From assembly GCA_019056805.1 (NCBI GenBank), contig DXJG01000002.1:7855-39854 (forward strand): DNA of 32,000 nt. The letters run 5' to 3'. How positions within the stretch are numbered: position 1 is the first letter of the stretch; each line of letters begins with the position of its first letter. The translations under genes and the position numbers were made by a program. Shown here piece after piece: positions 1 to 32,000 of the stretch. The notes under the pieces were generated by a model that saw nothing but the letters and a program-made list of their open reading frames with translations, was not told the origin of the DNA and did not search any database. This DNA is from Candidatus Baldrarchaeota archaeon. Lineage in GTDB: Archaea > Asgardarchaeota > Baldrarchaeia > Baldrarchaeales > DXJG01.

Positions 1-611
1 TCCTCAGACAAATAGTCCCAGGTTTTGGTGGAAATGTGATGGCAGTAGTAACATGTCCAGAAAAACGACCTCAAATGGCCACAGTACGGCCCGGAATTCT
101 CAAAAAAATTGCAAAAGATGAATCGCGACAAGGTGAAATCATAGAACTTGACGTAAAAATAAGCGAAGAAGAACTTAAAGCAAAAACCCTAGAAATGAAA
201 ATAGAACCACCTCCAGAGTTACCAATTGAAAAAGCAGAAATCGTCATTGCAGGAGGATGGGGTATCTGTGACAAAGAATGTTTCAATATGTTAAAAGAAC
301 TTGCAAAACTATTAGGAGGAGCAGTAGGCGGAACTCGCCCAGTCCTAGATGAAGATCTAATAAAAGAAGATCAAATGATAGGTCAAAGCGGAAAAATCAT
401 AGCACCAAAAGTTTACATAGGATTCGGAATCTCAGGAGAAATGCACCACGTAGTCGGTATATTAGACTCCGATACAATAATAGCAATAAATATAGACTCT
501 AAAGCTCCCATCTTCGACTTTGTAGACTACGGAGTAATAGGAGATGCAAAAGAAATTCTACCACGACTAATTAAAAAACTTAAAGAAAAATTAGAAAGAA
601 AACAATGTTAA
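1..611 (+). CDS. etfA: Electron transfer flavoprotein alpha subunit, C-terminal part (5' end lies left of the window)
   Basis: Frame 3 is open from nt 3 with no stop. [26 protein letters not shown] and [30 protein letters not shown] match the FAD-binding C-terminal domain of EtfA. Stop TAA at 609-611. Confidence 0.85.
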
Positions 612-2287
612 AATATCATTGGAGCCTTGTATTCCCCAAAAACATCTCTCAAAACATCACATATTTCTCCAATTGTCGCATAAGATTTTACAGCATCTAT
701 AGTAACTGGTAATATATTCTCATCGCTCTCAGCAACCTCCCTCATCTTTTGAAGAACTTCCTTAACTCTACTATTATCCCTACTAGCCCTTAATTCCCTA
801 ATACGTTCTATTTGTCTCCTCTCAACCTCAGGATCAACTTTAAGAATCTCATAAGAAAGCTCCTCATCTATAACATATTTATTAATACCAACAATACACC
901 GTTCCCCGTTCTCCACTTCTTTCTGGGTCTTATACGCAGAATCAGCAATTTCACGCTGAATATATCCAGACTTAATTGCAGCAACAGCCCCACCCATCTT
1001 CTCAATCTTCTCAATATATCTTAACGCTCTATCCTCAATCTCATTTGTCAACCACTCAACATAATATGAACCGCCAAGAGGATCAACCGTATTAGCAACC
1101 CCGGATTCCTCAGCAATAATCTGCTGAGTACGTAATGCTATACGAACCGCTTTCTCGGTAGGCAAACACAATGCTTCATCATAAGAATTAGTATGAAGAG
1201 ATTGAGCACCACCCAACACCGCAGCCAATGCTTGAATAGCAACTCTCACAATATTTATCTCCGACTGCTGAGCAGTTAAAGTGGACCCGCAAGTCTGAAC
1301 ATGAAACCTAAGACGCATAGACCTAGGATTCTTCGCATCAAACTTCTCCTTCATTATCCGTGCCCATAACCTCCTAGCAGCCCTAAACTTTGCTATCTCC
1401 TCAAAAAAATCATTATGCACCCCAAAGAAAAACGAAATTCTAGAAGCAAAATCATCAACATCAAGACCCCTATCTATCGCTGCCTTCACATACTCAATAG
1501 CATTAGCAAAAGTAAAAGCAACCTCTTGAACCGCGTTACATCCAGCTTCACGCATATGATAACCACTCACACTAATAAAATTCCACCTAGGCATATTTCT
1601 ACAACTATACTCAATAATATCAACAACCAACCTCATAGAAGGCTCAGGAGGAAAAATATATTGTCCCCTTGCAATATACTCCTTCAAAATATCATTCTGC
1701 ACTGTACCACTTAACTCCTTCAAAGAAACCCCCTGCATTTCACCTATCGCAATATACATCGCCTGAAGAATATGCGCCGTAGCATTAATTGTCATAGAAG
1801 TAGACACTTTTTCCAAAGGAATACCATCAAAAAGCCGCTCCATATCCCTAAGCGTAGGCACGGAAACCCCAACACGCCCAACCTCACCCGCCGCCAAAGG
1901 ATGATCAGGATCAATCCCCACCTGCGTAGGAAGATCAAACGCCACACTTAAACCGGTCTGCCCCAACTCAAGAAGATACTTAAACCTCCTATTCGAATCC
2001 TCAGCAGTCCCATAACCAGCATATTGCCGCATGGTCCAAAGACGACCCCTATACATCGTATGATAAACACCACGAATATACGGATACCTACCAGAAAAAC
2101 TGAGGTCCCTAAGATAATCAAAATCCTCCAAATCAAGAGGAGTATACAACCGCTTCACAGGAATTCCCGAAGAAGTCACAAACTTCTCCTTCCTCTCACC
2201 AAACCGAGAAGCCTCATAATTCCACGCCTCTTTTTCCTTCCTCAACAACTCCAAACTTTTCCTATCAAAACTCATGGCAAACACCAA
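608..2287 (-). CDS. mcmA: Methylmalonyl-CoA mutase, large catalytic subunit of the split archaeal enzyme (no B12-binding domain in this ORF)
   Basis: 559-aa ORF with [44 protein letters not shown] and [14 protein letters not shown], typical of the MCM/ICM family. The track start is TTG 2287; ATG 2275 (MSFDRK) is an alternative, with SD-like GGATGAGGT upstream. It overlaps etfA tail-to-tail by 4 nt. Confidence 0.9.
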
Positions 2288-2476
2288 ACCTCATCCATTA
2301 CCATGAAAATCCCATTTTTAAATCCTCATACACATTTATCAAAATATCTCCTACACAAAACTAGGACAATCAAACAAAAACAACAATACAGACAAAACTA
2401 TCAGGTGTATCAAAATATTTCACATAACCCAAAACACAAAAATATTAAATAATATCTCACAAAGCAATAAAAACGA
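2288..2476. repeat. G-depleted A/C/T low-complexity intergenic tract (CAA/CAAAA-like motifs)
   Basis: Manual count gives 9 G in 189 nt on the + strand, e.g. caaacaaaaacaacaataca. It lies between the tRNA-Thr 3' end and the mutase start, both on the minus strand. Confidence 0.7.
2469..2473 (-). terminator. Oligo-T (T5) run 3 nt after the tRNA-Thr 3' end
   Basis: The minus strand reads ...CCA TCG TTTTT AT. Archaeal termination commonly occurs at oligo-T runs. Confidence 0.4.
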
Positions 2477-2581
2477 TGGAGCCGCCGCCGGGCTTCGAAC
2501 CCGGGACCTCCTCCTTACCAAGGAGGCGCTTTGGTCGGTTCTTGATGTGTTTTTTCTCTGACCAGGCTGAGCTACGGCGGC
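2477..2581 (-). tRNA. tRNA-Thr (anticodon GGU) with a 27-nt non-canonical intron in the 3' half of the D-arm; CCA encoded
   Basis: The minus strand folds as follows. Acceptor stem GCCGCCG/CGGCGGC. D-stem GCTC...GAGC, which forms only after removing about 2529-2555 (AAAAAACACATCAAGAACCGACCAAAG; the junction can slide by 1-2 nt). Anticodon arm CCTCC-TTGGTAA-GGAGG. T-arm CCGGG-TTCGAAG-CCCGG. Discriminator U, then CCA. Mature length is 78 nt. Confidence 0.88.
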
Positions 2582-2796
2582 TTTTTGTTGTTTTGTAGGT
2601 TTTTGTTGTTGTTTCTATGTTTTTATGGTTTTTATTTTTGTTGTTGGTTTGGTGGTGGTGTTTTATATTTGTGTTTGTTTGTTTTTATTTGTTTTTCTAT
2701 TGTTTGTTGTGTTGTTGTTTTTTGTGGTAAGGTTTTAATGTTGTTATAGTAGGTCTTATAAGTAAATTGTTGGTATTGTTTAGTTGATGGTGAAGT
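2582..2796. repeat. C-depleted T/G low-complexity intergenic tract (TTG/GTTTT-like motifs)
   Basis: Manual count gives 3 C in 215 nt, and 2582-2700 is over 90% T+G, e.g. ttgttggtttggtggtggtgtttt. Its composition mirrors the tract on the other side of tRNA-Thr. Confidence 0.7.
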
Positions 2797-3471
2797 ATGA
2801 TGAGTGTTGTTCTCATCGGGACGGTCATTTTGCAGTTGTTAAATATATTTGATATGGTGTTTTCGTTTTTTGAAGGGATTAAGGATGTTATTTCGGATTT
2901 TCTTGGGATTCCTATTCCTGATGAGGCTTGGATTTCGTTTTGGTTGTTTGTGGCTCTGGTTATTTCGACTTATGTTTTATCGCTAGGAAAGGGACCTGTG
3001 GAGTCGGGTTTTCCTATCGATGAGGTGGGTGCTGAGTCGGCTGCGGTGTTTAAGGCTGAGGAGGTTGCTGCTAGGTCGGCGTTAGAGTTTTTGGATGATG
3101 CTTTTAATAAGGGTGAGGTTTCTGAGCAGTTGTTTAATAGGTTGAAGTCTTTCTATTCTAGTAAGTTGGATAGGATTAGTGAGCAGCTGGCTCGTTTAAG
3201 TAGATTTGAAGAAATTAGAGGTATTGATCTTGAACTTGAGGAGGCTAAGCGAGAATTTTTGGAGAGGCTAAAACCACCGTCTGAAGTTGAGAGACCAGCG
3301 GTTAGGGAGGAACCGGTTGTCGAGGAAGTTGCGGTTCCTAAGGTTGAGGAGGCTAAGGTTGAGCCTACTGTTCCTTCTGCTCCGAAAGGGGAGACGCTTG
3401 TTCAGGTTTTAAGAGATGAGATGTTGAGGGAGCTTCGTAGGTTAAAGGAAATTATAGAGAAGTCCAGTTAA
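2797..3471 (+). CDS. Hypothetical membrane protein: N-terminal hydrophobic helices, coiled-coil middle, Glu/Val/Pro-rich low-complexity tail
   Basis: 224-aa ORF with ATG start and SD GGTGA 5 nt upstream. Two hydrophobic segments (VVLIGTVILQLL, AWISFWLFVALVISTYVL) are followed by heptad-like charged sequence. I recognise no family. Confidence 0.6.
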   Translation: MMSVVLIGTVILQLLNIFDMVFSFFEGIKDVISDFLGIPIPDEAWISFWLFVALVISTYVLSLGKGPVESGFPIDEVGAESAAVFKAEEVAARSALEFLDDAFNKGEVSEQLFNRLKSFYSSKLDRISEQLARLSRFEEIRGIDLELEEAKREFLERLKPPSEVERPAVREEPVVEEVAVPKVEEAKVEPTVPSAPKGETLVQVLRDEMLRELRRLKEIIEKSS

Positions 3472-3484
3472 GGACGGTGTATTT

Positions 3485-4189
3485 ATGGCTGGTTTTGACG
3501 AGAGGGAGAGTGCTAAAGTTAATGCTGCTGAGGCTGCTGTTAAGTTGGTGAAGGATGGACAAGTTCTTGGTATTGGGAGTGGATCTACTGTTGAGCATTT
3601 TATTAGGTTGTTAGGGGAACGTATTAGGAAGGAAGAGTTAGAGGTTTATGGTGTTCCTTCTTCTTTTCAATCGTATTTTCTTGCGTTAGATAGTGGTATT
3701 CGTATTGTTGGTTTAGATGAGTTTGATGTGCTTGATTTAGCTGTTGATGGTGCTGATGAGGTCGATTCCGACCTAAATTTGATTAAGGGTGGTGGTGGAG
3801 CTTTTACTAGAGAGAAAATTGTTGATTCTGCAGCGAAGGAATTTGTGGTAATTGTTGATTGGTCTAAAAAGGTTAATCGACTTGGTGAGAAGTTTCCTGT
3901 TCCTGTAGAGGTTCTGCCTTTTGCATATGGTTATGTTTGCCGTAGGTTGAGGAAGCTTGGTGGGGAGCCAATTCTTAGAAAAGCTAAGCTTAAATTGGGC
4001 CCAGTTATCTCTGATAATGGTAATTTCATTGTTGATGTGAAATTTTCGAGAATTAAAGATGTTAAGAACTTGGAAAGAGATATAAATAATATTCCGGGTG
4101 TTGTCGATAACGGCATTTTTCCATCGAGTTTAGTGGATATCGTTTTTGTTGGGTATAGCGATAGAGTTGAGATATTGAAGCGTGAATGA
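3485..4189 (+). CDS. rpiA: Ribose-5-phosphate isomerase A
   Basis: 234 aa with GIGSGSTVEHFI, DGADEVD and LIKGGGGAFTREKIV, the signature motifs of RpiA. Confidence 0.93.
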   Translation: MAGFDERESAKVNAAEAAVKLVKDGQVLGIGSGSTVEHFIRLLGERIRKEELEVYGVPSSFQSYFLALDSGIRIVGLDEFDVLDLAVDGADEVDSDLNLIKGGGGAFTREKIVDSAAKEFVVIVDWSKKVNRLGEKFPVPVEVLPFAYGYVCRRLRKLGGEPILRKAKLKLGPVISDNGNFIVDVKFSRIKDVKNLERDINNIPGVVDNGIFPSSLVDIVFVGYSDRVEILKRE

Positions 4190-4190
4190 T

Positions 4191-5792
4191 TTAGTCTGCA
4201 TAAATTTTTTTCCCTTGTTTTAATACCTCTTCAAGTATTTTTCCATAGTTGCTATTTTTTCTGATTCTTACTTCTCCTCGTTTTCCGACCTTAACCGCAA
4301 ATAATAAGTCTTGGTCAGCATAAAAATTAACTAATTTTCTTGCTAGTGGTGGTGGAACAAGAAGGATATAGTATTTACGCGTAATGTCTATTTCCACAGG
4401 TAATTTTTCTCTTTTAGTAACTTCTCTTCTAACTTTTCCTTTTTTTACTTCCTTTATGGGGGAAACAACTACTTGTTCTCCGAAGACGTATATTTCGTAT
4501 TCCAGTCCTCCTTTTTCAAAATCTCTGACTTCAATAACTGGTCGGGCTAAATCTCTTTCAGTCATTCCGGATGGAACTTTTACCGTGAGGTTTAGAGAGT
4601 ATACTTTTTCTATTCTTCCGCCTTTAATGAAAATTACGGTGTCTATAACTCTACTGATTAGGCCTAAGTCTACTCTTCCAATGAATCGTTGTATGGCATC
4701 TATTGCTTGTGTTGCATGAACAACACCTATCATTCCTACACCAGCGAATCTTAAGTCTGCGAAGATTTTGAAATCTCTGGTTTTTCGAAGTTCATCAAAA
4801 ATACAGTAGTCGGGTCTTACGAGTAATAGCACATCGGCTGTCTTCTCTAAACTACCTTTTAGAGCGGTATATTGAGTTATATCCGGGCCTACCTGTAAGT
4901 CTCTGGGTTTTTCGATTGTTTTCACAATTTTGTTCATGCTGCTATAAAATTCGGCTAGTGCTGATGCGAAGGTACTTTTACCCGCGCCGGGTGGACCTGC
5001 GATTAATATGCCTTCTGCTCTTTCTTTTAGTCGTTTAAGGAGTCTATCTGATACGTTGTAATCGTTTATTGTCATTTTGACAAGGGGTCTTACGGCTGTT
5101 ATTTCCATTCCATCTGAGAAGGGAGGTCTTGCGATCGCAATTCTGTATTCTCCCATTTGTACAACGGTTGCTCCAGGTTCGTCGATTTCTATAAAAGCGT
5201 CTTTTTCACTTCTTGTTCTTTCTATTATGTCCATAGCGATGCTTTGCAATTCTTCGAGGCTTACGGGGTCTTCTCTGATTTTTACTAACTCCCAGTGACC
5301 AGGGGTGCCTCTTTTTGCAAGGGGAGGAACTCCTTCTTTCAGATGCACTGACATGACATTTTCCGAGAAGAAATCTTCGATTTTAATCCTTTTTCTTTTG
5401 ATTTTTATATATTCTGTTTCTATTCCTTCAATTTTGGCTAGAGAAGCTTGAATATGATCACTAGTAATTAGCTTGGCATTTAGCTCTTTTGCTTGTCTTC
5501 TTATTAGAGCATCTATTTCTCCCTTCGATGCGTATTTTATTTGTCCTGGATCTGGTCTTTCTCCGACAAATTCTAGTTCTATTTTGTTTTCTTCTGCTAG
5601 TTTTCTGAGTTTTTTCAACTCTTCTAGCCCTGCGTATCCAACAGCTTTCCCTATGTTTGCTTGGTATTCTATTTCTGCAATAACAGCGTTGGGTATGGCT
5701 ATTTTTACATTACTTAGTTTATTTTCCCTTATTTTACGGGATAACCATCCTTCTATGATGATTGACGTGTCGGGTACTATGATTTTTGTCAT
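4191..5792 (-). CDS. PIN-domain / P-loop ATPase fusion protein (archaeal PilT-family ATPase, COG1855-like)
   Basis: 533 aa. The N-terminus [12 protein letters not shown] is PIN-like, with a central Walker [10 protein letters not shown] and a Walker B-like CIFDE. Function is uncharacterised. Confidence 0.8.
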
Positions 5793-5897
5793 ACATTTTT
5801 CACCATTGTTTAAAGTAGAATCAAGAAGGTGAGTTACGACTTAAATATATTTTTTTCTAAATGATAAAGAAGATTTCTTAACAGTAAAATCAAAATC

Positions 5898-6434
5898 TTA
5901 GAGCTCTAAACGTGAAACTTTATAATACGTTATATCTCCCTGTCTGTCTACAATTGCCAATATTAATTCTTTTCCCATACTTCGTGCTGCTTTAGTTATT
6001 TTATCAAGTTCGGTTAAACTAAATGGTTTTCCTTCTTCTACTATTCCAACTAGATATTTAGCTACATCTTTTCCTACTTTTGCCCCTCTTTCGTACAGGC
6101 GATATTCAGCGACTTCTCCTGGACCCTGCCTAACTATGTAACCTCGGGATCTTAGGTCTCTGTAGACGATATATTTTATCCAAATTTCTTTATCTACTTT
6201 TTCAAGATATTTCATCAAATCGTTGAAACTGTATTCATTTCCGCCGTTGTCAATAACTTTTATCTTGTTTCTCTCTAGAAGTATTAACGCTTCAACAGGG
6301 TTAAGTATCAGCTTTTCATCTGAAACTAATTCTCCATAATATCCTTGATTATAAAGCTTTGCAACATCTTTTCCTTCTATTATCACCGAGGTATCTATGA
6401 GTTTTCCGCAAGCTACGATTTCTTCCTCTTCCAT
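5898..6434 (-). CDS. endA: tRNA-splicing endonuclease family protein (EndA homologue; catalytic His apparently replaced by Val)
   Basis: 178 aa. It is collinear with M. jannaschii EndA as I recall it: KYIVYRDLRSRGYIV, YRLYERGA, KELILAIVDRQGDITYY. Tyr114 and Lys155 are conserved, but the position aligned with catalytic His125 is Val124. Confidence 0.85.
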   Translation of the reverse strand: MEEEEIVACGKLIDTSVIIEGKDVAKLYNQGYYGELVSDEKLILNPVEALILLERNKIKVIDNGGNEYSFNDLMKYLEKVDKEIWIKYIVYRDLRSRGYIVRQGPGEVAEYRLYERGAKVGKDVAKYLVGIVEEGKPFSLTELDKITKAARSMGKELILAIVDRQGDITYYKVSRLEL

Positions 6435-6513
6435 TTTTATCCCCTTTGTAAGAAAATATTTATCCTTAAAATTTTTTGGTAAAGCATGAAAACATAACGT
6501 GGTAGTGGTTTAA

Positions 6514-7017
6514 ATGACAGTTGAAGAAAAAATTCTTAAATTCTTGAAAGACGCGGATAGAATCGTTATAATGGGTATTGGAAATATACTTAGAGGAGAT
6601 GATGCCGCTGGAGTTGTAATTACCCGTAAAATTGCCTTAAATGTACCTGAGAATGTTCTAGTTATAGATTGTGGTTCAACTCCAGAGAATTATCTAGGAA
6701 AAATTGTAAAATTTAATCCTTCACACATTCTAATAATAGACACAGTTATTGTTAACGGAGAACCGGGAGAAATAAAGGTGGTTGACGAATCGCAAATTGT
6801 AGATACTCTATCTTTCTCCACACACAAACCTTCAATTCATATCTTGATTAAGTATATTAAGGGCATTCTTAAGGGAGTAAAATTTTTGGTTCTCGGAATA
6901 CAGCCTAAAAAACTTACATTAGGAGAAGAAATGTCAGAAGAGGTAAAAAATGCTGTAAATAAGATTAGCGATATGTTAATGAAGATTTTACAATCTTCAC
7001 GGGATGGTGGTGAATAG
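6514..7017 (+). CDS. hycI: Hydrogenase maturation endopeptidase (HycI/HybD family)
   Basis: 167 aa with IVIMGIGNILRGDDAAGV, IDCGSTPEN and FSTHKPS, typical of [NiFe]-hydrogenase large-subunit C-terminal proteases. Confidence 0.85.
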   Translation: MTVEEKILKFLKDADRIVIMGIGNILRGDDAAGVVITRKIALNVPENVLVIDCGSTPENYLGKIVKFNPSHILIIDTVIVNGEPGEIKVVDESQIVDTLSFSTHKPSIHILIKYIKGILKGVKFLVLGIQPKKLTLGEEMSEEVKNAVNKISDMLMKILQSSRDGGE

Positions 7018-7019
7018 TT

Positions 7020-8054
7020 TTGCGAATAAGAAGCATCGAATGGAAGAAAAACAAAGTTATCATTATTAATCAGTTAAAATTACCTGAAAAAATTGAATAT
7101 ATCGAGTGTATCACACCGGAGAGATTAATAGAAGCAATAAAAAAGATGGAGATACGGGGAGCACCTGCAATAGGAGCAGCTGCAGCATATACTCTAGCTT
7201 TGACAGCAATTAAAAACAGATCGAAAACGAAAAAAGAACTTTTAAAGAAAATACATGAGATGGCTGGTAAATTAAAATCTACACGGCCAACTGCAGTAAA
7301 TCTCTTTTGGGCTGTTGACAGAATATTAAAAATCATAGAACATGTAGAAGGACCGGTTAATGAAATTGTTACAGCAGTAGTAAGTGAAGCTATGAAAATA
7401 GCAGAGGAAGACGTGAAAGCTAATAAGTTAATTGGTAAATATGGAGCAGAATTGATAAGTGACGGAGATAATATATTGACTCATTGCAACACTGGGGCTC
7501 TTGCAACAGTCGACTATGGTACAGCTCTCGGCATTATAAGAGCAGCGGTAGAGGAAGGGAAAAGAGTTCATGTTTACGTTACTGAAACACGACCAAAACT
7601 GCAAGGAGCTAGACTGACAGCTTTAGAATTAAAATATGAAAATATTCCAGTTACGGTCATATGTGATAATATGGTTGGTTATGTTATGCAAAAAGGGTTA
7701 ATAAATAAGATTTTTGTTGGTGCTGATAGAATATTGAGAACAGGACATGTTATAAACAAAATTGGAACATATACCATTGCTATCTCAGCAAGCTATCATA
7801 ATATTCCCTTTTATGTTGCAGCTCCTACATCAACCTTTGATCTAGAAACGTCCATAAATCAGGTTAAAATAGAAGAGAGGCCTTCAGAAGAGGTGGCATT
7901 TTGCGGTAATGTAAGAATAGTACCTGAGGGTGTAAATATTTTTAATCCCGCCTTTGATATAACTCCTCCTGAACTGGTGAACGCTATTATTACAGAAAAA
8001 GGTATATTAGAACCCCCTCTTGACCGCGCAATCGTAAAGATATTTAACCTTTAG
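7020..8054 (+). CDS. mtnA: Methylthioribose-1-phosphate isomerase-like protein (eIF-2B alpha/beta/delta family, aIF-2BI type)
   Basis: 344 aa, TTG start. Motifs are MEIRGAPAIGAAAAY, THCNTGALAT, ETRPKLQGARLTA and GADRI...NKIGTY. Confidence 0.85.
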   Translation: MRIRSIEWKKNKVIIINQLKLPEKIEYIECITPERLIEAIKKMEIRGAPAIGAAAAYTLALTAIKNRSKTKKELLKKIHEMAGKLKSTRPTAVNLFWAVDRILKIIEHVEGPVNEIVTAVVSEAMKIAEEDVKANKLIGKYGAELISDGDNILTHCNTGALATVDYGTALGIIRAAVEEGKRVHVYVTETRPKLQGARLTALELKYENIPVTVICDNMVGYVMQKGLINKIFVGADRILRTGHVINKIGTYTIAISASYHNIPFYVAAPTSTFDLETSINQVKIEERPSEEVAFCGNVRIVPEGVNIFNPAFDITPPELVNAIITEKGILEPPLDRAIVKIFNL

Positions 8055-8784
8055 TTGGCGGTTCTATTTGTACAAAAACATCCACGGGGATATTTTTATG
8101 CGAAGAAATATAGTTTTTCCACGAATTTCCTACAGCGATTAAGATAAATATTCCAACCAGCTTTGCTCCTGTTTTTTTCACTAAATTTATTAAGGCTCGT
8201 TGAGTTTCTCCGCTCCTTATAATGTCATCTACAATTAATATTCTATCACTAGAGGTAATACTTCCCTTCGGTAGGTATAGACTCATATAGACTCCCGAAG
8301 AACTTGGAATATAATTTTCCTCCAGAAACTCAGGAATACCAACTTCTTTTTCTTTTTTTGCGTAAATTAGATCAACGCCTAATTCGCTCGCGAAGAGTAC
8401 AGCAATGGGAATACCGTCGGTGGAGGCTGTTAAAACTTTCGAAATTTTCTTGTTAACATATTTTCCGACTACATGTTTTATGATTAATCTAAGCATTGGA
8501 ATATCAAAAATTATAGGAGTATTATCAAAATATCCGAGTCTATCGAATTTAATTCTATTTTTTACTTCTTTTACAAGGTCAAATCGTTCTTCAAAGAATT
8601 TTAAAATTTTTCTAGCTCTATCAATTCTGGGAACAACTCGCCCCATAACGTAGCGATTCAAAACGCTAACAGGTAAATTCAACATCTTAGAAAGTTCTTC
8701 ATAAGTATATCTCTTTTTTAAAATTCTCAATATCTCAACTGCACCCAGTCTTTCTTGTAATTCAAACCACTGAGAATTGCTCAC
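8044..8784 (-). CDS. HTH domain fused to a phosphoribosyltransferase domain (PurR/GfcR-like putative regulator)
   Basis: 246 aa, GTG start with SD GAGGTG upstream. The N-terminal HTH is YEELSKMLNLPVSVLNRYVMG, and the C-terminal PRPP-binding loop is ILIVDDIIRSGET. It overlaps mtnA convergently by 11 nt. Confidence 0.75.
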   Translation of the reverse strand: MSNSQWFELQERLGAVEILRILKKRYTYEELSKMLNLPVSVLNRYVMGRVVPRIDRARKILKFFEERFDLVKEVKNRIKFDRLGYFDNTPIIFDIPMLRLIIKHVVGKYVNKKISKVLTASTDGIPIAVLFASELGVDLIYAKKEKEVGIPEFLEENYIPSSSGVYMSLYLPKGSITSSDRILIVDDIIRSGETQRALINLVKKTGAKLVGIFILIAVGNSWKNYISSHKNIPVDVFVQIEPPTKG

Positions 8785-9084
8785 ACTCTACACCTCTAAA
8801 AATGATGCTATCAGCTGAACATAATCATTAAAATCATACAAAACAATAAATAATATAAAATATACCAAAAACATAATTCTAATTAAACTAATATATCGAA
8901 CTTCCATCGTTGTTAATATATTCAAAGTTTTATCTATAGGATTAAAATACACGTTCTCTATGTACTATAAGCTTCACACAAAAACTTTAAAAAACAAAGG
9001 CATATAGCACAAGTACGCTAGAAAACTTAAAAATGCCTACCACACATATATAACGGAAACATCTAACAGTACAAAGATCAAACT

Positions 9085-9181
9085 GCCCCGGTGGTGTAGC
9101 CCGGCCTAGCATGCGGGTCTGTCACAGGGCTACAACCCGTCAAAACCCGCGACCCGGGTTCAAATCCCGGCCGGGGCGCCA
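9085..9181 (+). tRNA. tRNA-Asp (anticodon GUC) with a 19-nt intron at the canonical 37/38 position; CCA encoded
   Basis: Acceptor stem GCCCCGG/CCGGGGC. D-arm GTGT-AGCCCGGCCTA-GCAT. Anticodon arm CGGGT-CTGTCA[intron 9125-9143]A-ACCCG. T-arm CCGGG-TTCAAAT-CCCGG. Discriminator G, then CCA. TATA-like ATATATAA lies at 9046-9053. Confidence 0.9.
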
Positions 9182-9427
9182 ATGCTTTGTTTTATAAGAG
9201 TGAAAAGTTTGATGTTGCCTTGTATAATTCGTGGATACTTTCGTTAGCTGTGGGGCTGTTAATTGTGGTGCGAAAAAAATATAAGTTCGTAGTTTTCTCA
9301 TGGAATGAGAAAATTTATAAAGTTATTTGCATGATTGCTATGTTTACGATGAAATTGGTTATGTGGATTTTTATGAATTTTAATTTTATGGCTTTAGGAG
9401 ACTACCCTATAATATGGAGGGGTTCTC

Positions 9428-9679
9428 GTGGATAAAAAAAGGAAAAAAATTGATATATTCTGTCACGAGCTTGTTCCAAAGCATGAATTGTTAAGTAAGG
9501 AAGAGGCTGAGAAACTACTTAAGAAACTTAACATTTATCCTGAGCAATTACCCTGGATAAAGAAATCCGATCCTGCTGCAGTTGCTATTGGAGCAAAACC
9601 AGGAGATATTGTTAAGATTATTAGAAAAAGTCCCACAGCTGGAGAAACTGTTGTTTATAGATATGTTATTGATAAATAA
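9428..9679 (+). CDS. rpoH: DNA-directed RNA polymerase subunit H (Rpo5)
   Basis: 83 aa, GTG start with SD GGAGGGG 5 nt upstream. Motifs are [14 protein letters not shown] and [22 protein letters not shown]. Confidence 0.92.
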
Positions 9680-9694
9680 GCGGGGGTTAATTTA

Positions 9695-12600
9695 ATGGAG
9701 AAACTTTCAATTTATGACAGATGGATAGTTATGAAAGCGTTTTTCGAAGAAAAAGGACTAGTTAGACAACACTTGGACTCATATAACGATTTCATTGAAA
9801 GAGGTCTTCAACAAGTTGTTGATGAAGTTGGTAAAATAGAACCCGAAATTGCTGATTTTTATGTAAAATTAGGTAAAATAGAAGTTGGAGAACCTATCAT
9901 AAGAGAAGCAGATGGATCTACCAGAAAAATTTACCCTATGGAAGCTAGAGTACGTAATCTAACTTATGCCGCGCCTATCTACCTTGAAATGACGCCAGTT
10001 TATGCTAATGGCAAAGAAGGAAAAACAGAGAAAATCTACATTGGTACGATGCCCATCATGTTAAAATCCAAAAAATGTCCCTTATCCAAGATGAGCAATG
10101 AAGAGCTTATTAAAATTGGTGAAGATCCTAAAGATCCTGGAGGATACTTTATTATCAACGGGTCAGAACGTGTTTTGGTTACTCAAGAGGATTTAGCTCC
10201 AAACCGGATTCTTGTCGAAGAAGGCACCAGTGGTAGTGCTGCAACTCATGTTGCCAAGGTATTTTCAACAGCAAAAGGGTTTAGAGCCCCTGTTACGTTA
10301 GAAAGACGAAGAGACGGGTCCCTAAGAGTTTCCTTCCCGTATGTTCCTGGCAAGATTCCGCTTGCAATACTCATGAGGGCTTTGGGTTTAGTCACTGATA
10401 AGCAAATCTCTAGTGCTGTCTCTGAAGATCCAGAAATTTTAAGGGAATTAATTCCTACACTTGAAGAGGCAGCTCCACTTTATGTAGTTAATGATCCCGA
10501 AAAGACTATTGAAAATGCGCTTGATTATATTGGTAAACGAGTTGCAGTTGGACAGAAACGTGAGTACAGAATTACTCGTGCTCAACAAGTGTTAGATAGA
10601 TATCTTTTACCGCATATTGGTACAAATCCTGAAGATCGTATAAAAAAGGCCTATTATTTAGGTCAGATGGCTCAAAAATTGCTTGAATTGGTTTTAGATA
10701 GAAGAAAGCCAGATGATAAGGATCATTATGCAAATAAAAGGCTGAAACTTGCCGGTGATTTACTTACTAGTCAATTTAGAGTCGCATTCCACAATTTATG
10801 TAGGGATATAAAATATCAACTTGAAAGAACAACTGTAAGAGGTAGAAAACCTCATATTAGAACTGCTGTTCGTGCTGACGTTATTACTGAGCGATTAAGA
10901 CATGCACTAGCTACTGGTAACTGGACTGGTGGTAAGGCTGGCGTAAGTCAATTATTAGACCGAACAAATTATATGTCAGCCCTAAGTCATCTTAGACGCG
11001 TCGTCTCTCCGCTTAGTAGAAGTCAGCCGCACTTTGAAGCTCGAGATCTTCACCCTACACATTGGGGTAAAATATGTCCAAATGAGACCCCTGAAGGACC
11101 AAACTGTGGTTTAGTAAAGAATCTTGCCTTGATGGCTCACATTTCTGTCGGTGTTGATGAAAACACCATAGAACGTTTGCTCTATGACCTTGGAGTTCAA
11201 CCCATTGAAGAAGTTAGAGGTAACCCTCGACAGAGAGGAGCCCGTGTCTTTCTTAATGGAAAACTTTTAGGAATTCATGTACAACCGGAAATATTTGTGA
11301 CAAAACTTCGTCAAATGCGTAGAAGGGGAGAAGTTAGCTCTGAAGTTAATGTTGCTTACTATTCTGATGTAAATGAAGTACAAGTGAATTGTGATGCAGG
11401 ACGTGTTAGGAGACCTCTAATAATTGTTGAAGGAGGAAAACCAAAACTTACAATTGAACACATCGAAAAACTAAGAAATAAAGAATGGACGTTTAGTGAT
11501 TTAGTCAAAAGAGGGATAGTTGAGTATTTAGACGCTGAAGAGGAAGAAAACGCTTTCATAGCATTAAATCCAGAGGATTTAACCCCTGAACATACTCATT
11601 TAGAAATAGAGCCATCAACTATCTTAGGGATAACAGCGAGTTTAATACCATATGCCGAGCACAATCAGTCACCAAGAAATTCTTATGAAGCGGGCATGGC
11701 AAAACAAGCTCTTGGACTTTATTCAGCTAATTTTAGACAAAGAGTTGATACAAGATCACATGTTCTCCATTATCCGCAAATACCTGTTGTAAAAACAAGA
11801 GCGATGGACGTAATAGGATTTGATGAACGTCCCGCTGGACAAAACTTCATTGTTGCTATTTTATCGTATGAAGGATACAATATTGAAGATGCCCTAATAA
11901 TCAACAAGGCATCAATCGAAAGAGGTTTAGCTAGATCTACGTTCTTTAGATGCTACGAAGCTGAAGAAAGAAAATACCCTGGAGGACAAGAAGATAGGTT
12001 TGAAATACCGGATAAAAACGTTAGAGGATATCGAGCTGTAGAATATTACAGCAACTTGGCTGATGACGGTATCATTGAACCTGAAATTGAAGTAAAGGGC
12101 GGAGATGTTCTCATAGGTAGGACAAGCCCTCCAAGATTCCTTGAAGAATATGCTGAACTTGAGGTAACAACACAAATTAGACGTGAAACTTCCGTAAGTA
12201 CGCGACACGGAGAAAAAGGCATCGTAGACACAGTAATATTAACTGAAACTTCCGATGGAAGCAGACTTGTCAAAGTTAAAGTTCGAGATGAAAGAATTCC
12301 GGAGCTGGGCGATAAATTTGCATCGAGACATGGACAAAAAGGAGTAATAGGCCTCATAGTTCCGCAAGAAGATATGCCTTTCACCGAAGATGGTATTGTT
12401 CCCGACTTAATAATTAATCCACATGCTATACCATCACGTATGACATTAGGACAACTTATAGAATCTATTGCTGGAAAAGTTGGAGCTCTTTCAGGTAGGA
12501 GAGTTGACGGCACACCATTTTCAGGAGAAAAACCTGAAGATCTTGCACAAGAACTCAAGAAATATGGCTTCAAGTACAATGGTAGAGAAGTTATGTATGA

Positions 12601-13045
12601 TGGTATAACCGGAAGAAAATATGAAGTAGATATTTTCATTGGTGTGGTTTATTATCAAAAGCTTCACCATATGGTAGCTGATAAAATCCACGCAAGAGCG
12701 CGAGGACCAGTTCAAATACTTACAAGACAGCCTACTGAGGGAAGATCAAGAGAAGGCGGTTTAAGGTTTGGTGAAATGGAAAGAGATTGTTTAATAGGAC
12801 ATGGTGCAGCTATGTTACTCAAAGACAGGCTTTTAGAGGGCTCAGATAAAACTGACATTATTATTTGTGAAAAGTGTGGTTTCCTTGCATACTACGATAG
12901 AAATAGAGATAGATATTATTGTCACATTCACGGCGAAGATGGAACGTTTTCAAGAGTTTCCGTTTCATATGCATTTAAACTCCTTCTTCAAGAATTAATG
13001 TCTCTTTGTATATCACCAAAATTAATCCTCGAGGAAAAAGCATAA
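9695..13045 (+). CDS. rpoB: DNA-directed RNA polymerase subunit B (Rpo2), unsplit
   Basis: 1116 aa with [40 protein letters not shown] and a C-terminal Zn ribbon CEKCG...CHIHG. A single ORF rather than split B'/B''. Confidence 0.98.
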
Positions 13046-13058
13046 TGGAGGAAAACAA

Positions 13059-17211
<4,153 letters not shown>

Positions 17212-17225
<14 letters not shown>

Positions 17226-17652
17226 GGTGAAACTAACAACAGATGAAATCCAATATATTACCTTTTTCGAAGGATTAACAGGCGCCGTAGCTAAAGATTG
17301 CATAATAGACGAAAATGCTGATAGAATAATTTTTCTTGTTAAAACAGGTGATCTAGGACTGGCTATAGGAAAACGAGGGACAAATGTTAAAAAAATAAGA
17401 AAACTTCTCGGGAAACCTGTGGATATTGTAGAATATGCCGACACACCAGAGGAAATGATAAAAAATGCATTAATGCCGGCCAAGGTTAAGTCTGTACACA
17501 TAACTGAACGAAGAGACGGTAAGAAAGTTGCCATAGTGACTGTGGATCCCAAAGATAGAGGAATAGCTATAGGTAAAAACGGAAAAAACGTTGCAAAAGC
17601 GAGGATCCTGGTGCAGAGACACTTTAATATTGATGATGTTATTATCAGTTAG
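17212..17652 (+). CDS. nusA: Archaeal NusA-like transcription termination/antitermination factor (two KH domains)
   Basis: 146 aa with two GxxG KH motifs (AIGKRGTNVKKI, AIGKNGKNVAKA). Overlaps rpl30e by 14 nt. Confidence 0.9.
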
Positions 17653-17683
17653 ACCCAGCGACACGGTTTTTGACGAGAAAAAC

Positions 17684-17692
17684 TTTAAATAA
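17684..17692 (+). promoter_or_regulatory. Candidate internal TATA box (TTTAAATAA) ahead of rps12
   Basis: Sits in the 106-nt gap after nusA, 67-75 nt upstream of ATG 17759. The predicted leader would retain SD AGAGGT (17745-17750). Confidence 0.3.
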
Positions 17693-17758
17693 GGAGTACA
17701 TAATCTAAGCTTCGCAACATTCTCATCAAAATATTATGTGATATAGAGGTAGAATTAA

Positions 17759-18202
17759 ATGACGGGACTAAAGGCTCCAAGAGGAGAATTCGCAGCAAGA
17801 AAGTTAAAGATGAAAAGACAGAAACTCAGGTGGAAAAGCTGGGAATATAAAAGGAGAATGTTAGGTCTAAGAGTAAAAGCTGATCCACTAGAGGGAGCTC
17901 CGCAAGCCAGAGGAATAGTACTGGAAAAGGTTGGCATTGAAGCAAGACAACCTCATAGCGCAATTAGAAAATGTGTTAGAGTCCAGTTAATTAAAAACGG
18001 AAAACAAGTTACAGCCTTTGTACCCGGTGATGGAGGCCTATTATTCATTGAAGAACACGATGAAGTAATCATAGAAGGAATAGGCGGAAGAAAGGGAAGA
18101 AGTTATGGCGATCTCCCAGGAGTAAGATGGAAAGTAGTAAAAGTTAATGGAGTTTCACTTAAAGCACTTTTAGAGGGTAAAAAGGAAAAACCACTGCGTT
18201 AA
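17759..18202 (+). CDS. rps12: Ribosomal protein uS12
   Basis: 147 aa with [40 protein letters not shown], typical of archaeal S12. Confidence 0.96.
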
Positions 18203-18396
18203 TCAAAATATATTATGAAAGATATTAACTTCCAAATAGGTTTCTGAAAAAATCGACATTATTTAATACATTAAAAATTATGTTGAAAGACTTTAGATAG
18301 GTTTATATAATTACCCAACTATCTTCCAAAAATAACATCTCAAAAACAATAATATTAAAAATTTCAAGAATAACTCTCTTTAGGAGGGAAGTACAT

Positions 18397-19692
18397 ATGT
18401 CCGAAAAACCACACTTAAACCTAGTAATAATTGGCCACGTAGACCATGGAAAGTCAACCCTAATGGGGCACCTCTTATACCTTGCAGGAGCTATAGATGA
18501 AAGAACACTCAAAAAATACGAGGAAGAGGCAAAGAAAATCGGAAAAGAGAGCTTCAAATTTGCATGGGTCCTAGACAAACTGAAAGAAGAAAGAGAAAGA
18601 GGCCTGACAATAGACTTAGCTTTCTGGAAATTTGAAACTGACAAGTATTACTTCACAATAATCGATGCTCCAGGTCACAGAGACTTTATAAAAAACATGA
18701 TTACAGGTGCTAGTCAAGCAGATGCAGCAATACTTGTTGTATCAGCTAAAAAAGGAGAATTTGAAGCAGGAATAGGTCCAGGAGGCCAAACAAGAGAACA
18801 TGCATACCTAGCATTTACTTTGGGCGTTAACCAGATAGTAGTAGCTGTAAACAAGATGGATGACCCCTCGGTAAATTGGGGCCAGGAAAGATACCAAGAA
18901 ATAAAGAATGAAGTATCCCAATTACTAAAAGAAATAGGATATAAGGTAGACAAAATACACTTTGTTCCAGTATCAGCTTGGACCGGTGATAATCTGGTAA
19001 AGAAAAGCGAAAAAATGCCATGGTACGACGGACCAACCCTTATGGAAGCTCTAAACATGTTCGAAATACCACCAAAACCAATTGACAAACCCTTAAGAAT
19101 TCCAATACAAGACGTCTACAGCATTACTGGTGTAGGTACGGTGCCAGTTGGAAGAGTAGAAACCGGAGTACTAAAAGTTGGTGATACAGTGATTTTCGAA
19201 CCAGCAGGAGTAAAAGGAGAGGTCAAAAGCATTGAAATGCATCACGAACCACTCCAAGAAGCTGTACCAGGCGATAACATAGGATTTAACGTTAAAGGTG
19301 TATCAAAGAAAGATATTCGCAGAGGTGACGTTGCAGGACACCCAGACAAACCACCGACGGTGGTAAAAGAATTTATTGGACAAGTTATAGTAATTTGGCA
19401 TCCAACATCTATCGCACCAGGATACACACCGGTATTACACGCCCATACAGCTCATATTGCCACTAGATTCGCTGAACTATTAACAAAAATCGACCGAAGA
19501 ACTGGTCAGGTCGTTGAAGAAAAACCAGCATATCTGAAAAGAGGCGATGCTGCCCTTGTAAAATTTGTACCAACAAGACCTTTCGTAATAGAAAAATATG
19601 CTGAAATACCACAACTTGGAAGATTTGCAATTAGGGATATGGGTAAAACAGTAGCCGTTGGAATCGTAAAAGAAGTAACACCAGCAAAATAA
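18397..19692 (+). CDS. tuf: Translation elongation factor EF-1 alpha
   Basis: 431 aa with [17 protein letters not shown] and NKMD G-motifs. SD AGGAGGG lies 7 nt upstream. Confidence 0.98.
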
Positions 19693-19723
19693 CCTCCCAT
19701 CTTTTTCTCTAGGTGAAAACAAA

Positions 19724-20029
19724 ATGCAAAAAGCAAAAATAAGACTCACATCGACTAGTGCCAAACAAATCGAAGAAATATGTCAACAGATAAAAAATAT
19801 AGCACAAAGAACGGGGGTACATATTTCAGGACCAATGCCACTACCAACGAAAAAATTGAAAGTTCCAGTGCGAAAATCACCATGCGGTGAAGGAACCGCA
19901 ACATGGGAACATTATATATTAAAACTACACAAACGACTGGTTATTATCGATGCAGACGAGCGCACGTTACGTCAAATAATGCGAATAAGAATTCCACCAG
20001 AAGTATTTGTTGAATTAGAAGTAACATGA
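19724..20029 (+). CDS. rps10: Ribosomal protein uS10
   Basis: 101 aa, [15 protein letters not shown]...[10 protein letters not shown], in the conserved position after EF-1 alpha. SD AGGTGA upstream. Confidence 0.95.
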
Positions 20030-20213
20030 AATATAAATTCATACTTGTTTTTCAATCCCAAATCTAATTTAACTAAAATATATAATTCAGTGCTGATGTC
20101 AATTTTATTTTTATGATTATTTAAGTTTAAAAATAAAAACATTAAAATGAATGCAAGAGAAGATTTATTTTAAGTAGTTTATAACCATTATTTTACCCTA
20201 TACCAGTTATCCT

Positions 20214-20344
20214 GCCGGGGTAGCCAAGTGGACTACAGGTTTCATTCCGGTCAAGGCGCGGGCCTTGAGTTCCGCAAACAAGGGCCACAGGACAGCCCGT
20301 GGCCCTTACGGGCCGCGTGGGTTCGAATCCCACCCCCGGCGCCA
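20214..20344 (+). tRNA. tRNA-Ser (anticodon UGA), type II, with two introns (19 nt in the D-loop, 24 nt at 37/38); CCA encoded
   Basis: Acceptor stem GCCGGGG/CCCCGGC. D-arm GCCAAGTG[about 20232-20250]GTCAAGGC. Anticodon arm CGGGC-CTTGAG[20270-20293]A-GCCCG. Long variable arm T-GGCCC-TTAC-GGGCC-GC. T-arm GTGGG-TTCGAAT-CCCAC. Discriminator G, then CCA. Mature length is 88 nt. Confidence 0.85.
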
Positions 20345-20428
20345 TTTAAATTTATATAGAAGGCATAAAAACTAGTTTGATTGAATGCAGTATATGCTAG
20401 TGATAAACTAGATTTGTAGGTGAATCTA

Positions 20429-20869
20429 ATGACAGGTGGATTTAGATTTTTGGAACATACTGCGGATGTTTACGTTGAATCATGGGGGGAAACCTTGGAG
20501 GAAGCATTTGAATGGGCAGCAGTCGGCATGTTTGAAGTTATGACAGACTTAAAGAAAGTGGAAGCAAAAGAAAAATATGAAATTTCCGTAAAAGGTGAAG
20601 ATCTTTATGCACTATTATATGAATGGCTTGAAGAACTACTTTTTATTTTTGGTTCCCAGGGGATGGTCTTCTCCAAGTTTAAAGTGCATAAAATAATGAA
20701 AAAAGAAAGCAACGGACATATGTTATCTGGTGAGGCGTGGGGAGAATTATTCAATATTGAGAAACATACCCAAAAAACGGAAGTAAAGGCTATAACATAT
20801 TCTCTGATGGAAATAACAAAAAATAAGGACACAGAACAGTGGGTTGTTCGTTTTGTGCTCGATATTTAG
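20429..20869 (+). CDS. Archease (activator of the RtcB tRNA-splicing ligase)
   Basis: FRFLEHTADVYVESWGETLEEAFEWAAVGMFEVM and a C-terminal KAITYSLMEI...VVRFVLDI. The track starts at GTG 20420, but that GTG lies inside SD AGGTGA (20418-20423), so ATG 20429 is the more likely start. Confidence 0.9.
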   Translation: MTGGFRFLEHTADVYVESWGETLEEAFEWAAVGMFEVMTDLKKVEAKEKYEISVKGEDLYALLYEWLEELLFIFGSQGMVFSKFKVHKIMKKESNGHMLSGEAWGELFNIEKHTQKTEVKAITYSLMEITKNKDTEQWVVRFVLDI

Positions 20870-20879
20870 ACTTATATAG

Positions 20880-21353
20880 CTATCTAAATCTTAAGGTAAT
20901 CTGGTCTATTAACAACCTTGGTGTTATGTTTTTTCCCTTTCTTGGAAGCTTGACAAACCCAGCTTTTTGCAGAATGATAAGATCCTGGTAAACATTCTTT
21001 ATATTTCTGTTTAAATATCTGGCAAGATCAGATATAGATTCAAATTCTTCTCTTCCTAGAACTATAAGTATTTTTAGCCGTTCTTTTGTCAATATTTTCT
21101 TTAAAAAATCTATATTTTCTTCTTTTACTTCTTCTAGTACATAATCTAATTCTTCACCTTCTTCGTAGGCCTTATATGCATGCAACAGTCTTCTCCATTC
21201 CAAGTATTCTAAAACTTCTCTGATCGATGCTATACCTTTACTCATTTTCCATCCAAGGACCTCTATGCTCTTATATTTTTTCTCGTAAGTTTTTATTCTC
21301 ATAAAAACCTCATTGGGTTCCAATCTTCTAAGGTATATAACGTTTATTTTCAC
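20880..21353 (-). CDS. Putative transcriptional regulator with a C-terminal winged helix-turn-helix
   Basis: 157 aa. The C-terminal half SISDLARYLNRNIKNVYQDLIILQKAGFVKL...GKNITP looks like an ArsR/MarR-type wHTH. I do not recognise the N-terminal half. Confidence 0.6.
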   Translation of the reverse strand: MKINVIYLRRLEPNEVFMRIKTYEKKYKSIEVLGWKMSKGIASIREVLEYLEWRRLLHAYKAYEEGEELDYVLEEVKEENIDFLKKILTKERLKILIVLGREEFESISDLARYLNRNIKNVYQDLIILQKAGFVKLPRKGKNITPRLLIDQITLRFR

Positions 21354-21374
21354 TTAAAATCACCTAAAATGGAA

Positions 21375-21398
21375 TATGTAGACTTCTTATGCTACATA
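21375..21398. promoter_or_regulatory. 7-bp inverted repeat TATGTAG-N10-CTACATA in the divergent promoter region
   Basis: Perfect 7-bp arms, 22-45 nt upstream of the wHTH regulator start (21353, minus) and about 60 nt upstream of the SPOUT gene. Candidate operator. Confidence 0.25.
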
Positions 21399-21455
21399 AC
21401 TATTTCAAGAGAATAGGAAAATAATTTCTATTTAAAATATAATTATTAGGATGAG

Positions 21456-22367
21456 GTGTTTATATTGGAATTTCCTCCATTAAGAATAAAGCCTTTCATT
21501 TCAATGTTTATTCCAAATTCGATTCTTGATGAGGTCCCAGATCCGAGACAGAAAGCTATTAAAATTGGAACGATAGGTAGAGCTGCAGCTATATATCGTG
21601 TTGAAGAAATAATCATATATCCTGATACAAAAAAGCCAGGATGGAAAAGAAAATCAAAATACATAGAAACAATGTTAAAATATCTAGATACACCGCAATA
21701 TCTTAGGAAAAGAATTTTCAAACTTTCAAAGGAGCTTAAATATGTCGGTATACTCCCACCTTTAGCGACTCCTCATCACTCTCTTAAACGGAAAATTACT
21801 GAACTAAGTAATGGAGAAATTAGAGAAGGATATGTGATTAAAGTTTCAAAGGGGAAAGCACTCATTGATATAGGTACAGATCAACCACTTTTGGTTGATC
21901 TAAAAAACAAAAAGCTATCCAAAGGAAACAGGATTACCGTAAAAATTATCAAAAAAGATAGTGAAATTTTAGGTAGACCCGTTTCGAAAGAGAAAATAAA
22001 TATTTACTGGGGTTTTAAAGTAAGAGCCCTTAAACCCTTACTTGGAGAGTTTCTAAAAAAGCATCACTACGACCTAGTGATTGCTACATCTCGCTATGGA
22101 AAATTAATATCAGATGTTTATAAAGACCTCATTAGAGACTTCGCTCATGTTGAAACGGTTGCACTACTTTTTGGTTCCCCACGAGAAGGTTTATATGAAA
22201 TTTTGAGGAAAGAATCGATAAAACTTTCAGACATAGCAGATTACGTTATTAATATGGTTCCTGCTCAAGGTGTACGCACAGTAAGAACTGAGGAGGCAAT
22301 ACATGCGTCGCTATCGATCATAAATTTCTTACAGTTTCTAGCGTCTTCGAAACGGGAAATATATTAA
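21456..22367 (+). CDS. SPOUT-superfamily putative RNA methyltransferase (COG2106/DUF171, SPOUT1-like)
   Basis: Motifs are IPNSILDEVPDPRQKAIKIGTIGRAAAIYRVEEIIIY, LDTPQYLRKRIF and LPPLATPHH. The start is uncertain among GTG 21456, TTG 21465 and ATG 21504. Confidence 0.8.
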   Translation: MFILEFPPLRIKPFISMFIPNSILDEVPDPRQKAIKIGTIGRAAAIYRVEEIIIYPDTKKPGWKRKSKYIETMLKYLDTPQYLRKRIFKLSKELKYVGILPPLATPHHSLKRKITELSNGEIREGYVIKVSKGKALIDIGTDQPLLVDLKNKKLSKGNRITVKIIKKDSEILGRPVSKEKINIYWGFKVRALKPLLGEFLKKHHYDLVIATSRYGKLISDVYKDLIRDFAHVETVALLFGSPREGLYEILRKESIKLSDIADYVINMVPAQGVRTVRTEEAIHASLSIINFLQFLASSKREIY

Positions 22368-22407
22368 ATACTATGTGAAATTCTTATTTAATCATAAAAG
22401 AGAAAAG

Positions 22408-22415
22408 TTTAAATT
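22408..22415 (+). promoter_or_regulatory. Candidate TATA box (TTTAAATT) ahead of the rpl3 operon
   Basis: Lies 91-98 nt upstream of ATG 22506, with strong SD AAGGAGGA at 22492-22499. The call rests on position alone. Confidence 0.3.
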
Positions 22416-22505
22416 TCATGCCAATGTGAGATAGGTAGCTTTTTAAGTCTTTGAAGATAATTTCATCGTTCCATCTGGAATTTTAATAATAAAGGAGGAT
22501 AAACT

Positions 22506-23519
22506 ATGGGTCATCGAAAAAAGCATGCGCCCAAGAGAGGCTCGTTAATGTATTTACCACGTAAAAGAGCGGCAAGACCAATTGGTAGAATTCGTCATTG
22601 GCCTGATTATCTAGAAAAACCAACACTCTTGGGTTTTGCTGGATATAAAGCAGGAATGACTCATGTGGTTATTGTAGAAAATAATCCTAATAGTCCATTC
22701 TACGGACATGAGTTAGTTAAACCTGTAACGGTAATTGATGCTCCCCCATTAGTGGCATGTGCAGTTAGAGCTTATGAACAAACTCCCTATGGTCTTAGAT
22801 CAATAGGAGAAGCTTGGGTGAGTGATTTAAATAAGGATTTGAGCCGAGTGTTTCCAATTCCAAAAAACTATGATACTGATAAGGCATTTAAAAAATTAGA
22901 AGAGGAAATGAATAGAATAGTTGAGTTGAGGCTTATAGTTCACACCCAGCCAAGAATGGCATCAGGTGTACCGAAAAAGAAGCCTGAAGTTATGGAATAC
23001 AAAATATCTGGAGGAACTATAGAAGAACAGTTTGAATATGCAAAAAACCTTCTAGGAAATGAAATAAAAGTCAAGGATGTTCTTAAAGAAGGAAGTTTCG
23101 TAGACGTCATAGCTATAACTAAAGGCAAGGGATTTCAAGGTGTTATAGCAAGATGGGGAGTTAGAAGAAAACAGCATAAATCAAGAAAAACCGTTAGAGA
23201 GGTTGCAGCAATAGGTGCTTGGCATCCTGCAAGAGTCCGGTACACCGTACCTCGAGCTGGACAAATGGGCTATCATCAAAGAACGGAATATAATAAATTA
23301 GTGTTAAAAATAGGAGAAAACGGTCAGGAAGTAACTCCACTAGGAGGATTTCCACGATACGGTATAGTACGAGGCGATTATGTAATGCTCTTAGGATCTT
23401 GCCCTGGAACAGTAAAACGTTTAGTTAGACTTCGACACGCAATTCGCCCGCCTAAAGAAGTTACTGCGGAGGCTCCGAAAGTGCTGTATATTAGCACTTC
23501 ATCTAAACAAGGTAAATAG
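22506..23519 (+). CDS. rpl3: Ribosomal protein uL3
   Basis: 337 aa with HRKKHAPKRGSL, FAGYKAGMTHV and KGKGFQGVIARWG. Confidence 0.97.
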   Translation: MGHRKKHAPKRGSLMYLPRKRAARPIGRIRHWPDYLEKPTLLGFAGYKAGMTHVVIVENNPNSPFYGHELVKPVTVIDAPPLVACAVRAYEQTPYGLRSIGEAWVSDLNKDLSRVFPIPKNYDTDKAFKKLEEEMNRIVELRLIVHTQPRMASGVPKKKPEVMEYKISGGTIEEQFEYAKNLLGNEIKVKDVLKEGSFVDVIAITKGKGFQGVIARWGVRRKQHKSRKTVREVAAIGAWHPARVRYTVPRAGQMGYHQRTEYNKLVLKIGENGQEVTPLGGFPRYGIVRGDYVMLLGSCPGTVKRLVRLRHAIRPPKEVTAEAPKVLYISTSSKQGK

Positions 23520-23532
23520 TGGGGGGTAGTTG

Positions 23533-24312
23533 ATGAAGGTTCACGTTTACGACTTGGAAGCTAAACCAGTAGAAGAAATAGCATTACCGCGTGTATTTAC
23601 AACTCCGTTCAGACCAGATCTTATAAGACGAGCAGTAATATCCTCTATTTCGATGCGTATACAGCCCTACGGAGTTGATAAAATGGCTGGCAAACGTACA
23701 ACAGCGGAATCATGGGGACCCGGATACGGTGTAGCCAGAGTTCCGAGAATTAAGGGAAGACATTACCCTGCGGCAGCACGCGCAGCTCTTGCTCCCATGA
23801 CAGTTGGAGGTAGGAGGACTCATCCTCCAGTCCCAGAAAAGAAAATTAAAGAAAAAATAAACAAAAAAGAAAAAAGACTAGCATTATTTTCAGCTATAGC
23901 TGCAACCGCGATTCCAGAAATAGTTAAAGCACGCGGCCACATTATTGATCAAATACCCGAACTTCCACTAATCGTATCGGATGAACTTCAAAAACTCCAA
24001 GAAACAAAAGAAACAAGAGAAGTATTTATTAAATTAGGGATTTGGCCAGACATTATTAGAGCTAAGAACAGAAAAAGAATAAGAGCAGGAAAAGGAAAAA
24101 TGCGTGGAAGAAAATATAAAAAAGCCAAGGGCCCATTAATTGTTATAAGTGAAGATGAAGGTATTTTAAAAGCCGCCAGAAATCATCCAGGTGTTGATAT
24201 TATTCGTGTAGACTTACTTAACGTAGAACTCTTAGCACCAGGAGCTCATCCCGGCCGATTAACCATATGGACAAAATCTGCAATTGAACAACTAAACAAC
24301 CTTCGACTATAG
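23533..24312 (+). CDS. rpl4: Ribosomal protein uL4
   Basis: About 259 aa with [14 protein letters not shown] and [12 protein letters not shown]. The track gives TTG 23530; ATG 23533 has better spacing from the G-rich SD. Confidence 0.95.
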
Positions 24313-24323
24313 GAGGTTTATTT

Positions 24324-24590
24324 ATGGAATTTGATCCACACAAAGTAATTATAGCTCCAGTAGTTACCGAAGCAGCATTGGAACTCGTAGAAAATGAAAA
24401 CAAACTTACATTCATAGTTGACCGAAGGGCCAACAAAATAACTATCAAGAGAGCAGTTGAAGAACTCTTTAAGGTTAAAGTAGAGAAAGTAAATACATTA
24501 ATAACACCTGATGGTCGTAAGAAAGCATATGTTAAATTAAGTCCTGAGTACAGTGCAGCTGATATTGCAACCAAACTTGGTATTTTCTAA
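24324..24590 (+). CDS. rpl23: Ribosomal protein uL23
   Basis: 88 aa, [44 protein letters not shown], in the conserved operon position. Confidence 0.95.
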
Positions 24591-24606
24591 TTGGAGGTAA
24601 TTAAAC

Positions 24607-25335
24607 ATGGGTAAAAGAATTCTTGTTCAAAGAAGAGGACGTGGAAGCCCTACATTTAGGGCAAATACTCACAAGCGAAGAGGAAAAGTTAAATATCGTC
24701 CACTTTCAGATGTAGAAAGTAAAGGTAAAATTGCGGGTAGAATAATCGAACTTCTTCATGATCCTGGACGAGGAGCTCCTGTCGCACGCGTAATGTTTGA
24801 AGATGGAGACGAAAGACTTGTTCTTGTACCAGAAGGATCTTATGTAGGTCAACTTATAGAATGTGGAATCGAAGCACCGATAAAACCTGGAAATGTACTC
24901 CCTCTTGCTCAAATTCCTGAGGGAACTATCGTGTGCAATATTGAAGGAGTTCCTGGAGATGGCGGAAAATTCGCCAGAGCATCAGGAACTTACGGCATAG
25001 TCGTCACACATACCGTTGATAAAACATATGTCCAGCTTCCTTCTGGTAAAGTAAAAGCTTTCAACCCAGCGTGCAGAGCGACAATAGGGCTTGTCGCTGG
25101 AGGAGGAAGAACAGAAAAACCTTTCGTCAAGGCAGGTAAAAAATATCATCTGGTGAAAGCCAAAGGATGGAAGTGGCCAATAGTGAGAGGCGTAGCTATG
25201 AACGCATGTTCACATCCGCATGGTGGTGGCAGCCATCAATCACCAGGCAAACCAACAACAGTACCCAGAACAGCCCCTCCAGGCAGAAAAGTCGGTCACA
25301 TAGCTGCTCGTAGAACTGGAAGGAAGAAGAGGTAA
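24607..25335 (+). CDS. rpl2: Ribosomal protein uL2
   Basis: 242 aa with [22 protein letters not shown] and [16 protein letters not shown]. Confidence 0.97.
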
Positions 25336-25364
25336 TTTTTACTTTTGAAATTCTTTCTACTTTT
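25336..25364 (+). terminator. Cluster of oligo-T runs directly after the rpl2 stop
   Basis: TTTTT (25336-25340), TTTT (25343-25346) and TTTT (25361-25364). The r-protein operon ends here instead of continuing to rps19. Confidence 0.35.
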
Positions 25365-25409
25365 AAAGTTTAAGTATTATTGAGATATTTCAGATATATT
25401 CCCAAGCTA

Positions 25410-25417
25410 TTTATAAT
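25410..25417 (+). promoter_or_regulatory. Candidate TATA box (TTTATAAT) for the RHH-ftsZ unit
   Basis: Lies 46-53 nt upstream of ATG 25463. A transcription start about 25 nt downstream would leave a short leader carrying SD GGAGGT (25452-25457). Confidence 0.4.
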
Positions 25418-25462
25418 ACCACTCTCTCTTCTTTTTCAGCTAAAATTGAATGGAGGTCTTCA

Positions 25463-25630
25463 ATGAAACTAATTACTGTACACTTGCCTGAAGCTTACCT
25501 TAAGGGATTAGACAAACTAGTTAAACGTAGAATGTACCCAAATCGCAGCGAAGCAATCAGAATAGCCATCAGAGATCTTTTAAAAAGAGAACTTTGGGAA
25601 CAGGTCAAACTATGGGGGGATAGACTTTGA
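25463..25630 (+). CDS. cdrS: Small ribbon-helix-helix (CopG family) DNA-binding protein, CdrS-like; not in the supplied ORF track
   Basis: My own translation gives 55 aa: MKLITVHLPEAYLKGLDKLVKRRMYPNRSEAIRIAIRDLLKRELWEQVKLWGDRL. The pattern is beta-strand ITVHLP, then helix, then SEAIRIAIRDLL, which is the RHH fold. SD GGAGGT lies 5 nt upstream. The stop TGA (25628-25630) overlaps the ftsZ TTG start (25627). Confidence 0.75.
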   Translation: MKLITVHLPEAYLKGLDKLVKRRMYPNRSEAIRIAIRDLLKRELWEQVKLWGDRL

Positions 25631-26829
25631 AAACGTTAATAAAAGATGCCCTAAATCATTCTAAAGTAGAAAAAACCAGAACATATGTAAGAGAGCCTGG
25701 AAGAGCCAGAATAGTCGTCGTAGGAGCTGGTGGTGCAGGAAATAACACAGTAAACAGATTGATGACAATCGGCATACAAGGTGCCGAGTGTATAGCAGTA
25801 AATACCGATAAACAACATTTAGATAGTGTAAAGGCCCACAGAAAAATTTTGATAGGCGAAAACCTCACAAGAGGTCTTGGAGCTGGAGGATTCCCCGAAA
25901 TCGGTGCAGCGGCTGCAGAAGAAAGTCGAGACATGCTTACTGAAGCTTTAAGCGACTCTGATTTGGTCTTTATAACCTACGGGCTCGGAGGCGGAACTGG
26001 AACTGGAAGTGGTCCAATAATAGCTGAAATAGCAAAGGAAATAGGAGCTATAGTTGTAGGAGTCGTCACAATGCCATTTAAGGTTGAACGCGCACGGATA
26101 AAAAGAGCAAAAGAGGGACTAAGAAAATTAATTAGAAAAGCAGATACTGTTGTAGTTATTGATAATAATCGTTTATTAGAAATAGCGCCAGATTTACCTA
26201 TTGATGAAGCGTTTAGTGTTGCCGATGAAATACTGGCAAATATGGTAAAAGGAATCACAGAGACTATTGCCTTGCCTTCTCTAATAAACCTTGATTATGC
26301 TGACGTAAGAACCATTATGAGTAACGGTGAAGTTGCAATGGTAGGCTTAGGTGAAAGTAGTGGTCATGATCGGGCAAAGGAAGCTGTTATTGATGCGTTA
26401 CAAAATCCTCTTTTAGATATAGATATAACTGGCGCCAAAGGAGCACTTATTCATGTAAGTGGCGGGCCTGATATGAGTTTACGAGAAGCTGAGAGATGTG
26501 CTGAGATAGTAGTTGAAAAAATGGATCCAAATGCACAAATCATTTGGGGAGCCAGGGTAGACCCACATCTAGAAGATTTATTACGTGTCATTCTCATAGT
26601 TACAGGTGTTAAAAGCCCTCACTTACTCGGTCCTAATGATGGTGGTAATTTAGAGCTTTTTGAGGAAGAGTTCGGAGGATTAGAAGAGGACTTATACTTT
26701 GGTATGCCTGGAAAAGCTGAAATTAAAAGCTTTAGTGATGTTAGAGCTCTATTAGATGGGAAAAAACCATCGCTTGCATTAAAAGAAGGAAAGCTAGACT
26801 TGAAGAAACTAGTGGACCCTTTGGATTAA
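25627..26829 (+). CDS. ftsZ: Cell division GTPase FtsZ
   Basis: 400 aa with the tubulin signature GLGGGTGTGSGP, plus VVGAGGAGNN and NTDKQHL. TTG start with G-rich SD GGGGGGA 6 nt upstream. Confidence 0.95.
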   Translation: MKTLIKDALNHSKVEKTRTYVREPGRARIVVVGAGGAGNNTVNRLMTIGIQGAECIAVNTDKQHLDSVKAHRKILIGENLTRGLGAGGFPEIGAAAAEESRDMLTEALSDSDLVFITYGLGGGTGTGSGPIIAEIAKEIGAIVVGVVTMPFKVERARIKRAKEGLRKLIRKADTVVVIDNNRLLEIAPDLPIDEAFSVADEILANMVKGITETIALPSLINLDYADVRTIMSNGEVAMVGLGESSGHDRAKEAVIDALQNPLLDIDITGAKGALIHVSGGPDMSLREAERCAEIVVEKMDPNAQIIWGARVDPHLEDLLRVILIVTGVKSPHLLGPNDGGNLELFEEEFGGLEEDLYFGMPGKAEIKSFSDVRALLDGKKPSLALKEGKLDLKKLVDPLD

Positions 26830-26969
26830 CCACTCAGATTTCCGATACTAAACAAGCATAACAACTATATAATGACAATTATTTGTATAAATAAATCTTC
26901 ATGGCTTTTAGAATATACATTCATTATATGTAACTAGTAACTTCTTAACATTTAGGAGCATATGTATTC

Positions 26970-27401
26970 TTATTTTTTCATCTCTTCTATGAATTCATCG
27001 TATATTCGTTTTACTCTTTCAGCCAGCGGGCCTTCTCCTTCTACTCCATTTTCTGTAACTTTTATTTTATTAAATACAAGGATTATTCCAGCCTCCTCAA
27101 GGATTTTTACTGCTCCTTTCTGTGGAAATACTTTTTCTAGCTTTTGTGCAAGAGCCTTGAGATTAAATGGTTCCTCAGCCTCTATTATTTCTGCAACGTT
27201 ATGACCATATATGAATACTTTATGGTAGGTGTTTCCCTCGCTATCTTTTACATCCGATAAACATAAACTCAAACTCTTGTCATCATATCCCTCAAATTTT
27301 CCAGTGTACCTTTTTCCTGAAACAGTAATTACGTTTACATGTGTTCCAAGCATTGTTGCAAGTTCTTTAAAGAATCTTCTAGTTATAGCACTATCTATCA
27401 T
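26970..27401 (-). CDS. Sm-like (LSm) domain protein with a C-terminal extension (SmAP3-like architecture)
   Basis: 143 aa. The N-terminal Sm fold pattern is LGTHVNVITVSGKRYTGKFEGYDDKSLSLCLSDV...KVFIYGHNVAEI, followed by about 65 aa of an extra domain. Confidence 0.65.
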   Translation of the reverse strand: MIDSAITRRFFKELATMLGTHVNVITVSGKRYTGKFEGYDDKSLSLCLSDVKDSEGNTYHKVFIYGHNVAEIIEAEEPFNLKALAQKLEKVFPQKGAVKILEEAGIILVFNKIKVTENGVEGEGPLAERVKRIYDEFIEEMKK

Positions 27402-27946
27402 GTGAAATACCTCCTTTTGTTTTAATTGAGTAATTCAACAGTGTTAATTATTTTTACATTAATAACACTTACTCACTGCAGGGTAAGAAACTGTTAATTA
27501 TGAAGCTTTTTCTTTAAACTAATAAATTTGATTGAAAGATGTCTTTGTGAATATTGATAAAAGTAAGAAAGAAATACTGAAACATATTTTGACACAGTTC
27601 TTTTACATGTATCAAATAACAAAAAGGAAAATGAGTACCCTTTTCATTAGGTTATTCATTAATACAGAAGTTTTGAAAAATTTCTATTAACCTTTCTCTT
27701 TTAATTGTTAGAAAATATTGACGATTATTTCTTTCATAAGTAATGTGAAGTCGTGGAGATTTTCAGTAATTGTTGAAATTTATTCTTATAATTTTCTTTA
27801 CTTTCAAGAAACTCTCTTTCTCCTCTTTCATATGTTTTTCTAATTTATGGCCATGAAGGTTAAACAGAAACTAGTTTCGTTTAATACTTATAGTTGGTAT
27901 CAAAAAGACAGAAAAATCGGTTTTTTAATCTTATTTTGGGCTAAAA

Positions 27947-28987
27947 ATGAAGAAAGATAGAATATCTTGCTTCGAGTGTAAAGGTGAAGTTGTTATTCAC
28001 AATGGTCAGTATGTCTGCTCAAATTGTGGACTAGTTATTGGACCGGAGTACCTTCCCCCTATTGTAGAGTTTAGTTCCACGGAGGATAGTTTAGGTATTT
28101 CTTCTAAACAATATGTATCACTCGGATCCCGAGTTCACATAGTAGATGGATTAGGAAGCTACATAGATTATCATATGACTCCATTTTTTAAAGACAGTCA
28201 TGGCGAGTCTCTTGTTCCATTCAAACAACGTCTATTTAGAAGGCTAAAATATATGTACGACTTAAGAACAAGGATTAGCGGGAATGAAACTAATTACAGA
28301 GCATTAAGGACTTTAAACAGGGCGTGTCGTGTCCTTCAATTGCCAGATTCTGTAAGAGACAGAGCAGCATATTATTATCAAAAAATTTCCAAAAAATATG
28401 ATAAATTAAAAGAAGATTCAACGAATCATATAGTTCTTGCAGCTGCATGTCTTCTTTTTGCTATAAGAGAATATAAGCACATAGCTCCCGTGACAATCCA
28501 AGAGTTAGTTGAAGTTTTTAAAAACATGGGACATCGCGTAAGCGTACGTCGTGTAGTCAGAGAAATCACCGTTGTGAAAAAGATAGTAAACGCAAAGAAT
28601 TACGTAAGAAAAAGCGAAGATTATATTTACAGAATTATCTCAGCGATTATAAATTCGAAAGATGTGATCATGCAACTACAATCCCTAAACATTCCTTATG
28701 ACCATTTTAAACGATTACTATTAAAAGAAACACTAAAACTGCTTCGAAGTCTAAATTTCTCTATCCGAAAAGGACGGAATCCTTACATACTAGCCGTTGC
28801 TTCAGTCTATGCAGCATCTAAGAAAATATCATCCCAATTAGGCACTAAACGGATTCTAACTCAAAAACTTGTAGCAAAACTCTCCGGAGTTGCTGAATAT
28901 AGTGTCAGAGATCATTATTGCTCTCTTTTAAAGAAAATTATAGAAAAGCAAGGAGACAATAAACTTGAAGCCAGACCAATTCAATAA
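27947..28987 (+). CDS. Divergent transcription factor B (TFB/TFIIB) paralog
   Basis: 346 aa. The N-terminal Zn ribbon is CFEC-x12-CSNC. Two cyclin-like repeats follow: ALRTLNRACRVLQLPDSVRDRAAYYYQKI...LAAACLLFAIRE, and RNPYILAVASVYAASK...TQKLVAKLSGVAEYSVRDHY. The canonical GPEWRAF-type B-reader/linker sequence is absent. Confidence 0.8.
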   Translation: MKKDRISCFECKGEVVIHNGQYVCSNCGLVIGPEYLPPIVEFSSTEDSLGISSKQYVSLGSRVHIVDGLGSYIDYHMTPFFKDSHGESLVPFKQRLFRRLKYMYDLRTRISGNETNYRALRTLNRACRVLQLPDSVRDRAAYYYQKISKKYDKLKEDSTNHIVLAAACLLFAIREYKHIAPVTIQELVEVFKNMGHRVSVRRVVREITVVKKIVNAKNYVRKSEDYIYRIISAIINSKDVIMQLQSLNIPYDHFKRLLLKETLKLLRSLNFSIRKGRNPYILAVASVYAASKKISSQLGTKRILTQKLVAKLSGVAEYSVRDHYCSLLKKIIEKQGDNKLEARPIQ

Positions 28988-30533
28988 TTTATCCAAAGAT
29001 CAGATTTTAGATCAATATACGGTGGGACCCTACATTGTAACCATACTATCAACTAGCGATCGGAGTTTCCACAATATGTATACTTATTCTTCAATTCTTG
29101 AATTATCTCCCTCCCTAAAAGGTATATTTTACCTAACAGTCCAACACCTTGTGTCTAGTGGAGAGTCAATATCTTCCTTGCTATTTGACCAAATTTTAGC
29201 TGACAAGATAGAAACAGCAAAACTTTTTATAAAAAACACCAAAATTCAACTCTCAAATGACATTATTCAGAAATTAGCCGAACTTTCAACATTTAAATCT
29301 ATGAATTTAGAGAAATTATTTCCTTTTTTACTTGACGAAAATATAGAAGAAATTTTTCTTGATTCCCTTAGTTCCCCAATTTATTTAGATCACAGAAAAT
29401 GGGGAAGGTGTCTAACAGATACCTACCTTTCCGAACGAGAGCTTGAAAGTTTTATTACTCTAATAAGAGCTAACAGTGGGTACAGACTTGATACAACAAA
29501 CCCTTCATTAAAAACAGAATTAATTACAAAACGCTTTCATGTTAGAGTATCACTTGATATACATCCATTAGTTGTTGACAAAGTTCATTTAGATATTAGA
29601 AAAGTTAGAAGAAAAGTCTTTACCCTACCAGAATTGATTGCCAATGGAACAATTTCTCCTGACATCTGTGCGTACGTTTATTTTTGTTTGCTACGTAGAA
29701 GAAATATCACTGTAACAGGAGAACCAGGAGCTGGGAAGACTACTCTAATAAATGCTTTTGACATTCTGACTCCACCTGATTGGAGAAAAATAACAATAGA
29801 AGATGTTATCGAAAGTATTCCACAACTTAAATACGGGAAACACCAAGTAAGATTTAAGGTGGAACCATACGAAGAAGGCGAGAAAAAATATAGCAAATCA
29901 AGTGAAATAATTAAATTGTTACACAGATCTCCAGACTACATCTACTTGGGAGAAATCCAAACAAAAGAACATAGTAAAGCTATGTTTCACGCTTTAAGTG
30001 CAGGTTTAACAGGTCTGCAAACCTGTCATTCAGCAGGTCCTGAGGACCTGCTATTACGTTGGCTTTTTCATCATAAAATTCCGATAATAGCGTTTCAATC
30101 ACTTGATATAATTATTCATACCAAAAGGATTAAAATCAACGGAAAATATGTTAGGCGAATTATCCGAGTTTGCGAGTTGGATATGCCTAAAAAGGTAAAA
30201 TTCAACCTCAATCTTCACGAAATACGTATAATTGATATATTTAAGTGGAATCCTGCCACGGATATCCATGAACAATACTTCGATGATCTATATAACACAC
30301 CAACGATTCAAAAAATTAGGAAATACGAAAAATTGGATAAAAAGCAATTTTACAACGAAATAGAAATGCTTTACAACATTTTTAAGATATTAGCTGAAAG
30401 AAAAATCTTTGATGTAACAAAAATAGTTAAGTTTTTTGATTATATTAATAGAGTACATGCAAAATGGAGAAGAAGAGAAGCAGACTTAGAACAAATATTA
30501 TCCAAGTTTTTCAAAGCGAATATTGTGGTTTAA
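28965..30533 (+). CDS. Type IV filament / secretion ATPase (ArlI/FlaI/PilB/TadA superfamily)
   Basis: 522 aa. TTG start 8 nt after SD AAGGAGA, overlapping the TFB-like gene by 23 nt. Motifs are Walker A GEPGAGKTT, Asp box ITIEDVIES, Walker B SPDYIYLGEIQ and His box LQTCHS. The C-terminal IFKWNPATD...region resembles archaeal FlaI/PilB-type ATPases. Confidence 0.85.
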   Translation: MKPDQFNNLSKDQILDQYTVGPYIVTILSTSDRSFHNMYTYSSILELSPSLKGIFYLTVQHLVSSGESISSLLFDQILADKIETAKLFIKNTKIQLSNDIIQKLAELSTFKSMNLEKLFPFLLDENIEEIFLDSLSSPIYLDHRKWGRCLTDTYLSERELESFITLIRANSGYRLDTTNPSLKTELITKRFHVRVSLDIHPLVVDKVHLDIRKVRRKVFTLPELIANGTISPDICAYVYFCLLRRRNITVTGEPGAGKTTLINAFDILTPPDWRKITIEDVIESIPQLKYGKHQVRFKVEPYEEGEKKYSKSSEIIKLLHRSPDYIYLGEIQTKEHSKAMFHALSAGLTGLQTCHSAGPEDLLLRWLFHHKIPIIAFQSLDIIIHTKRIKINGKYVRRIIRVCELDMPKKVKFNLNLHEIRIIDIFKWNPATDIHEQYFDDLYNTPTIQKIRKYEKLDKKQFYNEIEMLYNIFKILAERKIFDVTKIVKFFDYINRVHAKWRRREADLEQILSKFFKANIVV

Positions 30534-30567
30534 ATATTGAAATAATCACTAATTAAGGGATATTGAA

Positions 30568-30783
30568 ATGAAAAAAGAACTATTGAACATAACTCGATTG
30601 CTAAAGGATGAAAAAGCTTCACCTTTAATCGAAGAAGGATTACTTATAGGTTTATCCCTAATAATAATAGCTATAATTGTAGGAATCGTACTACGTACTA
30701 TGGGGTGGACCCAAGATATTTTTAACTCTATTTTAGAACAACTTGAAGAAATCAAAAAATCTATATCCCAAATGTTCAGTTAA
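30568..30783 (+). CDS. Flp-like type IV prepilin (small, class III signal peptide)
   Basis: 71 aa: MKKELLNITRLLKDEKA|SPLIEEGLLIGLSLIIIAIIVGIV.... This resembles the bacterial Flp motif (e.g. Caulobacter PilA, as I recall it: RFLKDESGATAIEYGLIVALIAV). It has K-A at -2/-1, Glu at +5, and then a hydrophobic helix. SD AAGGGA upstream. Confidence 0.65.
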   Translation: MKKELLNITRLLKDEKASPLIEEGLLIGLSLIIIAIIVGIVLRTMGWTQDIFNSILEQLEEIKKSISQMFS

Positions 30784-30810
30784 ACCAAAAATTAGAGTTT
30801 TCTGGGTAAT

Positions 30811-30949
30811 TGGTGCCGCGGCCGGGATTTATCCACACTCGAGGTAAGCTCGAGTGTTTTGAACCCGGGTCCAGGGCTCGAATGACCTGAGGGTTGCTAT
30901 TCAACTCCTCATGAGGCCCCGATGCTTGGCCGGGCTACACCACCGCGGC
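30811..30949 (-). tRNA. tRNA with CAU anticodon (elongator Met or Ile2) carrying two introns (31 nt at 37/38, 30 nt in the T-loop); CCA encoded
   Basis: The minus strand folds as follows. Acceptor stem GCCGCGG/CCGCGGC. D-arm GTGT-AGCCCGGCCAA-GCAT. Anticodon arm GGGGC-CTCATG[30879-30909]A-GCCCT. T-arm CCGGG-TTCAAA[about 30828-30857]T-CCCGG. Discriminator A, then CCA. Mature length is 78 nt. G1:C72 argues against an initiator. Confidence 0.85.
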
Positions 30950-31008
30950 ACAAACTAAATTTTAAACAGTGATCAAATAAACCTTTTGTTAGATAAGGTA
31001 ATTTTATA

Positions 31009-31575
31009 TTAAAAGGGGAGATTTGCTTGTCTTAAACGACTTTTTAAAAATTTAATTCCCTCGTCGACAGCTTTTAGGTTTATATTTCTCATAGATTCGG
31101 GAACAATATCAGTTATCGCTCTTTTTAATGAGTTTTCGGATACAATCTTTGTGAATCTAGCCGCCGCTGCAATAATAACAATATTAGCGACCATGCGATT
31201 TCCTATTACTTTCTCCGCGATCTCTATTGCCGGAACACCCAAAGTCTTAAGTTTTTTTCTTTTCGGAATATCTTTAACTAAGCTTTGCTCAAAAATGAGG
31301 TTTCCATCATCCTTTAGGTAAGGTAAATATCTTTTTAATCCATCTTGGCTCATTGCAATTAATATGTCACATTTTCTAACCTTTGGATAATTTATTTTTT
31401 TGTCATTCATTATAATTTCGCTCTTCGCAGCAGTGCCACGAGCCTCTGCACCATAACTTTGAGTTTGGACGACTTCCTTATTTTCGTAAATAGCTGCAGC
31501 TCTAGCTAAAATTCTACCAGCTAGTACGACTCCCATTCCGCCAATTCCAACAATTATAATCTCAATTCTTGTCAT
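31009..31575 (-). CDS. 2-oxoacid:ferredoxin oxidoreductase, gamma subunit
   Basis: 188 aa with IIIVGIGGMGVVLAGRILARAA and TQSYGAEARGTAAKSEI, typical of the KOR/POR gamma subunit. Substrate not assignable. Confidence 0.88.
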   Translation of the reverse strand: MTRIEIIIVGIGGMGVVLAGRILARAAAIYENKEVVQTQSYGAEARGTAAKSEIIMNDKKINYPKVRKCDILIAMSQDGLKRYLPYLKDDGNLIFEQSLVKDIPKRKKLKTLGVPAIEIAEKVIGNRMVANIVIIAAAARFTKIVSENSLKRAITDIVPESMRNINLKAVDEGIKFLKSRLRQANLPF

Positions 31576-32000
31576 TGTTTTCCCTCACTAAACGAATTAT
31601 CTTATAGATATTGCTAATAAACCCAGGTCTATCTCTATCTGCAAACTCTCCAACTATAATCTTATCTTCTGTTTCTTTTACATTCTGAGCTTGGTTAATA
31701 TGAATACTTTGTTTTTGAAACCATTTCATAAGATCTATACCTGTAGGTTTACCTATTCTTCTTCCAAAAGCTGTAGGACACTGCGAAACAACTTCTATAA
31801 AGCGAAACCCCTCCTTTTTTAATGCCTTCTTTATCGATCTAATAAGTTGCCTTACGTGCACAGTTGTCCACCGTGCCACAAAATTCGCTCCAGCACTTTC
31901 AACTAATCTTACAAGATCAAAGGGATATTCAGGATTGCCATAAGGTGTAGTAGTAGTTGTAACGCCGTGAAGCGTAGTGGGACCTACTTGACCACCAGTC
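31562..32000 (-). CDS. 2-oxoacid:ferredoxin oxidoreductase, beta (TPP-binding) subunit, C-terminal part; gene continues beyond the right edge
   Basis: The frame stays open upstream of the track's GTG at 31879 through to nt 32000 (TGGQVGPTTLHGVTTTTTPYGNPEYPFDLVRLVESAGANFVARWTT...). Overlaps the gamma gene by 14 nt. Confidence 0.85.
   Translation of the reverse strand, partial: TGGQVGPTTLHGVTTTTTPYGNPEYPFDLVRLVESAGANFVARWTTVHVRQLIRSIKKALKKEGFRFIEVVSQCPTAFGRRIGKPTGIDLMKWFQKQSIHINQAQNVKETEDKIIVGEFADRDRPGFISNIYKIIRLVRENNDKN

Follow-up and report, generated by a model that had tools for sequence, protein, structure and literature searches.

A TFIIB-family paralog linked to a type IV filament ATPase and a small pilin-like protein in a conserved module of Asgard archaea

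Three neighboring genes on the forward strand, encoding a TFIIB/TFB paralog, a type IV filament ATPase and a small pilin-like protein, were analyzed in the window, by which we mean the whole 32,000-nucleotide stretch of Candidatus Baldrarchaeota DNA. The features of the locus are the following.

27800-27823, + strand: conserved pyrimidine-rich block ACTTTCA.GAAACTCTCTTTCTCC, near-invariant in an alignment with three relatives, in which the flanks diverge
27880-27887, + strand: candidate TATA box TTTAATAC, about 60 nt 5' of the TFB-like ATG, kept as CTTTAA[TC]A in four relatives
27947-28987, + strand: TFB-like ORF, 346 aa, a divergent TFIIB/TFB paralog with a Zn ribbon, a family-specific conserved linker and two cyclin repeats
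28950-28956, + strand: Shine-Dalgarno-like AAGGAGA inside the TFB-like gene, 8 nt 5' of the ATPase TTG, read directly from the sequence
28965-30533, + strand: ATPase ORF, 522 aa, TTG start, a FlaI/GspE2-type type IV filament ATPase of short form by HMM, PDB profile and motif evidence
30523-30536, + strand: small-gene promoter, a BRE-like TTGTGG followed by the TATA box TTTAAATA, an element found with equal spacing in almost every lineage
30568-30783, + strand: small pilin-like ORF, 71 aa, with a basic leader, possible cleavage at KA↓SPLIEEGLL, a single TM helix and, at the C-terminus, an amphipathic helix
30811-30949, - strand: tRNA-Met(CAT) gene with two introns and CCA, a full ARAGORN call after removal of the two inserts

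On re-reading, the three ORFs, the 23-nt overlap between the first two, the Shine-Dalgarno-like sites and the ATPase motifs described in a first-pass annotation of this DNA were all present. The overlap is set by the TFB-like stop codon TAA at 28985-28987. A start farther upstream is impossible for the ATPase ORF, and its N-terminus aligns residue for residue with that of an ATG-initiated homologue in locus L002. Since the TFB-like and ATPase genes overlap, they are likely to be co-transcribed, and the box at 27880-27887, which has no G-rich element 5' of it, is the putative promoter of their transcript. Such an overlap is rare among relatives (6 of 66 pairs), most of which have a gap of about 63 nt. 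The pyrimidine-rich block sits in the 545-nt AT-rich intergenic region 5' of the TFB-like gene and may be a regulatory site.

The earlier assignment of the first gene product to TFIIB was upheld by sequence profiles and by a predicted structure. Pfam TFIIB matched it in two stretches at 1.1e-7 (32.3 bits, cut-off 23.6), and a profile of its family matched, in the PDB, TFIIB over both repeats at 5.7e-14, Pyrococcus TFB at 2e-10 and the TFIIB ribbon 1PFT at 3.9e-4. An AF2 model found its best folds in TFIIB, TFB and Brf2, with Foldseek values of 3e-9 for TFIIB and a TM of 0.77 for P. woesei TFB. The protein has the N-terminal C4 zinc ribbon of the TFIIB/TFB family (C8xxC11...C24xxC27, the first Cys varying within the family), for which AF2 predicted three strands at residues 14-33 and Zn_Ribbon_TF gave 7.6e-5 at 22.6 bits, under its cut-off of 29. 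It also has the two cyclin-fold repeats of the TBP/DNA-binding core. The HTH recognition helix is retained as AEYSVRDH (near-invariant in the family as AEYS[VI]RDH, aligned to TFIIB VADVTIRQSY) together with a GGRNP motif aligned to TFIIB GRSP; the C-terminal BRE-reading helix is thereby present, and DNA binding is predicted.

Residues ~38-105, in the B-reader/B-linker region, do not align to TFIIB and carry instead a family-specific motif, HIVDGLGSYIDY...F.D..G..L...Q.LFRRLKY. This linker is the most conserved stretch of the protein and is predicted to be disordered, with pLDDT <50 at residues 38-74 in the AF2 model and then a helix at 91-112. Identity with the housekeeping TFB was rejected (NCBIfam NF001658, 76.6 bits against a cut-off of 384). 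The best 120 homologues all lie within the same divergent family, which is tight, distinct and dedicated to the ATPase family described below.

The second gene product matched Pfam T2SSE at 2e-15 (56.8 bits, cut-off 24.9), and its nearest solved structures are A. fulgidus GspE2 (2OAP, 4e-27), FlaI (1e-22) and CpaF (1e-13), in alignments that extend to residues 491-497 and so cover the archaeal C-terminal region. Its Walker A (GEPGAGKTT), Asp box (ITIEDVIES), Walker B (HRSPDYIYLGEIQT) and His box (QTCH) have key residues that are invariant in 79 homologues. The T2SSE assignment proposed for it at first reading, with its four motifs and the archaeal C-terminal region, therefore holds, and judged by these motifs the protein is a catalytically intact ATPase of the FlaI/GspE2 type. 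It is without the Cys-rich N-terminal extension of 90-245 aa that is found in relatives. The closest named NCBIfam model is ArlI/FlaI (6.9e-36), just as FlaI is the second-best solved relative; however, equivalog status as ArlI, BasE or TadA was rejected, with 124 of 550, 72 of 1000 and 75 of 373 bits, respectively, and the locus differs from an archaellum cluster also in having no ArlJ, ArlH, ArlF/G or archaellin genes.

The third gene product had been called a Flp-like prepilin. One TM helix and a processing-like motif with Glu at +5 are indeed present, but "Flp-like" can stand only as a motif-level resemblance, because Flp_Fap and class III signal peptide HMMs gave no match at E<=10 in 18 family members and the family profile matched none of the solved Flp pilins. 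The family motif is [GA]↓[SG]PL[VI]EE[GS]LL[LI]GL, with Glu rather than Tyr at +6. This prepilin-like cleavage motif is kept in every lineage, and the mature protein would have ~54 aa. Compared with the solved Caulobacter pilin, hhalign gave a probability of 2%, and BLASTP gave E=0.009 against the PDB-verified mature PilA; the E=4e-8 obtained against full Caulobacter PilA includes a leader outside the PDB-verified part. Conservation of the small protein is far above that usual for pilins.

The small gene is preceded by a promoter element that begins 39 nt 5' of its ATG. The TATA box (30529-30536) holds the ATPase stop codon TAA (30531-30533) within it, and a consensus TATA box is conserved at this gene across nearly all lineages. 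Because the small gene has its own TATA box, its expression cannot be described just as that of a last cistron in a single operon; the three-gene operon proposed in the first-pass annotation is thus borne out only in part. The six nucleotides 5' of the TATA box contain 3.64 G on average at the small gene (n=42) versus 0.85 at other genes (n=75), and across lineages this G-rich element is essentially specific to the small gene. When 1.43 Mb were scanned on both strands with a PWM trained on the very sites it recovers, 31 of the 37 matches of at least 18 bits lay upstream of the small gene, and 4 more lay upstream of copies of it that had been unlisted or clustered separately (a Bathyarchaeia copy). 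The window's own BRE-like element is a weak copy (TTGTGG, 10.3 bits, the third-best match in the window). We infer that the TFB paralog serves as a dedicated initiation factor for the small gene.

It had been left to a survey of other archaeal genomes whether the triad recurs, and it does. Loci with this TFB paralog were fetched from 80 species-representative genomes; the ATPase gene was found in 72, directly downstream in 66, and 68 of those 72 also encode a protein of about 70 aa. Seven of the eight loci without an ATPase gene end at a contig end near the gene, which leaves L052 as the sole real exception. The three genes are thus a recurrent and strongly conserved module. It occurs in dozens of Asgard and related genomes, including most of the Asgard lineages sampled, and in some Thermoproteota (Bathyarchaeia, with Methanomethylicia and Culexarchaeia as probable further cases). 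Purifying selection on the triad is about at the level of POR-gamma at short range and about that of L3/L4 at phylum-level divergence.

Housekeeping synteny around the module is kept in several genomes (Lsm_C, FtsZ, ribosomal proteins and POR). The tRNA-Met gene, missed by ARAGORN and Rfam on the unedited sequence, forms the right-hand boundary and lies outside the module; the earlier description of a strand switch to a tRNA and then oxidoreductase genes is accurate, with the tRNA on the minus strand and the POR genes beyond it. In one relative (L004) the site is an integration hot spot, with a mobile-element-like block exactly at the tRNA-Met 3' end, adjoining the small gene.

That no platform or prepilin peptidase gene lies beside the triad was confirmed across the window and ~10 kb beyond. 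Platform HMMs gave nothing in the window and L001 even at E<=10, Pfam searches of the remaining window proteins gave no platform match, no prepilin peptidase was found in the window or its ~10-kb extensions, and neither kind of gene was found in the ~50 kb recovered for this genome. The prepilin peptidase gene is often unlinked in archaea, so little can be concluded from not finding it beside the triad. To our knowledge, no type IV filament works without a platform.

Relatives show what a fuller version of the module looks like. In 17 of the 72 loci, TadB/C-like T2SSF platform genes (Pfam T2SSF 9.7e-6, above cut-off; two genes in the fuller modules) directly follow a long ATPase of 685-808 aa. 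The Bathyarchaeia locus L005 additionally encodes minor pilin-like proteins, a CbiA ATPase resembling TadZ and an A24 peptidase (3.1e-5), which was seen in this locus only. Hermod-type loci have fam74, a pilin family that is class III-like. At 43-47% identity, the nearest relatives of the ATPase belong to full Tad-like clusters, in which platform and pilin genes are both present. Since the fuller loci carry platform, peptidase and pilin genes, the triad is best described as the retained core of a fuller system, and the earlier picture of a self-contained minimal ATPase-plus-pilin pair is doubtful.

In the other 55 loci, which include the closest relatives of the window, no platform gene was found within 10 kb, and 53 of these 55 have an N-terminally shortened ATPase. 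Conversely, all 53 short-form ATPases are without adjacent platform genes, and they fall into two separate clades, one Baldr-like and one Thor. Module reduction arose at least twice, and the window lineage has the most reduced version, with neither a platform gene nor the N-terminal ATPase extension. That platform loss is paired with N-terminal truncation in two clades points to a genuine functional change, more than to platform genes having simply moved elsewhere.

Our preferred reading, to which we give about an even chance (roughly 0.5), is that the three genes make up the conserved core of a type IV filament module resembling Tad/Epd, with its own TFIIB-family initiation factor. An ordinary promoter would drive co-transcription of the TFB-like and ATPase genes, with coupled translation. 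The paralog, retaining the TBP/DNA-binding cyclin core and a BRE-reading helix, would recognize the unusual BRE-TATA element of the small gene together with TBP and recruit RNA polymerase. The last step is unproven, because the B-reader/B-linker is replaced by a motif that AF2 leaves disordered. The outcome would be high, dedicated expression of a filament subunit, by analogy with sigma-28 driving flagellin. The prepilin-like protein would then be inserted into the membrane, cleaved after the conserved Gly/Ala and handled by the ATPase, which in this lineage may use a platform and peptidase encoded elsewhere or act without a TadB/C-type platform. Against this reading stand the missing platform and peptidase genes, the functional change that the paired losses suggest, the small protein's want of pilin HMM matches and its unusually high conservation, and the weakness of the window's BRE-like element.

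The likeness to Tad/Flp (type IVc) and archaeal Epd-type systems is clearest in full versions of the module, where a CpaF/FlaI-like ATPase is accompanied by two TadB/C-like T2SSF proteins, an A24 peptidase, a CbiA ATPase resembling TadZ and a pilin that is very short (~54 aa when mature), and in the small-protein motif [GA]↓xxx[VI]E[EY]GL[LI]. The differences are that the small protein has no Flp_Fap HMM match and only insignificant similarity to solved Caulobacter PilA, that GEIQT stands at Walker B in place of GE[IV]R, that genes for a platform, a peptidase and TadZ are missing from the window version, and that Tad loci are not known to have a TFIIB-type factor.

One alternative, which we regard as doubtful, is that the module is a repurposed transcription-related machine and not a filament, along the lines considered for subclade 4D by Makarova et al. 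The ATPase and the TFB paralog would act jointly, with the ATPase remodeling or sequestering the TFB, for example, and the TM protein tethering or sensing; pilus assembly would have been lost in the short-ATPase lineages. The independent occurrence of platform-less loci with truncated ATPases in the Baldr-like and Thor clades fits this, as do housekeeping-level conservation and genomic context, and the conserved disordered linker of the TFB could be a partner-binding site. In 53 Thor loci a probable Rpo8 gene lies ~150 nt 5' of the TFB paralog, an arrangement reminiscent of the TFIIB+RPB8+ATPase operon in Thermoproteales 4D. The overlap of the TFB-like and ATPase genes in the window points the same way. 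Against this reading are the rarity of that overlap (6 of 66 pairs), the complete Tad-like clusters around the nearest ATPase relatives, the retention of the prepilin-like cleavage motif in every lineage, and the fact that neither an ATPase-TFB fusion nor any direct sign of interaction was found.

The comparison with 4D (Pyrobaculum/Thermoproteus; PMC4858521) is itself mixed. A VirB11/FlaI-family ATPase is encoded there with a dedicated TFIIB homologue, RPB8/Rpo8 is part of the operon or adjoins it (among relatives of our module, Thor alone has Rpo8-like genes), the ATPase has a Cys-rich N-terminal domain, as do the long and Thor forms here, and a transcription-related role has been proposed. 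However, 4D is restricted to Thermoproteales, its ATPases have 335-343 aa against 522-808 aa here, its TFIIB (arCOG05559) has one cyclin domain rather than two (arCOG05558/05559 being compared by length and description), and it encodes a 4-5-TM membrane protein, never a pilin, the window having the reverse, a pilin-like gene without a membrane partner.

A second alternative, unlikely in our estimate, is a DNA uptake or exchange apparatus like Ups/Ced of Sulfolobales under TFB3, in which a pilus would make contact or take up DNA, a CedD-like HerA/VirB4-type ATPase would move it and the TFB paralog would switch the system on. This reading is compatible with the filament-core explanation and specifies its output. 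A HerA-family membrane ATPase adjoins the module, in differing arrangements, in 43 Thor loci, one Hel locus and Bathyarchaeia loci, and its best NCBIfam match is CedD (1.1e-52 in Bathyarchaeia, 8.6e-11 in Thor, both below the equivalog cut-off). Saccharolobus cannot import DNA without CedD (PMC11868833), and ups and ced are controlled by TFB3 (PMC6101594). Both settings link a TFB paralog with a type IV pilus and, in some relatives of the module, with a CedD-like translocase as well. With CedD-like genes beside the module in these three groups, the module could plausibly serve DNA uptake or exchange. Yet CedD-like genes are missing from the window with its ~10-kb extensions (~50 kb) and from Hermod, Jord, Frey and Atabey loci, the Thor linkage could be simple lineage synteny, and no CedA/VirB6-like or CedA1/VirB2-like genes were identified. 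No Ced components of any kind are in the window, and the ATPase falls outside the UpsE clade by best matches. TFB3, moreover, is a truncated co-activator encoded at a separate locus, whereas the paralog here is full length and physically linked.

More speculatively, a full-length TFIIB paralog with a cognate G-rich BRE may be hard-wired to the membrane ATPase and to the ~54-aa protein on which that ATPase acts, and in the platform-less Thor and Baldr-like lineages the trio would have become a transcription switch that is coupled to a signal and needs no platform. TFB availability would be set by the ATPase and the membrane protein through the conserved disordered linker, in analogy to sigma-28/FlgM; we consider this improbable. 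A decaying remnant of a pilus locus, or mobile-element cargo at the adjacent tRNA gene, is suggested by the missing platform and peptidase genes, the AT-rich region and the L004 block, but is largely refuted and most improbable, since the triad lies on the conserved side of the L004 insertion with its synteny kept, all catalytic motifs are intact, there are no frameshifts, conservation at deep divergence is comparable to that of ribosomal proteins, and neither integrase nor repeats flank the triad.

The filament-core reading has a precedent. The first-pass annotation held that general transcription factor genes are not normally operonic with secretion ATPases, which overlooks the TFIIB homologues in many archaeal type IV pilus loci and in the subclade 4D operon (Makarova, Koonin and Albers 2016, PMC4858521). 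The pairing of TFIIB with a type IV pilus locus is therefore already known, and the Asgard triad is a variant on it.

According to a 2026 survey preprint, type IV filament systems are scarce in Asgard archaea; the presence of this module in most Asgard lineages sampled, with conservation close to that of ribosomal proteins, contrasts with that picture and marks a gap in the survey. The pairing of a dedicated TFIIB-family factor with one gene of unusual, conserved BRE-TATA offers a testable case of promoter-specific initiation. Finally, the joint loss of platform genes and the ATPase N-terminal domain on two occasions provides a natural experiment on platform-free function, or re-use, of an ATPase/pilin pair.

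The coordinates of the three genes, the 23-nt overlap of the first two (ATPase start TTG at 28965, TFB-like stop TAA at 28985-28987) and the Shine-Dalgarno-like sites AAGGAGA (28950-28956) and AAGGGA (ahead of the third gene) were all confirmed, as was the flanking tRNA, a tRNA-Met(CAT). The nearest genomes to the window are labelled Candidatus Baldrarchaeota Yap30.bin4.67, to which the window ribosomal proteins are 88-93% identical, and Odinarchaeota AUK032, and the window is that of an Asgard archaeon. The minus strand carries L3-L4-L23-L2, RHH, FtsZ and Lsm_C before the triad, which is followed by the minus-strand tRNA, POR genes and EF-2.

Features of the module and its flanks (window positions)
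27800-27823: pyrimidine-rich block AAACTCTCTTTCTCC, almost invariant among relatives
27947-28987 (+): TFB-like gene, protein 1 (346 aa)
28965-30533 (+): ATPase gene, protein 2 (522 aa)
30523-30536: small-gene promoter element TTGTGG-TTTAAATA, with the ATPase stop codon inside its TATA box
30568-30783 (+): small gene, protein 3 (71 aa)
30811-30949 (-): tRNA-Met(CAT)

One genome per species was scanned with an alignment of the TFB paralog, and the 80 loci recovered belong to Asgard archaea of the Thor, Hermod, Hod, Odin, Jord, Frey, Atabey, Hel and Baldr-like groups. Homologues are also known in Lokiarchaeia (P0051, P0215, P0266). Bathyarchaeia loci were taken from ATPase neighborhoods, and all ORFs of the loci were subjected to HMM searches and clustering. 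The triad recurs in the gene neighborhoods of relatives: the ATPase was found in 72 of the 80 TFB-paralog loci, and of the eight that lack it seven end at a contig edge near the gene, leaving L052 as the single real exception. In 66 loci the TFB-paralog gene is immediately followed by the ATPase gene in the same orientation (median gap 63 nt, six pairs overlapping), and in five the ATPase gene is upstream and divergent. Of the 72 ATPase-bearing loci, 68 also encode a protein of about 70 aa. Many database matches to the TFB paralog and the ATPase also shared contigs of only 5-7 kb. Among close relatives the triad proteins are about as slow to evolve as POR-gamma, and at Atabey-level divergence their conservation is that of L3 and L4. 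This slow evolution indicates that the module is conserved and under purifying selection, in housekeeping synteny.

An RHH-FtsZ pair adjoins it in several Asgard lineages, with varying side and orientation (window 25463-26829; fetched loci L019:7958-9477 and L087:9628-11127), and Hermod-type loci continue with genes for Roadblock/LC7 proteins and Arf-like GTPases. In Thor loci two large secreted Ig-like-repeat proteins (the ORF cluster fam7) flank the module along with a HerA-family ATPase (L023:15501-19205); other examples of the latter are L069:8633-13384 (Hel) and L005:10951-12450 (Bathyarchaeia). The flanking tRNA was called by neither ARAGORN nor Rfam (gathering and E-value modes) on the intact sequence, but ARAGORN returned a complete tRNA-Met(CAT) with CCA once two inserts had been removed by brute force. 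Elsewhere in the window a 102-nt tRNA (2480-2581, minus strand), presumably intron-bearing, was found by Rfam and not by ARAGORN, a 97-nt 'tRNA-SeC' (9085-9181, plus strand) was called by ARAGORN without Rfam support, and a tRNA-splicing endonuclease is encoded at 5898-6434 (minus strand). Intron-rich tRNAs seem to be common in this genome, so that standard tRNA finders under-call. The syntenic loci L004 and L002, from relatives of the window, cease to match precisely within the 3' acceptor stem of tRNA-Met, after TGGTGCCG (L004:7855 onward, corresponding to window position ~30818), where L004 carries about 5.5 kb of plus-strand genes for HTH, DPPY methyltransferase, RHH, CxxCxxCC and radical-SAM-like proteins. 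This insert looks like an integrated element with tRNA-Met as its attachment site.

The TFIIB assignment of protein 1 was supported by Pfam TFIIB above the gathering threshold with two repeats, and by the presence of the C4 ribbon. The family profile matched human TFIIB (5.7e-14) and Pyrococcus TFB (2e-10), and the structures closest to an AF2 model (pLDDT 79.7) were TFIIB, TFB and Brf2. As judged by these profiles and this model, protein 1 is a TFIIB family member. It was rejected as the housekeeping TFB, since the NCBIfam model for the latter gave 76.6 bits, far under the cut-off of 384. Its homologues form a tight family with 40-50% identity across phyla. Between the ribbon and the first cyclin repeat they share the signature HIVDGLGSYIDY...F.D..G..L...Q.LFRRLKY, which stands in place of any recognizable B-reader/B-linker and is disordered in the AF2 model. 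The DNA-reading helix of TFIIB is present, GGRNP and the HTH recognition helix AEYS[VI]RDH being nearly invariant and aligned with GRSP and VADVTIRQSY of TFIIB. The candidate promoter of the gene is of the ordinary type. The intergenic region ahead of it (27402-27946) is unusually long at 545 nt, some 130 nt of it extra relative to relatives, and is very AT-rich.

Protein 2 bore out its T2SSE assignment (Pfam T2SSE, 56.8 bits) and by sequence similarity is a FlaI/GspE2-type ATPase, with 2OAP (4e-27), FlaI (1e-22) and CpaF (1e-13) as its best solved relatives. The catalytic motifs are intact: all four nucleotide-binding motifs are invariant across 79 homologues, and GEIQT, in place of GE[IV]R, is specific to the family. 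In the long ATPases the N-terminus is extended by 180-245 aa that contain 6-12 cysteines and have no Pfam match; about 90-100 aa with five cysteines are left in Thor, and the extension is missing from the window and its Baldr-like relatives. Many homologues (P0001, P0002 and others) have a precomputed match to PF27713 (UCP018868). A second T2SSE-related ATPase in the window (4191-5792, minus strand) has an N-terminal PIN fusion (PIN 7e-11, T2SSE 2e-7) and belongs to the PIN/PilT-like family, without pilus context.

The first-pass annotation described the third product as a Flp-like prepilin. Protein 3 does have a basic leader, the conserved motif [GA]|[SG]PL[VI]EE[GS]LL (Glu +5) and a single TM helix, and its C-terminal helix is amphipathic. 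Putative cleavage after Ala17 would leave a subunit of ~54 aa. It matched no Flp or class III profile and no solved Flp pilin, and profile searches of Pfam and PDB gave only coiled-coil/TM noise. BLASTP against full-length Caulobacter PilA gave E=4e-8, a value that depends on a presumed leader sequence, and against the PDB-verified mature PilA E=0.009. We consider protein 3 pilin-like by motif alone, with 'Flp-like' denoting resemblance rather than demonstrated membership.

Alignment of the regions upstream of the small gene, anchored on a conserved coding motif, showed a gene-specific promoter element, [T]TG[TG]GG[GA][GC][CT]TTAAA[TA]A, at an almost fixed spacing of about 39 nt from the start codon, from Bathyarchaeia through the sampled Asgard lineages. 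Scanned over both strands of 1.43 Mb, a PWM of the element, trained on the same sites that it recovered, matched 37 times at 18 bits or more. Small genes follow 31 of these, and four more precede small-gene copies that the gene list had omitted or that formed a separate cluster (the Bathyarchaeia copy). The six bases before the TATA-like box contain a mean of 3.64 G for the small gene versus 0.85 for other genes of the same loci, the comparison set being small. The window lineage has a G-run shorter by two bases, with a PWM score of only 10.3 bits. A sigma-70 promoter/terminator scan was discarded, its counts equalling the shuffled expectation and being uninformative for an archaeon. The proposed three-gene operon is thus borne out in part: co-transcription is likely for the overlapping TFB-like and ATPase genes, and the small gene, because it has its own conserved TATA-type element, is probably transcribed on its own, possibly in addition to read-through.

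Platform HMMs found nothing in the window or its 10-kb extension, in agreement with the earlier statement that the locus has no platform protein; that the module is 'self-contained' is doubtful, since fuller relatives have platform genes. Hermod/Hod-type, Jord/Frey, Hel and Bathyarchaeia loci encode a long ATPase (685-808 aa) and, directly after it, two polytopic proteins (fused in Hel) whose matches to T2SSF/ArlJ are weak but specific (Pfam T2SSF at 9.7e-6, exceeding its cut-off). A class III-like pilin family (the ORF cluster fam74, starting MNQSLEKIVIIGL) is a further component of Hermod-type loci, and the Bathyarchaeia locus L005 additionally encodes an A24 peptidase (3.1e-5), a CbiA/TadZ-like ATPase and five pilin-like proteins. 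No platform gene occurs within 10 kb in 55 of 72 loci, 53 of which have a short ATPase (462-593 aa). By pairwise identities and an NJ tree, the Baldr-like short ATPases group with Bathyarchaeia, Atabey and Jord long forms (43-47% identity), and the Thor short ATPases, 31-34% identical to that of the window, fall near Hermod forms. Since the two thus fall with different long forms, reduction by loss of the platform and the ATPase N-domain took place at least twice.

Platform genes unlinked to the module were also sought in Thor and Baldr: a word-indexed search gave only 58 close homologues, all from complete-type loci. Two 'Thorarchaeota'-labelled matches were traced to Hermod-type complete loci. 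A full HMMER search gave 379 relatives as matches without genome context, and none of 20 looked-up clusters was named Thor or Baldr. Two other candidates were rejected: the nine extra L004 genes after the small gene as platform genes, given their mobile-element-like contents and the break in the tRNA acceptor stem, and the 224-aa protein at 2797-3471 as a peptidase, this being a coiled-coil membrane protein.

Rather than serving a filament with unlinked platform and peptidase genes, the reduced modules could have been re-used as a transcription-linked switch, which we consider unlikely. Such re-use was proposed by Makarova et al. for subclade 4D of Thermoproteales, whose operon combines an ATPase and a membrane protein with a TFIIB homologue and RPB8 (PMC4858521). 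The likeness to 4D lies in a TFIIB homologue with an ATPase and, in Thor relatives, Rpo8 nearby: a probable Rpo8/RpoG gene (Pfam RpbG 5e-5; top PDB matches Rpb8/Rpo8, 0.007-0.014) precedes the TFB paralog by about 150 nt on the same strand in 53 Thor loci (for example L023:9411-9788 and L053:8366-8749), which strengthens the parallel, as do the Cys-rich ATPase N-domains. A separate lead concerns the output of the module and is compatible with the filament reading: slightly less probable again, this is DNA import or exchange by analogy with Ups/Ced/TFB3, which relatives resemble in having a CedD-like ATPase beside the module (a membrane-anchored HerA-family protein in Thor, Hel and Bathyarchaeia loci, best matching the DNA-import ATPase CedD at 1e-52 in Bathyarchaeia and 9e-11 in Thor), but the sequence recovered for the window's genome contains no CedD-like gene.

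A general link between TFIIB homologues and archaeal T4P-like loci has already been published (PMC4858521), and our literature searches found nothing closer. They returned no description of the Asgard/Bathyarchaeia TFB-paralog module family, of the conserved mini-pilin or its promoter, or of repeated joint loss of platform genes and ATPase N-domain. A 2026 preprint describes TFF systems as rare in Asgard archaea.

The reading that we favor, at a probability of about 0.5, is that the triad is the conserved core of a fuller Tad/Epd-like type IV filament system with its own TFIIB-family factor. The TFB paralog, with TBP, would read the G-rich BRE-TATA element and drive expression of a filament subunit, which would be handled by the ATPase, and in this organism the gene overlap would ensure that the TFB-like and ATPase genes are co-expressed.
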